Shown one piece after another: positions 1 through 62,355 of a stretch of DNA of 62,355 nucleotides. Source of the stretch: an uncultured Tepidisphaeraceae bacterium (GTDB taxonomy: Bacteria > Planctomycetota > Phycisphaerae > Tepidisphaerales > Tepidisphaeraceae); contig CAZMXI010000004.1 of assembly GCA_964570205.1 (NCBI GenBank), positions 1-62,355 on the forward strand, given 5' to 3'. The translations under genes and the position numbers were made by a program. Below the pieces are notes generated by a model, which was not told the origin of the DNA, made no database searches, and saw only the letters and a list, made by a program, of their open reading frames with translations. Within the stretch, counting starts at the first letter, position 1, and every line of letters begins with the position of its first letter.

Positions 1-134
1 CGCAAGCCTAACATGCGCCGTACTGCGCTACGCCTGGATTGAGGACGCTCTAGGAGAGCAGCAGGCAGTATTCACACGTTGGACTACCACAAGCCGATGA
101 TGTACCCTAGAGGTAGAGGCAAGAAGCGGACCAC

Positions 135-1235
135 ATGCTAACGCGCGTTGAAATCACGAACTATCGAGGCTTCAAGCAGTATCAGCTTGCAGGTCTGGCT
201 CAGGTGAACCTTTTGGTCGGCAAGAATAACAGCGGCAAGACCGCTCTCTTGGAGAGCATTCACTTGCTTGCGTCGGGAGGCGATCCTTCAGTCCTTGCCA
301 ACGCCGCTTCGCAGCGAGGCGAGGTTGTTCCCAGCGGCAGGGATGAGCCATCATTTCTCGATGTTTCACACTTCTTCTATGGGCACGATGTCCGGCCAGC
401 CTCGAAGTTTTCCATTAAGAGCGATAATGGACTCCCACCCGTGGCAGTGGAGGCCGTCCCACTAGGAGACACCGAACCCAGCCCAGGGCTGTTCGAGCAT
501 TCACGCACTTTACGTCCTGCCTTTGCCCTGAAGATCGAGGGCGGCCGATCGCGGCACAAGTCACAAAGAACGTTCTTCTTGTCCGAAGAAGGCGCTCTTC
601 TCCTCGACCCGCGCCGCCAAGTTCGTAGATACATTGGTGATGAGCTAGCCGAAGGTCCCCCGATTGTCTTCATTACACCTAACTCTCTTGTTCCCGCCGC
701 ACTGGGCCGCATGTGGCGTCCCATTATTAGTGCAAAGAAAGAGGCGGAGGTGTATCAGGCAATGCGTATTCTGGAGCCAGAGCTTGAAGACCTGGTCTTT
801 GAGCCTGGCGATTCAAGCTACCGGCCGTATAATTCGCGAGCGGGTATCGTCGTCGGCTTCAGAGGCGACCGGCGCCGCGTACCCTTGGGCAGTATGGGTG
901 ATGGTATGCGCCGGCTGCTCGCGCTGGCCATTTCGCTCATTCATGCTAGAGGCGGGTTCTTGATCATCGACGAGATTGACACCGGGTTCCACTACTCGAT
1001 CATGGCCAAGATGTGGGAGTTGGTCGTGGAGACAGCCAGCGCTCCAGGCACGCAGGTCTTTGCCACTACACACAGCTCAGACTGCATCAAAGGCTTGGGC
1101 ATACTCTGCAAGCGCAAACCGGAGTTGCAGGCCAAGGTCGCCGTGCACAAGATTGAGCGTAATATCGAGAGGAACATCGCGTTCACCGGTGCCGATGTCC
1201 TGAACGCCGTTGAGCAAGACATAGAGATCCGGTAA
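135..1235 (+). CDS. ABC/SMC-type AAA ATPase (AAA_21/AAA_15-like, OLD/AriA/AbiLi type)
   Basis: 366 aa. Walker A GKNNSGKT (res 29-36), signature-like LGSMGDGMRRLLAL (251-264), Walker B FLIIDEID (275-282) and ATTHS (310-314). Lower GC than its surroundings. Confidence 0.8.
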   Translation: MLTRVEITNYRGFKQYQLAGLAQVNLLVGKNNSGKTALLESIHLLASGGDPSVLANAASQRGEVVPSGRDEPSFLDVSHFFYGHDVRPASKFSIKSDNGLPPVAVEAVPLGDTEPSPGLFEHSRTLRPAFALKIEGGRSRHKSQRTFFLSEEGALLLDPRRQVRRYIGDELAEGPPIVFITPNSLVPAALGRMWRPIISAKKEAEVYQAMRILEPELEDLVFEPGDSSYRPYNSRAGIVVGFRGDRRRVPLGSMGDGMRRLLALAISLIHARGGFLIIDEIDTGFHYSIMAKMWELVVETASAPGTQVFATTHSSDCIKGLGILCKRKPELQAKVAVHKIERNIERNIAFTGADVLNAVEQDIEIR

Positions 1236-1882
1236 TGCCTGACTCTCTTGAAATGCCCGCACTGTACGTTGAGGGGGATTCCGACCTCCATACGATCGTT
1301 CACCTTGTCGGCCGACATGGAATCAAGCTCGACAAAGACATTGGGCCGGTCATCATCAAGAAGGCCAAGGGCGACCGTGGTGTCTTGGAGTCCATGCGTA
1401 CAGCTACCCGCGCCAGCACACTTCGCCCCGTCGGCTTCATCATTGATGCGGACAGGTCCGTTTCTCATCGCTGGCAGTCAGTGCGTGAGCATCTGGACGG
1501 CCTGGGCTTGATGTTCCCAAAGATGGCGCCTCTGGAAGGCTTCATCGGAGACTCGACGGAGACACGGTCGCGTGTTGGGGTGTGGATCATGCCTGACAAC
1601 AGAACTGACGAAGGCCGACTGGAGGATTTGGTGCAGACGTTGGTTCCCGCAAATGACAGCTTGATCGGACTGGCGCGATCTTCAACAGACCAGGCAATCA
1701 AGTCAGGTAGCAGGCTTCCCGCACAGGATCGGATTAAGGCGGAACTGCACTGCTGGCTGGCATGGCAGAAAGAACCCGGGTTATCGTTTGGCACGGCCCT
1801 CAAGGTGCGCTTCTTCTGCCACGACAGCGATATCGCCAATGCCTTCGTGGCTTGGTTCAAGCAGTTGTATGGCCTCGCCTGA
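1235..1882 (+). CDS. TOPRIM-like small protein (DUF3226/DUF4435/DUF4276-like), partner of the upstream ATPase
   Basis: 215 aa. Its ATG overlaps the ATPase stop (TAATG at 1233-1237). It carries YVEGDSD (Glu13) and IIDAD (Asp71/Asp73), then WIMPD..GRLEDLV, an E...DxD layout consistent with TOPRIM. Confidence 0.65.
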   Translation: MPDSLEMPALYVEGDSDLHTIVHLVGRHGIKLDKDIGPVIIKKAKGDRGVLESMRTATRASTLRPVGFIIDADRSVSHRWQSVREHLDGLGLMFPKMAPLEGFIGDSTETRSRVGVWIMPDNRTDEGRLEDLVQTLVPANDSLIGLARSSTDQAIKSGSRLPAQDRIKAELHCWLAWQKEPGLSFGTALKVRFFCHDSDIANAFVAWFKQLYGLA

Positions 1883-2153
1883 ACTTCTCGCAAGACAGGG
1901 CACGCTCACCCGTGTCACTTCTGGTGCGGGTTGTATGCGCGGGATACCCCAGAAAGTCAGCAGGTCACTCCCCGCCCCCGCAGATCTCATGCGCCAGGTC
2001 ATCACCCGCCGGCTTTCCCCGCAGCCGCTGTAGACCGCATATTGCGTACAAGCTCCCCCTTTTCCAGTGCCTGAAATTCCCGCTGACGTCAGATAATCCT
2101 TTTCCGCGCACCTGTTTGAGCCGACATATGCTTATAGGTTACGGAGATACTGC

Positions 2154-3326
2154 GTGCTCATAGTGCCCCTGGAAGAAGCTCGTCCCGGCATGACGCTGGC
2201 CGCGCCCGTTGCGCACCCGCAGAACCCCAACCAGGACCTGTTGCGCAGCGGCTACACACTCGAGCCCACCGTGCTCCGCCGGATGTGCGAGATGGGCATC
2301 CCTTTTGTATACGTCGATTTTCCGGGCCTTGAATCGCTCGACAAGCACCTGGCTGTCCACCTCAGCCCCGCTCGGCAGGCGGTCTATCGCCAGATCCGCC
2401 AGTCCATCACCGAAGTCCAGCGGCAGACCCGCCCCGCCATCCCGTATGACGCCTATGTCAGCAACACCCGAGCCCTCGTCGACACCCTGCTCACCCAGGG
2501 CCAGAACCCCATCTACCTCGACCAGATGTCACGACAGGGCGGCGACGCCGTCGCCCACGCCGCGGCCGTCGCCCATCTATCCCTCCTCCTCGGCATCAAG
2601 CTCGAACAGTATCTCATTGACCAGCGATCTCGTCTTCCAGCCTACCGCGCCCGCGACGTCGTCAACCTCGGCATCGCCGGCATGCTTCACGACATTGGCA
2701 TGGGGAAACTCCCCGAGGAACTTCAGAATCACGCCGAGCCCGATCCACCCGAGGATGACAAGCGACTGGCCGACTGGCAATCCCACGCCCAGATCGGCTA
2801 TGACCTGATCCATAACGGTGTCGAAGCTTCGGCCGCCGCTGCCGTCTATCAGCACCATCAACACTACGCCGGCGGCGGCTTCCCCGCCATGATTTGCACC
2901 GATGGCACCCATCGGCAGATGGCCGGCGAGAAGATCCACGTCTTTGCGCGCATCATCCTGTGCGCCAATCTGTACGATCGGCTGTCAGCGCCCGCGCGAG
3001 GTCAACCGCGCCGGACCAACCGCCAGGTCATGCGCCTGATGCACGGCACATATGCCGACTGGTGCGACCCGCAGGTCCTTCGGACGTTACAGTCCATCGC
3101 CCCGGCTTACCCGCCTGGATCCAAAGTGCGCCTTTCGGACGGCACCCGCGCCGTGGTCATGGATGTGAACCCCCATGCCCCCGGCCAGCCTATCGTCCGT
3201 CGCCTTGACAAGGACAACTGGACCCTGTTGTCCAAATCCATCGATCTCGCCGTCCCCGAAGCTCCGAAGATCGTCGATGATACCGACGATGACGCCGAAT
3301 CCCCCTCCCATGCTTACGCCGCTTGA
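2154..3326 (+). CDS. HD-GYP-type HD-domain phosphohydrolase with a degenerate GYP motif
   Basis: 390 aa, GTG start with GGAGA 8 nt upstream. LHDIGMGKLP (HD at res 179-180). The expected HHExxDGxGYP reads HHQHYAGGGFP (res 234-244). Confidence 0.8.
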   Translation: MLIVPLEEARPGMTLAAPVAHPQNPNQDLLRSGYTLEPTVLRRMCEMGIPFVYVDFPGLESLDKHLAVHLSPARQAVYRQIRQSITEVQRQTRPAIPYDAYVSNTRALVDTLLTQGQNPIYLDQMSRQGGDAVAHAAAVAHLSLLLGIKLEQYLIDQRSRLPAYRARDVVNLGIAGMLHDIGMGKLPEELQNHAEPDPPEDDKRLADWQSHAQIGYDLIHNGVEASAAAAVYQHHQHYAGGGFPAMICTDGTHRQMAGEKIHVFARIILCANLYDRLSAPARGQPRRTNRQVMRLMHGTYADWCDPQVLRTLQSIAPAYPPGSKVRLSDGTRAVVMDVNPHAPGQPIVRRLDKDNWTLLSKSIDLAVPEAPKIVDDTDDDAESPSHAYAA

Positions 3327-3346
3327 TCGGCTGCAAGCTCCGCTCT

Positions 3347-3712
3347 CTACCGCTGCCTCTGCCCGGCCTCTCGCCACTCCACGCGTTTGGCGTCGCCCCA
3401 GAGGCCTTCCAAATCGTAATAGTCGCGGGCGCTCTCATTGAACACGTGAACGATCACATCCACGAAGTCCACCAAGATCCACGTGTCCCCTTCATAGCCG
3501 GCCCGGGACATGGGCTGCCACTGACGCTCGGCCGCCAGTTCTTCCACCTCGTCCACCACGGTTCGCATCTGCCGGGCGCTCGTGCCGGTGCCGATGACGA
3601 AAAAATCCGTCACGGGCGATGACTTTCGCACATCCAGCACGACGACGTTCTGGCACCGCGTGTTGGCCGCCAGCCGGGCGGCTTCGATCGCAAACTCCCG
3701 CGCTGCCGTCAC
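3347..3712 (-). CDS. rsfS: ribosome silencing factor RsfS (iojap family)
   Basis: 121 aa. VVVLDVRKSSPVTDFFVIGTGTSARQ...WILVDFVDVIVHVF...YYDLEGLWGDA is the typical RsfS pattern. Confidence 0.9.
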   Translation of the reverse strand: MTAAREFAIEAARLAANTRCQNVVVLDVRKSSPVTDFFVIGTGTSARQMRTVVDEVEELAAERQWQPMSRAGYEGDTWILVDFVDVIVHVFNESARDYYDLEGLWGDAKRVEWREAGQRQR

Positions 3713-3841
3713 CCGGTCAGCCCGAGCGGGCTCTTGGGTCTGGGTCTTGATATTCCACCTCCGGCGGTTGCGCCGTCTTTCCTTTCCGCAAATCCAGTTC
3801 CGTACACCGTATTGTGAATTATACTGCCGAATTCGGGCAAG

Positions 3842-4231
3842 TTATTCGCCCCGCATTCCGATTGCGCTGGCCGTGGCATGGGTCACGATATGGCTGATGC
3901 TGACGTGCCAGCGGCTGATGCCCAGCCCGGTCGCGATCCGCAGGCACTCGCCCGTGAGGGCCACCTTGGGCTGGCCCGACGGCTCGGAAATGATCTCGAT
4001 GTCCGTCCAGGCGATGCCCCCCCGCCAGCCGGTGCCCAGCACCTTCAGAACCGCCTCTTTGGCCGCGAACCGCCCGGACAGGTGCTCGATGTAGCGCTTG
4101 GGGTTGCGGGAGCAATAGGCCTGCTCCGATGCCGTGTAGCATCGGTCGAGAAACCGCTGCCCGTGATCCTCCAGCAGCCTGGCGATCCGGGCGGTCTCGA
4201 CGATGTCGATGCCGTGACCCAGGATGGGCAT
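3842..4231 (-). CDS. acpS: holo-[acyl-carrier-protein] synthase
   Basis: 129 aa. ILGHGIDIVE...FAAKEAVLKVLGTG are the AcpS hallmark motifs. It lies 3 nt downstream of lysC. Confidence 0.9.
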   Translation of the reverse strand: MPILGHGIDIVETARIARLLEDHGQRFLDRCYTASEQAYCSRNPKRYIEHLSGRFAAKEAVLKVLGTGWRGGIAWTDIEIISEPSGQPKVALTGECLRIATGLGISRWHVSISHIVTHATASAIGMRGE

Positions 4232-4234
4232 TGG

Positions 4235-5476
4235 CTACCTGGCCTTGTCCAGCTCGAATGCCTCGTGGACGATCTGAAGGGCCTTGGCTCCGTCATCCCT
4301 GCCGATGATGCAACTGATCTTGATTTCGCTGGTGGTGATGTTCTGGATGTTCACGCCCGCCTTCGCCAGGGCGCTGAACATCCTGTTGGCCACGCCAGTG
4401 TGGACGCGCATGCCGACCCCGACCACGCTCACCTTCGCCAGATCGCCCTGGAAGGTGGCCTGCGTGCCCGCGTTCAGGTCGCCGATGATCCGATCCATCA
4501 CTTTCTTCAGGTCGGCCAGGTCGCCCTTCTCGACCGTGAACGAGATGTTGGCCGTATTGTCATCCATCACGTTTTGGATGATGTCATCGACCACGACGTT
4601 GGCGGCGGCAATGTCGCCGAATATCTTGGCGGCGATGCCCGGGCGGTCCGGCACGCCCTTGATGGTGACTCGAGTCAGGTCCTTCTTCAGTGCAGCGCCG
4701 GATACGACAATGTGTTCCATGTTCCGTGTCTCCGCGACGATCCAGGTCCCTTCGTTTTCGTTCTGGCTGTTGCGGACGTGGATCGGGACGTTGTATTTCT
4801 TGGCGAATTCGACAGCGCGGGTCTGGAGCACGCTGGCGCCCAGCCCCGACAGCTCCAGCATCTCGTCATAGCTGATGCGGTCGATCTTGCGGGCGTTGGG
4901 CACGATGCGCGGGTCGGCCGTGAAGATGCCGTCGACGTCGGTGTAGTTCTCGCACACGTCGGCCTTCAGCACAGCGCCCAGGGCGACCAGCGTCGCGTTC
5001 GAGCCGCCGCGGCCCAGCGTCGTGTAGTCGCCCTCGGGGGTGATCCCCTGGAAGCCGGCCACGATGACGATCCTGCCCTGGTGAAGCTGCTCGAAGATGC
5101 GCTGCTTGTTGATCGACTGGATGCGAGCCTTGCTGAATGCCTCGTCGGTGATCAGCCCGATCTGCCCACCGGTGAAGCTGATCGCCTGATGGCCCTGGGC
5201 ATGGATGGCCATTGCCATCAGGGCGATGGTGATCTGCTCGCCGGTCACCAGGAGCTGGTCCATCTCGCGCTTGGGCGGGACGGTGTTGCGGCCGCCGTGC
5301 TGGCAGACCTGGTTGGCCAGGTCGATCAGCTCATCGGTCGTATGCCCCATGGCGCTGACGACGACGGCGACATGATGGCCCTTCTCCTTGGCGGCAATCG
5401 CCCGACGGGCGGCCAGGTGAATGCGTTCGGCGTCGGCGACGCTGGTGCCGCCGAATTTCTGTACGATCAAGCCCAC
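4235..5476 (-). CDS. lysC: aspartate kinase
   Basis: 413 aa, GTG start. GLIVQKFGGTSVADAERI...VVVSAMGHTTDELI, with C-terminal ACT-like repeats. Confidence 0.95.
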   Translation of the reverse strand: MGLIVQKFGGTSVADAERIHLAARRAIAAKEKGHHVAVVVSAMGHTTDELIDLANQVCQHGGRNTVPPKREMDQLLVTGEQITIALMAMAIHAQGHQAISFTGGQIGLITDEAFSKARIQSINKQRIFEQLHQGRIVIVAGFQGITPEGDYTTLGRGGSNATLVALGAVLKADVCENYTDVDGIFTADPRIVPNARKIDRISYDEMLELSGLGASVLQTRAVEFAKKYNVPIHVRNSQNENEGTWIVAETRNMEHIVVSGAALKKDLTRVTIKGVPDRPGIAAKIFGDIAAANVVVDDIIQNVMDDNTANISFTVEKGDLADLKKVMDRIIGDLNAGTQATFQGDLAKVSVVGVGMRVHTGVANRMFSALAKAGVNIQNITTSEIKISCIIGRDDGAKALQIVHEAFELDKAR

Positions 5477-5508
5477 AGTGCAACTCCATTCGTCCAGAGA
5501 AGGCGGTG

Positions 5509-5514
5509 ATTATA
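5509..5514 (-). promoter_or_regulatory. candidate -10 box (TATAAT inside the palindrome ATTATAAT) upstream of lysC
   Basis: Perfect TATAAT on the minus strand, 33-38 nt upstream of the lysC GTG. GGAG lies 7 nt before the start. No clear -35 box. Confidence 0.25.
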
Positions 5515-5560
5515 ATGACCCGGCGCGATCCCACAACGGCCGGCGTCTTGCGGCGCAGCA

Positions 5561-5594
5561 GAGCGCCGCGGCCAAACAACCCGCCGCGGCGCTC
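5561..5594 (-). terminator. perfect 12-bp GC-rich hairpin between sod and lysC (terminator-like, no U tract)
   Basis: Arms GAGCGCCGCGGC (5561-5572) and GCCGCGGCGCTC (5583-5594), 10-nt loop. It lies 27 nt downstream of the sod stop. Confidence 0.35.
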
Positions 5595-5620
5595 ATGTTG
5601 AGGCCAAGCTTCCACGCCGG

Positions 5621-6238
5621 CTACCTCGCGCTGTTGAACCTCTCCTCAGCGACTCGCCAGTTGAGGACATTCCACCAGGCTGCCAGGTAATCGGCCCGGC
5701 GGTTCTGGTATTTCAGGTAATAGGCGTGCTCCCAGACATCGACGCCGATGACGGGGAAGGCGGCATCCATCACCGGCGAATCCTGGTTGGCGGTGGAGAT
5801 GATCTCGACCTGGCCACCGCGTTTGATGAGCCACGCCCAGCCGGACCCGAAGCGGGTCATGCCGGCCTGCTGGAGCTGTACCTTGAACTGATCGAAGCCG
5901 CCGAAGGCGGTGTTGATGGCGTTGGCGAGGTTGCCAACGGGGGCGGCAGCGCGGTCTCGGGGGTCCATGATCTGCCAGAACATGGTGTGGTTGATGTGCC
6001 CGCCACCGTTGTTGCGAACCGCGGTGCGGATATTCTCGGGAACAATGGCGCAGTTGTTGGCGAGGAGGTCTTCGATGGGCTTGCCGTCGAGGTTGGGCGC
6101 GCTTTCGGCAATGGCCTTGTTCAGATTCTGTACGTAGGCCGCGTGGTGCTTGCCGTGGTGGATTTCCATGGTCATCTTGTCGATGTGCGGCTCGAGGGCG
6201 TCGGGGGCGTAGGGCAATGGGGGAAGCGTATAAGGCAT
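5621..6238 (-). CDS. Fe/Mn superoxide dismutase
   Basis: 205 aa. [30 protein letters not shown]...[16 protein letters not shown] cannot distinguish Fe from Mn type by eye. Confidence 0.95.
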
Positions 6239-6356
6239 GGTGATCTCCTTTAGTACCGACTCAGTGCTGAATCTGCTCTTTGGCCGTACGTTAGGTGCCT
6301 CACGCGAGGAAAGTCAAACCGCGCCGAGCCAGCCAAGGCGTGATAAACTGGGACTT

Positions 6357-6563
6357 ATGTGGGCGATCTACTGGAAGCGGTTCTGGATCACGCAGGGGTT
6401 TATCCTGGTGATGGCGGCGGTGCTGCGGTTCTATTTTGAACGGCCGCCGTCGTTTGTGTTGGCGGTGTTCGTGATGATGCAGGTCGCGGCCATCTGGGGG
6501 GCATGGTGGGGGCATCGACTGGGGCTGAGGATGAACGAAAGGGATGGAGAAGACCGGCGGTAG
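6357..6563 (+). CDS. small two-TM membrane protein (hypothetical)
   Basis: 68 aa taken from an internal ATG of ORF 6237..6563. Two hydrophobic helices and high GC3, but a weak SD. Confidence 0.4.
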   Translation: MWAIYWKRFWITQGFILVMAAVLRFYFERPPSFVLAVFVMMQVAAIWGAWWGHRLGLRMNERDGEDRR

Positions 6564-6854
6564 CCAAGGCGCTTGGGGCGACGACGAGCACGGAGAAGCA
6601 GCGCGGCCGAGGGAGAAATCGGACCCCTCCTGCTCATCTGTTCGGGGCTCTTCGGGCACCCGTGGGCAATCTGAACACATGATGGATCGGGTACCGGTCT
6701 TTCCTTATCCCCACGGAATCCCTAGGGGAAAACCCTATGACCAAATAGTGGAATAAAGCCCGTTCACAAATACGGCGTTGCAAGCATATGCTGATTGATT
6801 GGGTTCCCCGTGATCGGGGAGTGCGGTGGTCACAGGCAGTAAAGGAAGGGTATT

Positions 6855-7595
6855 ATGAGCACTTCGCGCAAGTTGTTGTTTGCGTTTGCGGCGTCGGCCG
6901 CGCCGTTGACGGCATCCGCGGCAACCGTGGGTCCGCCGGCCTGGTTGGACGTGTCGGCAGGCGGGCAGTCACATCGATGGGAGGTCAGGGAGGGCAAGAA
7001 CGAGCATGGGATGCCGATCTGGGTGATTGACCAGTCCTCCTGGAAAACAGACGAGTTTGAGATCACGGTCTCGGCCGAACTCGATCCCGACCCGTTCATC
7101 GCTTATGGGATAGCGGTGGTGGATTTCGGGGCGCCGAGCGCGTTCGGATTCAGCTTCGGCACACCGATCGTGTCGGTGGGCACGCCGAACGTGGTGTCGG
7201 GGTCTTTGGTGGGCGGCCTGACGGATGCGACGGGGGATGGAATAGCTCTAACACCGACACTGGCGTCGGGCTTCGTGCAGGAAGCGTCGGTCAGCGCGCC
7301 GTCGACAAGCATGGGGGTGGATGTGGGCGCGGCATTGGCAGCGGGGCCGGGGGCACCGGGCGCCTTCTATGCCTATGGGCCGTATGCGACAGGTTCGATC
7401 GCGGGCCCGGGACCCGGGCCGTGGACGTTCCTGACCGTAACAACGGGGTTTTCGTTGTCGGGCGGTGGCGATGTGGCGGCGTTAACCGGATTCGCAAGCA
7501 TCGATCCGGTGGCGGTGCCGACGCCATCGGCGATGGCCGGAGGATTGGCCTTGTTGGGCGGCCTTGTGGCGTATCGACGGCGTCGCGGCCAATGA
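6855..7595 (+). CDS. PEP-CTERM sorting-domain secreted protein
   Basis: 246 aa. Signal peptide LLFAFAASAAPLTASA. The C-terminus VPTPSAMAGGLALLGGLVAYRRRRGQ is a PEP-like motif followed by a TM helix and an Arg cluster. SD AAGGAAGG lies upstream. Confidence 0.85.
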   Translation: MSTSRKLLFAFAASAAPLTASAATVGPPAWLDVSAGGQSHRWEVREGKNEHGMPIWVIDQSSWKTDEFEITVSAELDPDPFIAYGIAVVDFGAPSAFGFSFGTPIVSVGTPNVVSGSLVGGLTDATGDGIALTPTLASGFVQEASVSAPSTSMGVDVGAALAAGPGAPGAFYAYGPYATGSIAGPGPGPWTFLTVTTGFSLSGGGDVAALTGFASIDPVAVPTPSAMAGGLALLGGLVAYRRRRGQ

Positions 7596-7622
7596 GGCTG
7601 GTTGTGCAATCGGCTAGTTGAT

Positions 7623-7657
7623 GACCCACGGAACCTGCGGGATCCGTGGGTCTTTTC
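7623..7657 (+). terminator. rho-independent terminator after the PEP-CTERM gene
   Basis: 10-bp stem GACCCACGGA / TCCGTGGGTC, 10-nt loop, followed by TTTTC. Confidence 0.6.
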
Positions 7658-7737
7658 GCGGGCGGTAAGGGAAAGGGAGGATAAGGTGGGCATCTCGGCC
7701 CGCCAGCAGTCATCGCGACGAAAGAACAGGCCGACCT

Positions 7738-8784
7738 TCAGAGGGCGGCCGGGTGGGCGGCGAGGAGTTCATCGACGACATCGCGGAGGGTGATGATGCC
7801 TTCGATGCCGCCGTATTCATCCACCACGAACATCATCTGCGTGTTCTGCTCACGGAAGGCGGTCAGGAGGCGGTCGACGGGAAGCGTTTCGGGGATGAAG
7901 ACGGCTTTGAGGGCAATCAGCGAAAGCACGCTCACATCGGCCGCATCCTCGCAAGCGGCGAGGAATTCCCGTGTGCGGATCACGCCGATGACATGATCCA
8001 GCCCGCCGTCGCATAGGGGAAGGCGGCTGTAGAGGTGCTCTTCCATGATCTCGCGGTTCTTCTGGATTGACCAGCGCATGTCCAGAGAGACCACCTCCTT
8101 TCGGGGCACCATGATCTGCCGGGCGGTGCGCTTGCCCAGGGCAAGCGTATTGAGGATCACATCGCGTTCGCGCTGATCGAGCTGGCCGTCGGCCGCCGCC
8201 TGTCTCGTCAGGTACATGATGTCCTGTGGCGTGGCCAATTCCCGCTCCATATCCTGTACTCGGCCGAGCCCAAGGGGGCGAGTCACGAGGTTGGCCAGGG
8301 CATTCATGAGCCACACGAGGGGTCTGATGAGGCGGCCGATGGCGAGGATGGGCACCGCGGTAAGGACGGCCACGGGCGGCGCGCTGCGAAGGGTCAGCGC
8401 CTTGGGCAGCAGTTCACTGAAGACCACGGTGAGAAGCGTTACCACGACGAAGCTGAGGAGCGTGGCCAGGGGCGTGAATACCACACCGGGAATATGTGCG
8501 GCCAGCGGGCCGAGCGCCGCATGCAGGAGGCGGGACATGGCAGGCTCGCCGATCCATCCGAGCAGCAGGTTGGTCATGGTGATGCAGACCTGGATGGCTC
8601 CGATGGAGTCGGCCGGCCGAGTCTTCATGGCCGACATGGCGGCGGCCGACCCGCGCCAGCCTCGTTGTCTAAGTTGTTCGATCTGGACATCACGAATGGC
8701 GACAAGGGCGTACTCGGCCGCGACGAAAAACGCGTTCATGAGGATCAACAGGGGCAGCGCCGGCAAGGAGTACTCAAGGGGCAT
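7738..8784 (-). CDS. CNNM/DUF21 + CBS-pair transporter-family protein (HlyC/CorC-like, no C-terminal CorC_HlyC domain apparent)
   Basis: Start moved to MPLEYSLPALPLLILMNAFFVAAEYALVAIR, the typical DUF21 N-terminus. Ends ...FVVDEYGGIEGIITLRDVV. Confidence 0.85.
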   Translation of the reverse strand: MPLEYSLPALPLLILMNAFFVAAEYALVAIRDVQIEQLRQRGWRGSAAAMSAMKTRPADSIGAIQVCITMTNLLLGWIGEPAMSRLLHAALGPLAAHIPGVVFTPLATLLSFVVVTLLTVVFSELLPKALTLRSAPPVAVLTAVPILAIGRLIRPLVWLMNALANLVTRPLGLGRVQDMERELATPQDIMYLTRQAAADGQLDQRERDVILNTLALGKRTARQIMVPRKEVVSLDMRWSIQKNREIMEEHLYSRLPLCDGGLDHVIGVIRTREFLAACEDAADVSVLSLIALKAVFIPETLPVDRLLTAFREQNTQMMFVVDEYGGIEGIITLRDVVDELLAAHPAAL

Positions 8785-9020
8785 CACCACTGGATTGTAC
8801 ACCGAGAACAAGGCCAGGCGGATGGCGCGGCCGGCAGATGGCCGTCCGGCAACAGCGTAATGCTGTTTGCATTGGGCAGAGCTACTAACCATCTGCTTTG
8901 AAGGGGATTGGACGCAGATCGCGCTGTCGGGGGCAGGCGCGAAGCTTGTGAAGGGACGGTCTGTTCACGTAACATGCGGCCGGGAATGGCGATGGAATAA
9001 AAAACCGGGCTGGAGGCGGT

Positions 9021-10577
9021 ATGGCGACGCTGGAGCAGGTGGCCGGGCGGCAGCGCACGACGGGCATATCCGGGGCGGGGATTGCGTTGCTGGCCGCGAT
9101 AGTGGTCGTGGGGATCGCGACTTGGGTTTCATTTCTGCTGCGTAACTCGAGCGGGACATTCGCCACGTATTGGCCGCTGGCGGTGCTGGGCGTGAGCGTA
9201 GGGCTGGTGGTCACGCTGATTACGGCGGTGCGGGTGCACGCATTCGTGGCGCTGATCGTGTCGGCTATGGCGGTGGGGTTCATGGCGCGTGTGGGGGCGT
9301 TGCCTGTGCCAATGGGGATCATGGGCAAGCCTTCGCCGCTGCACTGGGTGCGGGCCATCGAGTTGACGGCTGAGGGATTCGGCGGGACGGCGGCCAAGGT
9401 GGGCATCGTAATCGTGTTGGCGGCGATCATCGGAATGTGCCTGCTGGAGAGCGGCGCGGCCGACCGGGTGGTAAGGCAGTTTCTGCGGTGGTTCGGGGAA
9501 CGCAACGGCGGATTGGCGCTGCTGGCGGCGACGTACGTGGTGTCGATTCCGATCTTCTTTGACACGATATTCATGCTCCTGGTGCCGCTGGCGCACGCAA
9601 TGTACTGGCGGACGAAGCGGGATTATCTGCTGTACATCCTGGCCATCTGCTGCGCGGGGGTGATCACGCATTCGATGGTGATCCCGCATCCCGGGCCGCT
9701 GGCCATGGCGACCGACCTGCGGATCGATCCGGGGCTGACGATCTGGGTGGGGTTGCTGACGGGGATCGTGCCCGCCATTTGCGGGTGGATGGCGGCCAAA
9801 TGGATCAATGCGAGGATGCCGGTGACGCCACCAGAGGAGACACGGGCCGCGATGGAGAGCGCGGATTCGCCCGTGAACCGGCCTGACAGCGAGTTGCCGC
9901 CGCTGTGGGCAAGCGTGGTGCCGGTGCTGCTGCCCGTGGCGCTGATCGGAGCGGCATCGTTCCTGAGCGCATTCGGGAAGGATGCTTTGCCGGGGCTGAC
10001 GGCGTGGATGACCTTCGTGGGCGACAGGCACGTCGCGTTGCTGCTGGGCACCGCGTTCGCGATCTGGCTGGTGGTGCGGCAATGCGGGTGGAGCCTGGCG
10101 CAAGCGGGTGAGCGGATCGGCCCGCCGCTGGCCATGGCGGGCGTGGTGATTCTGATCACCAGCGCGGGCGGGGCATTTGGGGGCATGCTGAAGAACGCGG
10201 GGGTGGGGCATGCGATCAAGTCGGCGGCGGATGGGCAAGGGATCAACATGATCGTTCTGGCGTGGCTGGTGGCAATCGTGATCCGAATCGCGCAGGGTTC
10301 GGCGACGGTGGCGATGCTGTCGACCAGCTCGATGATGTATCCGCTGATGAGCGCGCCCGGGGCACTCGGATGTCACCCTGTGTACATCTTCCTGGCGATC
10401 GGGTACGGGGCCGTGGGCGTGTCGTGGATGAACGACAGCGGATTCTGGCTGGTCAGCCGGTTGGGCGGCTTCACCGAGCAGCAGACGCTGAAGAGTTGGA
10501 CGGTGCTGCTGTTCGTGATCTCGGTGGCCGGGCTGGGAACGACACTGGTGATGTCGATGCTGATCCCCGGCGTATGA
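9021..10577 (+). CDS. GntP-family permease (gluconate/organic-acid:H+ symporter family)
   Basis: 518 aa, polytopic. SIPIFFDTIFMLLVPLA and ...RIAQGSATVAM are typical of GntP. Confidence 0.9.
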   Translation: MATLEQVAGRQRTTGISGAGIALLAAIVVVGIATWVSFLLRNSSGTFATYWPLAVLGVSVGLVVTLITAVRVHAFVALIVSAMAVGFMARVGALPVPMGIMGKPSPLHWVRAIELTAEGFGGTAAKVGIVIVLAAIIGMCLLESGAADRVVRQFLRWFGERNGGLALLAATYVVSIPIFFDTIFMLLVPLAHAMYWRTKRDYLLYILAICCAGVITHSMVIPHPGPLAMATDLRIDPGLTIWVGLLTGIVPAICGWMAAKWINARMPVTPPEETRAAMESADSPVNRPDSELPPLWASVVPVLLPVALIGAASFLSAFGKDALPGLTAWMTFVGDRHVALLLGTAFAIWLVVRQCGWSLAQAGERIGPPLAMAGVVILITSAGGAFGGMLKNAGVGHAIKSAADGQGINMIVLAWLVAIVIRIAQGSATVAMLSTSSMMYPLMSAPGALGCHPVYIFLAIGYGAVGVSWMNDSGFWLVSRLGGFTEQQTLKSWTVLLFVISVAGLGTTLVMSMLIPGV

Positions 10578-10684
10578 GCGGGGTCTGTCGCACGCGGAGC
10601 AGACCGTCTGGGCCGCGCCGGCGTGCGGCTTGACTGAGCATGGGGCGGTGCGATACTGGCGGGCAATTCCTTTGAGGGTCCACT

Positions 10685-12175
10685 ATGCTGAAGATGATGT
10701 TGGTGCTGGCGGCGACGGTGTGCGTGGCGGTGTCGTGCCAGTCGAAGAATGCGCCCCAGCCGACGGAGGGGGCGGCCGACGGGTGGGTGTCGCTGTTCGA
10801 CGGCAAAACGCTGAACGGCTGGAAAGCCAACGAGAGCCCGGAGACATTCAAAGTTCGGGATGGGGCGATCGTGGCCAGCGGGCCCCGAGCCCACTTGTTT
10901 TATGTGGGCGATCTGCGCACCGCCAAGTTCAAGAGCTTTGAACTTAAGGTGGACGTTAAGGCGGGGGCGGGAGCCAACTCCGGCGTCTATTTCCACACGG
11001 CGTGGCAGGACGCCGGCTGGCTGGAGCAAGGCCTGGAAGTGCAGATCAACAACACGCAGCCCGAGCATGACGGTTATTACGAGTTCAAGAAGACGGGCAG
11101 CCTGTACGGCGTGCGCAACATCTTCAAACAGCTCATGAAGGATGAAGAATGGTTCACAATGCACATCATCGTGGAAGGCGCGCGGGTGCGGGTGAAGCTG
11201 AACGATCTGCTTGTGGTGGACTACACGGAACCCGAAGGGCTGAACCGCGGCGATTCCGGCCGGCGGCGGAACCTGGGCAGCGGCACATTTGCCCTGCAGG
11301 GGCATGATCCGGCCAGCCGGGTGATGTTCCGGAATATCATGGTTCGGCCGATCGACGTGGTGTTCGGGGTGCCGGCGAGCCCCGGCGGGGAGAAATACCC
11401 ACTGGTGAAGGCGCTGAGCACGGAGAGTTTTCCGATCATCGACTTCCACTCGCACCTCAAGGGAGGGCTGACCATCGAGCAACTGCTGGCGCATTCCCGG
11501 GCAACGGGCATCAGCTACGGCGTAGCGCCCAACTGCGGGTTGAACTTCCCGATCACCGACGATGCGGGGATCGAGCAGTTCATCCAGGGCATGAAGGGCC
11601 TGCCGGTGTGGTTGGGCATGCAGGCGGAGGGCCGCGAATGGGTGCACATGTTCTCGCCGGAGGCCGTGGCGAAGTTCGACTATGTGTTTTCTGACGCCAT
11701 GACGTTCACGGATGACAACGGCAAGCGCATGCGCATCTGGATCAAGGATGAGCTGGGGGAAATCGGCGACAAGCAGCAATGGATGGACATGTACGTCGAT
11801 CGGATCGTGAAAGTGATCAGCGACGAGCCGATCGACATCTATGCCAACGCGACGATCCTGCCGGCGCCTCTGGCAAAGGAATACGACCAGCTCTGGACGA
11901 CCGAGCGCATGATGAACGTGATCGACGCGGCGGTGGCCCATGGCGTGGCGATTGAGATCGGCGCCGCCAACCGCATCCCAAGCGAACGATTCATCAAGCT
12001 GGCCAAGGAAAAGGGCGCGAAATTCAGTCTCGGCACCAACAACGCCGGCAACGAACTGGGCAGCTTGGAATACGCCCTGCGAATGGTGCAGGCGTGCGGC
12101 CTGACGGGCAAGGACATGTTCATGCCCAAGCCCGACGGGCAGAAGCCGATCCAGGTGAAGGGGTTCAAGAAGTGA
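10685..12175 (+). CDS. lipoprotein: DUF1080 (3-keto-disaccharide hydrolase-like) domain fused to a PHP/metal-dependent hydrolase-like domain
   Basis: 496 aa. Lipobox VAVSC. N-terminal domain GWVSLFDGKTLNGWK...FELKVDVK..NSGVYFH. C-terminal domain IIDFHSHLKGG...AIEIGAANRIP. Confidence 0.8.
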   Translation: MLKMMLVLAATVCVAVSCQSKNAPQPTEGAADGWVSLFDGKTLNGWKANESPETFKVRDGAIVASGPRAHLFYVGDLRTAKFKSFELKVDVKAGAGANSGVYFHTAWQDAGWLEQGLEVQINNTQPEHDGYYEFKKTGSLYGVRNIFKQLMKDEEWFTMHIIVEGARVRVKLNDLLVVDYTEPEGLNRGDSGRRRNLGSGTFALQGHDPASRVMFRNIMVRPIDVVFGVPASPGGEKYPLVKALSTESFPIIDFHSHLKGGLTIEQLLAHSRATGISYGVAPNCGLNFPITDDAGIEQFIQGMKGLPVWLGMQAEGREWVHMFSPEAVAKFDYVFSDAMTFTDDNGKRMRIWIKDELGEIGDKQQWMDMYVDRIVKVISDEPIDIYANATILPAPLAKEYDQLWTTERMMNVIDAAVAHGVAIEIGAANRIPSERFIKLAKEKGAKFSLGTNNAGNELGSLEYALRMVQACGLTGKDMFMPKPDGQKPIQVKGFKK

Positions 12176-12205
12176 CCGGCGGCTGATGTCTGAGCCCGAC
12201 CCGGA

Positions 12206-13474
12206 ATGCCTATGCGGACCTCGCGGCGAGCGTTCTTGAAGGCGGCGGTGGCAACGCCGCTGATGGTCACATCGCCGGTCTTCGGCGATGCCGCACCGGG
12301 CGAGCCAATTCGCCTGGCGATTATCGGCATCGGCCGGTGCGGCGCCGCGCACCTGCGATCGCTGGCGGCGATGGAAGAGGTGCGCATCGTCGCGGTCTGC
12401 GATGTGGACGGCCATCGCCTGCGCATCGCCCACGCCCTGGTCCGGCGATTCGGGGTCAGGGCCTGCTTGGCGCTTCGCGATTTCCGCCAGGCGCTTGTCC
12501 GCGATGATGTCGATGCGGTGGTGATCGCCACGCCCGACCACTGGCATGCCGCCATGGCAGTGGCGGCGCTGAAGGCGGGCAAGCATGTCTACTGCGAGAC
12601 GCCGCTGGCGCATTCCATTGCCGAGGGACGAGCCGTGGCGGAGTTTGCGCGGCGATATGGCCGTGTGGTGCAGACCGGCAGCATCGCGCGGTCCATTCCC
12701 GCGGTCCGCCATGCCTGCGAAATGGTGCGAGGCGGCTGGATCGGGAGGCTTCATCGCGTGTGGTTGGGCCTGCCGGCCGACCGGCCGGATGTGGGCCTGC
12801 AGGCGGCCGCCCCGATCCCGCCCGAGCTTGATTACGAGATGTGGCTGGGTCCAGCGCCCTGGCGGCCGTACACCAAGGCGGGGTCGCACTTCAACTGGCG
12901 ATATCAGTATGACTTCGGCGGCGGTGAGATCGCCGACGGCGGCGCTCATGCGGCCGACATCGCCCTGTGGGGTGCCGGCCCGCTGCCGGACGGACCGATC
13001 GAGGTCGCAAGCCGTGGCCTTGCCGCGTTTTACCGAAACAGCCTGTTCGACACGGCCATTCAATACCATGTCGAGATGCGTTGCCCCGACGGATTACGTG
13101 TGATGGTGTCGAGCAACCGGCAGCGAGGGGTGAAATTCGAGGGCGATGACGGATGGGTTTTTGCCGGGTTGCCCGAAGGACATGTGACGGCGAGCCAGAC
13201 TTCGTTGCTAAGCGAGGTAATCCGCCCGGACCAGACACACCTTCACCAGAGCGACAACCATTTCGCGGACTTTGTCCGGGCCATCCGCACCGGCGATTCC
13301 GTCGCCGCCACGGCCGCCGACGGCCATGCCGCCGCGACGTTATGCCACCTCTGTAATATCGCCCTTCGGCTGGGACGGAAGGTGACGTGGCACACCCAAG
13401 TGGAGCGGTTCATCGATGATCCCGAAGCCCAGCGACTGACCGCCGCCGCCATGCGCGGCCCATGGGGCCTTTGA
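12206..13474 (+). CDS. Gfo/Idh/MocA-family oxidoreductase with twin-arginine signal
   Basis: 422 aa. TSRRAFLKAAVA is the TAT motif. RLAIIGIGRCGAAHL...IVAVCDVD is the Rossmann N-terminus. Confidence 0.9.
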   Translation: MPMRTSRRAFLKAAVATPLMVTSPVFGDAAPGEPIRLAIIGIGRCGAAHLRSLAAMEEVRIVAVCDVDGHRLRIAHALVRRFGVRACLALRDFRQALVRDDVDAVVIATPDHWHAAMAVAALKAGKHVYCETPLAHSIAEGRAVAEFARRYGRVVQTGSIARSIPAVRHACEMVRGGWIGRLHRVWLGLPADRPDVGLQAAAPIPPELDYEMWLGPAPWRPYTKAGSHFNWRYQYDFGGGEIADGGAHAADIALWGAGPLPDGPIEVASRGLAAFYRNSLFDTAIQYHVEMRCPDGLRVMVSSNRQRGVKFEGDDGWVFAGLPEGHVTASQTSLLSEVIRPDQTHLHQSDNHFADFVRAIRTGDSVAATAADGHAAATLCHLCNIALRLGRKVTWHTQVERFIDDPEAQRLTAAAMRGPWGL

Positions 13475-13536
13475 CGGCGAGAGGCGAATGCCGTTGCGCC
13501 CGCGCATCGCGGCGACCACAGTGTTAGAATCCGGAA

Positions 13537-14127
13537 ATGAAGCGCGACATCGAGCAGGTGCTCATTTCGCAGGAACAGATCGCCCGGCGCGTGGACGAAC
13601 TGGCCCGGCAGATCACGGGCGACTTCGCCCCGGGCGGACACGCGGAGGATGATGTCGAGATCACGATCGTTCCTTTGCTGACCGGCGCGATGATCTTCAC
13701 CGCGGACCTGATCCGTCGGATGCCGCTGCGGATGTGCATTGGGCTGCTGACGGTCAGCAGCTATCCCGGCACGAGCACGCGGACGCAAGGCTCGACGATC
13801 CTGGCGGACCAGATCGGCGAGGTGAGAAACCGACACGTGCTGCTGGTGGATGACATTCTCGACAGCGGTGGCACGATCGGCCTGGTCCGCCAGAAACTGC
13901 TGGCCATGCAGCCTGTGGTGGTGAAGACCTGCGTGCTGCTGCGCAAGCCGACGGCCGGGGCGGCCCAGACACCGGTGGATTACGTTGGATTTGACATCCC
14001 CGACGTGTTTGTGGTGGGGTATGGGTTGGACCTTGGCAATTACTACCGGAACCTGCCGGACATCGTAACCCTGGACCGGCGGGTGATCGAGGCGGCGTTG
14101 CAGCGGTCGGGAGCATTGGATAGATGA
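13537..14127 (+). CDS. hpt: hypoxanthine phosphoribosyltransferase
   Basis: 196 aa. VLLVDDILDSGGT is the PRPP-binding loop. Overall Hpt pattern. Confidence 0.9.
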   Translation: MKRDIEQVLISQEQIARRVDELARQITGDFAPGGHAEDDVEITIVPLLTGAMIFTADLIRRMPLRMCIGLLTVSSYPGTSTRTQGSTILADQIGEVRNRHVLLVDDILDSGGTIGLVRQKLLAMQPVVVKTCVLLRKPTAGAAQTPVDYVGFDIPDVFVVGYGLDLGNYYRNLPDIVTLDRRVIEAALQRSGALDR

Positions 14128-14807
14128 CCCATTCTTGGCCCAACCTGGTGGAGAAGGCCGAACGTCTGGCGCGATGGCGCCTCGGAAGCGATCCTGCGCA
14201 ACGGCGGCAGCCAGCGTCCCCTCCGCCACAGGCCACGCCGCAATCGCCCACCGAGGTCCATTCCGCCGAGGGCGGCGCCGCCACCGCCCGGCCCACGGTG
14301 TCAACGCCCATGGGTGCGCTGCTCGGCGGCCACATCCTGCGGGACGGCGAACTGGTGCTGCTGATCCTGCGGCCAAGCCGCTGGTTCATCCTGCTGACCT
14401 GCTACCGTAGCCTCGCCGCCATCATCGCCCTGACTGTGCTCGCCGCGGTGCTGGATGACCGCTTCGCCTATGCCGGCCACCAGTGGGCAATGGTGGGCGT
14501 GATCGTGGCGATGGGCCGCCTGACGTGGTCAGTCCTTCAATGGATGAGCAGGCTGTATATCTTGACGGATTTGCGGATCATCCGCCTGTCGGGAGTCTTC
14601 AGCGTGGATATCTATGATTGCGCTCTAAGGAAAGTGGCCAGGGCGATGCTGGAGGCCACCCCGAAAGAGCGGCTCTGCCGGATCGGCTCAATCACCATCA
14701 TCCCCCACGATGACCAATGCCCGCTGGGCTCGTGGCAGATGGTGCCCCGACCCAGAGACGTGCATGAGCAGGTGGCAAGGACGATCGCGCGAGCCAAGGG
14801 ACGATAG
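14124..14807 (+). CDS. membrane protein with bacterial PH (bPH_2/DUF304-like) domain
   Basis: 227 aa. ATGA overlap with the hpt stop. ILRDGELVLLILRPSRWFIL, two TM helices, then YILTDLRIIRLSG. Confidence 0.7.
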   Translation: MTHSWPNLVEKAERLARWRLGSDPAQRRQPASPPPQATPQSPTEVHSAEGGAATARPTVSTPMGALLGGHILRDGELVLLILRPSRWFILLTCYRSLAAIIALTVLAAVLDDRFAYAGHQWAMVGVIVAMGRLTWSVLQWMSRLYILTDLRIIRLSGVFSVDIYDCALRKVARAMLEATPKERLCRIGSITIIPHDDQCPLGSWQMVPRPRDVHEQVARTIARAKGR

Positions 14808-14848
14808 GCGCCCCGGCCGAGGGCGCCGCATGACGAGATGGATCACCT

Positions 14849-15601
14849 TCAGCCCGCGATCGGCGCGAAGTGAATCTTGGTTGGATGCAGATACGCAACG
14901 ACGCCGGCAACAGGCATTGCCGCAACCAATGGCAGACCGACCGCCAGCGGGTAATGCCACCACCTTGGCGGCCGCGCCGGCCGGTTCGCCGGGATGCAGT
15001 AGGCAGGCAGGTAGACCATCAAGCCGTACACGAAGACCCAGAAGCCGGCATTGGCAAGGTTCGCCAGGCCAAAGGAGCCGGCCTCGGCAAGGACGCCTGT
15101 CAGCCCGAACAGGATGAACACGGCGTCCGGTGAGAACCTTCGGCATGAGAGCAGGAACGCCCATGCAATGAACATGGGGACAAACACGATCACACTGTGG
15201 CAACAGACGACATCGATGTAATTGGCGCTGGCGGTAATGTAGGCAACCCCCACCGGAACTCCGAACACCGGGGCCAGATTGGTCATCATCGTCGTGATGG
15301 CTTCCTCCACCAGCGCCAGCAGGGTGCAGAACACGATGAACGTCAGACGCCAGTCCCAGGGAGCCCGCTGCACAAGCGCACGGACGCGATCACGGCCCAA
15401 ACGCATGAACGTGCCGCCCACAACGACCCAAAGCACCGTCAGCCCGACGACCATGAGCATGAGGGCCCGTGGCGCCGGCTTTCCACTCATGATGAGCACC
15501 GCTGAAACCAGCGAAGTGACCACGCCACCCCAGACGCCGAATGCAATGATCAGATGATATGCGGCAAAGCTCCGTGCATAACGGCCGAGGGGAAGGACCA
15601 T
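14849..15601 (-). CDS. polytopic integral membrane protein (hypothetical)
   Basis: 250 aa with about 7 hydrophobic helices. High GC3. I recognise no family. Confidence 0.65.
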   Translation of the reverse strand: MVLPLGRYARSFAAYHLIIAFGVWGGVVTSLVSAVLIMSGKPAPRALMLMVVGLTVLWVVVGGTFMRLGRDRVRALVQRAPWDWRLTFIVFCTLLALVEEAITTMMTNLAPVFGVPVGVAYITASANYIDVVCCHSVIVFVPMFIAWAFLLSCRRFSPDAVFILFGLTGVLAEAGSFGLANLANAGFWVFVYGLMVYLPAYCIPANRPARPPRWWHYPLAVGLPLVAAMPVAGVVAYLHPTKIHFAPIAG

Positions 15602-15733
15602 GACCTCCCAGTGTAGTCGGCCGACACCGGAGCCGAAACGTCGTTCGGATGGAATGTGTTCCAGCTACATGAATCTGTGGCACGGCGAAAGCGAGACGAC
15701 GATCGATGCCTGCTCGCCTTCGCGGCACGGCCC

Positions 15734-16165
15734 TCAGTCAACCGCCAGGCGCGGGGCGTCGGGATCGACGGCGAAGCCTTCCTTGGCGCATTTCGGGCAA
15801 TGCGTGATCTCCGCGGGCGAGCGAATCTCCATGAAACCGCCTTCGCATCCCGGACATCGGAACACCCGCCGCACCTGGCCCGTTGCGGGGTTCCACACCT
15901 CCGCCAGCGGCTTGGGCGGGGCGACCACCTTGTCCACCAGCAAAGCGCCCTCCCTCGTCCATGTCACCGTTTGAACCTTCTGGCACCTGTGGCAATATCC
16001 GGTCACCGCTTCGAACATCTTCCCCCCGCCGAAGACGATCGTGGGCTTGTGGCCGCACTGGCTGTCAGCACATTTAAAGCCAAAGCCATCCCCGGCCAGG
16101 ACCGTTGCCGCAATTCCCGCCAACACCACGATCGCCACGCCCGCCCGCTTCCTGCCGTACCACAT
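15734..16165 (-). CDS. membrane-anchored double zinc-ribbon protein (hypothetical)
   Basis: Start moved to MWYGRKRAGVAIVVLAG, with AAAGGAG 7 nt upstream. Four Cys pairs: CADSQC, CHRC, CPGC, CPKC. Confidence 0.6.
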   Translation of the reverse strand: MWYGRKRAGVAIVVLAGIAATVLAGDGFGFKCADSQCGHKPTIVFGGGKMFEAVTGYCHRCQKVQTVTWTREGALLVDKVVAPPKPLAEVWNPATGQVRRVFRCPGCEGGFMEIRSPAEITHCPKCAKEGFAVDPDAPRLAVD

Positions 16166-16312
16166 CACAAGGCTCCTTTCACGCCGGGCGACGATGCGCC
16201 GCCGGCACCCGTTTGACGCCGCCGCGTTCCGCCGGTTCCACACCGCACGATTTGCCGGATCGGCCCCTGACATGGCTCTCTGAACGAGTACCAGAGACTG
16301 CGGCACAGACAA

Positions 16313-16344
16313 GAAGCCTGGAGACGGCGAGATCTCCAGGCTTC
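16313..16344 (-). terminator. hairpin downstream of rpsD (candidate terminator)
   Basis: 12-bp stem (16313-16324 with 16333-16344), 8-nt loop. On the minus strand it is followed by TTGTCTGTG, a weak U tract. Confidence 0.4.
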
Positions 16345-16370
16345 CAGAAATCGCTGTAACGGATGTTGGA

Positions 16371-16967
16371 CTATCGATAGAACTCGATGATCAGGTTCAT
16401 GTTCACTTCGAAAGGCACATCCTCGACGTTCGGCATCTGCAGCACCTTGGCAGTGAGCTGGGCGGGGTTGAATTCCAGCCAACCGGGAACATTGTGCCCG
16501 GCCGCCTGCTCCATATTGTCACGGAGGACCTTGTGGATGCCTTCCTTGAATGTGATCGTCTGTCCAGGCTGAACCTGGTAGCTGGCGATATCGGTCTTCC
16601 GCCCGTCGACGATGACGTGGCCGTGGGCCACTATCTGCCGGCAGGCCCAGATGGTCCGCCCGACGCCCAGCCGGCGCAAGACGTTGTCCAGCCGGCATTC
16701 CAGAAGTTGGATCATCGTGTTGGCCGTATTGCCCTTGGACCGCTTGGCGATTGTCAGGAACCGGCGGAACTGCTTTTCCATCATCGCGTAATGGAAACGC
16801 AGCTTCTGTTTCTCGGCCAGGCGGACGCCATACTCGGTGTTTCGCCGACCGCGATAACCATGCATCCCGGGAAGATTCAGCTCCTTGGCTGTGTGCTTGG
16901 GGATATCCGCGATGGGAACGCCAACGCGACGGGACAGTCTAACCTTCGGGCCGGTGTATCGGCTCAT
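16371..16967 (-). CDS. rpsD: 30S ribosomal protein S4
   Basis: Start moved to MSRYTGPKVRLSRR. The full-length S4 pattern ends in ...LIIEFYR. Confidence 0.95.
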   Translation of the reverse strand: MSRYTGPKVRLSRRVGVPIADIPKHTAKELNLPGMHGYRGRRNTEYGVRLAEKQKLRFHYAMMEKQFRRFLTIAKRSKGNTANTMIQLLECRLDNVLRRLGVGRTIWACRQIVAHGHVIVDGRKTDIASYQVQPGQTITFKEGIHKVLRDNMEQAAGHNVPGWLEFNPAQLTAKVLQMPNVEDVPFEVNMNLIIEFYR

Positions 16968-16998
16968 GGCAGGGCTTTCCACGGGCCCGGAACGGCCC

Positions 16999-17056
16999 GC
17001 TCAAAACACGCGCAGCGCCTGAATCGCTGCCGGAACAGCTCCAGCTCAAAACACGC
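16999..17056 (-). repeat. 13-nt direct repeat GCTCAAAACACGC x2 (45-nt period) in the rpsD 5' leader
   Basis: Identical 13-mers at 16999-17011 and 17044-17056, each preceded by CCN. They lie 32-89 nt upstream of the rpsD start. Confidence 0.5.
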
Positions 17057-17384
17057 AGGCGACTGATGCGCTTTTCCCCGGCGGCATGGTTTCGAGGCAT
17101 GCGACCGAGCTTTCCTTCCCACGGGAAGGAGGTGCGGATTATAGCGGCTCGGGCCTCATCAGCAAGCTGGCTGCGACCGATAGGATCGGGTTTCGCCATG
17201 CGCGCCGAAGCACCATTTGGCAATCGCACGGACGGAGAATGCACGAAGCAGCCACGGCGTCTCACGATCGACAATTCGCTCGTATCAATTTGGCAATTAA
17301 AGATTTACCGCCACATGACCACCGCCCGCAAACAAACCGGATTTGATCTCGCAGCCGCAACGCTCTAGGTTAGGAACCCAAGCC

Positions 17385-18191
17385 ATGAAATGCACCAAGA
17401 ATATCGGCCTGGCCAACGTGCAGGAGGTCTATACGGGTCCGGAAGGCGACCTGTGGGAGCTGATTATGGGGGAACAGATCCACATCGGCGGCCTCGTTTC
17501 ATCCATGGACCTGGCGGAGCGGGCGGGTATCGCACCGGGCTCCAGGGGCGTCGATTTCTGCTGCTGCACCGGAGCGGGGATGCGATTCTTGATCCGATTT
17601 CGACAAGTGGCGGAGATGACAGGCGTGGATGCGACGCCCCACGTTGTCCAGCGCGGCATTCAGCGATGTCGCGATGCGGGCATGGCGGACCGCATCCGCT
17701 TCGTCCTGGCCGACGCATGCTCCAGCGGCCTGCCGTCGGCCAGCGCCGACTTCGCCTGGGCCGAAGATGCTTGGTGTTACGTGGTAGACAAGCCGCGCCT
17801 GATCTGCGAGGCCGCCCGAGTCGTCCGCCCCGGCGGCACGGTCGCATTCACCGACTGGGTGGAGGGCCCGGCGGGGCTGACTGACGCTGAGGCCGATCGC
17901 CTGCTCCAGTTCATGAAGTTCCCGGCCATCCTGGACATCGACCATTATGCAGCTCTTCTGCAGGAGGCGGGCTGCAGCGTGCTGGTCGCCGAGGACACGA
18001 AGCGGTTCCCAATCTACGTGGATCTCTACCTCAATATGCTGAATCTGCAGCTCACGTATGATGCCCTGCGAATCATCGGATTTGACACGGCATTGATGCA
18101 GGCCTTGAGCGGCGAGATGCGGTTCATGCGGGAACTGGCTCACGCGCGGAAGATCGCCCAGGGCGTCTTCGTGGCAAGGAAGACGGGATAA
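17385..18191 (+). CDS. class I SAM-dependent methyltransferase
   Basis: Start moved to MKCTKN. VDFCCCTGAGMRFL is motif I and VVRPGGTVAFTDW is the post-II region, giving a type-11/12-like fold. Confidence 0.85.
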   Translation: MKCTKNIGLANVQEVYTGPEGDLWELIMGEQIHIGGLVSSMDLAERAGIAPGSRGVDFCCCTGAGMRFLIRFRQVAEMTGVDATPHVVQRGIQRCRDAGMADRIRFVLADACSSGLPSASADFAWAEDAWCYVVDKPRLICEAARVVRPGGTVAFTDWVEGPAGLTDAEADRLLQFMKFPAILDIDHYAALLQEAGCSVLVAEDTKRFPIYVDLYLNMLNLQLTYDALRIIGFDTALMQALSGEMRFMRELAHARKIAQGVFVARKTG

Positions 18192-18231
18192 GGGCCGAAA
18201 CTGCGACGAAGAGCATCGCGAGCTTGCGGGT

Positions 18232-19194
18232 ATGACCGGTCACATACTCTATACATCCCCGTTTATTCCCCCGGAGTGGATCGCGGCCCATGGCCTGCGG
18301 CCTGGCCGGGCGATTCCCGCAGGTGCAGCGCCCTCAGCTCCGGCTGGCGTGTGCACCTTCGCCGCAGCATTCTCGCTGGCCGTTTCCAACGTTGCGGACG
18401 CCGTCGTCATGACCACCACCTGCGACCAGATGCGGCGAATGGCCGAGACCGTCGCGGGGTCGATGGGCCAGGGTCGCACGTTTCTTTTCAACATGCCGGC
18501 CACCTGGCAAACGCCGGGCGTCTTGCAGCTCTACCGCGACGAGTTGGAGCGGCTTTCTCGCTTCCTGGTGAACCTCGGCGGGCTGCGACCCGCCGCCAGG
18601 CGACTGGCCGAGACCATGCGGCGGTATGATGAGCTCCGGCAATCCGTGCGAGGATTTCGTGCATTCATGAGCGGTCGGGAATTTGCGCGGGCAATCGCCG
18701 GCGCCGGCGCCGGCACGCAGATGGATTCCTCCAGCAACACGCGCGCCCGGGCAGGCAAGCCGATCGCGCTCCTGGGCGGGCCGCTGCGGCAGTCCGACTG
18801 GTGGATATACGACGAGATCGAGCGGCACGGCGGGCACATCGCCCTGGATGCAACCGAGGCCGGTGAGCGTACGCTGCCTGCGCCATTCAATCCTGCAACG
18901 CTGCCGGCGGAGCCGCTGAATGAGCTGGTGCGGACTTACTTTCAGACCATCCCCGATGCGTTCCGCCGTCCAGACACCATGCTCTATGATTATCTGGAAC
19001 GCATGCTGAAGGAGCGACGTATCGGCGGCATCATCCTGGTGCGCTCGCTCTGGTGCGACCTGTGGCATGCCCAGCTTCAGCCGCTGCGTGAGGCGACAGG
19101 GCTGCCGGTCATCGAAATCGACATGGGCGGCGAGGATCACGACCTTCAACGCACGCGCAACCGCATTGAGGCCCTGCTGGATGTTGTTTCATGA
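18232..19194 (+). CDS. 2-hydroxyacyl-CoA dehydratase / benzoyl-CoA reductase family subunit (HgdB/BcrC/BadD-like)
   Basis: 320 aa. The N-terminus ILYTSPFIPPEWIAAHGLRP is typical of the HGD-D family. Conserved Cys at TTCDQM. Confidence 0.8.
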   Translation: MTGHILYTSPFIPPEWIAAHGLRPGRAIPAGAAPSAPAGVCTFAAAFSLAVSNVADAVVMTTTCDQMRRMAETVAGSMGQGRTFLFNMPATWQTPGVLQLYRDELERLSRFLVNLGGLRPAARRLAETMRRYDELRQSVRGFRAFMSGREFARAIAGAGAGTQMDSSSNTRARAGKPIALLGGPLRQSDWWIYDEIERHGGHIALDATEAGERTLPAPFNPATLPAEPLNELVRTYFQTIPDAFRRPDTMLYDYLERMLKERRIGGIILVRSLWCDLWHAQLQPLREATGLPVIEIDMGGEDHDLQRTRNRIEALLDVVS

Positions 19195-20597
19195 ACCACT
19201 GCCCAAAGCAGATCTCGCTCCAGGAGTGGGACCAGCGATATCAGGAGCTGGTGGCGGCCGGGCTGCGCCAGCCCGCCTACGGCGGGCCCCTTCGACGACA
19301 CGTGGAGCATGGCGATTACCGGCTGCTCCACCTGCGCTTCGACGACTCCCCCGCCGCCCTGCGCCTGTGGAACTTCCTGTTGAGCGAGACGGACCGGCTC
19401 TTCTCCGCCCGCCGGCAGGGAAAACCGATCATCGGCGTCATGAAGGACCTGGGCACCGTGCCGGTGATGGTGTACTCCCTTCCGGACGCCGTGGCTTTCT
19501 ATCCGGACGGGACTTGGTGGGTCCCGTGCGTCATGGAACAGAGCACCTGCGACCTGACCCTCGCCCAGCGCCTGGGGATCGACGAAACATTCTGCCCCGT
19601 ACGTGCCATGCTGGGGGCGTTTCAGAGCGGCCTGCACTTCCCCCGGCCGGACCTGCTGATCAGCAGCGTCGGCGCCACCTGCGACGACTTCAGCGCCATC
19701 GCCCAGCGCCTTGAATCGCTGGGCTGGCCGATCCTCTGGTGGGAAATCCCCCACCGCCGGAAGCCAGAAGCGGATGAGGCTCCGGTCCGCCTGCCGGGCC
19801 TGTTCCTTGCGCCGGTCGAGCAGGTGGCGTTCGTGCGTGGAGAGTTGGATCGCATCCGTACAGCGATCAGTGGCGCGACCGCCCGCGCGATCACGGATGA
19901 GATGCTTGTTGACGGCATCCGCATGGCCAACCGCGTGCGGCGAATCCTGGCCGAATTGCGGCGACGGGTCTTCACCGCCCCGCGCTGTCCGCTGCCGGCG
20001 CTGGAGATGCTGATCGCCGAGATGCTGGCAATCCACTACTGCTCCGACCGGGGAGAGACCCTGCAAGTCCTCGGTGCCCTGCTGGATGAGGTCACGGAGA
20101 GGATTGTGACCCGGCAGGGACTGCTGGAGGAGTCAGCGCCGAAGGTGTTCTGGGTCAATCCGGTCGCGGATCTTCGGGCGATGAACCTGCTGGAGGAATG
20201 CGGCGGCAGGCTCTGCGGAACGGAGTTCCTGTTCTGCCACGCGCTGGATGAGATCCCTGAGGACCTGCAGCCGATGGAGGCCCTGGCGCGGATGGCGCTT
20301 GCCGATCCCATGGCGGGCCCGGCGGCCGATCGGGTGGAGAGGATTGCCCACGACGCCCGCTTCTTCGGCGCTGAGGCCATCCTGGTGTCGCGCATTCCGG
20401 GCGCGAGCCACTGCGGCCTGGAAGGGCAGGCCATTCGGAAGCGGATGGAGCGGGAGGGCGGCTTGCCCGTGATCGAGATCGAGGTCCCGCCGCTGAGCGA
20501 TGCGATCGGTCCGACGCTGCGCACCCGAATGGAAGCGCTGGTGGAAACAGTGCGGCAACGCCGGAAATTGCGATCGAATAAGGATTTATCGCAATAA
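19191..20597 (+). CDS. 2-hydroxyacyl-CoA dehydratase / benzoyl-CoA reductase family subunit (HgdA/BcrB-like)
   Basis: 468 aa. ATGA overlap with the preceding gene. Cys-rich segments: CVMEQSTCD, FCPVRAM, GATCDDF. Confidence 0.8.
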   Translation: MNHCPKQISLQEWDQRYQELVAAGLRQPAYGGPLRRHVEHGDYRLLHLRFDDSPAALRLWNFLLSETDRLFSARRQGKPIIGVMKDLGTVPVMVYSLPDAVAFYPDGTWWVPCVMEQSTCDLTLAQRLGIDETFCPVRAMLGAFQSGLHFPRPDLLISSVGATCDDFSAIAQRLESLGWPILWWEIPHRRKPEADEAPVRLPGLFLAPVEQVAFVRGELDRIRTAISGATARAITDEMLVDGIRMANRVRRILAELRRRVFTAPRCPLPALEMLIAEMLAIHYCSDRGETLQVLGALLDEVTERIVTRQGLLEESAPKVFWVNPVADLRAMNLLEECGGRLCGTEFLFCHALDEIPEDLQPMEALARMALADPMAGPAADRVERIAHDARFFGAEAILVSRIPGASHCGLEGQAIRKRMEREGGLPVIEIEVPPLSDAIGPTLRTRMEALVETVRQRRKLRSNKDLSQ

Positions 20598-20764
20598 TCC
20601 TCCCGCCGTACAGGCGCAGGACATCCCTGCCGCAGTCCTCAGCGCCAAAGGATGGTCTGGCCAAGCAAAATAGGTCAATTTCGGTTCCAATTCCCTTGAG
20701 TGGATGCATGAGCTACGGTAGAAGGAGGGGGGACTTCTGGTTCTTCCAGGCTTGGAGCGAGGCA

Positions 20765-21742
20765 ATGGGCGTATTGTGCGATCGATTTGGAAGGAGATTC
20801 GAGTATTTGCGGCTGTCGTTGACGGCCGACTGTTCGCTGCGCTGTATCTACTGCCGCCCGGACGAGATGGGCAACGGGGCTGACGCGGATCTGCTGACAG
20901 CTGGCGAGATCGAATCGCTCGTGCGGCATCTGGCCGAGAACCACGGCCTGAGTAAAGTGCGATTGACCGGAGGCGAGCCGGCCGAGCGAGATGATCTGGT
21001 CGAGATCGTATCCCGATTGGCGAAGATTCCTGGCCTGAACGAAGTGGTCATGACGACCAATGGACTTAGGCTGGCTACCCAGGCGGAGGCGTTGGCGAAG
21101 GTGGGGCTGAAGCGAGTGAATGTGAGTCTGGACTCGCTGGATCGCGAGAAATATCAGCGCATCACGGGAATGGACGGGCTGCCGCAAGTCATTCGGGGGA
21201 TCGATGCGGCGATTGCGGCGGGACTGATGCCGGTCAAGCTGAATACGGTGGTGGTTCGCGGCGAGAACGACTGGGAGTTGCCCGACCTTCTGCTGTTCGC
21301 GGCATGGAAGCACCTGGAAATCCGTTTTATTGAGCTGATGCCGTTGGGGCCGCTGGCCGCTCGCTGGCAGGAGCGTTTCGTGTCCGAGGAGGAGATGCGA
21401 CAGCGCCTCGCGGATATGGGAATCAACTGGGCGACCCGGCCGGACACCAGCGATCCAGCGAAACGTTACACGGCCGGCATGTCCTTCGGCCGGAGCGCCC
21501 GCGTCGGCTTCATCACCGCGATGAGCTGCCCTTTCTGCAAAAGGTGCAATCGGGTGCGCATCGCCGGCAACGGCACGGTGTATCCGTGCCTGATGGACAA
21601 GCCCTCGGGCAGCCTGCTTGGCGCGATCCGCCCGAAGTTCAACGCCGCCGCGATCGATCACGTCCTTCAGCAGGCCTTGGAGAACAAAGCTGAAGAGCAC
21701 CCCGCCACCGGTCCGGCGATGATGCCTCAGATCGGAAGGTAA
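20765..21742 (+). CDS. moaA: GTP 3',8-cyclase MoaA (radical SAM)
   Basis: Start moved to MGVLCDRFGRRFEYLRLSLTADCSLRCIYC (CxxxCxxC), with GGAG 7 nt upstream. C-terminal Cys cluster CPFCKRCNRVR. Confidence 0.9.
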   Translation: MGVLCDRFGRRFEYLRLSLTADCSLRCIYCRPDEMGNGADADLLTAGEIESLVRHLAENHGLSKVRLTGGEPAERDDLVEIVSRLAKIPGLNEVVMTTNGLRLATQAEALAKVGLKRVNVSLDSLDREKYQRITGMDGLPQVIRGIDAAIAAGLMPVKLNTVVVRGENDWELPDLLLFAAWKHLEIRFIELMPLGPLAARWQERFVSEEEMRQRLADMGINWATRPDTSDPAKRYTAGMSFGRSARVGFITAMSCPFCKRCNRVRIAGNGTVYPCLMDKPSGSLLGAIRPKFNAAAIDHVLQQALENKAEEHPATGPAMMPQIGR

Positions 21743-21788
21743 GGTCGCGGGATAATGGAGCTTGTCTCGCGGCGCGGCAGGGTCCAAA

Positions 21789-24026
21789 ATGGCCGGCATG
21801 GAACTGCCAGCTTTTCACGGGGATGTTTCGTTCAACGCGCATCACTCGCCAATGGGAGCGTACTTCAGCTTCACCTGCGGGCATTTCGGAACGCGCGGCG
21901 GGCTGGGTGCGGAACTGGGGCAGCCGGCGGATCAGGACCTGTATATCGGCGTGCGAGATGGAGACCGGTACACGGCTTCGCCCCTGCGGTGCCTGCCGTT
22001 CTTCGAGGGAGCCCAAGCGGGCAATTCGGAGAATGTGTTCCTCGTGGAACAGGCGAAATCGGCGAACGATCGTGCCATTCGTGTCTTTGCCCAAGGTGAA
22101 ATCAGACGGCACTACGGGTGGGGGACGGACCGGTGGACTACGCCGGATATGGGGTTCGCCATCTATACACCCTTTGGGACCATTCATGACCCGGCGGGCG
22201 CGTCCGCAAGGCAGATGCGGGATTGTCTGTTGCCGGCCATCGCCGCGAGACTGGTCGTGGACAACCGACACGGAACGGAGACGAAGACAGGGTGTTTCGC
22301 GGTGCGATTCGGCAGTCCCGGGGTACGGATTCTGGATGAGGGCTTGGCCGCCGGGCGCGTGGGGTTCGGGCATGGGCGCGCCTTGGGCGTGGCGGCGAGG
22401 CTGGTGGACCTGTCGACCGGAGCAGCGCCAGCCGACGTCAAACCGTTCGTATTTCTGCGTTGGCACCCGGATGCGGGAATCGGCGAGCCGGACAATCCGG
22501 TGCATCTGCTGGGCAACTGCCCGGGAATAGGCTTTGAGGTGCCCGCGGGCAAGCAATATGCGATGGCGCTGGCGATCGGGTGTTACATCGACGGCACAGT
22601 GACGACACGGCTGGAGGGGCGATATCTGTACACGCGTTACTTTGGCAGCCTGGAGGCTGTTCTGGATGAAGCCCTGGACCGGAGCGAGGAACTGGCGAAG
22701 GCGGCCGAGGCGAGGGATATGGAACTGTTGGAATCCCGATTGTCGGCCGACCAGCAGTTTCTACTGGCACATGCAACGCGGTCGTATTATGGCAACACGC
22801 AGTTGCTGGACATCGCGCACCAGCCGTACTGGGTCGTCAACGAGGGGGAATATCGCATGCTCAACAAGCTGGATGCTGCGGCGGACCAGGTGTTCTGGGA
22901 ACTGCGGCACAATCCGTGGGTGGTGCGTAATGTGCTGGATGGATTCATTCGCCACTACGGCTACCACGACCAGATCAAGGACCCGAAGACCGGGCAATTT
23001 GCCAACGGCGGGATATCGTTCTGCCATGACCAGGGCGCAAGCGGCCATTTTGCGCCCTTCGGGCACAGCAGCTATGAGCTGGCAAACCTGAGCGGCTGCT
23101 TCAGCCAGATGACGCAGGAGCAGTTGTGCAATTGGATTCTGATGGCCGCGTGCTATGTCGCCAGGACGGGCGATAACGCATGGGCGGCCAGCAACGCGCA
23201 CATCATCCGCGCGTGCGGGCAGAGCATGAGCCATCGCGACCACCCCGATCGCGACAAACGCACGGGTGTCATGAAGTTTGATTCTGTACGGTGTGGGCGA
23301 GGGCAGGAGACCACGACCTACGACACAGCGGACGCATCGCTGGCACAGGCGAGAGGAAGCCTGTACCTGGCAACCAAGTGCTTCGCGGCGTACCTGGGAC
23401 TGAGCCTGCTGAACCAGAAGCTCTACGAGGCGACAGGCGACATTGACTATGAGACGACGGCCGAGTTCGCCTTCCTGGATGCGGCCGGGCTGGCCGAGAC
23501 GGTGTGCGGACAAATGACGGAGGAGGGGTTCCTGCCGGCGCTTCTTGAGAAGGACAGTGCCGCACGTGGGTCGCGCATCCTCCCGGCCATCGAAGGCCTG
23601 GTCTACCCGCTCTATTGGGACATCTATCTGAGACAGGCGGAGGCCAGCCGAGGCCTGCCAGACGGCGCCCGCATCTACAACCCGCGTTTTGGCGAGCTGG
23701 TGGAGGCCTTCAAGCACCACACACAGACCCTGCTGGAGGATCGAGAAGGCCGCAACCGCTTCGGCGATGGCGGATTGCGGCTATCGAGTTCGAGCGACCA
23801 CTCTTGGATGAGCAAGATCGCCCTGTTTCAGCACGTGATACGGATGCTGTTTGGGCTGGAGCGAGGCGATGACAACCAGAAGGCAGCCGACGCAGCGCAC
23901 GTAAGATGGCAGACGCAGAACAGCAGCGCCTATTGGGCTATGTCCGATCAAATGGTCAACGGGGTGGCCAAGGGTAGCCGGTACTGCGCGCGATGCGTGA
24001 CGGCGGCGCTGTGGCTGGACGAGTGA
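21789..24026 (+). CDS. glycoside hydrolase family 52 (beta-xylosidase-like)
   Basis: FNAHHSPMGAYFSFTCG, RSYYGNTQLLD, YWVVNEGEYRMLNKLD, HSSYEL, ITTYD and LGQARGSLYLA match my memory of Geobacillus XynB2 along the whole length. The start could also be 21798. Confidence 0.9.
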   Translation: MAGMELPAFHGDVSFNAHHSPMGAYFSFTCGHFGTRGGLGAELGQPADQDLYIGVRDGDRYTASPLRCLPFFEGAQAGNSENVFLVEQAKSANDRAIRVFAQGEIRRHYGWGTDRWTTPDMGFAIYTPFGTIHDPAGASARQMRDCLLPAIAARLVVDNRHGTETKTGCFAVRFGSPGVRILDEGLAAGRVGFGHGRALGVAARLVDLSTGAAPADVKPFVFLRWHPDAGIGEPDNPVHLLGNCPGIGFEVPAGKQYAMALAIGCYIDGTVTTRLEGRYLYTRYFGSLEAVLDEALDRSEELAKAAEARDMELLESRLSADQQFLLAHATRSYYGNTQLLDIAHQPYWVVNEGEYRMLNKLDAAADQVFWELRHNPWVVRNVLDGFIRHYGYHDQIKDPKTGQFANGGISFCHDQGASGHFAPFGHSSYELANLSGCFSQMTQEQLCNWILMAACYVARTGDNAWAASNAHIIRACGQSMSHRDHPDRDKRTGVMKFDSVRCGRGQETTTYDTADASLAQARGSLYLATKCFAAYLGLSLLNQKLYEATGDIDYETTAEFAFLDAAGLAETVCGQMTEEGFLPALLEKDSAARGSRILPAIEGLVYPLYWDIYLRQAEASRGLPDGARIYNPRFGELVEAFKHHTQTLLEDREGRNRFGDGGLRLSSSSDHSWMSKIALFQHVIRMLFGLERGDDNQKAADAAHVRWQTQNSSAYWAMSDQMVNGVAKGSRYCARCVTAALWLDE

Positions 24027-24061
24027 GGGGCGGTGGACTCGGCCAGCGTCGGTTTATCCCG

Positions 24062-24454
24062 CTACTGCGAATACCGGATATCCATGCGGAAATCGACGGC
24101 GTCGGCCGCAGGGGCGTTGAACTGGATGCGGTCGAACACGCGGCTTTGGAGGGTCTTGCTTTCCCATGGACCCTGATAGACGCTCTGGCCCTGATCATTG
24201 AAGAAGGTCACCCGGTAATCGATGAAGAGGTTGTAGTTGGAAGCAGCGCGAATCGGCACTTCGACAAAAAGCAGGCCGTTCTGGCGCGTCATGACGGGCT
24301 TGTCGATGGTGAGCCGGCCGCGCAGGTCTTTGCTGGCGAGGCTGAACTGCTTCTCAGCATAGGGTTCCATGCGCGCTTCGACCGGATGGCGTGGACCGCA
24401 GCCGGCCATCAGGGCAAACGTGCTGACGACGGTAATGAGTACGATCTTGTTCAT
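24062..24454 (-). CDS. YcfL-like (DUF1425) lipoprotein
   Basis: Start moved to MNKIVLITVVSTFALMAGC (lipobox). About 130 aa, beta-rich, with a YcfL-like size and pattern. Confidence 0.7.
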   Translation of the reverse strand: MNKIVLITVVSTFALMAGCGPRHPVEARMEPYAEKQFSLASKDLRGRLTIDKPVMTRQNGLLFVEVPIRAASNYNLFIDYRVTFFNDQGQSVYQGPWESKTLQSRVFDRIQFNAPAADAVDFRMDIRYSQ

Positions 24455-24513
24455 GGGTTTGTCAGTGGGCAATGGTAAATGGTCAGTCGTAAGCATACGT
24501 CTTCACTCACCGC

Positions 24514-25446
24514 TCAATAGGACGGAATCCGTGGCCCGATGCCGCCGCGCGGGGGCTGCGGGACGGCCGATGGCTGGGTCGCCGGAGGCAACGACTCCGG
24601 CGCTGGCGGTTGCTGCAGAACCGGGGCTGGTGCGGGAGCCTCGGCCGAGGCCGGTTGGACCTGGCCTCGCGGTGTGCTCCAGTTCTGGATCATGCCATCC
24701 ATCAGTTTGCGGGCCATGAACCGCGTGTGGCGGTTGATGGCGTATTTGTCGAAGGGCGGAGATACATCGAACCCGACGCGCGACAGTGATTCGCCGGTCT
24801 GAACGTCGATGGACTCGGCGACCATCCGCAGGTCAAGGCCGGCAGGCGTCTGCCGCGTGGGCCTGGCCTGAACCTGGATGAGGATACTCGCCCGCAGCGT
24901 CTTGGCCAGTTCGGTCAGCGCGCCGACGCGCCCTTCCTGCAGCGCCTTTTCCTGGTCGGGCGTGAGGGTGCGATGGACGAGCATCGGGCTGACGATGTTC
25001 ACCTTGCCATCCGCGCTCATCCAGTCCGCCAGTTGCATCTCGAACATGCCGTAGTCAATGCTGCGGGCGTTGAGCACATCATACTCTCCGGGCCGAAGAT
25101 ACCCCCCGCGATCATCGGCGGCGTCAAGGGTGGGGATGATCCGGCCTTCCAGCGAGCGGTTGACGAAGACCACGATGCGCGGGCGGTTGACATCGTTGTA
25201 GACCTCGACAAAGCGTTTGGCCTCGGGAGGCTGGTCTACCAGGATCGGCTCATCGTAATAAGGCTGCGGCCCGGGCGGGATCATGACCGGGTCGGGCGCG
25301 GGCATCGGTTTGGGAACCTCGGCGAGCCGGGTATCGCGATTGGGCGCAGGGGGGGCGGTATAGGGGGTATTTGCGCCGGGGACATGGCAGCCCGCCAGGA
25401 ACAGCCCCGCCAGAACCGATGTCAACGATCTCTTGATGCCAAACAC
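24514..25446 (-). CDS. proline-rich lipoprotein (hypothetical)
   Basis: Preferred start is a GTG with AAGGAGG 5 nt upstream, giving M-FGIKRSLTSVLAGLFLAGC (lipobox). The ORF maximum extends to 25482. Pro-rich linker and tail. Confidence 0.7.
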   Translation of the reverse strand: MFGIKRSLTSVLAGLFLAGCHVPGANTPYTAPPAPNRDTRLAEVPKPMPAPDPVMIPPGPQPYYDEPILVDQPPEAKRFVEVYNDVNRPRIVVFVNRSLEGRIIPTLDAADDRGGYLRPGEYDVLNARSIDYGMFEMQLADWMSADGKVNIVSPMLVHRTLTPDQEKALQEGRVGALTELAKTLRASILIQVQARPTRQTPAGLDLRMVAESIDVQTGESLSRVGFDVSPPFDKYAINRHTRFMARKLMDGMIQNWSTPRGQVQPASAEAPAPAPVLQQPPAPESLPPATQPSAVPQPPRGGIGPRIPSY

Positions 25447-25692
25447 AGGGACCTCCTTGTTTCGATCCCGAGTCGTTTTCATGACAGTGTAGCGTCCCGG
25501 CGATCACACGGGACATCCCTTAGACACACGACTGGAGGGAAGGATTGTTAACCTTGGCCCGTGGTGCGGTGTCTAACATCGCAGGACATCGCCCGCACGT
25601 CAAGTAGTCGTTCGGACGATGTAAGGATGCCCTGTTGAGAAACACAAGTGAATGCGGTAGGCTGAAAGCGACTAGCCTCAAGGAGATTTCCC

Positions 25693-26283
25693 ATGCGGAA
25701 TGGTTCCAAGTTATTTCTGGCCATAGTTTTAACTGCATCACTGGCCGGATGTTCAGGCGATCGCCGGGATGACTATGCCCGGCAGCGTCCCCCGGTGGAC
25801 AGTCTGAACCCAGATGATCGGGGACTCCAAAGCAAGGATCTGGTTGACGCCAGCGCCCAGCTCTCGCGAGATATTCTGGCACATCCTGAACTGCGCAATA
25901 GCCAGACGCAGTGGACGGTGGTGGTGGACCGCTTCCAGGACCAGACGACCGACCGCTATTTCGCACCGAATTACAACATTTTCCTGGAGAAACTGCGGAC
26001 AGAACTGAGCAAATACGGCTATGGCCGGGTATCGCTGATCGAAAACAAGGCGAATCTGGCCGGGCTGCGCGGGCGCGAGTGGGATGGGCCGACCGAGAAT
26101 TATGGCCAGGGCTCCGGCGCGGCTGGCGCGCCGCGCATCCAGCCGCAGTTCGCGCTGTATGGCAAGGCCTTCGACATGCCCAATCGGGCGACGAACCTGT
26201 ACATGCTTCAGTTCACGCTGGTGGACCTGCGCAGCGGCGCCCAGGTGTGGGTGCGCGATTACACGGTGAAGACCGCGCGGTAA
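25693..26283 (+). CDS. LpoB-like (penicillin-binding-protein activator family) lipoprotein 1
   Basis: 196 aa. Lipobox ASLAGC, SD AAGGAG. WTVVVDRFQDQT...FALYGK...LQFTLVDLRSGAQVW parallels E. coli LpoB VLLVDSVNNRT...YVLY...LQMQLMLVQTGEIIW. Confidence 0.75.
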   Translation: MRNGSKLFLAIVLTASLAGCSGDRRDDYARQRPPVDSLNPDDRGLQSKDLVDASAQLSRDILAHPELRNSQTQWTVVVDRFQDQTTDRYFAPNYNIFLEKLRTELSKYGYGRVSLIENKANLAGLRGREWDGPTENYGQGSGAAGAPRIQPQFALYGKAFDMPNRATNLYMLQFTLVDLRSGAQVWVRDYTVKTAR

Positions 26284-26318
26284 GGAAACCTCGCTCGTTC
26301 CGGATGTGGAGCGACGGC

Positions 26319-26891
26319 ATGCGTGTGGTGCTGATGACATTGGCGCTGGGGTGCATGGCGTTGACGGGTTGTGCGCCCTCAACCGCGGTCTCCAGCGGGC
26401 ATAACACCGCGCTGGACAGCGTGGACCTGTTCACCATGACCGACCAGATGGCCCGCGGGCTGGCGGGCGAGCAGCGGGTGGCCGATGCCATGGGCCGCAG
26501 CGGCGGCAAGCTGACTGTCGTGGTGCAGCCGGTGGAAAACCGCCTGACAGGCGAGATCCTGCCGGCCGGGCAGGCCGAGATGTTCACCGCCCGCGTGCGA
26601 TCGCTGCTCAGCAAGCATGCCCCGGACAAATTCGTCTGGGTCATGAACCGCGACAGCTATTACAATCTCCGGCAGCGCGAGCTGGATGTGGACCTCGGAC
26701 CGAATCCGGAGCGCATCCAGCCGGAGTATGCCCTGACAGCGCGGTTCAGCTCGTTGACCGAAGAGAGCCAGAAGCGCCGGACGGCCGCGTACCTGTGCGT
26801 GTATTTCCTGACGAACCTGAAGACCGGCGAGCAGGTGTGGACCGACCGGTACGAGGTGAAGAAGACGAGCGTGAAGGGGATGCTGGACTGA
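26319..26891 (+). CDS. LpoB-like lipoprotein 2
   Basis: Start moved to MRVVLMTLALGCMALTGC (lipobox), with GGAG 7 nt upstream. LTVVVQPVENRLTG...YALTARF...YFLTNLKTGEQVW repeats the LpoB-like pattern. Confidence 0.7.
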   Translation: MRVVLMTLALGCMALTGCAPSTAVSSGHNTALDSVDLFTMTDQMARGLAGEQRVADAMGRSGGKLTVVVQPVENRLTGEILPAGQAEMFTARVRSLLSKHAPDKFVWVMNRDSYYNLRQRELDVDLGPNPERIQPEYALTARFSSLTEESQKRRTAAYLCVYFLTNLKTGEQVWTDRYEVKKTSVKGMLD

Positions 26892-26918
26892 GGAGCGTCG
26901 AAAAGGTTGGGTAAGGTC

Positions 26919-28166
26919 ATGCGAACGCTTGCAGGATGGACGGCTGTCTGCGTCATCATGGCGGGGCTCGCCGGCTGCTCGACCGAGAAGCACCCGGAGG
27001 CGCAGCGCGCTGTCGATGCGTATTACTTCGGGAATTTCCCCGAGGCGCGCAACCGGCTCCGGCCGCTGGCCGCCAAGACCGATGAGGATTATGTCCTGAA
27101 CAACGTGCGCCTGGGCACCAGCGCCCTGGCGGACTATGACCTGGTTGAGGCAGAGAAAGCTTTCTACAAGGCCTATGAGGTGATGAACGCCGGCGGCGTG
27201 AACAACGCCTCGCGCAGCGCGGCTGCGATCATGTTGTCGGAGAAGCTGAAGGTATGGAAGGGCGAGCCCTACGAGCGGGCGATGGCCAATTTCTACCTGG
27301 GATTGGTCTATTACATGCGCAAGGACCACGCCAACGCCCGGGCGGCGTTCGAGAACTGCCTGTTCAAGCTGCGCGACTATACGGGCAAGTCGGACAAGTA
27401 CAAGGAACTGGAAAGCGACTTCGTCCTGGCTTACATCATGCTGGCCAAGTGCTGGCAGTGGCTGGACGACCCGGACAAGGCGGCGGACCTGTTCGCCACG
27501 GCCGCCAAGCTTCGCCCGCACGTGCGGGACCTGGTGGCCGAGGCGCGACAGCCGAATAACGTGCTGCTGGTGGTTGATTTCGGGACGGGACCGCGCAAGA
27601 GGACGAAATACGACAACTCGATCGTCACGATCGAGCCCAAGCCGTCGCAAGTGCCGCCGCTGCCGCGGCCAAACGTGCTGGTGAACGGCCGGGCCTATGA
27701 CCTGCGCGGCGCGGATGTGCCGTCCATTGACCTGTTGGACCTGGCGCAGGAACGGCGCTGGCAGAGCATGGACACGATTCGCCTGGCCAAGAGCGCCATC
27801 GGCACGGGCATGATGGGCTACGGCGCCTACCAGGGAATCAAGCACGAGAATTATGGGACAGCGGCCGCGCTGATCGGCCTGGGCGCGCTGCTGAAGGCGA
27901 CGGCGACGGCGGACGTGCGGCACTGGGAGATGCTGCCGCGGACGGTGTACGTCCTGCCGTTGCACCTGAAACCGGGACGGCATGACATCACCGTTAGCTT
28001 CGGCGGCGGGTTGCAGCAGACCTGGCGGGGCATCATCGCGCCGGAGAAGGGGGAAGAGACCTACTACATCCGGATCACGCGATTCAGCCACGGCCCATTT
28101 ACATGGCCGCCGCCAAGCATGGGCGGGCAGGTGGCGGGGAGCCAGAAGATATCGCGGACGGAATAG
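26919..28166 (+). CDS. TPR-like lipoprotein (COG3014-like by recollection)
   Basis: MRTLAGWTAVCVIMAGLAGC (lipobox). TPR-like helices include ERAMANFYLGLVYYMRKDHANARAAFENCL. An alternative TTG start is at 26907. Confidence 0.75.
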   Translation: MRTLAGWTAVCVIMAGLAGCSTEKHPEAQRAVDAYYFGNFPEARNRLRPLAAKTDEDYVLNNVRLGTSALADYDLVEAEKAFYKAYEVMNAGGVNNASRSAAAIMLSEKLKVWKGEPYERAMANFYLGLVYYMRKDHANARAAFENCLFKLRDYTGKSDKYKELESDFVLAYIMLAKCWQWLDDPDKAADLFATAAKLRPHVRDLVAEARQPNNVLLVVDFGTGPRKRTKYDNSIVTIEPKPSQVPPLPRPNVLVNGRAYDLRGADVPSIDLLDLAQERRWQSMDTIRLAKSAIGTGMMGYGAYQGIKHENYGTAAALIGLGALLKATATADVRHWEMLPRTVYVLPLHLKPGRHDITVSFGGGLQQTWRGIIAPEKGEETYYIRITRFSHGPFTWPPPSMGGQVAGSQKISRTE

Positions 28167-28172
28167 GCCAAC

Positions 28173-29123
28173 TCACCAGTGCTCCTCAACGCGGTGAATC
28201 AGCTCCCCTACCGCCCGGCGATACTCATCGCGGTGCATCTTCTGGAGAAACCCATGCGGGCCCGGGAGCGTGACGAGGGTGCAATGGCCGCCGATCCGGG
28301 CCTGCAGGTCCTGCATCTCAGGCAGCCTCGAATGGCGGTCATCTCGCCCGGCCAGGATTGTCACGGGCACATTTCCGGGGATATGGCCGATGTGCTCGAT
28401 GGGGCTGATCCGCGCGGGGCTCTCCGGCAGAAACGCCGGCGCCCATAGGCGCAGGCCGGCGTAGGCAATGTGACTGAACGGCGGCCACAGCGCGTTCTGG
28501 CACCGGTTCCACACGGCCGTCGGCAGGTCGCGGTAAGGCGACTCCAGGAAGTACCCATCCACCTTCCCGGCGCAGTCGCGGGCGGCGAAGATCGCGGCGG
28601 CCGACCCAAGCGAATGGCCGACCACCACGATGCGGCCGTCCGCGTCCCGCTGGCGCAGGAATTCCACCGCGGCGACGACATCGTTGCGCGAGCTGTAGCC
28701 GAAATCGTCGATCTCGCCGGTGGAATCGCCGTGCGCACGCAGCGAGATCGCCATGACGCTGTAATCCTGCTGGCAGAGCCAGATCATCAGATCGAGCTTG
28801 TCCGGGTTCGACCGGCAGCCAGTCCGGCCGTGCAGGAGGAGGATGGAAACCGGCCGCGAACCGCGGAAGAACCACGCGCCGAGAGTTTGGCCATCGGCGG
28901 TGGCCAGCCGATGCTCCTCAACCCGCACCGGCATGCCCACGGGCGACTCAACAAATGGCGGCCGGCTGCGCCGGGTGGCGGTCCATGCCACACGCGCGGA
29001 AATGGCCAGCCAAGCGATGACCAGCGTCACGAGAATGGCCGACAGCCACAGGCTGATGCGCCGACGCCAACGAGCCCGGGGTCTGGCGATGGCCTGGTTC
29101 GATGGGATCCCCATGTCGGTCAT
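28173..29123 (-). CDS. alpha/beta hydrolase with N-terminal membrane anchor
   Basis: Start moved to MTDMGIP to avoid overlapping the divergent gene. TM helix ISLWLSAILVTLVIAWLAI and nucleophile elbow GHSLG. Confidence 0.85.
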   Translation of the reverse strand: MTDMGIPSNQAIARPRARWRRRISLWLSAILVTLVIAWLAISARVAWTATRRSRPPFVESPVGMPVRVEEHRLATADGQTLGAWFFRGSRPVSILLLHGRTGCRSNPDKLDLMIWLCQQDYSVMAISLRAHGDSTGEIDDFGYSSRNDVVAAVEFLRQRDADGRIVVVGHSLGSAAAIFAARDCAGKVDGYFLESPYRDLPTAVWNRCQNALWPPFSHIAYAGLRLWAPAFLPESPARISPIEHIGHIPGNVPVTILAGRDDRHSRLPEMQDLQARIGGHCTLVTLPGPHGFLQKMHRDEYRRAVGELIHRVEEHW

Positions 29124-29183
29124 CGGCCGCAGAGTATAACACAGTTGCAGTTCACCGCCCGAGGGTGGAGGTACAATCGGGGC

Positions 29184-30170
29184 ATGAAAGTCCTCTACAT
29201 CGGCGGAACGGGCGAGATCTCGTATGCATGCGTGCATGCATCAGCACGGGCGGGGCATCAGGTGACGGTATTCAACCGCGGCCGAAGCACGGAACCGCTG
29301 CCGCAGGATGTGCGGCAGGTCCTGGGTGATGTGACTGATCCCGTCGCATATGGAGCACTGGCGGCAGCCAATTATGACGTCATTTGCCAGTTCACCGCCT
29401 ACGCCATGGCCGATATCGAGCGGGATGCGCGCGTATTCGCGGGGCATACCGGCCAGTATGTGTTCATCTCGACGGCATCGGCCTACGAGAAGCCGCCCAG
29501 AATCCGGCCGATCACCGAGGATGTGACCCTGCGCAACCCCTTCTGGCCCTACTCGCAGGCCAAGGCGGACATGGAGGCGCGGCTCTGGCAATGGCACGGC
29601 GAGGGGAAGCCGCCGGTGACCGTGGTCCGCCCGAGTCACACCTATCGGCGGCGGTTCTTCAGCACGTTCATGGCGGGCGATGAGCACGCCTGGCGCATGC
29701 TGAATGGCAAAGCGGTCATCTGCCACGGCGATGGGCAGTCGCTGTGGACTTACACGCATGCGGACGACTTTGCCGTGCCGTTTGTGAGGCTCCTGGGCGA
29801 GAAACGGGCGGTTGGACAGGCCTATCATGTCGTGACCGACAGCGCATACACCTGGGATGAGTTGTTCCAGGCGGCGGCGCGAGCCCTGGATGTCGAGCCC
29901 AGGATCGTTCACGTGCCGTCCGACACCCTGGTGCGATACAACCGGGAATGGATGGGGCCACTGCTGGGCGACAAGAGCTGGACGGCGGTATTCGACACCC
30001 GCAAGCTGCGGTCGGTGGCCGGGCCGTTGCCCACGCCCATGCCGCTGGATGAAGGATATCAGCGCGTGCTGCCGCATTTCCGCGAGCGCATGAAGCGATT
30101 CGAGCCCGATGTGCGGCTGCACGAGCTGGTGGATCGGATTGCGGATGAGCAGACGAAGTTGGGGAGTTGA
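29184..30170 (+). CDS. NAD-dependent epimerase/dehydratase family protein
   Basis: Internal start MKVLYIGGTGEIS (GxxGxxG). 328 aa. The upstream part of ORF 28470..30170 is antisense to the hydrolase. Confidence 0.9.
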   Translation: MKVLYIGGTGEISYACVHASARAGHQVTVFNRGRSTEPLPQDVRQVLGDVTDPVAYGALAAANYDVICQFTAYAMADIERDARVFAGHTGQYVFISTASAYEKPPRIRPITEDVTLRNPFWPYSQAKADMEARLWQWHGEGKPPVTVVRPSHTYRRRFFSTFMAGDEHAWRMLNGKAVICHGDGQSLWTYTHADDFAVPFVRLLGEKRAVGQAYHVVTDSAYTWDELFQAAARALDVEPRIVHVPSDTLVRYNREWMGPLLGDKSWTAVFDTRKLRSVAGPLPTPMPLDEGYQRVLPHFRERMKRFEPDVRLHELVDRIADEQTKLGS

Positions 30171-30185
30171 GAGACAGGAGATTTC

Positions 30186-30638
30186 ATGCAGAAGATGAAC
30201 AGGCGGACGTTTGTGGCGGCGGCGGTGGGCGCATGTGCGGCGTGCATGTGCGGGCAGGACGTGGCCGTGGCGGCCGCACGCGAGCCGATCGACGCCGGCC
30301 CGCTGGCCGGCTATGGCTCCGAGGGCATCCACGACGGCATGCTCAAGAAAGGCGGCTTCTACATCATCCGCCAGAAGGACCGGCTCTTTGCGACGACCAG
30401 CGTCTGCACGCATAAGTTGCAGCGCGTTGGGATCGATCCCGACAACAAGCGGCGGTTCAAGTGTGCCCAGCACGGGTCGGTCTTCAGCCTCGAGGGCAAG
30501 GTAGAGGTTGGCCCGGCCAGGAAGTCTCTGTCGCGCTTCGCCATCCGCATCGATGACCGCAAGCATGTGATCGTGGATCCCACGAAACAGTTCGAGGAAA
30601 AGGACTGGGGCAAGGACGGAGCATTTGCGAAGGTGTGA
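30186..30638 (+). CDS. Rieske [2Fe-2S] domain protein with TAT signal
   Basis: 150 aa. NRRTFVAAAVG is the TAT signal. CTH...CAQH are the Rieske ligands. SD GGAG. Confidence 0.85.
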   Translation: MQKMNRRTFVAAAVGACAACMCGQDVAVAAAREPIDAGPLAGYGSEGIHDGMLKKGGFYIIRQKDRLFATTSVCTHKLQRVGIDPDNKRRFKCAQHGSVFSLEGKVEVGPARKSLSRFAIRIDDRKHVIVDPTKQFEEKDWGKDGAFAKV

Positions 30639-30640
30639 AG

Positions 30641-31948
30641 CTACGGCCGGGTGGCCGGTGTTTGCGGTAACTGCCGGATGACTAGTGGCAAAGCCCAATC
30701 GGGCATGTCGGGGTTTGGAACTGCCTGCCCGGCGATTTCATAGCCGCTGCGCAGATAGGCCCGCCGCGCCAGCGGCAGGAGCATGGATTGGTCGGGCGAC
30801 ACCATGTCGAGCGGCGACGAGTCCACCCAAGGAGCCATGGTGCGTGCGACGCACGCCACTTTCACGCCAGGCTGAAGGCGAAAGCGGATCCGCTGCATCC
30901 GGCCATCCGCCAGGCAGACAACCGCCGGAGATGCCCGCAGCCAGTCGCTACTGAACTGGAAGAACGGGAGCAGCAGGTCGCGAGGTTCAACAGACGCCTC
31001 GCCCGGCGTGGCGGAAGCGATATAGGTCCAGAGATCGCGCTGGACAAGGCCTCGGGTCCTGACTTCGATGCTGGCCTGCCGCTTCGTGACGACGGTGTTG
31101 TCTTTCCACATGGCCCACAGACCCGCGGCGGCCAGGATGGCGGCGGCCGCAATGACCAGGGAAATCCAGCGCCACCGAAACAGCGACAACCCCAGCACGA
31201 GAATGCAGAACGCCGCCGCGATGAGCAGGATTCGACGCCGCAGCGCTGCCGGCCATTCCACCGCCCACCCCTGCACCGGCGTGAACGCATCGAGATAGGC
31301 GCCGGCATAGCGCGGGCCGAGCAGGTTCGGGCGGATGAGCCACAGCGATCCCGATGGCTCCCAAGGCCAGGGTCCTTTCGGACGGGAATCGCTGCGCACG
31401 GCTAAGGTCAGGCCTCCGGCCAGAAGCGGCATCATCGGCCCAACATCCTCCGCCGAATCGAGAACTATCCCATCGAGCACGTTCCAGGAGCCCGGATCGA
31501 CGGCTGACAGATCGGCACCGTTCAGACGAACGGGAATGACGGATTCGCCATCAAACAGCGCCCTGGCCAGTTCCAGATCCACCCGGGTCATGCCCACGAT
31601 GCGCTGATCCGGGCCAAGCTGGCGAAGAGCCGCCTCAACGGTCCCGGCCGACAGAACCCTGCCCTGCGCATCGGTGAGCTGCCACTGAATTTGTCGGGTA
31701 GGTTCTATTGGGAGCAGAGGCGCTATGCCCCGGCCCTGGCCGGCGGAGAGCATCACCTGCGTTCGAGCGCAACCGGGGGAGGAGACCGCAAGGAGATGTG
31801 CCGAAGGTTCGTCAACCTCGAATCGAACAGGCATGTAGCGCCCGACACGGTAGAAACCCTCCAGCGGCAGGCTGATCGAGACTTTGGCCGACGCGGGCAT
31901 GCCCGCGAAAGCCACCGACACAAGAACCAGCCACGCCCGGCACGCCAT
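30641..31948 (-). CDS. signal-peptide / two-TM hairpin membrane protein (hypothetical; paralog of 34742..36799)
   Basis: Start moved to MACRAWLVLVSVAFAGMPASA. N-terminal VSISLPLEGFYRVGRYMPVRFEV. TM hairpin ILLIAAAFCILVLGLSLF / ISLVIAAAAILAAAGLWAMW. Confidence 0.65.
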   Translation of the reverse strand: MACRAWLVLVSVAFAGMPASAKVSISLPLEGFYRVGRYMPVRFEVDEPSAHLLAVSSPGCARTQVMLSAGQGRGIAPLLPIEPTRQIQWQLTDAQGRVLSAGTVEAALRQLGPDQRIVGMTRVDLELARALFDGESVIPVRLNGADLSAVDPGSWNVLDGIVLDSAEDVGPMMPLLAGGLTLAVRSDSRPKGPWPWEPSGSLWLIRPNLLGPRYAGAYLDAFTPVQGWAVEWPAALRRRILLIAAAFCILVLGLSLFRWRWISLVIAAAAILAAAGLWAMWKDNTVVTKRQASIEVRTRGLVQRDLWTYIASATPGEASVEPRDLLLPFFQFSSDWLRASPAVVCLADGRMQRIRFRLQPGVKVACVARTMAPWVDSSPLDMVSPDQSMLLPLARRAYLRSGYEIAGQAVPNPDMPDWALPLVIRQLPQTPATRP

Positions 31949-32070
31949 GGGGCGATTATGCCCCCCGCCGCGGCGATGAACAAGCCACGGCGCCGCGGGC
32001 GATTGTGGAAAAAGCCGGCCGGGTGCGCCTACGCTCTGGGGTGCGAAATGATCCAGCAAGGAGAGCCTGC

Positions 32071-32655
32071 ATGCGCGATCTAGCCGTGTTGATGACCGTG
32101 GGCGCCGTGATCCTGGGGTGTGGAGCCTGGTCAATGGCCCAGGACAAGACGCCGGGCAAACCGACCGGCGTTCACCAGTTCACGATGAAGGATATCGAGG
32201 GCAAGGAAGTGGACCTGAGCCGCTACAAAGGCAAGGTGCTGCTGATCGTCAATACCGCCAGTAAATGCGGGCATACGCCTCAGTACGCAGGGCTGCAGAA
32301 GTTGCACGAAAAGTACAAGGATCAGGGGCTGGCTGTGCTGGCGTTCCCGGCCAACGAATTCGGCCGCCAGGAGCCGGGCAGCAACCAGCAGATCAAGGAA
32401 TTCTGCACCGCCGGCTATAGCGTCAGCTTCGACCTGTTCGCCAAGAGCATCGTCAAGGGCGAAGGCATCTCGCCACTCTACCGCTACCTGACCGGCGAAA
32501 AGGCAAACCCCGCGACGGCCGGCGAGATCAAATGGAACTTCACCAAGTTCCTGGTCTCCAGGGAGGGCACGCCCATCGCCCGCTTCGAGCCCAAGGTCAA
32601 GCCCGAAGACAAGGAAGTGATCGAGGCGATCGAGAAGGAACTGTCGCGGCAGTGA
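32071..32655 (+). CDS. glutathione peroxidase (Cys type)
   Basis: Start MRDLAVLMTV with AAGGAG upstream. LIVNTASKCGHTPQY...LAFPANEFGRQEPG. The active site is a TGC Cys codon at 32266-32268. Confidence 0.9.
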   Translation: MRDLAVLMTVGAVILGCGAWSMAQDKTPGKPTGVHQFTMKDIEGKEVDLSRYKGKVLLIVNTASKCGHTPQYAGLQKLHEKYKDQGLAVLAFPANEFGRQEPGSNQQIKEFCTAGYSVSFDLFAKSIVKGEGISPLYRYLTGEKANPATAGEIKWNFTKFLVSREGTPIARFEPKVKPEDKEVIEAIEKELSRQ

Positions 32656-32670
32656 CCCGATCGGCCAGGG

Positions 32671-34632
32671 TCACATCTCCAACTCCGCGGCAAGTCGCAG
32701 CACCTCGGCCACGCTCCACGCCTGCGCCGGCGCGGCGACCGGTCGGTGCGGCTCGTCGGCGTCGAAGCATTCGTTGATCTGCCCGATGCAGTTCTGGTTG
32801 AGGTGGTCGATCAGCGGTTGCAGCCATACCCGCGCCTGCCGGCGTGCATCCGACGAATTCTGGTGAACGCGCAGATACGCCTGCAGGAACGGGCCGATCA
32901 GCCAGGCCCATACCGTTCCGTTGTGGTACGCGCGGTCGCGCTCGGCCGGGCCGCCGTAGCAACGCCCCATGTACTTGGGATCGCCCTTGGCCAGCGTCCG
33001 GAGGCCGTACGATGTGAGCAGTTCGCGGCGAACCACTTCCACGACGGCAAGCTGCTGCTGGTCATCGAGGGGGCTATTGGGCAGACTGACGGCGAGTATC
33101 TGGTTAGGCCGCAGCGAATCATCGCGGTGTTTGTCGTCGACCACGTCGTACAGCCCGCGGAAAGGATTCATCCAGAAAGTCCTGGCGAAGCTCTGGCGGA
33201 CCTTCTCCGCCAACGGGTCTTTCAGCAGCACCAAAGCGTTGTACCAGAGAGCGTTGATCTCGACGGCCTTGCCGTGGCGCGGCGTGAAGGCGTGATCGCC
33301 ATGCTTGGCGTCCATCCAGGTGAGCTGCGTACGCTCATCGCCAGCAATGATCAGCCCATCGGCCGTATCCATATGGATGTTGTAGCGCGTGCCTTCGCGG
33401 TAGCCGGCCACGATCGCTCGGCACGCCGGCAGCAGGGTCGCATCGAACATCGTCTTGTCGCCAGTCATTCGCAGATACTCGAAGGCGGCGTGGATGAACC
33501 ACAGGCTGGCGTCAACCGTGTTGTAATGGGGCTCGTTGGTGTAGTCGTCAAAGCGGTTGGGGATCATGCCCTCGCTGACGTGGTCGGCGAAGAGGCTCAG
33601 CGCTTCGCCGGCTTCTTTCCACCGGCCGGTCGTGAGCAGCAGCCCGGGCAGCGAGATCATGGTGTCCCGCCCCCAGTCGGAGAACCAGGGATATCCCGCG
33701 ATGATGCTGGTGGCCGGCTTGCCATCCGGACGGCGTCGGAGGACGACGAAGTCGGCGCTCGCCCGCAGGAGCCGCCGGACGGCGGCGCTGGGCTCGGCCG
33801 GGGCCTGCGGCGTGGGCATCGCGGCGTCAGGCGGACCGATGAAAACCCGGCCGGGCATCTCCGGGCCGCGAGCCAGCTCGACATTCCATTCGCCGGACGG
33901 ATCATCGTTCAGGGCGAACCAAAGGGTCATCGTTCCGCTGCCTGACATTTTGTGCACCAGAACGCCGGGAACATACAGGTCTTCGGTGTCGTCTAGGCCG
34001 CGATCGCTCTCCAGCAGGTAGGTGTGGCCGTACCACCAGTGGCCGGCCCGGCGAAACTCGCCGGCGTCGCTCCTGAGGCGCAGTTCGTGGTCGGCCGCCC
34101 TGACGGATAAATCCCAGGTGTCGCTCTTGACTTCGAACGGGGCCTCGCCGTGCCGCCGCAGGGCATGGAAATCGCGCATGCTCACAAAGGGCAGCAGGTG
34201 CAACTCGACAGGTCGGCCCGGCTGGGCCTGGACGGTATACCGCAAGGCCGCAGCATTGCGATTCCACGCCAGCAGCAGTTCCTTGGTGATGTGGACCCCC
34301 TCCAGCTCGTACTCCCAGCGGGCAGTGCGGTCAAGCTCAAACCGACGAAGATACCGGTCGCCGCGAGGATGGAACGAATTTCCGAAGCGGTTGATGGACA
34401 GTTCCAGAAAGTCGTTCTTGCCATCCAGATAGACCAGTTCGCCGACGCGGTTGAGGGTCATGAACCGCCCCACCGGGGGGATCGTGGCGGCCACCAGCAA
34501 ACCGTGATAGCGGCGGCGGTTGCACCCGACGACGCTGGACGACGCGAATCCGCCGATGCCGTTTGTCAGCAGCCATTCGTTTGCGAGAAAAGGATTCAGC
34601 TCGCCGTGGGTATCGATCGAGTACATCGCCAT
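32671..34632 (-). CDS. glycogen debranching enzyme (amylo-alpha-1,6-glucosidase, GDE_C/GH133-like)
   Basis: About 653 aa. NGIGGFASSSVVGCNRRRYHGLL...GYPWFSDWGRDTMISLPGLLL...YHNGTVWAWLIGPF. Confidence 0.9.
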   Translation of the reverse strand: MAMYSIDTHGELNPFLANEWLLTNGIGGFASSSVVGCNRRRYHGLLVAATIPPVGRFMTLNRVGELVYLDGKNDFLELSINRFGNSFHPRGDRYLRRFELDRTARWEYELEGVHITKELLLAWNRNAAALRYTVQAQPGRPVELHLLPFVSMRDFHALRRHGEAPFEVKSDTWDLSVRAADHELRLRSDAGEFRRAGHWWYGHTYLLESDRGLDDTEDLYVPGVLVHKMSGSGTMTLWFALNDDPSGEWNVELARGPEMPGRVFIGPPDAAMPTPQAPAEPSAAVRRLLRASADFVVLRRRPDGKPATSIIAGYPWFSDWGRDTMISLPGLLLTTGRWKEAGEALSLFADHVSEGMIPNRFDDYTNEPHYNTVDASLWFIHAAFEYLRMTGDKTMFDATLLPACRAIVAGYREGTRYNIHMDTADGLIIAGDERTQLTWMDAKHGDHAFTPRHGKAVEINALWYNALVLLKDPLAEKVRQSFARTFWMNPFRGLYDVVDDKHRDDSLRPNQILAVSLPNSPLDDQQQLAVVEVVRRELLTSYGLRTLAKGDPKYMGRCYGGPAERDRAYHNGTVWAWLIGPFLQAYLRVHQNSSDARRQARVWLQPLIDHLNQNCIGQINECFDADEPHRPVAAPAQAWSVAEVLRLAAELEM

Positions 34633-34741
34633 GCCCCGCAGTGTAATCGAACACACCGGGGAAAGGGATAGCCCGCTTTACCCAAAGCCCCGGCATCCGC
34701 AATGCCCGCGGGGCTTCCCCGCCTGCCCGGCGGGTGCTACC

Positions 34742-36799
34742 ATGCCGCGCGGGGTGGAGAAGCGGCCTATGCGACAGGGCAAAGGGTGGTTCTGGGCGTG
34801 GTGCGCCCTGGCGGCATGCTGCGCAACAGCGTCGGCCTGGGTCTCGCTCGACGTGCAGTTCGGCTGGTCCGGCGTCTATCGCGCGGGCCGGTGGGTGCCC
34901 ATCTACGTCACACTCGCCGACGACGCCAATCCGGCGCGCAACGTCCAGGTGCACCTGATCTGCCCGCACGATCCCATCCAGTCGATGCGCGTGATTCAGG
35001 GACTGACGATTTCCCGTAAGCCCGGCACATTCCTGATGTACGCGCCACTCACGCACAACCTGGATGACACCTTCGTCGCCGTTCATGACAGCGCCTCGCG
35101 CAGGCACCTGGGGCAAGTCAGCCTGGCGGCGTCCAACGGTCGCCTGCCATACAGGGTGGCCGACGAGACGGATGTGGTTGTGGCGATCGCCGGGCGCAAT
35201 GCGATGGCGTCGCTGGACAACCGCGAGATCAAATGGCCCGCCGGGAATGCCGATCGCAGGTCCTACCGGCACGCGGCGAAGCTCATGACAGCCTTCGCCG
35301 AGGTCCGCTTCCTGCCCGATGCCGCCATGGGATATGACGCCATCGATGTGCTGTATCTCAATTCCGCCGACCTGTCGCGCCTGGGCGCCCCCCAGCAGCA
35401 GGCCATCGCCCAGTGGGTGCGCTCCGGCGGACGCCTGATCTTCTGGCAGGGCGACCATCCCCTGCCGCCGGAGAGCCCGATTGCCGCGCTCCTGCCGTGC
35501 GCCCTCGGGGACCTTGGAACCGTCTCCTTCTCGCTGGAGGACACCAGCCGGCTGCAGCTTCAGCCCCGTACGGACAGGATTCCCGCGCGAGACCTCGTCC
35601 CACAGCGCGACGCGACGCTTGTATCGCTTCTAGCTGGCAAGGCCCAGGCATGCCTTGGCCGGGCCGGCCTGGGCGAGGCGGCCGTATTGTCCCTTGATGC
35701 TTCGCAACTGACCTTCACGGGCGAAGAACATGCCATGGCGTTCTGGCGCCCCATCCTCCGTCACCTCGTCCACCCGCCCGAGGGTGATGATGGGCACATC
35801 GGCGCCGAGCAGTACGGGCGCGGCGCCGCGGTGGAAGACATCATGGACCACCTGGGCAACGTGCCCGGCGTCGGCAGCTTCAACTTCACCTACGTAGCCA
35901 TCGTGCTCGCAGCAATGATGCTCCTCGTCGGGCCGATCGACTGGTTCGTGCTCAAGAAGCTCGGCCGACTGCCCTGGACCTGGATCACCACCGCCACGTG
36001 GATCATCCTGCTCACGGTCGGCGCGCTATACCTCGGCCATATCCTCCGCAGCGGCGACCTCCACTATCGCACGCTTCGAGTGGTCGAGCAGGCGGGCGAC
36101 CAGGTCGTCTCGGTAATCGATGCCGCGTGCATCTACTCGCCCCGCACTCAGGAATACGCCCTGGACTGCCCTCGCGATGCCTGGTGGGAACCGATGGCGG
36201 CCGACCCCTCCGGATACCACAGCACCAGCAACACCGAAATCCCCTACACTCAGGACAGCCACGGCACGCGGCCGGCGCCGCTGACCATCAACATCTGGAA
36301 CCTGCGGTTCATGCAGGGCCGCGCCGGCGATCTGCGGGACGAAAAGCCGATCATCCGCGCGGCGTTGCAGGCAAAGGGCAATCGCCGAATCGTCGGCGCC
36401 ATCACCAACCTTGGCGACAGCCCCCTCGACAACATCCTCATCCGCACCCGTTCCGGCCGCGTCGCGCTGGCCGAGTCCATCGCGCCCGGCCAGACCATCG
36501 CGGTCGATGTCGCGATCGACTCGAACCCGGCAACGTCCATACAACGCGAACAAGTGGCGAGGATCTCTCGCCGTCTTGACCGAGGCGTCGCCCGCCCCCT
36601 GTCGGCCGAGGCACTGCTTGACTCGGCCTGCCGTCTGTCGCCGCAGCAGACGCGACAGGTGGAACACTTCGTGACCGAAGACGACGATCTCGTCGTCATC
36701 TGTGCCGTGGCCGAAACCGCCACGCCGGTCGTCAGGCTCAATCGGCCGGCCATCGAGAAGCACTGTCGCATCATCCGCGCCCTGGTTGCGCTCAAATGA
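34742..36799 (+). CDS. large signal-peptide / two-TM hairpin membrane protein (hypothetical)
   Basis: Start at MPRGVEKRPMRQGKGWFWAWCALAACCATASA (alternative 34769). VSLDVQFGWSGVYRAGRWVPIYVTL. TM hairpin at FTYVAIVLAAMMLLVGPIDWFVL / WTWITTATWIILLTVGALYL. Confidence 0.7.
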   Translation: MPRGVEKRPMRQGKGWFWAWCALAACCATASAWVSLDVQFGWSGVYRAGRWVPIYVTLADDANPARNVQVHLICPHDPIQSMRVIQGLTISRKPGTFLMYAPLTHNLDDTFVAVHDSASRRHLGQVSLAASNGRLPYRVADETDVVVAIAGRNAMASLDNREIKWPAGNADRRSYRHAAKLMTAFAEVRFLPDAAMGYDAIDVLYLNSADLSRLGAPQQQAIAQWVRSGGRLIFWQGDHPLPPESPIAALLPCALGDLGTVSFSLEDTSRLQLQPRTDRIPARDLVPQRDATLVSLLAGKAQACLGRAGLGEAAVLSLDASQLTFTGEEHAMAFWRPILRHLVHPPEGDDGHIGAEQYGRGAAVEDIMDHLGNVPGVGSFNFTYVAIVLAAMMLLVGPIDWFVLKKLGRLPWTWITTATWIILLTVGALYLGHILRSGDLHYRTLRVVEQAGDQVVSVIDAACIYSPRTQEYALDCPRDAWWEPMAADPSGYHSTSNTEIPYTQDSHGTRPAPLTINIWNLRFMQGRAGDLRDEKPIIRAALQAKGNRRIVGAITNLGDSPLDNILIRTRSGRVALAESIAPGQTIAVDVAIDSNPATSIQREQVARISRRLDRGVARPLSAEALLDSACRLSPQQTRQVEHFVTEDDDLVVICAVAETATPVVRLNRPAIEKHCRIIRALVALK

Positions 36800-36811
36800 G
36801 AGGAATAGGCT

Positions 36812-37798
36812 GTGCAGGTTGACGATTCCGACCATCCCGATGCCATCATCACACCTCCTCCATCGCCGCCTGCATTGGCCACGCGCGGTTTGACCAAGAC
36901 CTATGGCACGCTGACGGCCCTGGATCGGCTCACGCTGGAACTGGACCCCGGCGATGTCTTCGGCTTCATCGGCCCCAACGGCGCCGGCAAATCCACCACG
37001 ATGAGAATCCTCGCCGGGTTGCTCAACCCCACCGCCGGCCGGGCGTTCGTCCTCGGCAAGGATGTCACGATCAACGGCGACTTCATCCGCCGTAATGTCG
37101 GCTATATGCCGGACACGTTCGGCGTCTACGACGACCTGAAGGTCTGTGAGTATCTGGAATTCTTCGCCGCGGCCTACGGGTTGCCTCGCTCCCAGCGGCA
37201 CAAGGTGGTCCATGATGTCCTGGAACTCACCGATCTGGTCTACAAGCGCGATGCCCTGGTTGATTCGCTCTCGCGCGGCATGCAGCAGCGCCTCGGGCTG
37301 GCCCGCGTCCTCGTGCATGACCCCCCCGTGCTCCTGCTGGATGAATCGGCCAGCGGCCTGGATCCGCGTGCCCGCATCGAAATACGTGAATTGCTCCGCG
37401 AACTCCAGCGCCTGGGCAAGACCATCCTGGTTTCCAGCCATATCCTCTCCGAGCTGGGCGAGTTCTGTAACAAGCTCGGCATCATCGAACGCGGCAGATT
37501 GGTCATCGCCGGCACCGTCGAAGACCTGATGGCCAAGGCGCGCGCTCACCCCGTAATCAGCGTACGCGTCGCCAATGACCAGAACCGGGCCATGGCCGCC
37601 CTCAAAACCGACCCGCGCATCCGCGACGTCGAATTGCTGGATGACGAATTGCGCGTCAGCCTGCACGATGCCTCCATGCACCACCATTTCATCGCCGAAT
37701 GCCTCATCGCCGCCGGCCTGCAGATCGACAGCATGGCGCCCCACCGGATGAAGCTGGAAGACGTCTTCCTCAGACTCACCAAGGGAATGGTGCAATAA
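36812..37798 (+). CDS. ABC transporter ATP-binding protein (ABC-2/NatA/GldA-like)
   Basis: 328 aa, GTG start 12 nt after the preceding stop. GPNGAGKSTT (Walker A), LSRGMQQRL (signature), VLLLDESASGLD (Walker B). Confidence 0.9.
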   Translation: MQVDDSDHPDAIITPPPSPPALATRGLTKTYGTLTALDRLTLELDPGDVFGFIGPNGAGKSTTMRILAGLLNPTAGRAFVLGKDVTINGDFIRRNVGYMPDTFGVYDDLKVCEYLEFFAAAYGLPRSQRHKVVHDVLELTDLVYKRDALVDSLSRGMQQRLGLARVLVHDPPVLLLDESASGLDPRARIEIRELLRELQRLGKTILVSSHILSELGEFCNKLGIIERGRLVIAGTVEDLMAKARAHPVISVRVANDQNRAMAALKTDPRIRDVELLDDELRVSLHDASMHHHFIAECLIAAGLQIDSMAPHRMKLEDVFLRLTKGMVQ

Positions 37799-37920
37799 CA
37801 TGCGACACCCTTCTTATCGTATTCCGCGCCGGATGCCCCCCAACCGATTGTGGACAACCCGTCACTTGCGCGCCTGAACATTGCTTTTCGGTGGACTTTC
37901 TCTAACGTGTTCCATCGTGG

Positions 37921-38802
37921 ATGGGAAAGCAGTTGATGGCGCCGTATCGGATGATCGCGATCGACCTGGATGGCACGCTCCTGGGCCCGGACGGCACGGT
38001 TTCGGCCAGGAACAGAGCGGCGGTTCGCAAAGCCCTTCGGGCAGGCTTGCTGGTTTGTTTTGCCACAGGCAGAAACTGGACCGAGAGCCAGACGGTGCTC
38101 GATGCCGTCGAGTATTACGGCACCGCGGTGTTTGTCGGCGGTGCCATGGTGGTCGATACGCTCGATGGGACGACTCTGCACCGCACCCGCATGCAGCCCG
38201 AACTGGCCCGCGAGGTCTGCAAGTTGTTCGAGTCGATGAACCACGCGGCCTTGGCGCTGCAGGACACGAATGAGGCCGGCTTTGATTATGTGATCACTGC
38301 GGGCGCTTCGCTGAATCAGGCCACAAGCCAGTGGATGGTCGCGACGACGGCCAAGGTGCAGCAAGTCACGAGCCTCGCGACCTGGTCGCACGGACATACG
38401 ATTCGCGTGGGCATCTGTGCCGAGCGGGAAGAGGTTGATCGTATCCGGCAGCTCGTAAAACAGACTTTCGGCGGCCGGGTGCTGGTTCAAAGCCTGTATG
38501 TTCCGGCCTATCAGGTCGAAGTGCTTGAGGTATTCGATCCGGCGGTGAATAAGTGGGAAGGCGTGTTGCATGTGGCCCGCAAGCACGGCATTGCCCCCGA
38601 GCAGATCGTCGCGATCGGCGATGACGTGAACGATGTGCCGATGGTTCGCGAGGCAGGCATGGGTGTGGCGATGGGCAACGCCAGGCCGGAAGTCAAAGCC
38701 GTCGCCAAGCGCGTGATCAAGAGCAACCAGGAAGATGGCCTTGCGGAGTTCCTTGAAGAACTGGTGGATCGGCACGTGGTCGAACCGGAGAATCCGGCCT
38801 GA
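37921..38802 (+). CDS. Cof-type HAD-IIB phosphatase
   Basis: 293 aa. MIAIDLDGTLL (motif I), ATGR, and GDDVNDVPMVREAG (motif IV). Confidence 0.9.
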   Translation: MGKQLMAPYRMIAIDLDGTLLGPDGTVSARNRAAVRKALRAGLLVCFATGRNWTESQTVLDAVEYYGTAVFVGGAMVVDTLDGTTLHRTRMQPELAREVCKLFESMNHAALALQDTNEAGFDYVITAGASLNQATSQWMVATTAKVQQVTSLATWSHGHTIRVGICAEREEVDRIRQLVKQTFGGRVLVQSLYVPAYQVEVLEVFDPAVNKWEGVLHVARKHGIAPEQIVAIGDDVNDVPMVREAGMGVAMGNARPEVKAVAKRVIKSNQEDGLAEFLEELVDRHVVEPENPA

Positions 38803-38900
38803 AATAGTACGGCTTCGGCCCGCCCAAACGAGATGACAACGCGACCACGGATCGGTCGGTCACAGAGCATGGACGATGCGAAAGGAGTCGCAGACGATAG

Positions 38901-38943
38901 CGGCCGGCGAGCAGATTTTTTGCTCGCCGGCCGTCGCTTTTTT
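38901..38943 (+). terminator. rho-independent terminator downstream of the HAD phosphatase gene
   Basis: Perfect 13-bp stem CGGCCGGCGAGCA / TGCTCGCCGGCCG, 7-nt loop, then TCGCTTTTTT. Confidence 0.7.
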
Positions 38944-39173
38944 GATATAGTAAGGATGGGTCCGTCCGATATCAGGTACAGAAGCCGCCTCAGCATGCGG
39001 GCAGTCGCAAGTGGCGGCGGCACGGACCGGGCCCTTAGGCCATATCTAAGCTCTTGTTAGGTCTGCGTTTGCGCCTTCGCGCAGACTTAACGGATTATGC
39101 CGCCAGCCTTCACGTCTGCTGGCTAGCATAAGGCATCAGGCATGCGACACGTCGCAGCCGGGAAAGGAAGCGC

Positions 39174-39977
39174 ATGGCAAGCCTGGCAGCACAACTCGAT
39201 TCATCCAACCGCAGGATTGACCTGCATTGCCATTCCATGGCCAGCGCCAACGACATGGAACGCGTGCTTCGCTTTAAGGAAAGCGTCAACTCTCCTGACG
39301 ATGTCTACATCCGCGCCAAGCGACGGGGCATGGATTTCGTCACCATCACCGACAAGGACTCGATCACTGTCGGGCTTCAGATGGCCCGGCGGCACGATTT
39401 CATCCTCGGCGAAGAGCTCACCTGCCGCTTCCTGGAAGATCGCACCAACGTCCGCGTCCTGATCTGGGGCATCAATCGCTCCGACCACGAAGCCCTCCAG
39501 GCCATCAGCCGGAACATCTACACTGTCGCCGAGTACCTGGCTCGCCAGCGCATTGCGCACGCGGTAGTGCAGCCGACCACCGAACGGCACAGCCGCCTCT
39601 CGCGGTGGCATGTCGAGAGGCTGATGATCCTCTTCAAGGGGTTCGAGATGATCAACAGCTCGATGGATGCCATGCACGATGACCCCTTCGCACCGGTGCT
39701 CAAGACCCTGGATGCCGAGGAACTGTCGCGCATTGCCGTCCGGCATGGTCTCAAGCCGCTCTGGCCGCAGTCGCACGTCAAGTCCCTCACCGGCGGCAGC
39801 AATGACCATGGCCTGACGCGCGTGGGAAGAATCTGGACGGAATTCCCGAACCATGCCCGCACCATCCCGGACATACTGGAATGCCTGCGCATCGGCATGT
39901 GCCGGCCGGGTTCTCTGACGCCCGAGCAGATCAACGCCGCCGACAGCATGCTCGAAATCGCAATGGAGAGCATGTAG
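39174..39977 (+). CDS. PHP-domain (polymerase/histidinol-phosphatase-like) protein
   Basis: 267 aa. RIDLHCHSMAS...GMDFVTITDKDSI...GGSNDHG. SD GGAAAGGAAG. Confidence 0.75.
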   Translation: MASLAAQLDSSNRRIDLHCHSMASANDMERVLRFKESVNSPDDVYIRAKRRGMDFVTITDKDSITVGLQMARRHDFILGEELTCRFLEDRTNVRVLIWGINRSDHEALQAISRNIYTVAEYLARQRIAHAVVQPTTERHSRLSRWHVERLMILFKGFEMINSSMDAMHDDPFAPVLKTLDAEELSRIAVRHGLKPLWPQSHVKSLTGGSNDHGLTRVGRIWTEFPNHARTIPDILECLRIGMCRPGSLTPEQINAADSMLEIAMESM

Positions 39978-40334
39978 GCCAATAGCCGTTGGCGTTGAAT
40001 CAGCAAACGATCAGGTTTCGCGCCTGGGCGATAGGCTGAACCGACCACGGAACTCGTGAATGCTTAGGTCGAAATCGGCCTAATCCTCGGTCTCGGCGTG
40101 ACCGACGACCCACTCATCGGCGGAAACATCGAAAGCCTTGTTCTTGGGCAGGTTCCGGAACACCAATGCGGGACCGGCCTACGCCTGCGCAATCGGAGGC
40201 GCCAGAGCGGCCAGAAGCCCCGTCGCGACAAGTCCGCAATATGCCCGTGCATCACTCACAGTGACCTTGCCCTCCCCAACATCCGCCCCACTCAGCAGCC
40301 CTTATGCCCAGGCGAGCCGACCACCTCCCGCCAA

Positions 40335-40820
40335 TTATCGCCTCGAACCGAACAGCTCAACCAAGCGGCGGGCGCGATACTGGAAGATGCCCGCCAGATT
40401 ACGCTGGACGAAGAGTGGATGAACGAACCAATCGCACGGCACGGCGTATTCAACCCGGTCCGTGCATAGGGTGCCACCGTCGCGTTCCTCGAAGCGGTGT
40501 TCGTGGACCCAGCGGCGATACGGCCCGCGAATCTGCTCATCGACGAAGCGATATGGCGGCTCCCATGCTTGGATGCGCGTCAGCCATCGCATGGGAAACC
40601 CGTGTAGACGGATTCGGTACTCGATCATCGTACCGGTCTGCATCTCGATCGGCGTGGGCGTCAGAATGCGAAAACGCAGGTACTCAGGAGTAAGCAGATT
40701 GAGGTTCTCGGCCGCGCCGAAAAACGCGAAAACCCGCTCCATCGGACGGGGCAGCCACACGGCAGCGCCAAGAGTTCTGCCCGTCGGACCAACAAGGAAC
40801 TCCAGGGCTGACTCGCTCAT
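40335..40820 (-). CDS. SRPBCC (START/cyclase-dehydrase) family protein
   Basis: 161 aa. LHGFPMRWLTRIQAWEPPYRFVDEQIRGPYRRWVHEHRFEE. ATGA overlap with the upstream redoxin gene. Confidence 0.85.
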   Translation of the reverse strand: MSESALEFLVGPTGRTLGAAVWLPRPMERVFAFFGAAENLNLLTPEYLRFRILTPTPIEMQTGTMIEYRIRLHGFPMRWLTRIQAWEPPYRFVDEQIRGPYRRWVHEHRFEERDGGTLCTDRVEYAVPCDWFVHPLFVQRNLAGIFQYRARRLVELFGSRR

Positions 40821-41353
40821 GATCTCGCCGCGATCCGGGTCATGCCGAGCAGATCGGGACGGTCGGCGGGCGATTGCGCCCGATGGCTGCGGACCACCCG
40901 ACGCCGATGCAGCAATAGCACGCCGGGCATCTGGAAGACATCACCATTGATCGCTCCGGCGCCATGCCCCCCTAGGATGCACGCTTGGAAGCCCTTTGCC
41001 AATGTCAGAGGATGCAGTACGTCTTTCAGCGTGCCCTTCGCCAGCCCCGCCGCCTGGTAAAGCCGCAGGGATGGATCGCTGATCCGTGAGACATCCGCCA
41101 GGCCATATCGGCCGAAGAATGCAGCCGCGCCCTCGTCCGTATCCTGGTGAACCAAGGCGATCCGCACGCCAGCCGCCTCAATGCTCTTCCTGTCTCCGGC
41201 CAGATCGGCCACCGCCTGCCGGCAGAATGTGCAGCCACTGTGCCGAAGGAAGACCACCATCAGGGGCGCATCATCGCACAACTCGGCGATGGAGCGCCCG
41301 CGTTGATCGATGGCCTCGTAAATGGCAGAGCACAGTTCCACGTCGTTGCTCAT
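40817..41353 (-). CDS. AhpC/TSA-like thioredoxin-fold (redoxin) protein
   Basis: Start moved to MSNDVELCSAIYE. PLMVVFLRHSGCTFCRQAVADL carries a CxxC motif. About 178 aa. Confidence 0.8.
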   Translation of the reverse strand: MSNDVELCSAIYEAIDQRGRSIAELCDDAPLMVVFLRHSGCTFCRQAVADLAGDRKSIEAAGVRIALVHQDTDEGAAAFFGRYGLADVSRISDPSLRLYQAAGLAKGTLKDVLHPLTLAKGFQACILGGHGAGAINGDVFQMPGVLLLHRRRVVRSHRAQSPADRPDLLGMTRIAARS

Positions 41354-41430
41354 GGCAATCCCATTGTAGCATCGATAAGCTGCTGGCATCGACCGGCGGA
41401 TGCCGGGCCAACCAGTCTGGAGCAGCGAAC

Positions 41431-43542
41431 ATGACCAAATGGGTGATTTGCGTGATGGTGTGGGCAACAACATGTTTTGCGGCGGCCCCCCAGCAGCGGC
41501 GGGCAACCATGAGCCTGGACGGCACCTGGCAGATCGCCCAGGGATCAATGGAACAGCGCCCGGCGGCGTTTGATGCCGCCGTTGCTGTACCGGGCCTGGT
41601 GGATATGGCAACGCCCGCATTTGCTGAGGTGGGCCGGAAGAGCGCGCTTCGCGAGGCGTTCTGGTACCGCCGAGTATTCAAGGTGGATCGCGATATTCCC
41701 GCCTTCGCGCACTTGATGATCCGCAAGGCACGCTATGGCACGAAGGTCTGGCTCAACGGCCAACTGGTGGGCGAGCATCTGCCCTGCTTCACGCCGGCCA
41801 TTCTCGATGTGAAGAAGCAGCTCAAGGGCGGCGGCCAGGAGAATGAACTGATCATCCGGGTGGGCGCCAACCGCGAATCCCTGCCCCAGGACATGCCCAC
41901 GGGCTGGGATTTTGAGAAGTACCTCTACATTCCTGGCATCTATGACAGCGTCGAGCTGATCCTGAGCGGAGCTCCGCGCATCGTCAACATTCAGACCGTG
42001 CCGGACATCCAGAAGGGTGTTGTCCGCATCGTGGCCGAAATCCAGGGAAATGACGCCGGCGGCGACAGCTTCTTCTGGGCGAGGATCCGCGAGGCTCGTA
42101 CGGGCAGGAACGTCATCGACTTCAACCGCGAGCCGATTCAGTTGACGGCCGGGCAGACCCAGAAGGTCGACTTCACGATGCCGATCCCCAACTGTCGCCT
42201 TTGGAGCCCGGACGATCCGTTCCTGTACGAATTGACGCTGAACACGACCGGCGACGAGGTGAAGGTGCGGTTTGGCATGCGGTCGTTCACGTTCGATCCC
42301 AGGACGAAGCTCGCCATGCTCAACGGCAAGCCGTACTACATGCGCGGGACGAATGTCACCGTCTATCGCTTCTTTGAAGATGCCGCCCGGGGCGATCGAC
42401 CCTGGCGGAAGGAGTGGGTGCAGCGACTTCACCGCAAGTACAAGGAGATGGACTGGCACGCTATTCGGTACTGCATCGGCTTCCCGCCGGATTTCTGGTA
42501 CGACATCGCCGATGAGGAGGGATTCCTGATCCAGGATGAATTCCCGATCTGGCTGCTGGACAAGGCGCCGGAGAACCCCATCGCCGGGAAGATCATCCCC
42601 GAGTACATCGAGTGGATGCGACATCGCTGGAATCACGCATCCGTGGTGATCTGGGATGGGCAGAACGAGAGCCGGACCGTGGAGACAGGCAAGGCGATAC
42701 GCGCGGTGCGGGACCTGGATCTGTCGAATCGCCCCTGGGAAAACGGCTGGGCGGAACCTGGGCAGCCGACTGATTTCGTCGAATCCCATCCATACTTGTT
42801 CATTCGCACGTGGTACAGCGATAAGCCGTTCCACATGACGGAAATCGAGGGGATGAGCGGCGAGCCGCACCTTCAGGATGCGCAGAAGAAGCTCCAGGTG
42901 GCGGTGATCATCAACGAATATGACTGGCTTTGGCTCACCCGCGACGGCAACCCGACGTGCCTGACCGACAAGATATACGACAGCCTGCTGGGGAAGAACT
43001 CGACGGTGGACCAGCGCCGCAAGCTGCACGCCCGATACGTGGCCGCCCTCACCGAATTCTGGCGGGCCCACCGCAAGGCGGCCGGCGTGCTTCACTTTTG
43101 CGGGTTGACGTATTCCCGCCCAGGCGACAAGCCTCGGCCGGAGGGCGGGGCCACCTGCGACGATTTCCTGGACATCGAGAAACTGATCTTCGAGCCCTAC
43201 TTCAAGGAGTACGTCGGTGAAGCGTTTAGTCCTGTGGGCATTATGCTGGACTTCTGGGCCGATAAGGCAGTCTCGGGGCAGAAGCGGCAGATCAACGTCT
43301 CTGTGATCAACGATTTGTCTCTGCGATGGGATGGCACAGTGACGCTGCGGCTACTCAGGGGCGACCGGGAAGTCGCCCAGCAGTCCCAGCCGTGTCGCGT
43401 TGATGCGCTGGGCCGGCAGCTTGTCTCGTTTGACCGGCAATTTCCGACCGAACCCGGCCAATACACCCTCGTTGCGGAGTTGAAGCATGGGGAGAAGCGT
43501 ATTCGCAGTCTTCGCGATTTCTCTGTGGAGCCCAAGCCATGA
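41431..43542 (+). CDS. glycoside hydrolase family 2 (secreted)
   Basis: Start MTKWVICVMVWATTCFAAAP (signal peptide). FWYRRVFKV, VWLNGQLVGEH, LWSPDDPFLYEL, MLNGKPYYMRGTN and IADEEGFLIQDEFP are the ordered GH2 domain hallmarks. Confidence 0.9.
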   Translation: MTKWVICVMVWATTCFAAAPQQRRATMSLDGTWQIAQGSMEQRPAAFDAAVAVPGLVDMATPAFAEVGRKSALREAFWYRRVFKVDRDIPAFAHLMIRKARYGTKVWLNGQLVGEHLPCFTPAILDVKKQLKGGGQENELIIRVGANRESLPQDMPTGWDFEKYLYIPGIYDSVELILSGAPRIVNIQTVPDIQKGVVRIVAEIQGNDAGGDSFFWARIREARTGRNVIDFNREPIQLTAGQTQKVDFTMPIPNCRLWSPDDPFLYELTLNTTGDEVKVRFGMRSFTFDPRTKLAMLNGKPYYMRGTNVTVYRFFEDAARGDRPWRKEWVQRLHRKYKEMDWHAIRYCIGFPPDFWYDIADEEGFLIQDEFPIWLLDKAPENPIAGKIIPEYIEWMRHRWNHASVVIWDGQNESRTVETGKAIRAVRDLDLSNRPWENGWAEPGQPTDFVESHPYLFIRTWYSDKPFHMTEIEGMSGEPHLQDAQKKLQVAVIINEYDWLWLTRDGNPTCLTDKIYDSLLGKNSTVDQRRKLHARYVAALTEFWRAHRKAAGVLHFCGLTYSRPGDKPRPEGGATCDDFLDIEKLIFEPYFKEYVGEAFSPVGIMLDFWADKAVSGQKRQINVSVINDLSLRWDGTVTLRLLRGDREVAQQSQPCRVDALGRQLVSFDRQFPTEPGQYTLVAELKHGEKRIRSLRDFSVEPKP

Positions 43543-44795
43543 CCCCTCGTGAACGACTTCAGGCGGCCTTGGATCATCGCCAGCCCGACCGAGTGCCGGT
43601 GGATTTCGGCTCAACGGCAGTCACCGGCATGCACGTGTCGGCCGTCACGCGCCTGCGCCGGGTGCTGCTTAAGGATGACAGCCATCGCGTCAAGGTGATC
43701 GAGCCATACCAGATGCTCGGCGAAGTGGATCAGGCGCTTCGCGACCAGCTCGGCATCGATGTGGTCGGCGTATTGGGGCGCAAGACGCTTTTCGGCTTTG
43801 AGAACCGCGACTGGAAGCCCTTCACGCTGTTCGACGGAACGCCAGTGCTCGTGCCGGGAGACTTTAACACCACCATTGACGCCAGCGGCGACCTGCTGAT
43901 CTATCCGGAAGGCGACACATCGGTCCCGCCCAGCGGCCGGATGCCCAAGGGCGGCTATTTCTTCGACTCGATCGTCCGCCAGGGAGCAATCGACGAGGAC
44001 AGGCTCGACCCGGCCGACAACCTGGAGGAATTTGCCCTGTTCGGCGAGCAGGACCTGGCCTATTACCGCCGGATCGCCGAATGGCTGGACCAGAACCGGC
44101 AGATGGGCGCGATGCTGAGCGTGCCGGGCACGGCCTTTGGCGACATTGCGCTCGTGCCCGCGCCGTGGATGAAGCACCCCAAGGGCATCCGAGACATCGA
44201 GGAGTGGTACATCTCGACTGTGGCGCGGAAGGACTACGTGCTGAAGGTGTTTGAGAAGCAGTGCGAGATCGCCCTGGCCAACCTGAAGATGCTGATCGGC
44301 ATCCTGGGCAACCGCGTGCAGGCTGCCTTCATCACCGGCACCGATTTCGGCACCCAGCGCGGGCCGTTCATCTCGGTGCAGGCTTATCGCGAGCTCTACA
44401 AGCCGTTCCACATCCAGGTGAACCGGTTCATCCACGAGAACAGCGCGTGGAAGACGTTCATCCATTCGTGCGGGTCGGTGTACCAGCTCATCCCGGAGTT
44501 CATCGAGGCGGGCTTCGACATCCTCAACCCCGTGCAATGCTCGGCCGCCGAGATGGATGCCAGGCGATTGAAGCGGGAATTCGGCCGCCAGATCACCTTC
44601 TGGGGCGGCGGCGTCGATACCCAGCAGACGATCGCCTTCGGCAAGCCTGACGAGGTCTATCGCGAGGTGCGCCAGCGCATCGAGATATTCAACGAAGGCG
44701 GTGGATTCGTCTTCGACGCCATCCACAACGTCCAGGGGAATACGCCGACGGAGAACATCCTGGCGATGTTCAAGGCCGTGAAGGAAAGCCGGTAG
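43539..44795 (+). CDS. uroporphyrinogen-decarboxylase-like (URO-D / MtaA-CmuA superfamily) protein
   Basis: 418 aa. ATGA overlap with the GH2 stop. RERLQAALDHRQPDRVPVDFG...FIHSCGSVYQLIPEFIEAGFDILNPVQ. Confidence 0.85.
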   Translation: MTPRERLQAALDHRQPDRVPVDFGSTAVTGMHVSAVTRLRRVLLKDDSHRVKVIEPYQMLGEVDQALRDQLGIDVVGVLGRKTLFGFENRDWKPFTLFDGTPVLVPGDFNTTIDASGDLLIYPEGDTSVPPSGRMPKGGYFFDSIVRQGAIDEDRLDPADNLEEFALFGEQDLAYYRRIAEWLDQNRQMGAMLSVPGTAFGDIALVPAPWMKHPKGIRDIEEWYISTVARKDYVLKVFEKQCEIALANLKMLIGILGNRVQAAFITGTDFGTQRGPFISVQAYRELYKPFHIQVNRFIHENSAWKTFIHSCGSVYQLIPEFIEAGFDILNPVQCSAAEMDARRLKREFGRQITFWGGGVDTQQTIAFGKPDEVYREVRQRIEIFNEGGGFVFDAIHNVQGNTPTENILAMFKAVKESR

Positions 44796-44798
44796 GCC

Positions 44799-45824
44799 TC
44801 AGGCGCGGCGGAACTTTTTGCCCAATGTGTCCATCAGCACCGCAATCAGCAGCGTGGCGCCGATCGCGAACTTGTTGTAATAGGCTGGCACCTCCAGCAG
44901 GTTCAGCGCGGTGATGATCATCGCCATCAGCACGCAGCCCAGGAAAGCGCCGAACACCGTTCCCTCGCCGCCCTTAAGGCTCGCCCCGCCGATGATGACC
45001 GCCGTGATGACCGTCAGCTCCATGCCCTCGCCGGTCGTCACGGAAGCCGAGCCGAACCGCGCCGTCATGACGATGCCCGCCAGCGCCGCCAGGAAGCCCG
45101 TCAGCGCGTAATTGAAGATCGTGATGCCCATCACGGGGATTCCCGACAGCATGGCGGCCTTCTCATTGCCGCCGATGTAGTAATTCTGCCTGAAGAAGCG
45201 GCTCGTGCGCAGGAGCACATCGCCCAGGATCACCAGCGCCACCGCGATGATGATCGGATACTGCACTTGAAGCAGGTTCCCCTGCCCGATCTGCTTGAAC
45301 GACTCCGGCAGGCCGCTGATGTTCTGCCCCTTGGTCACGATCAGCAGCGTGCCCCGCACGATGCTCATCATCGCCAGTGTCGTGATGAAGGCGTTGATGC
45401 CCACCTTCGCGATGATCACGCCATTGGCCACGCCGATGGCCGCCCCGATCGTCAGCCCCGCCGCAATGGCCGCCGGCACCGGCATCCCGCTCTTGATGAA
45501 CATGGCAGTGAAAGCGCCTGAGAACGCCGCCGTCGCTCCGACCGACAGATCGAATCCTCCCGAGACCAGCAGGATGGTCATGCCGATCGCCACGATCGAT
45601 TCGGTCGAGACCGCCAGCAGGATGGTCAGCATCGTGTCGAACGTCAGGAAATAAGGCGATGCGATCGTCAGCGCCACGCCGCCCGCCAGGATGATCGCCA
45701 GCAGCATCGCCTCGCGAATCCGCGCCAGCTTGCCCGCGGTCCCCACCATCCTGCGGGCGACCGGCTCGCGCCGCGGCATCGACGCATCATCAAGGGTATC
45801 CGGTTCCAACACGGTTTTGGCCAT
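44799..45824 (-). CDS. sugar ABC transporter permease (RbsC/AraH-like)
   Basis: 341 aa, about 9 TM helices, with the typical ribose-type permease pattern GGFDLSVGA...TGEGMEL. Confidence 0.9.
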   Translation of the reverse strand: MAKTVLEPDTLDDASMPRREPVARRMVGTAGKLARIREAMLLAIILAGGVALTIASPYFLTFDTMLTILLAVSTESIVAIGMTILLVSGGFDLSVGATAAFSGAFTAMFIKSGMPVPAAIAAGLTIGAAIGVANGVIIAKVGINAFITTLAMMSIVRGTLLIVTKGQNISGLPESFKQIGQGNLLQVQYPIIIAVALVILGDVLLRTSRFFRQNYYIGGNEKAAMLSGIPVMGITIFNYALTGFLAALAGIVMTARFGSASVTTGEGMELTVITAVIIGGASLKGGEGTVFGAFLGCVLMAMIITALNLLEVPAYYNKFAIGATLLIAVLMDTLGKKFRRA

Positions 45825-45825
45825 C

Positions 45826-47334
45826 TCAGCTCAACTCCACGCCGGTTGCGGCGGCAATGATTCGCTCCTCGGTGGCCGATTCACGCGGAAATTCCGCGGC
45901 AATCCGGCCATTGCGCATCACCAGCACCTGATCCGACAATCCCATGACCTCCTGCAAATCTGACGAGATCATGATGATCCCCACGCCCGCGGCCGCCAGC
46001 TCGCGCAGCAGCGCATAGATGTCGCTGCGGGCCCCCACATCGACGCCGCGCGTCGGCTCATCCACAATCAGCACCTTCGGGCCGATGCCCATCCACATCG
46101 ACAGCAGCACTTTCTGCTGATTGCCCCCGGACAGATTGCCCACCCGCTGCCCCGTCCCGGGCGTCACGATCCCGAATCGCTCGCGGGCGGCCTCGGCAAA
46201 CTCGTCGATCCGCCATGAACGCATGAACCCCACGCGCGCGAACTTGCCCAGGCTCGGAGCGATGCAGTTGTCGCGGATCGCCATGTCGAGGAACAGCCCC
46301 TGTTCCTTTCGATCTTCTGTCAGATAGCCCACACCCTGCGCGATGGCCGCACGGGGACTGCGCAGCCGCATCTGCCGGCCCTCCAGCACCACGCGGCCCC
46401 GTTCCAGCGGCTCGATCCCGCCCAGCGCCCGGCCCAATTCCGTGCGCCCCGCCCCCACCAGGCCGGCCAGGCCGAGAATCTCACCCTTGCGAAGGCTGAA
46501 GCTGATCCCATCAAACGCCCTGCCCCGCCCCGCGCCCTCGACCCGGAAATACTCCGGCCCCATCGCCACCTGCCGCCGACCATACATATTGCTCAATTCC
46601 CGGCCGACCATCTTCCGGACCAGGCGTTCTTCCGTGGCATCGGCGATATCCAGCGTGTCCACGTGCCGGCCATCGCGCATAATCGTGACCCGGTCAGCCA
46701 CCTCGAAGATCTCCGACAAGTGGTGCGAGATGTAGATGATCCCCACGCCCGACGCCTTGAGGCGGCGGATGTTCTTAAACAGCAGCTTCGTTTCCGCGCT
46801 GGTAAGCGAGCTGGTCGGCTCATCGAGAATCAGCACCCTCGGTGTCAGCGACATCGCCTTGAGGATCTCCACCACCTGCCGCTGCGCCGGCGACAGGCTG
46901 CCCACGAGAGTGCGCGGGCGCATATACAGTTCGAACATCGCCAGGCTCTGGCGCGTCATGCGATGCAGCGAAGACCAGGCAATCAGGTTCAGTATCGCTG
47001 GCTGCCGGTTGGCGAAGATGTTCTCAGCGATGCTGAGGTTCGGCGCCAGGCTCAATTCCTGGAACACTACGCCAATCCCCTGCTGCGCGGCTGCGTGCGG
47101 ATTCGCCAGCCGCACCGGCACTCCATCCAGCAGAATCACACCCGAGTCGGGCTGATGCACCCCCGCGATGATGTTCATCAGCGTGCTCTTGCCCGCGCCG
47201 TTCTCCCCCACCAGCGCGTGCACCTCGCCGCGCCGCAGCGAGAAGCTCGCCTCATCCAGCGCGCGCACGCCTGGGAACGTCTTGACGATGTCGCGAAGCT
47301 CCAGCACCGCATCCGGGACCATGCTATTTCTCAA
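45826..47334 (-). CDS. sugar ABC transporter ATP-binding protein (duplicated ABC domains, RbsA-like)
   Basis: 502 aa. GENGAGKSTL and LSPAQRQ in the first domain, LSGGNQQK and VLIVDEPTRGVD in the second. Confidence 0.95.
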   Translation of the reverse strand: MRNSMVPDAVLELRDIVKTFPGVRALDEASFSLRRGEVHALVGENGAGKSTLMNIIAGVHQPDSGVILLDGVPVRLANPHAAAQQGIGVVFQELSLAPNLSIAENIFANRQPAILNLIAWSSLHRMTRQSLAMFELYMRPRTLVGSLSPAQRQVVEILKAMSLTPRVLILDEPTSSLTSAETKLLFKNIRRLKASGVGIIYISHHLSEIFEVADRVTIMRDGRHVDTLDIADATEERLVRKMVGRELSNMYGRRQVAMGPEYFRVEGAGRGRAFDGISFSLRKGEILGLAGLVGAGRTELGRALGGIEPLERGRVVLEGRQMRLRSPRAAIAQGVGYLTEDRKEQGLFLDMAIRDNCIAPSLGKFARVGFMRSWRIDEFAEAARERFGIVTPGTGQRVGNLSGGNQQKVLLSMWMGIGPKVLIVDEPTRGVDVGARSDIYALLRELAAAGVGIIMISSDLQEVMGLSDQVLVMRNGRIAAEFPRESATEERIIAAATGVELS

Positions 47335-48652
47335 TTTCCGCCGAATTCAGCAGGATCGACCGGCCTGTGAGCGTGTGCAGCACCAGCACCACCGACGCCG
47401 CATCCGCATGCACGGGCACTTTGAACTCCAGGTCGACCGGCGTTGTCGGCGACACCTGGATCTTTGGATCGTGAGTCACCAGGTGCCGGCTGTCGGCATC
47501 GTGAAGCTGTATGCTCAGCCGGCCGGGGTGGAACACGCCGAAACGCCCGTTCAACTTGATCCGGTCGCCGGCCAATTCCGCCTGGAACCGCCCGCGGGTG
47601 GCCCCGGCCGCCGTGCAGTGCGAGATCGGGCCCTCACCGCCAACTCTCGCCGCGAACCAGTCCAGGTGAAAGGAGTAGCTCTCGCCGGGCTTGATCTCGG
47701 CCAGGGGGCTCAGGATCTCGCTCTCCAGGTAAGAAGGCGTCTCGGCGGGATCATCCGGAATGTCCACTGCCTTGCCCCCCACCACGATCCGCCCCGGCCC
47801 GTTCAGCCAGAACTCCACCGACGCATCATCGGGGTACTTCCGGTCCTTCTCCCAGGCGAACATCTCGGCAAATACATGCCCCGTCTTCTCATCCATCGCC
47901 GCAGCCCACCCGGCCGTGCAGTCCAGACCGACTTTGCCCACCCGCCGCTGGTAGGTCGTCGCCAGCACCTTGTTTTCGCGATCCACCCGGAACGAGGGAT
48001 GGTCCGGACCGCCATAGAGTTCCACATACCCGCGCCGATGCATGCTCTTCGGGTTGATCGGCGCGTAGGCGCTCAGCTTCATCCGCCCGGCATCAAGCTG
48101 CGTCACCTGCCAAATGCCCCACCGCCTCGGCCGGGTGTCGATGTTCGTCATTGTCGAGTCGAAGCTCACCTGCGTCGAGTTGTCGTGAATGCGGATCATC
48201 CGCGAGAACCGGATGCCGCTGCGCTGGTCATCCCGGCTGACAAGCTGGATCGCGGCAGCCTTGCCCGAGGCCGTCATGATCGTGGCGGCGTGCGGACTGC
48301 CATCCAGAATCGCATCCGGCGGGCCGGGCCATTGGTCTTCGCCATCCCAACCCTGGGGCGCTGGCCAGAGCTTGTCGCCGCCGTAATTCAGCCACTCACC
48401 CTCAGCGCCAAGCCCCGTCTCGGTCGGCTTCCTGCCGGCCAGGGCATCGTTGACCCAGAGGTACTCGAAGTCCCCCAGCTTGAACTGCATCACCCGCCCG
48501 CCGATCGCCGGGACCGCTTGCACCTCAACCAGCCCGTTGCGCAAGGCCAGCGATTCCCACCCGCGATAGGTGTCTTTCTTCGCATCCGAAGCCGAGACGG
48601 GCGCGGCCACCACCGCTGCCGCCGCAAGCCAGGCGCACAACCATCGGGTCAT
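47324..48652 (-). CDS. secreted hypothetical protein inside the sugar ABC operon (DUF4380 / mutarotase-like by recollection)
   Basis: 442 aa. Signal peptide WLCAWLAAAAVVAAPVSA. Beta-rich. Its stop overlaps the ATPase start by 11 nt. Confidence 0.7.
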   Translation of the reverse strand: MTRWLCAWLAAAAVVAAPVSASDAKKDTYRGWESLALRNGLVEVQAVPAIGGRVMQFKLGDFEYLWVNDALAGRKPTETGLGAEGEWLNYGGDKLWPAPQGWDGEDQWPGPPDAILDGSPHAATIMTASGKAAAIQLVSRDDQRSGIRFSRMIRIHDNSTQVSFDSTMTNIDTRPRRWGIWQVTQLDAGRMKLSAYAPINPKSMHRRGYVELYGGPDHPSFRVDRENKVLATTYQRRVGKVGLDCTAGWAAAMDEKTGHVFAEMFAWEKDRKYPDDASVEFWLNGPGRIVVGGKAVDIPDDPAETPSYLESEILSPLAEIKPGESYSFHLDWFAARVGGEGPISHCTAAGATRGRFQAELAGDRIKLNGRFGVFHPGRLSIQLHDADSRHLVTHDPKIQVSPTTPVDLEFKVPVHADAASVVLVLHTLTGRSILLNSAEIEK

Positions 48653-48673
48653 AATGGCCTCCGCATCCAGTTT

Positions 48674-49657
48674 CTACTTCTGACGCAGGAAATACCGGCA
48701 GTTCGATTTGTCCACCACGATCACGCCCGTGTCCACCACCGCTGGCGTGCCGGAAATGCCGGCCTTGGCATTGTCGCTTGTGATGGGCGCTGGCGCATTG
48801 TGCAGGTTGTACAGGATCTGAAGTGCGTACATCGGCATCAGCGCGGTTTGCTGGGCGATGCTGGCCGAGATCACGCCTTCATCGATCAGTTGCAGGACCT
48901 CGTTGCCGCGGTCCATCGCGACGATCTTCACCTGCCCGACCCGTCGCGCCTCGCGCACGGCCGTCGCGGCGCCCGTTCCCCCGGCCGCCTCGACGCAGGC
49001 GATGCCCGCGAGGCCCGGATACTTCTGCAGCAGCGATGCGGCCGCCTGCGCGGCAACAGTCGGGTTCGATTCCGTGTTGGCAATCTGAACGACGCGGATG
49101 TCCTTGTGCTCGCCGAGGGCGGCCTGGTAGCCACGGATGCGCTCCTCCAGGTTCGATTGCCCCGGCTTTGTCATCAGCGCTACCTCCCCCTTTCCACCAA
49201 CCAGTTCGGCCAGCTTCTTCCCGCCGCGATATCCGGCTTGGAAGTTGCCCGTGCCAACGAACGCCAAGCGCTTCGAGTCCGGCAGGTCGGCATCGACGGT
49301 CACCACGGGGATGCCCTTCTCCACAGCCTTATCGACGATGGCCGACAACGAAGGTTCGAATCCCACCACGATGATACCGGCCGGCTTGCGGGCGATGGCC
49401 TGTTCAAATTCCTTGATCATCTCCCCCATGTCATAGTTGGCCGGACCGACGTATTGCGTCCGCACGCCCATCGCCTTGCCCGCCAGTTCCAAGCCCATCT
49501 GGTGGTCGTAGAAGTAGTCCAGGCTGCCCAACGCGGAAACCTGAATGTAAAGCTGGCTGGATGTGTCGGCCTTCCCCCCGCCGCCGGATTGCCGGTTGCA
49601 GCCGGCCGCAAGGAGACATATCCCAATGGCGCCCAGGATACCCGCGAGTCTGCTCAT
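48674..49657 (-). CDS. sugar ABC transporter substrate-binding lipoprotein (RbsB-like)
   Basis: Start moved to MSRLAGILGAIGICLLAAGC (lipobox), with GGAGG 5 nt upstream. Periplasmic-binding type I pattern. Confidence 0.9.
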   Translation of the reverse strand: MSRLAGILGAIGICLLAAGCNRQSGGGGKADTSSQLYIQVSALGSLDYFYDHQMGLELAGKAMGVRTQYVGPANYDMGEMIKEFEQAIARKPAGIIVVGFEPSLSAIVDKAVEKGIPVVTVDADLPDSKRLAFVGTGNFQAGYRGGKKLAELVGGKGEVALMTKPGQSNLEERIRGYQAALGEHKDIRVVQIANTESNPTVAAQAAASLLQKYPGLAGIACVEAAGGTGAATAVREARRVGQVKIVAMDRGNEVLQLIDEGVISASIAQQTALMPMYALQILYNLHNAPAPITSDNAKAGISGTPAVVDTGVIVVDKSNCRYFLRQK

Positions 49658-49855
49658 CCGAACCTCCGCCTGTATGCTCGCCTCAAGCATAATCCCTGCG
49701 CCTGCCTAAACAAAGCGACATCAAGACCGACGCCAGGATGCCGCAACACCCCCGCCGCAGTGCATCAGCGCGTCATGCCCGCGTGTACAATGCCCCTGCA
49801 ATACTTGGCGCCTCGGTTCGACTACCCGCTCGATCGGCCTTCAAGGAGCAGTGCG

Positions 49856-50059
49856 ATGGAGACCTTCTGGAATTGGCTCGGCGGCCTCGGCGTCATCGGC
49901 TGGGTGATGGTGATGATCATCGCCGTCACCGCGTGCCAGTCCGCCGTGACCATGTTCCGCATGCACATCAAGCACAAGGAACGCATGGCGATGATCGAGC
50001 GCGGCATGGACCCTGACTTGCCCGAAAGAACCAACGGCAACAAGGCCGGACGGCTATAG
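49856..50059 (+). CDS. small single-TM membrane protein (hypothetical)
   Basis: 67 aa. AAGGAG lies 8 nt upstream. Very high GC3. METFWNWLGGLGVIGWVMVMIIAVTA followed by a basic tail. Confidence 0.65.
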   Translation: METFWNWLGGLGVIGWVMVMIIAVTACQSAVTMFRMHIKHKERMAMIERGMDPDLPERTNGNKAGRL

Positions 50060-50356
50060 CCGCGCGGCCGGCTCTACAGCGACCCAGTTCCCGGGCAAGA
50101 AACCCGATCGCGCCCGGCAGCGCGACCTCCGTCTCACTCCCGCTATAGCCGGAATCCGACCCTGAAAGCCTGCCCGCTCGTGCAATGCGAGCCGTACATA
50201 ATTCCGCCCTTGTCATCCAGCTCCGCTGCGCCCGTCTCCGGCACGCGCCAGCGCTGTGCCGGGGCGCCAAGTGGACCTGACGGCAGAAAATTGGGGCCAG
50301 AACGCAACCATCGCCTCAAAAAAGGCGCTGCGATGCCCGGTATCGTGAGTGTCGCC

Positions 50357-50575
50357 CTAGACCTTCGTCGGACTCATTCGGCGAACGCGTGTGGCCTTCA
50401 ATCCTTTGGGCCCCTTCTCCACCTCGAACTCGACGACCTCTCCATCGTCCAGCGTCTTGAAACCCTGGCCTTCGATCACCGAATGGTGAACCATCACATC
50501 GCCGCTTCCGTTGTCGGGAGTGATGAAGCCGTAGCCCTTCTGATCATTGAACCACTTGACCTTCCCCATGGGCAT
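50357..50575 (-). CDS. cold-shock protein (CspA family)
   Basis: [21 protein letters not shown] (RNP1) and VMVHHS (RNP2-like). The upstream part of ORF 50357..50698 was rejected. Confidence 0.95.
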
Positions 50576-51230
50576 AGCTACCCAATCCTTTCCGAACCCT
50601 GAAAAATGAGGTGTCGCTAAAGACAGTGAATCTGCGGCCCGGATGCCCGCTTCTTTGCCCGCCGCCGACCGTACCCACGAATGCGCCCTGAACGGCAAGC
50701 ACCGCCAACTATAACAGAGTTAATATATGAAATACAACATAAGCGATTCTCTCAACACCTATTGCCGCTGACCACCCCGCCATTCCGCACTTGCGCGGTG
50801 CGAAACGAGAGCCCGGCATTCACAACTGTCGATGCCCCCTTTTTGCACCATTCCGCCAGTTATCCACAATCTCTTTAGCCTAATCCTCACTTGTTCGCAT
50901 CCTGATATCCCCTACCCGCCCGCCGATAAGCCCCCTCTTGCCCATATACCCCAAACCTCACATTCACCCGATCCGCGTCCATTAGGATCCACACAAATCA
51001 TTTTCCAATAAAGTCTTATGGAGATTAACGCCACCTTTTCATTTAAGTCCATATCCACACTAAGCCATCATTCCTCAATCCGGCCCGCCTTGGATCGCCA
51101 AAGGAGCGAAACGCTCGCGATGGCTTGTCCACAGCTTCTCCACAGACACCCCGAGACCTTGATTTTCACGGCCCGGCAGCGAGACTACGCACTCGGGCTT
51201 CGCCCGCCCCAACAACCTCAGTACACCCGC

Positions 51231-51992
51231 ATGAACCTTCTTGAAACCACCAAGCTCGTCAAGTCCTACAGCGGCCGAATCGTCGTCAATGACGTCAGTT
51301 TCGTCCTGCATCAGGAGGAGATTGTCGGCATCCTTGGCCGAAACGGCGCCGGTAAGACGACCTCCTTCCGCATGATCATGGGCATGGTTCGGCCGGACTC
51401 CGGGGCTGTCGCTTTCGATGGCCAGGATGTCACCCATCTACCCATGTACAAGCGAGCCCGGCGCGGCATCGGTTATCTCTCGCAGGAACGATCTGATTTC
51501 CGTAATCTCACGGTCTGGCAGAATCTCCAGGCAATCCTTGAGACACGCAATCTCCGCCGTTCCGAGCGCAACCTCCGAGCCGAGAAACTCCTGGATCAGT
51601 ACGGCCTGCTCAAGCTCAAGAGCCAGAAGGCCGGCACCCTCAGCGGAGGCGAGCGACGTAAACTTGAAATCGCCCGCGCCCTGTGCACCGAGCCTAAGCT
51701 CATCCTGCTGGATGAGCCGTTCTCCGGGGTCGACCCTATCGCCGTGGAAGACCTCCAACGCGAAGTCAGACGACTTAAGTTCGAATTCGGCAAGAGCGTG
51801 CTGATCACCGACCACAACGTGCCTCAGACCCTCAAGGTGTGCGATCGCGCCTTGATCATCGACGAAGGCAAGAAGATCAAGGAAGGCACGCCCCGCGAGA
51901 TCATCAACGATCCCATCGTCCGAGCGGCCTATCTCGGAAACACCTTCCGTGGCGATGAGTTCGACGATCCGCCGAAGAACCCCGCCAGTTGA
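51231..51992 (+). CDS. lptB: LPS export ABC transporter ATP-binding protein LptB
   Basis: Start moved to MNLLETTKLVKSYSGR. GRNGAGKTT, YKRARRGIGYLSQE, LSGGERRKLEIARAL, ILLDEPFSGVDP. Confidence 0.9.
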   Translation: MNLLETTKLVKSYSGRIVVNDVSFVLHQEEIVGILGRNGAGKTTSFRMIMGMVRPDSGAVAFDGQDVTHLPMYKRARRGIGYLSQERSDFRNLTVWQNLQAILETRNLRRSERNLRAEKLLDQYGLLKLKSQKAGTLSGGERRKLEIARALCTEPKLILLDEPFSGVDPIAVEDLQREVRRLKFEFGKSVLITDHNVPQTLKVCDRALIIDEGKKIKEGTPREIINDPIVRAAYLGNTFRGDEFDDPPKNPAS

Positions 51993-52408
51993 GTCTTTGC
52001 CATGTCAACATTCAGGTTACGCGATGGAACGCCGTGGCTTCGGCGCGACGGCGGTGCGTTCGTCGCGGGTCGAGTGCCTGCCCAGTTCAACAGGTGTCTT
52101 GTTTGCGACAAGACGGGGTACGCCCCGCGGCGTCATGGAGCAAGCCGGTATCGTCTTGGGGCATCGTCGGATCCACCGGCAATTGCATGGTGTGTGAAAT
52201 GCATCACGGGCCTTCTTGCAAACCCCGACGGGCGTCCATAGACTCATTCGCTCAATGAGTGGGCGGCCGACTCGAGTTGGTCGTTCTCGCGAAGTTGTCG
52301 CCGAGATTACACTTGCGGAGCGCCAAGGATGTGCTGCGCTCCGTCCGGCCTATGAGGGCCGCAGAGCGAGCGCATTGCAGTTGCGGGCATCAGCTCGTGT
52401 CGTTCACA

Positions 52409-53284
52409 ATGTCATTGCCGCCGATTGTCATCCTGATTCTGTGCGTTGTGGCCGGCATCGGAACGGTGCTGGCGCTGCCAGGCCGGCGGGAGCGGGCGGT
52501 CCGAACGATCGGGGGTGCTTTGTTGCTGTTGGCACTGCTGGTGTTCGCAGCAGTCCTGATTCACTCACTTGGCACGGCAGCCGGCAGTTCGGGTGAGGCA
52601 TATTTCTGGCTCTTTTCAGCAGTTGCGATCATGAGTGCGGTGCGGGTGATCACCCACCAGAAACCGGTGTATTCGGCTCTGTACTTCATACTGACGGTGG
52701 TCGCCAGCGGGGGCCTGTTTGTGTTGTTGTGGGCTGAGTTTATGGCGGCGGCACTCGTGTTGATCTACGCCGGCGCGATCCTGATCACCTACGTGTTCGT
52801 GATCATGCTGGCTTCCCAGGCACAGAGTCCGCAGGCGAGCGCGGAACACGCGACGGGCGGGGCAGAGTATGACCGAATCAGCCGGGAGCCCGTGCTGGCA
52901 TCGGCGGCGGGGTTCCTGCTCATGGGCGTGCTGCTGTTCCTGATTTTCGACGAGGGCCGGGCCGTCGCGGGCATGCCCCAACGAGCAGCCGATGTCAATG
53001 CGGTCCCTGGAACGGTGAAGCAAGTGGGCGCGCACCTGTTCACGCAGCAGCCGATTTCGCTGGAACTGGCCGGGGTGTTGCTGACGCTGGCCATGGTAGG
53101 CGCGGTGATCATCGCCCGACGACGAGTGAACGCGATTTCGCCACCGCATGTGCGGGTGCCGGGCGAAGCAAGCGACTCCGCCAGGGAGATGGGTCTGCCT
53201 GGCACGCCGCCCAGTGATGATCCGCATTCGATCCCAATCACCGGCACGCGCAACCCGCAGGCCAAGGCTTACCCGGAGGCTTGA
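52409..53284 (+). CDS. nuoJ: NADH-quinone oxidoreductase subunit J (with N- and C-terminal extensions)
   Basis: Start moved to MSLPPIVILIL. VRVITHQKPVYSALYFILTVVASGGLFVLLWAEFMAAALVLIYAGAILITYVFVIML. Confidence 0.85.
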   Translation: MSLPPIVILILCVVAGIGTVLALPGRRERAVRTIGGALLLLALLVFAAVLIHSLGTAAGSSGEAYFWLFSAVAIMSAVRVITHQKPVYSALYFILTVVASGGLFVLLWAEFMAAALVLIYAGAILITYVFVIMLASQAQSPQASAEHATGGAEYDRISREPVLASAAGFLLMGVLLFLIFDEGRAVAGMPQRAADVNAVPGTVKQVGAHLFTQQPISLELAGVLLTLAMVGAVIIARRRVNAISPPHVRVPGEASDSAREMGLPGTPPSDDPHSIPITGTRNPQAKAYPEA

Positions 53285-53287
53285 CCG

Positions 53288-53605
53288 ATGCAGGAACTGC
53301 CCCTGGAGACATTGCAGCGGTTTCTCGCGGTGGGCGGGATGCTCTTTGTCATCGGCCTGATCGGTTTTGTGACGCGGCGGAACCTGATCATCATCTTCCT
53401 GTGCACAGAGTTGATGTTCCAGGGCGTGGCGATCAACCTGATCGCATTCGGTCGCTATCATATGAACCTGCACGGGCAGGCTTTCGTGCTCTTCCTGCTG
53501 GTGATCGCGGCCGCGGAGGCGTCGCTGGCGCTGGGCCTGGTGGTGCTGCTGTTCCGGCACCGCCATACCCTTGATGCCGACGCATGGCAGGATTTGAAAG
53601 GATAG
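53288..53605 (+). CDS. nuoK: NADH-quinone oxidoreductase subunit K
   Basis: 105 aa. GLIGFVTRRNLIIIFLCTELMFQGVAINLIAF...AAAEASLALGLVV. Confidence 0.95.
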   Translation: MQELPLETLQRFLAVGGMLFVIGLIGFVTRRNLIIIFLCTELMFQGVAINLIAFGRYHMNLHGQAFVLFLLVIAAAEASLALGLVVLLFRHRHTLDADAWQDLKG

Positions 53606-53640
53606 GTTGTCAGAAAGAACCGGCAACGGGAAACTGGCCC

Positions 53641-55770
53641 ATGTCAGATCTGTTCGCGGTCCAATATTCATGGCTGATTCCCCTGCTGCCCCTTCTGGGG
53701 GCGGCGGTGGCCGGGTTCTTCGGCGCGCGCTGGCTGAAGGGCCAATCGCACTGGCCGATCTGGATTGGCGCGGGCGCGAGCGCTGTGTTGAGCATCGTGC
53801 TTCTGGTGCAGATGATCGGACACAGCGCGTCATCCCACCATCAGGCAAGTCATGGGCAGACCGAGGCGCAGGCAGTCTCGGTCCAGGCCGGCGAATGGGA
53901 AAAGGCGTTCGAGCACTCCGCCGGACGGACGATCTATACATGGATCGGCGCCGGCGGGTTCAGCGCGAGCGTCGGTTTCTTCCTTGACCCGCTGACGGCG
54001 GTGATGCTCTGCGTGGTGACCGGAATCAGTTTCCTGATCACCGTTTTTTCCAAGGGCTACATGCGCGGCGAGGCGGGGTACTTCCGGTTCTTCGCGTTCA
54101 TGGGGATCTTCGTCTTCATGATGACGATCCTGGTGATGGCCGACAACTTCGTGCTGCTGTACCTCGGATGGGAAGGCGTGGGGCTCAGCTCTTACCTTCT
54201 TATCGGCTATTACTACGAGAAGCCGGCCGCCCGGGAGGCCGCCAAGAAGGCATTCCTGGTCAATCGCGTTGGCGACTTCGGTTTCGCTCTGGGCATCATG
54301 CTGATCTTTGTGACGTTTGGCACGGTCAGCTTCTTCGGGACCAGCGATGCGCCGGGCGCCCTGGTGCAGGCGACACAGGCATCCAGCCCGTTGTCGGCCA
54401 TGTCGCCGGCGATGCAGACGGGGGTTCTCTGGATTCCGTTCCTGCTGATGCTCGGCGCTTTCGGCAAGAGCGCGCAGTTCCCGTTGTATGTGTGGCTGCC
54501 GGACGCGATGGAAGGGCCGACGCCGGTCAGTGCGCTGATCCACGCGGCCACCATGGTGACCGCGGGCGTGTACATGATCGTCCGCTGCAGCACGCTGTTC
54601 TTCCTGAACGGCTACGCGATGATCACCATCGCGATCATCGGGGCGTTCACGGCCATTTTCGCGGCGAGCATCGCCCTGCGCCAGTACGACCTGAAGAAGG
54701 TCTTCGCGTACTCGACCATCAGCCAGCTCGGGTTCATGTTCGTTGGCGCAGCGGTCCTGGCGCCGGTGGCGGCGGTGTTTCACCTTGTGACGCATGCGTT
54801 TTTCAAGGCGCTGTTGTTCCTGTCGTCGGGCGTCGTGATGCACGCGATGGCCGGCGAACTGGACATGCGGAAGATGAGCGGCGTGCGTCGGGTGCTGCCA
54901 TGGACGAACTGGTTCATCCTGGCCGGGTGCTTCGCACTGGCGGGGATGATTCCATTTTCGGGCTTCTGGTCGAAGGATGAAATCGTCATCGCCTCGTTCG
55001 ACCGCATCCGCGGGCACGTAACCGGGCCGGTGCTGGGCATCATCATGCTCTTCACCGCGTTGATGACTGCGTATTACACGTTCAGGCTCTACTTCCGGGT
55101 GTTTCAGGGGCCGACCCTGGTGCCGCCGGCGCCGGATTCATCACATGGCCACGCCCACGACCACTCGCACAGCCATGAGCCGGCCAGCATGATGATCCCG
55201 CTGGGAATTCTGGCGATCGGCGCTGTACTGGCGGGATTCCTCAACACGCCTTGGTGGCACGGACTGGGCAACTTCCTTGGAGGCAGCCCGTCTTTCGCGC
55301 TGGTGTACAAGGCCATGGGCGGCGACGGCAACCTGGCACTGAACCCCCTGATGTTCGGCCAGCATCCACCGGCGGACATGCCGGCCGAATCGCACACAAA
55401 CCTGATGGTCGCCAGCATTCTGATTGCCCTCCTGGGCATTCTGCTGGCATACCTGATGCACCTGAAAGAGCGATCTCGCGCCGAACGTCTGGCGGCGCGC
55501 TTTCCGGGCATCGTCCACGTGCTGGAGCGCAAGTACTGGGTGGACGAGATATACCAGTACGGTCTCGTCGAGCCGCTGCGGCGACTGGGCCGCGCGTTCT
55601 TCGCTGTGGATCGAATGGTGATCGACGGCCTGATCTGGACCGTCAGCTTCATACCGCAGGTCTTCGGTTTCGGATTGAAGCTGACAACGCAGCGAGGGTC
55701 GCTCCAGGGTTACGCCGTAACGATGGTTCTGGCGATCGCGTTGGTGCTGCTGGTGATCTTCGTATTCTAA
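53641..55770 (+). CDS. nuoL: NADH-quinone oxidoreductase subunit L
   Basis: Start moved to MSDLFAVQYSWLIPLLPLLGA. GWEGVGLSSYLLIGYYYEK, KSAQFPLYVWLPDAMEGPTPVSALIHAATMV. Confidence 0.95.
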   Translation: MSDLFAVQYSWLIPLLPLLGAAVAGFFGARWLKGQSHWPIWIGAGASAVLSIVLLVQMIGHSASSHHQASHGQTEAQAVSVQAGEWEKAFEHSAGRTIYTWIGAGGFSASVGFFLDPLTAVMLCVVTGISFLITVFSKGYMRGEAGYFRFFAFMGIFVFMMTILVMADNFVLLYLGWEGVGLSSYLLIGYYYEKPAAREAAKKAFLVNRVGDFGFALGIMLIFVTFGTVSFFGTSDAPGALVQATQASSPLSAMSPAMQTGVLWIPFLLMLGAFGKSAQFPLYVWLPDAMEGPTPVSALIHAATMVTAGVYMIVRCSTLFFLNGYAMITIAIIGAFTAIFAASIALRQYDLKKVFAYSTISQLGFMFVGAAVLAPVAAVFHLVTHAFFKALLFLSSGVVMHAMAGELDMRKMSGVRRVLPWTNWFILAGCFALAGMIPFSGFWSKDEIVIASFDRIRGHVTGPVLGIIMLFTALMTAYYTFRLYFRVFQGPTLVPPAPDSSHGHAHDHSHSHEPASMMIPLGILAIGAVLAGFLNTPWWHGLGNFLGGSPSFALVYKAMGGDGNLALNPLMFGQHPPADMPAESHTNLMVASILIALLGILLAYLMHLKERSRAERLAARFPGIVHVLERKYWVDEIYQYGLVEPLRRLGRAFFAVDRMVIDGLIWTVSFIPQVFGFGLKLTTQRGSLQGYAVTMVLAIALVLLVIFVF

Positions 55771-55779
55771 CGCCAAGAC

Positions 55780-57426
55780 ATGGAACTGACCCTTGTCATC
55801 CTCCTGTTGTTGCCGGCCATCGGGGCGATTGCGTGCGCGTTCGTCACGGAACGCTCGGCCCGCGCTGTCGCGCTGGGCGCCTCGCTGCTCTGCATGGGGC
55901 TGGGCGCGCTGCTGGGGTACGGCGCTTTCGTGAATCCGGACACAGGGCAGTTCGGCTGGAATATCCTGGGCGCGGGACGGTTCGAGGCGGACCTGGGCGG
56001 CATCCGCGAAATTGGATTCCGCCTGCGTCTGGCGATCACGCCGATCAGTTTCTGGCTCATCATACTGACGGTATTCCTGCAGCCGCTGGCCATCGCGGCC
56101 AGCTTCGACAGCATCCGTCAGCGGCAGAAGGAGTATTACGCCTGGATGCTGGCGCTACTGTCGGCGATGCTGGGGGTGTTCATGGCACGGGATGCATTGC
56201 TGTTTTATGTCTTCTTCGAGCTGACGCTGGTGCCGATGTTCTTCATCATCGGCATCTGGGGCGGTCCGCAGCGGCGCTACGCGGCCGGGAAGTTCTTCCT
56301 GTCCACGTTCGCGGGCTCGGTGTTCACACTGGCCGCCATCATCTACCTGGGGCTGAGATACGAGCATTTCGACATCGACACGCTGGTTCGGCGGTCACAG
56401 GATGTCGCCGGCGGCGGCCTGACGGGGCAATCGCTGATCCTGGTGTCGCTGGGGCTGCTGGTCGGGTTCATGGTCAAGGTGCCGCTGTTTCCGCTGCACA
56501 CGTGGCTGCCGCTGGCGCACACCGAAGCCCCGACGGCCGGCTCGGTGATCCTGGCAGGCGTGCTCCTGAAGCTCGGGACGTACGGGCTGCTGGTGTTCGT
56601 GGTGCCGATTGCCTTCGTCGGGGCCGCAGGGTCGCTGGCGCTTCGATGGATGATCATGCTGGTGGCAATCCTGAGCCTCATCGGGATCATCTACGGCGCA
56701 CTGGCGGCGTGGGTGCAGCAGGACATCAAAAAGCTGGTGGCCTATTCTTCGGTGTCGCACCTGGGGTTCTGTGTGCTGGGGTTGACGGCTCTGAACGCGA
56801 TCGGCGTGCAGGGGTCCGTGCTGTACATGATCAACCACGGCCTGTCCACCGGGGCGATGTTCCTGGTGGTGGGGATGATCTACGACCGCTACCACACGCG
56901 GGACATCAACGAGTTGTCGGGCCTTGGGCGGCGGATGCCGGTCCTGGCGTTTTTCTTCGTGCTCTTTGTGCTGAGCAGCATCGGGCTGCCTGGCTTGAAC
57001 GGTTTTGTCTCGGAGTTTCTGACGATCCTTGGCGCGTTCAGCTCCAGCGCGCTGATCAACAGCAGGATCATCGGCGCGATCGCCGCGATCGGGGTAGTGC
57101 TGGGGGCGCTTTACATGCTGCACATGACGGCCCGCGTGATCTTCGGACCATTGAAGACGCCGGAGCAGGATGCCGGGCATGGCCAGTATTCGCGCGGGTC
57201 TCTGCCGAGGGATCTGAACGCCCGCGAAATCGGCGTGTTGACGCCGTTGGCGCTGGCGGTGGTTCTCCTGGGCATAGCGCCCAATGTCGTGCTGAAACCC
57301 ATCGAGCCGCCGATTCAGCAGATGCTGACCGGCCGGATGACTCCCCCGAACATGGACGGCCAGGCGATGGCGACAACGGCGACCCCGGTGGCGGCAACAC
57401 GCATGGCCGAGACGACGAACCCGTGA
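55780..57426 (+). CDS. nuoM: NADH-quinone oxidoreductase subunit M
   Basis: 548 aa. FYVFFELTLVPMFFIIGIWGG, KVPLFPLHTWLPLAHTEAPTAGSVILAGVLLKLG. Confidence 0.95.
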   Translation: MELTLVILLLLPAIGAIACAFVTERSARAVALGASLLCMGLGALLGYGAFVNPDTGQFGWNILGAGRFEADLGGIREIGFRLRLAITPISFWLIILTVFLQPLAIAASFDSIRQRQKEYYAWMLALLSAMLGVFMARDALLFYVFFELTLVPMFFIIGIWGGPQRRYAAGKFFLSTFAGSVFTLAAIIYLGLRYEHFDIDTLVRRSQDVAGGGLTGQSLILVSLGLLVGFMVKVPLFPLHTWLPLAHTEAPTAGSVILAGVLLKLGTYGLLVFVVPIAFVGAAGSLALRWMIMLVAILSLIGIIYGALAAWVQQDIKKLVAYSSVSHLGFCVLGLTALNAIGVQGSVLYMINHGLSTGAMFLVVGMIYDRYHTRDINELSGLGRRMPVLAFFFVLFVLSSIGLPGLNGFVSEFLTILGAFSSSALINSRIIGAIAAIGVVLGALYMLHMTARVIFGPLKTPEQDAGHGQYSRGSLPRDLNAREIGVLTPLALAVVLLGIAPNVVLKPIEPPIQQMLTGRMTPPNMDGQAMATTATPVAATRMAETTNP

Positions 57427-57433
57427 TGCGCGT

Positions 57434-59014
57434 ATGATGACCGACCTGCTTTCCATTCTGAATCCCGAGCTGGTGTTGGCCGGTTTCGCCTGCCTGTTGT
57501 TCTTCATGGGCATGTCGGGACAGCGCGCAATGCGGCGGGCAGCGCCATTCGTGGCAATGGCGGCCCTGGTGGCGGCGCTGGCCATGCAGTGGCATGCCGG
57601 CCGACCCGAGCAGCCCCTGGTCGATTCACTGACGGGCAGCGTGCGAATCGACGCCTTCGCCTATTACATCCGGATTCTCACCGGCGCCATCGCGGTCATC
57701 CTGTTGCTACTGGCGTGGCCGACAAACGCCGAGCAGACCGGGAATTCCGCTTTGCATTTCGGCGAAGAGGCCGGCGAGTTCTTCGCGCTATTCCTGCTTT
57801 CGACCGCGGGACTGATGCTGACGGCGATAGCCAACGACCTGATTGTCTTGTTCCTGGCATTGGAGCTGGTGAGCATTCCCACGTACGTGATGGTGGCCAT
57901 GTCACGCCCCAACCTGCTGGCGCAGGAGGCGGGCGTCAAGTATTTCTTCCTGGGCGCGATGTCGGTGGCCATCATGCTGTTCGGGTTCAGCTACCTCTAT
58001 GGCGTTACCGGGCAGGTGAATCTCACGAAGATCGGTGAATCGCTTCAGGCCGCCACGCGCCAGAACGGGACGTTGCCGAGCTGGCATCTGTTCGCGGTGC
58101 TGATGGTGCTGATCGGGTTCACATACAAGATGGCCTCGTTCCCGCTGCATTTTTACGCCGGCGATGTGTACGAAGGCGCGGCGACGCCGGTGACGGCGTT
58201 CCTGGCGTTTGTGCCGAAAACCGCGGGGTTCGTCGCCCTGGTCAAGCTGCTGCTGGCCGTCGGGGGCGACGGCTTTGTGCTGCCTGAAAGGCTGGTGTCC
58301 CTGCTGTGGGTAATGGCCGTGCTGACGATGTTCGTCGGCAACGTGCTGGCGTTGCTGCAGAACAACGTGAAACGCGTGCTGGCGTACAGCTCGATCGCAC
58401 ACAGCGGTTACATGCTAGCGGGAGCGGCGGCGCTCGCCGGCGCTGGGCAGCAGGCCATCCAGGGAATCCTGTTCTACCTGGCGGCTTACGGGGTGATGAA
58501 TTCGGCCGCCTTCGGGGTGCTGATGCTGCTGCCATCGCGGCAAGGGTATGAATCGGCCGAGACATTCGATGATCTGGCCGGCCAGGGCCGCCAGCACGTG
58601 GCGCTGGGGCTGGCGATGACTGTCACCTGCTTCAGCCTGATCGGGATTCCGCTGACCGTCGGCTTTCTGGGCAAGCTGATGCTCATCCGCCCCGCGCTGA
58701 CGGCCGAGATGTACTGGCTAGTGGTGTTGATTGTGGTCAATGCGGCAATCTCGGCAGCGTATTATCTGCGGATCGTCGCCAGTCTTTTCCTGCGGCCGGA
58801 ACCCGTCTCGCTGGAGATGCCGTCAGGCGATGTCGCCCCGCTACAGAGCATCCAAACGCGGCCGCGGCAGTGGCCGGTGATGGGCGCGGTCGCGATGTCG
58901 GTCATTCTGACACTGACGCTGGGGTCGATTCCGCAGGCCGCGCAAGGCCTTACGGACCAGGCAAAGATCAGCGCTGAGGTGGCGCAGGCGGCGCGCTTGC
59001 CCTCTGTCCCATGA
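57434..59014 (+). CDS. nuoN: NADH-quinone oxidoreductase subunit N
   Basis: 526 aa. LFLALELVSIPTYVMV, KMASFPLHFYAGDVYEGAATPVTAFL. Confidence 0.95.
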   Translation: MMTDLLSILNPELVLAGFACLLFFMGMSGQRAMRRAAPFVAMAALVAALAMQWHAGRPEQPLVDSLTGSVRIDAFAYYIRILTGAIAVILLLLAWPTNAEQTGNSALHFGEEAGEFFALFLLSTAGLMLTAIANDLIVLFLALELVSIPTYVMVAMSRPNLLAQEAGVKYFFLGAMSVAIMLFGFSYLYGVTGQVNLTKIGESLQAATRQNGTLPSWHLFAVLMVLIGFTYKMASFPLHFYAGDVYEGAATPVTAFLAFVPKTAGFVALVKLLLAVGGDGFVLPERLVSLLWVMAVLTMFVGNVLALLQNNVKRVLAYSSIAHSGYMLAGAAALAGAGQQAIQGILFYLAAYGVMNSAAFGVLMLLPSRQGYESAETFDDLAGQGRQHVALGLAMTVTCFSLIGIPLTVGFLGKLMLIRPALTAEMYWLVVLIVVNAAISAAYYLRIVASLFLRPEPVSLEMPSGDVAPLQSIQTRPRQWPVMGAVAMSVILTLTLGSIPQAAQGLTDQAKISAEVAQAARLPSVP

Positions 59015-60067
59015 TCAATCGGGCTGCTTCCGCCGCCCGGGCATCGCCTGTCGCAAGTCGGCCACAAAGTCTTGGATATCCTGCTCCTGCGTATCCCACG
59101 AGCACATGAACCTGCACCCGCCCGCGCCGATGAACGTGTAGAACTTCCATCCCAATTCGTGCATACGCTCGGCAGCACCATCCGGAAGCTGCACGAAGAC
59201 CGAATTCGCCTGGCGCGGGAAGAGCGTCCTGACGCCCTCGATTTCCAGCAACCGCTTCTCCAGCAATGCGGCCATATGGTTGGCGTGTCGAGCGTGCTTC
59301 AGCCAGGCATCGCCGGTCAGCATGCCCACCCACGGGGCCGACAGGAAGCGCATCTTGGACGCGAGGTGCCCCGCCTGCTTGCAGCGGTACTCGAACTCGT
59401 GAGCCAGGTCGATGTTGAAGAACACCACCGCCTCGCCGATCAGGCCGCCGTTCTTGGTGCCTCCGAACGACAGCACCTCGATCCCCGCCTTCCACGTCAA
59501 TTCCTTGGGCGCAACCCCCAGCGATGCGATCGCATTCGCCAGCCGCGCGCCGTCCATGTGCAGCCTCAGGCCGAGCTTGCGCGCCATCGCGGCGATGCGG
59601 TCCAGTTCATCGGGGGTATAGACCGTCCCCACCTCCGTCGCCTGCGTCACGCTCACGATGCGCGGCTTGGGATAGTGAATGTCGGTGCGGCGCATGACCG
59701 CTCGCTCAATGGCGGCCGGGGCGATCTTCCCATCCTCCCCGCCCAGCAACAGAATTTTCGTGCCGTTGGAGAAGAACTCCGGCGCGCCGCATTCATCCGT
59801 CTCGATGTGCGCCAGCTCGTGGCAGAGGATGCTGTGATAGCTCTGGCACAGGTGCGACAGCGACAGCGAATTGGCGGCCGTGCCGTTGAAGACGAAGAAG
59901 ACCTCGCAGTGGGTCTCGAAGACCTGGCGGATCAGGTCTGACGCCCTGGCGGTCCAGACGTCATCGCCATAGCCCGGCACGTGGCCACGGTTGGCCTGCT
60001 CCATGGCCGCCCACGCTTCCGGACAGATCCCCGCATAGTTGTCGCTGGCAAACACCCGTTCACGCAT
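59015..60067 (-). CDS. ltaE: low-specificity L-threonine aldolase (beta-eliminating lyase/GLY1 family)
   Basis: 350 aa. FASDNYAGICPEAWAAM...FNGTAANSLSL...SFGGTKNGG (PLP lysine). Confidence 0.9.
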   Translation of the reverse strand: MRERVFASDNYAGICPEAWAAMEQANRGHVPGYGDDVWTARASDLIRQVFETHCEVFFVFNGTAANSLSLSHLCQSYHSILCHELAHIETDECGAPEFFSNGTKILLLGGEDGKIAPAAIERAVMRRTDIHYPKPRIVSVTQATEVGTVYTPDELDRIAAMARKLGLRLHMDGARLANAIASLGVAPKELTWKAGIEVLSFGGTKNGGLIGEAVVFFNIDLAHEFEYRCKQAGHLASKMRFLSAPWVGMLTGDAWLKHARHANHMAALLEKRLLEIEGVRTLFPRQANSVFVQLPDGAAERMHELGWKFYTFIGAGGCRFMCSWDTQEQDIQDFVADLRQAMPGRRKQPD

Positions 60068-60149
60068 AGCCGTTTCCTTCTGTCTCTGTACCCCGCCCCA
60101 TTCTCGCCGCCGGCTTCATCATGGCAACGTCCTGAGCTATATTCCCGGC

Positions 60150-62355
60150 ATGCGCCAATCGCTTTCCATCATCGTCACCTTTGCGATGCTGCTCACCTTC
60201 GGCTGCTCCGGCAAGTCGCAGCGGGTGACCATTGTCCAGTCGCCGCCCGCGCAGGGCGAATCGCTCTACATCGCCAACCGCGCGCCGCTGGCGACCAGCC
60301 CGCTCGTCAAGCTGCCCATCGGCAGCATCGAGCCCGAAGGCTGGCTGCGCCAGATGCTCACCCTCGAAGCCCAGGGAATGGCCGGCCGCCTGCCCGAGCT
60401 TTCCCGCTGGTGCAACATGGAAGGCAACTCCTGGGCCGACCCCAAGGGCGCTGGCCATTCCGGCTGGGAGGAAATGCCCTACTGGCTCAAGGGCTATGGC
60501 GACCTGGGCCACGTCCTGAAGAACCCCGAGATCCAGCGCGCCACCCGCAAGTGGATCGACGCCATCCTCGCCACCCAGCGAGAGGATGGCTGGTTCGGCC
60601 CGCGCGAATTGCTCACGAGCCTTGATAAGGACAAGGATGGCACCGGCGGCAAGCCCGATTTCTGGCCCAATATGCTGGTGCTCAACATCGTCCAGTCGTA
60701 CCACGAGGCCACCGGCGACCAGCGGATCATCCCCTTCATGACCCGCTACTTCCGCTGGCAGCTCAACTTCCCTGAGAAGGACTTCATCGTCGGCTACTGG
60801 CCGGACCTCCGTGCCGGCGACAACCTCGAAAGCGTCTACTGGCTCTATAACCGCACCGGCGACAAATGGCTGCTGGACCTGGCCCACAAGATCCACCGCT
60901 GCACCGCCCGCTGGGATCAGGATGTCGTCAACTGGCACGGCGTGAACATCACCCAGGGCTTCCGCGAGCCGGCCATTTATGCCATGCAGAGCCGCGATCC
61001 CAAAAACACCCGGGCCGCCTACCGCAACTACGACAAGGTGATGAGCCTGTACGGCCAGATGCCCGGCGGCATGTTCGGCGCTGATGAGAACGCCCGCAAA
61101 GGCTATGACGACCCGCGTCAGGGCGCTGAAACCTGCTCCATGGTCGAGTTCATGCACTCGTTCGAGATGCTCACGAAGATCACCGGCGACCCGCTCTGGG
61201 CCGATCGCTGCGAGGAAGTCGCCTTCAATTCCTTCCCCGCCTCCATGACGCCCGACCAGAAGGCGCTGCACTATCTCACCAGCGCCAACCAGCCGCAGCT
61301 CGACCGGCAGAGCAAGGCCCCCGGCATCCAGAATGGCGGCGACATGTTCTCTTACAGCGCTTTCGAAAAGTACCGCTGCTGCCAGCACAATGTCGCCCAC
61401 GGCTGGCCCTATTACGCCCAGGAATTGTGGCTGGCGACCCTGGACAAGGGCCTGTGCGCCAGCCTCTACGCCGCATCCACTGTCACCGCCCGCGTCGGCA
61501 AGGCCGGGCAGATGATCCGGATCACGCAGGAGACCGACTATCCCTATTCTGACCAGGTTAACCTCAAGGTCTGGACGGCCAAGCCCGCGCGGTTCCCGCT
61601 CTACCTGCGCATCCCGCGCTGGTGCGACAATGCCTCGGCTTCCATCAATGGCCAGGCCGTCGACGCCAAGCCCACGCCACTGTCTTATATCCGCATCGGC
61701 CGCAACTGGGCCGACGGCGACAGCATCGTCCTGAAACTGCCGATGCGCCTCTCGGTGCGCACCTGGGCGAAGAACAAGAACGCCGTCTCCGTCGATTACG
61801 GCCCGCTGACGTTCTCGCTGAAGATCGGCGAGGAGTGGAAATCCTACGGCAACCGCCACAAGGACTTCCCCGAGTGGGAGGTGTTGCCTTCCACGCCGTG
61901 GAACTATGGCCTGGTGATCGACGAGAAGAACCCGACAGCGGGCTTCGAGGTCATCCGCAAGCCCGGCCCCCTGGCGCCCCAGCCATTCACGCACCAGACC
62001 AATCCCATCGAAATCAAGGCCAAAGCCCGGAAGATCCCGCAGTGGACTCTCGACCGGAACGGCCTGGTCAACGTGCTGCAGCAGAGCCCGGCAAAGACGA
62101 CCGAGCCGGTGGAAACGGTCACGCTGATTCCGATGGGCGCTGCCCGCCTGCGAATCAGCGCCTTTCCGGTCGTGTCCGATTCGGCCAGCGCTCACGAATG
62201 GAAAGTGCCGGTCAGCGCCCGCAGCCACCCGGCCTCCCACTGCTTTGAAGGCGACAGCACCGCCGCCCTGGATGACGGCATCGTGCCGGCCAGTTCCGGC
62301 GACCGCGATATCCCGCGATTCACCTGGTGGAACCACAAAGGAACGACCGAATGGG
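60150..62355 (+). CDS. GH127/DUF1680-like (beta-L-arabinofuranosidase family) lipoprotein, 3'-partial at the window end
   Basis: This frame is open from ATG 60150 to the end of the window and is absent from the ORF track. Lipobox LLTFGC. GAETCSMVEF (Glu327/Cys329) and YRCCQHN (Cys410/411) resemble the Glu-x-Cys...Cys-Cys zinc/nucleophile motif of GH127. High GC3. Confidence 0.85.
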   Translation, partial: MRQSLSIIVTFAMLLTFGCSGKSQRVTIVQSPPAQGESLYIANRAPLATSPLVKLPIGSIEPEGWLRQMLTLEAQGMAGRLPELSRWCNMEGNSWADPKGAGHSGWEEMPYWLKGYGDLGHVLKNPEIQRATRKWIDAILATQREDGWFGPRELLTSLDKDKDGTGGKPDFWPNMLVLNIVQSYHEATGDQRIIPFMTRYFRWQLNFPEKDFIVGYWPDLRAGDNLESVYWLYNRTGDKWLLDLAHKIHRCTARWDQDVVNWHGVNITQGFREPAIYAMQSRDPKNTRAAYRNYDKVMSLYGQMPGGMFGADENARKGYDDPRQGAETCSMVEFMHSFEMLTKITGDPLWADRCEEVAFNSFPASMTPDQKALHYLTSANQPQLDRQSKAPGIQNGGDMFSYSAFEKYRCCQHNVAHGWPYYAQELWLATLDKGLCASLYAASTVTARVGKAGQMIRITQETDYPYSDQVNLKVWTAKPARFPLYLRIPRWCDNASASINGQAVDAKPTPLSYIRIGRNWADGDSIVLKLPMRLSVRTWAKNKNAVSVDYGPLTFSLKIGEEWKSYGNRHKDFPEWEVLPSTPWNYGLVIDEKNPTAGFEVIRKPGPLAPQPFTHQTNPIEIKAKARKIPQWTLDRNGLVNVLQQSPAKTTEPVETVTLIPMGAARLRISAFPVVSDSASAHEWKVPVSARSHPASHCFEGDSTAALDDGIVPASSGDRDIPRFTWWNHKGTTEW

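Follow-up and report, generated by a model that had tools for sequence, protein, structure and literature searches.

An ABC ATPase and a DUF3226-type TOPRIM protein encoded by overlapping genes of a planctomycete: a member of the candidate defence family PDC-M38 and a predicted split OLD-like anti-phage module

The window, by which we mean the whole 62,355-nucleotide stretch of DNA from an uncultured Tepidisphaeraceae bacterium that was analysed, carries a pair of overlapping genes, ORF1 and ORF2, at its left edge. The first part of the window is organised as follows:

1 to 134, + strand: non-coding leader upstream of ORF1, with stops in all six frames
135 to 1235, + strand: ORF1, ABC/SMC-head-type ATPase, 366 amino acids, about 41 kDa, PDC-M38A-like
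1233 to 1237, + strand: TAATG stop/start overlap, formed by the TAA of ORF1 (1233-1235) and the ATG of ORF2 (1235-1237), with one base common to both
1235 to 1882, + strand: ORF2, DUF3226 protein, 215 amino acids, about 24 kDa, OLD-type TOPRIM plus helical domain, PDC-M38B-like
1883 to 2153, + strand: spacer 3' of ORF2, GC 0.579, rising to 0.64-0.66 further on
2154 to 3326: HD-domain gene, unrelated to the pair, the first gene downstream of the spacer

The coordinates and lengths of both reading frames and the motif residues quoted in an initial annotation were all recovered when read from the sequence, including the start of ORF2 inside the ORF1 stop codon, and we propose that this junction couples the translation of the two genes. 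The leader presumably contains the promoter and the 5' UTR of the ORF1-ORF2 operon; a search for a sigma-70-like site within it returned none, a search of the spacer for a terminator-like site was likewise negative, and promoter or terminator signals were not found at plausible positions around the pair. Inspection of all six frames of the leader revealed no truncated gene entering from the left edge. Rfam families had no match within positions 1-2400, tRNA genes were not found in the window, and no meaningful direct or inverted repeats flank the pair. The sole other contig encoding the exact protein, from an independent Logan assembly with the same sequence, begins at window position 32 and provides no sequence further left, and a 40-nt pattern from the window edge had no match among metagenome contigs.

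The low GC content reported for the pair was confirmed, with 0.568 (56.8%) compared with a window mean of 0.630 (63.0%; SD 0.0187 for equal-size windows), and only 0.4% of the equal-size windows have a GC content as low. GC3 is 0.64/0.68 for the pair and 0.77-0.885 for five neighbouring genes, and the spacer is the right boundary of the low-GC segment. The possibility that a second low-GC patch (about 50.2-52 kb) forms a further island was rejected, as this patch contains long spacers together with a cold-shock gene and an LptB-like gene. The pair is thus compositionally foreign, and its suspected horizontal acquisition is supported as probable by this composition and by the lack of synteny between the pair and the neighbouring HD gene: in relatives, the loci of the HD-gene orthologues are found without the pair. 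By itself, a variable context carries little weight, because the housekeeping aspartokinase gene also lacks conserved synteny in this lineage; an empty-site test with this gene was uninformative, since relatives at 85-88% identity have no synteny in common at all.

ORF1 contains the complete motif set of an ABC ATPase, with residue invariance scored over an alignment of 38 homologues:

219 to 242, + strand: Walker A or P-loop, GKNNSGKT (residues 29-36), with G29, N31, N32, G34 and K35 invariant
885 to 926, + strand: ABC signature-like motif, LGSMGDGMRRLLAL (residues 251-264), with G252, S253, G255, G257 and L264 invariant
957 to 980, + strand: Walker B and D-loop, FLIIDEID (residues 275-282), with L276, D279, E280 and D282 invariant
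1062 to 1076, + strand: H-loop, ATTHS (residues 310-314), with A310, T312, H313 and S314 invariant

The family alignments conserve these motifs with little or no variation, which places them beyond chance. Pfam assigns AAA_21 (8.7e-24) and AAA_15 (3.4e-23) to ORF1, and its AF2 model (pLDDT 83.1) matches PtuA (7.8e-13), Thermus OLD, GajA and the heads of SMC and Rad50 in Foldseek, with probability 1.0 in each case; a chain of the AriA-AriB complex is also matched with probability 1.0. ORF1 is therefore an ABC/SMC-head ATPase by motifs and fold, and its anticipated likeness to the ATPases of OLD, AriA, GajA, PtuA and AbiLi holds. The insertion of 210 residues that had been described between Walker A and the signature is accurate as a distance (about 215 residues), but a canonical ABC domain already spans roughly 100 residues there, so the extra material amounts to about 110 residues. 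In the model, this region is strand-rich, of low confidence in part (loops), and is not a coiled coil.

ORF2 belongs to the Pfam family DUF3226 (PF11536), which it matches over residues 9-212 (profile positions 3-207 of 208) with an E-value of 3.7e-52 and 177.6 bits, well above the gathering threshold of 27. Of the families initially suggested for it, DUF3226 thus proved right, whereas Pfam DUF4435 gave no match. Among 141 members of the DUF3226 family, weak matches to DUF4435 occur in four (best 0.064) and weak matches to OLD-like_TOPRIM in 18, the latter being the only recurrent secondary Pfam match. Several positions are almost unchanged in these 141 relatives:

1271 to 1285, + strand: TOPRIM glutamate motif EGDSD (E13, G14, D17), with E13 in 141/141 and G14 in 137/141
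1445 to 1453, + strand: TOPRIM DxD (D71-A-D73), with D71 in 141/141, and D73 as D in 124, N in 15 and E in two
1583 to 1624, + strand: WIMPDN...GRLE block (W117-E130), with W117, P120, G127 and E130 in 141/141 and N122 in 134/141
1736 to 1738, + strand: K168, lysine in 139/141, within helix 163-176 of the helical domain
1757 to 1780, + strand: LAWQKEPG, a near-invariant family-specific motif, with L175 in 141/141, A176 in 136, W177 in 140, Q178 in 128, P181 in 139 and G182 in 140

A TOPRIM fold is defined by a glutamate near strand 1, a glycine after strand 2, a DxD motif and a four-stranded parallel sheet between helices (PMC6755086). The AF2 model of ORF2 (pLDDT 94.5, pTM 0.90) shows the order strand 9-12, helix 15-27, strand 40-43, helix 47-60, strand 66-70, helix 76-87 and strand 113-118, and the glycine position is occupied by G46, which is conserved in 102/141 relatives and otherwise replaced by S, N or D. 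The best Foldseek match of the model is the C-terminal region of Xanthomonas OLD (probability 1.0, TM 0.47-0.50), followed by retron Eco2, PARIS (8ux9_A, probability 0.47), Thermus OLD and the TOPRIM domain of RNase M5, although the E-values are borderline (1e-3). Judged by conserved residues, model and Foldseek together, ORF2 fits the TOPRIM definition, and the TOPRIM-like E...DxD arrangement first read from its sequence now has a family assignment and an OLD-type fold behind it. Sequence profiles alone do not link ORF2 to solved TOPRIMs: searches of PDB sequences with ORF2 and its family profile gave only spurious matches (antibody chains, designed repeat proteins), and an hhalign comparison of the family with P2 Old as a single sequence reached 10% probability, although its sole aligned stretch was the correct motif, EGxxD/E on VEGKTE.

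The OLD nuclease of Bp uses two metals and a lysine, with the catalytic residues E400/E404/D455/E508/K562 (PMC6755086). A similar set, comprising E13, D17, D71xD73, E130 and K168, is kept with similar spacing in the 141 relatives of ORF2. We propose E13 and D17 as metal A/B ligands and counterparts of Bp OLD E400/E404; position 17 is D in 136 and E in three relatives, while D73 is the less conserved position of the DxD motif. E130 starts the first helix (129-134) after the last core strand (113-118) in the model, a position that resembles OLD E508, and K168 is a candidate equivalent of the catalytic lysine Bp K562 by order and spacing. On these grounds, ORF2 follows the OLD-type catalytic pattern at D17, E130 and K168, with residue equivalence to Bp OLD deduced from sequence order.

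Both proteins are assigned to a catalogued system. PADLOC calls the pair PDC-M38 A+B: the adjacent genes, which overlap by one nucleotide, match the two profiles, with ORF1 aligned to PDC-M38A PDLC04611 (3e-69; residues 1-366 on profile positions 1-383 of 383) and ORF2 to PDC-M38B PDLC04624 (4e-42; residues 9-212 on profile positions 15-218 of 220). The pair is therefore a member of the PADLOC candidate family PDC-M38 and not a new kind of system, which removes the earlier suggestion of an undescribed variant. It is a divergent, planctomycete-type member, with scores of 232/142 bits compared with 500/283 bits for the plasmid copies of Acinetobacter and Citrobacter, and its best B sub-model is PDLC04624 rather than PDLC04623; these core members nonetheless share the gene order and overlap of the window pair. 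PDC systems are 145 phage defence candidates that were predicted by "guilt-by-embedding", the families being defined from genes that lie inside BREX, DISARM or type I RM loci. A literature search found no published experiments on any DUF3226 or PDC-M38 member, and two other PADLOC candidates, PDC-M63 and PDC-S04, failed when assayed.

The initial annotation had placed the pair among PARIS/AbiL/OLD-like modules, which is correct for its ATPase-plus-TOPRIM kind but not for membership in PARIS or AbiL. PARIS also consists of two genes, the first for an ABC ATPase of related fold and the second for an OLD-like TOPRIM nuclease. Its effector AriB is however a DUF4435 protein, and ORF2, apart from PDC-M38B, matches no other PADLOC model at E-values up to 1, including AriB, AbiLii and HEC-01B. 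The match of ORF1 to AriA covers only part of the protein and is far below that to PDC-M38A (1.7e-28 compared with 3e-69), and the proteins are smaller than AriA (55 kDa) and AriB (35 kDa), as had been surmised. In PARIS, helical insertions of AriA build a hexameric scaffold, the complex has a 6:3 stoichiometry, and a trigger-dependent release of the nuclease leads to cleavage of tRNA-Lys; an AriA-type helical insertion is not evident in the ORF1 model. The lactococcal AbiL system has a similar bicistronic layout and ORF1 matches AbiLi (3.4e-46), but ORF2 comes from a different sequence family than AbiLii, which is itself a predicted OLD-like TOPRIM (PMC13064643). HEC-01 (Payne et al. 2024) shares the architecture class of ABC ATPase plus TOPRIM, although the similarity is weak at the ATPase level (HEC-01A, about 1e-13) and absent for ORF2. 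PARIS, AbiL and HEC-01 are anti-phage systems by experiment; HEC-01 gave no defence in a first study and protection in a later one, which shows that ATPase-plus-TOPRIM pairs can act against phages.

The pair has counterparts of both halves of the OLD family nucleases (class 1, P2 Old and Thermus OLD; class 2, GajA; class 3, retron OLD proteins): ORF1 is similar to their ATPase domain and ORF2 to their TOPRIM and helical region, with the same catalytic residues in the same order. OLD proteins are however single polypeptides with a dimerisation insert, while the window encodes two overlapping genes. The colinearity of ORF1-ORF2 with a single OLD chain, ATPase then TOPRIM, raises the alternative of a directly acting split nuclease of the OLD/Gabija type: a stable ORF1-ORF2 complex, gated by the binding or hydrolysis of ATP, would nick or degrade invading DNA and would require neither a sequestration-release step nor a host-directed (abortive) action. 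This would agree with the DNA-cleaving OLD regions as nearest structural relatives of ORF2, with the conservation of the whole two-metal-plus-lysine set that processive DNA cleavage requires and with the resemblance of ORF1 to the ATPase domains of Thermus OLD and GajA. Yet in PARIS, which is also a split ATPase/TOPRIM system, the nuclease is set free and cuts tRNA, one PDC-M38 member lies within an RNA-repair operon, and nearly all B proteins of the family are stand-alone proteins of 205-230 amino acids, fusions not being dominant. We consider a directly acting nuclease rather unlikely.

The PDC-M38/DUF3226 family comprises at least 596 loci among 185,579 GTDB species genomes, scattered across many phyla. 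Clustering at 50% identity gives 4,477 clusters, and uncultured and sponge-associated lineages account for most of the family. Full-length A lies directly 5' of B in 76 of 80 GTDB loci; the genes overlap in 58 of the 80 (by 1 nt in 46 and by 4 nt in 12) and are separated by at most 14 nt in another 21. A and B co-diverge (r = 0.75), and the GC content of the pair is below that of its flanks in 77 of the 80 loci, by 6.5 points on average. The pair is near-sole cargo of plasmids of 6-13 kb, including the Acinetobacter and Citrobacter copies, and is present twice in some genomes (L051, L069). It is thus obligately paired and coupled, accessory and mobile. Its immediate neighbours are overwhelmingly housekeeping genes and not defence genes. 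One pair is located between gap and pgk. A conserved third component was rejected, since no neighbour family occurred in more than two of about 75 loci per set, and neighbour scans revealed no UvrD-like helicase or retron partner. The family was not found in phage genomes, IMG/VR contained only two loci, both distant, and the BFVD structure library yielded nothing convincing; PARIS, by contrast, is often located on phages and satellites. A DNA search of complete E. coli genomes with the Citrobacter copy gave no match.

Such a distribution bears on two further explanations. A native housekeeping pair for DNA repair or recombination, comparable to RecF (ABC ATPase) and RecR (TOPRIM) or to SbcCD, might be suspected from the housekeeping neighbours, from the TOPRIM fold of RecR (PMC6755086) and from weak matches of the ORF1 N-terminus to RecF, SMC and Rad50 models. 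All of these scores are far under the cut-offs, and a repair function is highly improbable given the patchy spread of the family, its absence beside the HD orthologues, a GC content systematically under that of the hosts, the duplicate copies and the occurrence on plasmids. The second explanation is a selfish addiction module of the toxin-antitoxin type, in which ORF1 would neutralise a toxic nuclease ORF2 and the cassette, devoid of a dedicated anti-phage role, would be kept by post-segregational killing and by hitch-hiking with plasmids and at chromosomal hot spots. The compact operon with overlapping genes, the small plasmids with hardly any other cargo, the lower GC content almost everywhere and solo insertions among housekeeping genes, away from defence islands, would all be in line with it, and a TA-like character has also been ascribed to PARIS. 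We nevertheless regard pure addiction as quite unlikely: an ATPase of 366 amino acids with every catalytic motif invariant would be a costly antitoxin, the family models were seeded from genes within BREX, DISARM or RM systems, and TA and abortive-infection roles can coexist.

We therefore lean, with modest confidence, towards a self-contained, horizontally mobile two-gene anti-phage module of the abortive-infection type, built as a split OLD nuclease with a PARIS-like sensor/effector logic; by analogy to PARIS, an ATPase sensor that controls a nuclease effector is the most likely arrangement. While the domain identities and the conserved catalytic residues are observed directly, the anti-phage function of the pair, and of the whole PDC-M38 family, is a prediction, and we infer the physical contact between A and B, the logic of sequestration and release, and the substrate. 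The overlapping genes would couple the synthesis of both proteins. ORF1 would dimerise head-to-tail, such that Walker A of one subunit faces the signature of the other, and would serve as infection sensor and regulator, keeping the nuclease inactive until it senses a phage-derived trigger in an ATP-dependent manner. ORF2 would be the effector, a metal-dependent TOPRIM nuclease with an OLD-type two-metal site (E13, D17, D71/D73, E130) and the lysine K168, which upon release or activation would cleave nucleic acid and halt the infection; its substrate might resemble that of AriB (tRNA or other RNA) or that of OLD and GajA (DNA). Several observations count against this anti-phage module, namely the housekeeping rather than defence neighbours, the near-absence from phages and satellites, the borderline Foldseek E-values of ORF2 together with the missing profile link to solved TOPRIMs, and the failure of PDC-M63 and PDC-S04. 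In addition, as ORF1 shows no obvious AriA-like helical insertion, its oligomers may be built differently from those of PARIS, and the sequestration model may then differ too.

For the window alone, the outcome is a routine annotation of a defence candidate. If active, however, the family would contribute an ATPase-plus-TOPRIM immune module that is both very compact and very widespread, and its small size is attractive for studying how an ABC ATPase detects infection and permits a nuclease to act. Concrete catalytic residues for mutation emerge from the analysis, and the small Acinetobacter and Citrobacter plasmids provide tractable homologues.

The substrate question is touched by a single family locus, which is nested precisely between hen1 and pnkp, a bacterial RNA-repair pair, and provides a testable hint at an RNA substrate. 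PrrC, which sits within a type I RM locus, would be a parallel case. The nesting suggests a more specific and unlikely reading, in which DUF3226/PDC-M38 would be the minimal split-OLD form of defence (about 41 + 24 kDa) with a nuclease that targets RNA (tRNA) instead of DNA. If true, an immune nuclease of ribotoxin-like type and a system for RNA repair would be functionally connected in a previously undescribed way, in a family that extends across many phyla.

The gene pair at the left edge of the window is real and well defined, and it is a divergent new member of a catalogued, uncharacterised candidate defence family and no new category. Re-reading the sequence recovered both ORFs exactly as described in the initial annotation (ORF1, 135-1235; ORF2, 1235-1882; both on the plus strand), with their one-base TAATG stop/start overlap and all motifs quoted there. 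PADLOC assigns both proteins to the candidate system PDC-M38, ORF1 to component A over its full length (3e-69) and ORF2 to component B (4e-42). ORF1 also matches the models of AbiLi (3.4e-46) and AriA (1.7e-28) and shares the fold of an AriA-AriB chain, but the effector differs: among the PADLOC models ORF2 matches PDC-M38B only, with neither an AriB-type match nor a fit to any AbiL effector model. By the effector criterion, the pair thus lies outside PARIS and AbiL. The initial annotation had proposed a compact member or an undescribed variant of PARIS/AbiL/OLD-like anti-phage modules; it correctly recognized the kind of system, but the variant is not undescribed, because PDC-M38 was already catalogued. 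PDC systems are described as 145 untested candidates, derived from genes that lay inside BREX, DISARM or type I RM loci (bioRxiv 10.1101/2024.01.29.577857). A literature search found no paper mentioning PDC-M38 or DUF3226, and the experimental studies of PDC or HEC candidates that it turned up do not cover PDC-M38; relatives in architecture with experimental anti-phage activity are PARIS, AbiL and HEC-01. The interest of the pair is moderate and stems mainly from how broad, compact and experimentally unexplored its family is.

ORF1 matches AAA_21 and AAA_15 in Pfam (about 1e-23). In an alignment of 38 homologues, G29, G34 and K35 of Walker A, S253, G255 and G257 of the signature, D279 and E280 of Walker B, D282 of the D-loop and H313 of the H-loop are all invariant. 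Foldseek matched the AlphaFold model (pLDDT 83, pTM 0.84) to PtuA, Thermus OLD, retron PtuA, GajA, SMC and Rad50 heads and the AriA-AriB complex chain, every listed match having probability 1.0 (lowest E 8e-13). Between Walker A and signature, the model is strand-rich with some low-confidence loops, and no obvious coiled coil or helical bundle is seen there.

ORF2 is a DUF3226 protein over its full length (Pfam, 3.7e-52), and plain sequence searches from it reached no solved structure. Three independent lines, fold, catalytic residues and sequence, identify in it a TOPRIM nuclease domain of the OLD type with a helical domain behind it. The AlphaFold model is very confident (pLDDT 94.5, pTM 0.90), and its best PDB matches fall on Xanthomonas OLD, in the TOPRIM and helical part at the C-terminus (Foldseek probability 1.0, TM 0.47-0.50 over the whole protein), followed by the retron Eco2 effector, a PARIS chain, Thermus OLD and the RNase M5 TOPRIM. 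The OLD machinery described by Schiltz et al. (PMC6755086) comprises E400 as the Toprim Glu, E404 four positions further on, D455xD457, E508 opening the helical domain and, in a subsequent helix, K562. Conserved counterparts occur in the ORF2 family in identical order and with similar spacing: among 141 aligned members, E13, D71 and E130 are kept in all 141, position 17 is D in 136 and E in three, position 73 is D in 124, N in 15 and E in two, and K168 is kept in 139. In the model, E130 opens helix 129-134 and K168 sits in helix 163-176. When 141 diverse DUF3226 members were scanned individually against Pfam, OLD-like_TOPRIM was the sole recurrent secondary family (18/141, best E 4.5e-4); DUF4435 appeared in four members, Toprim in two, and all remaining families at most three times. 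Comparison with P2 Old by hhalign gave a weak match that paired the VEGxDD motif with VEGKTE of Old. A further invariant motif, LAWQxxPG (residues 175-182), is specific to the ORF2 family.

A word-indexed search recovered 69 clusters, mainly from Phycisphaerae or Planctomycetes, while an exhaustive profile search gave 4,477 clusters (50% identity) at E ≤ 1e-3 and 1,212 at E ≤ 1e-30, the DUF3226 clusters being nearly all stand-alone proteins of 205-230 amino acids. Scanning GTDB species genomes yielded at least 596 confirmed loci, of which 80 were retained; hosts include Planctomycetota, Spirochaetia, Acidobacteriota, Gemmatimonadota, Latescibacterota, Entotheonella, Cyanobacteria, Proteobacteria, Armatimonadota and Saccharimonadales. 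Many hosts of the retained loci (L014-L093) are sponge- or invertebrate-associated, e.g. Entotheonella, Candidatus Synechococcus spongiarum, Aphanocapsa feldmannii, Candidatus Palauibacter poriticola and numerous MAGs of Spirochaetia, Vicinamibacterales and Longimicrobiales; two copies (L051, L069) share one Vicinamibacterales chromosome (OZ253576.1).

A full-length ORF1 homologue lies directly upstream of the ORF2 homologue in 76/80 loci, and two of the other four end at a contig edge. Across 80 resolved loci, the two genes overlap by 1 nt in 46 and by 4 nt in 12, and are ≤14 nt apart in 21. These data show a strictly coupled ABC ATPase and predicted OLD-type two-metal TOPRIM nuclease, with all catalytic residues, as judged from conservation, under selection. 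Identities of the two components correlate (r = 0.75) with one strong outlier. At L012:10001-11805 (ERZ28505417 contig_3217) and at L013, an ATPase with 73% identity to ORF1 is paired with a DUF3226 protein of 234 residues that is only 40% identical to ORF2. This pairing lies 4.9 SD off the correlation, which suggests partner swapping by recombination. A third gene was sought among 150 immediate neighbours, and no family occurred more than twice per set of ~75; neighbours are mostly housekeeping genes (gap, pgk, thiC, ispG, gyrA, Hsp70). In a Longimicrobiales MAG (L071:6669-8405), a larger second AAA_21/AAA_15 ATPase of 579 residues, which may be another defence-type ATPase, follows the pair directly.

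The analysis shows that the pair behaves as an accessory mobile cassette. The low GC content noted initially holds, with 56.8% against a window mean of 63.0%; among window segments of the same length the SD is 1.9% and only 0.4% are equally low. GC3 is 64-68%, compared to 77-88.5% in five adjacent genes. In 77/80 loci the pair has a lower GC content than its flanks (mean -6.5 points) but still tracks host GC. The only other stretch of the window that is as GC-poor, 50200-52000 (about 0.566-0.572), looks ordinary and contains, with long spacers:
50357-50698, minus strand, cold-shock-protein gene
51018-51992, LptB-like ABC ATPase gene

Insertion sites vary. In two Phycisphaerae MAGs (L007:7779-11894 and L008), gap and pgk flank the pair, which begins ~76 nt after gap and whose DUF3226 gene end overlaps the pgk start by ~11 nt; from this spacing, the cassette appears to be transcribed within a glycolytic operon. 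Another genome has it between ispG and proS, and the closest relative (84% and 77% identity) after thiC. Variable context alone proves little, because the surroundings of the housekeeping aspartokinase, by whose identity the host lineage is Tepidisphaeraceae-like, are without synteny, even in relatives at 85-88% identity. The order HD-domain protein, rsfS, acpS, aspartokinase, SOD (window 2154-6238) is kept in no relative examined (L099-L125), at 85-88% aspartokinase and 51-67% HD-protein identity, a sign that synteny is very low in the lineage. A more direct test is the adjacent HD gene: none of 23 loci with its orthologue carries the pair. The combination that the initial annotation had set against its reading, a syntenic, universally conserved pair with native GC content, is thus not found here.

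Two plasmids carry almost no cargo besides a core PDC-M38 copy, one of 13 kb from Acinetobacter and a mobilisable, ColE-type one of 6.4 kb from Citrobacter. On the latter (C. freundii pRHBSTW-00398_4, L095:2164-2745), a 193-residue 'tRNA modification GTPase' gene without PADLOC match lies directly upstream of the pair. The pair was not found in INPHARED phages and is nearly absent from IMG/VR. Family distribution, composition and plasmid carriage make a housekeeping RecF/RecR-like role unlikely.

The 134 nt left of ORF1 hold no truncated gene, Rfam family or convincing promoter. An independent Logan assembly of identical sequence (SRR8925802, 3,704 nt) starts at window position 32, so that two assemblies break ~30 nt apart a short way before the operon, which may reflect a repeat, or a junction that varies among strains, on the left. 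The source contig is listed at 63,788 nt, the window at 62,355 nt.

In PARIS, ATP-dependent sensing of a trigger by AriA sets AriB free; AriB then dimerises and cleaves tRNA-Lys (PMC11464382). By analogy, ORF1 would act as an infection sensor that licenses ORF2. As the chief alternative, the two proteins would form an OLD/Gabija-like complex that cleaves DNA directly; an addiction role resembling toxin-antitoxin systems is plausible and need not exclude an abortive-infection role. A possible hint toward RNA as the target of the predicted nuclease comes from a single case, 1/80 GTDB loci, a Candidatus Saccharimonadales MAG (L086:290-6083, DASRLE010000681.1), where the pair (~1744-3479) is nested between the two genes of a bacterial RNA-repair system:
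290-1762, same strand as the pair, hen1 (Hen1_L, 2e-110)
3528-6083, same strand as the pair, pnkp (PNKP_ligase, 5e-181)
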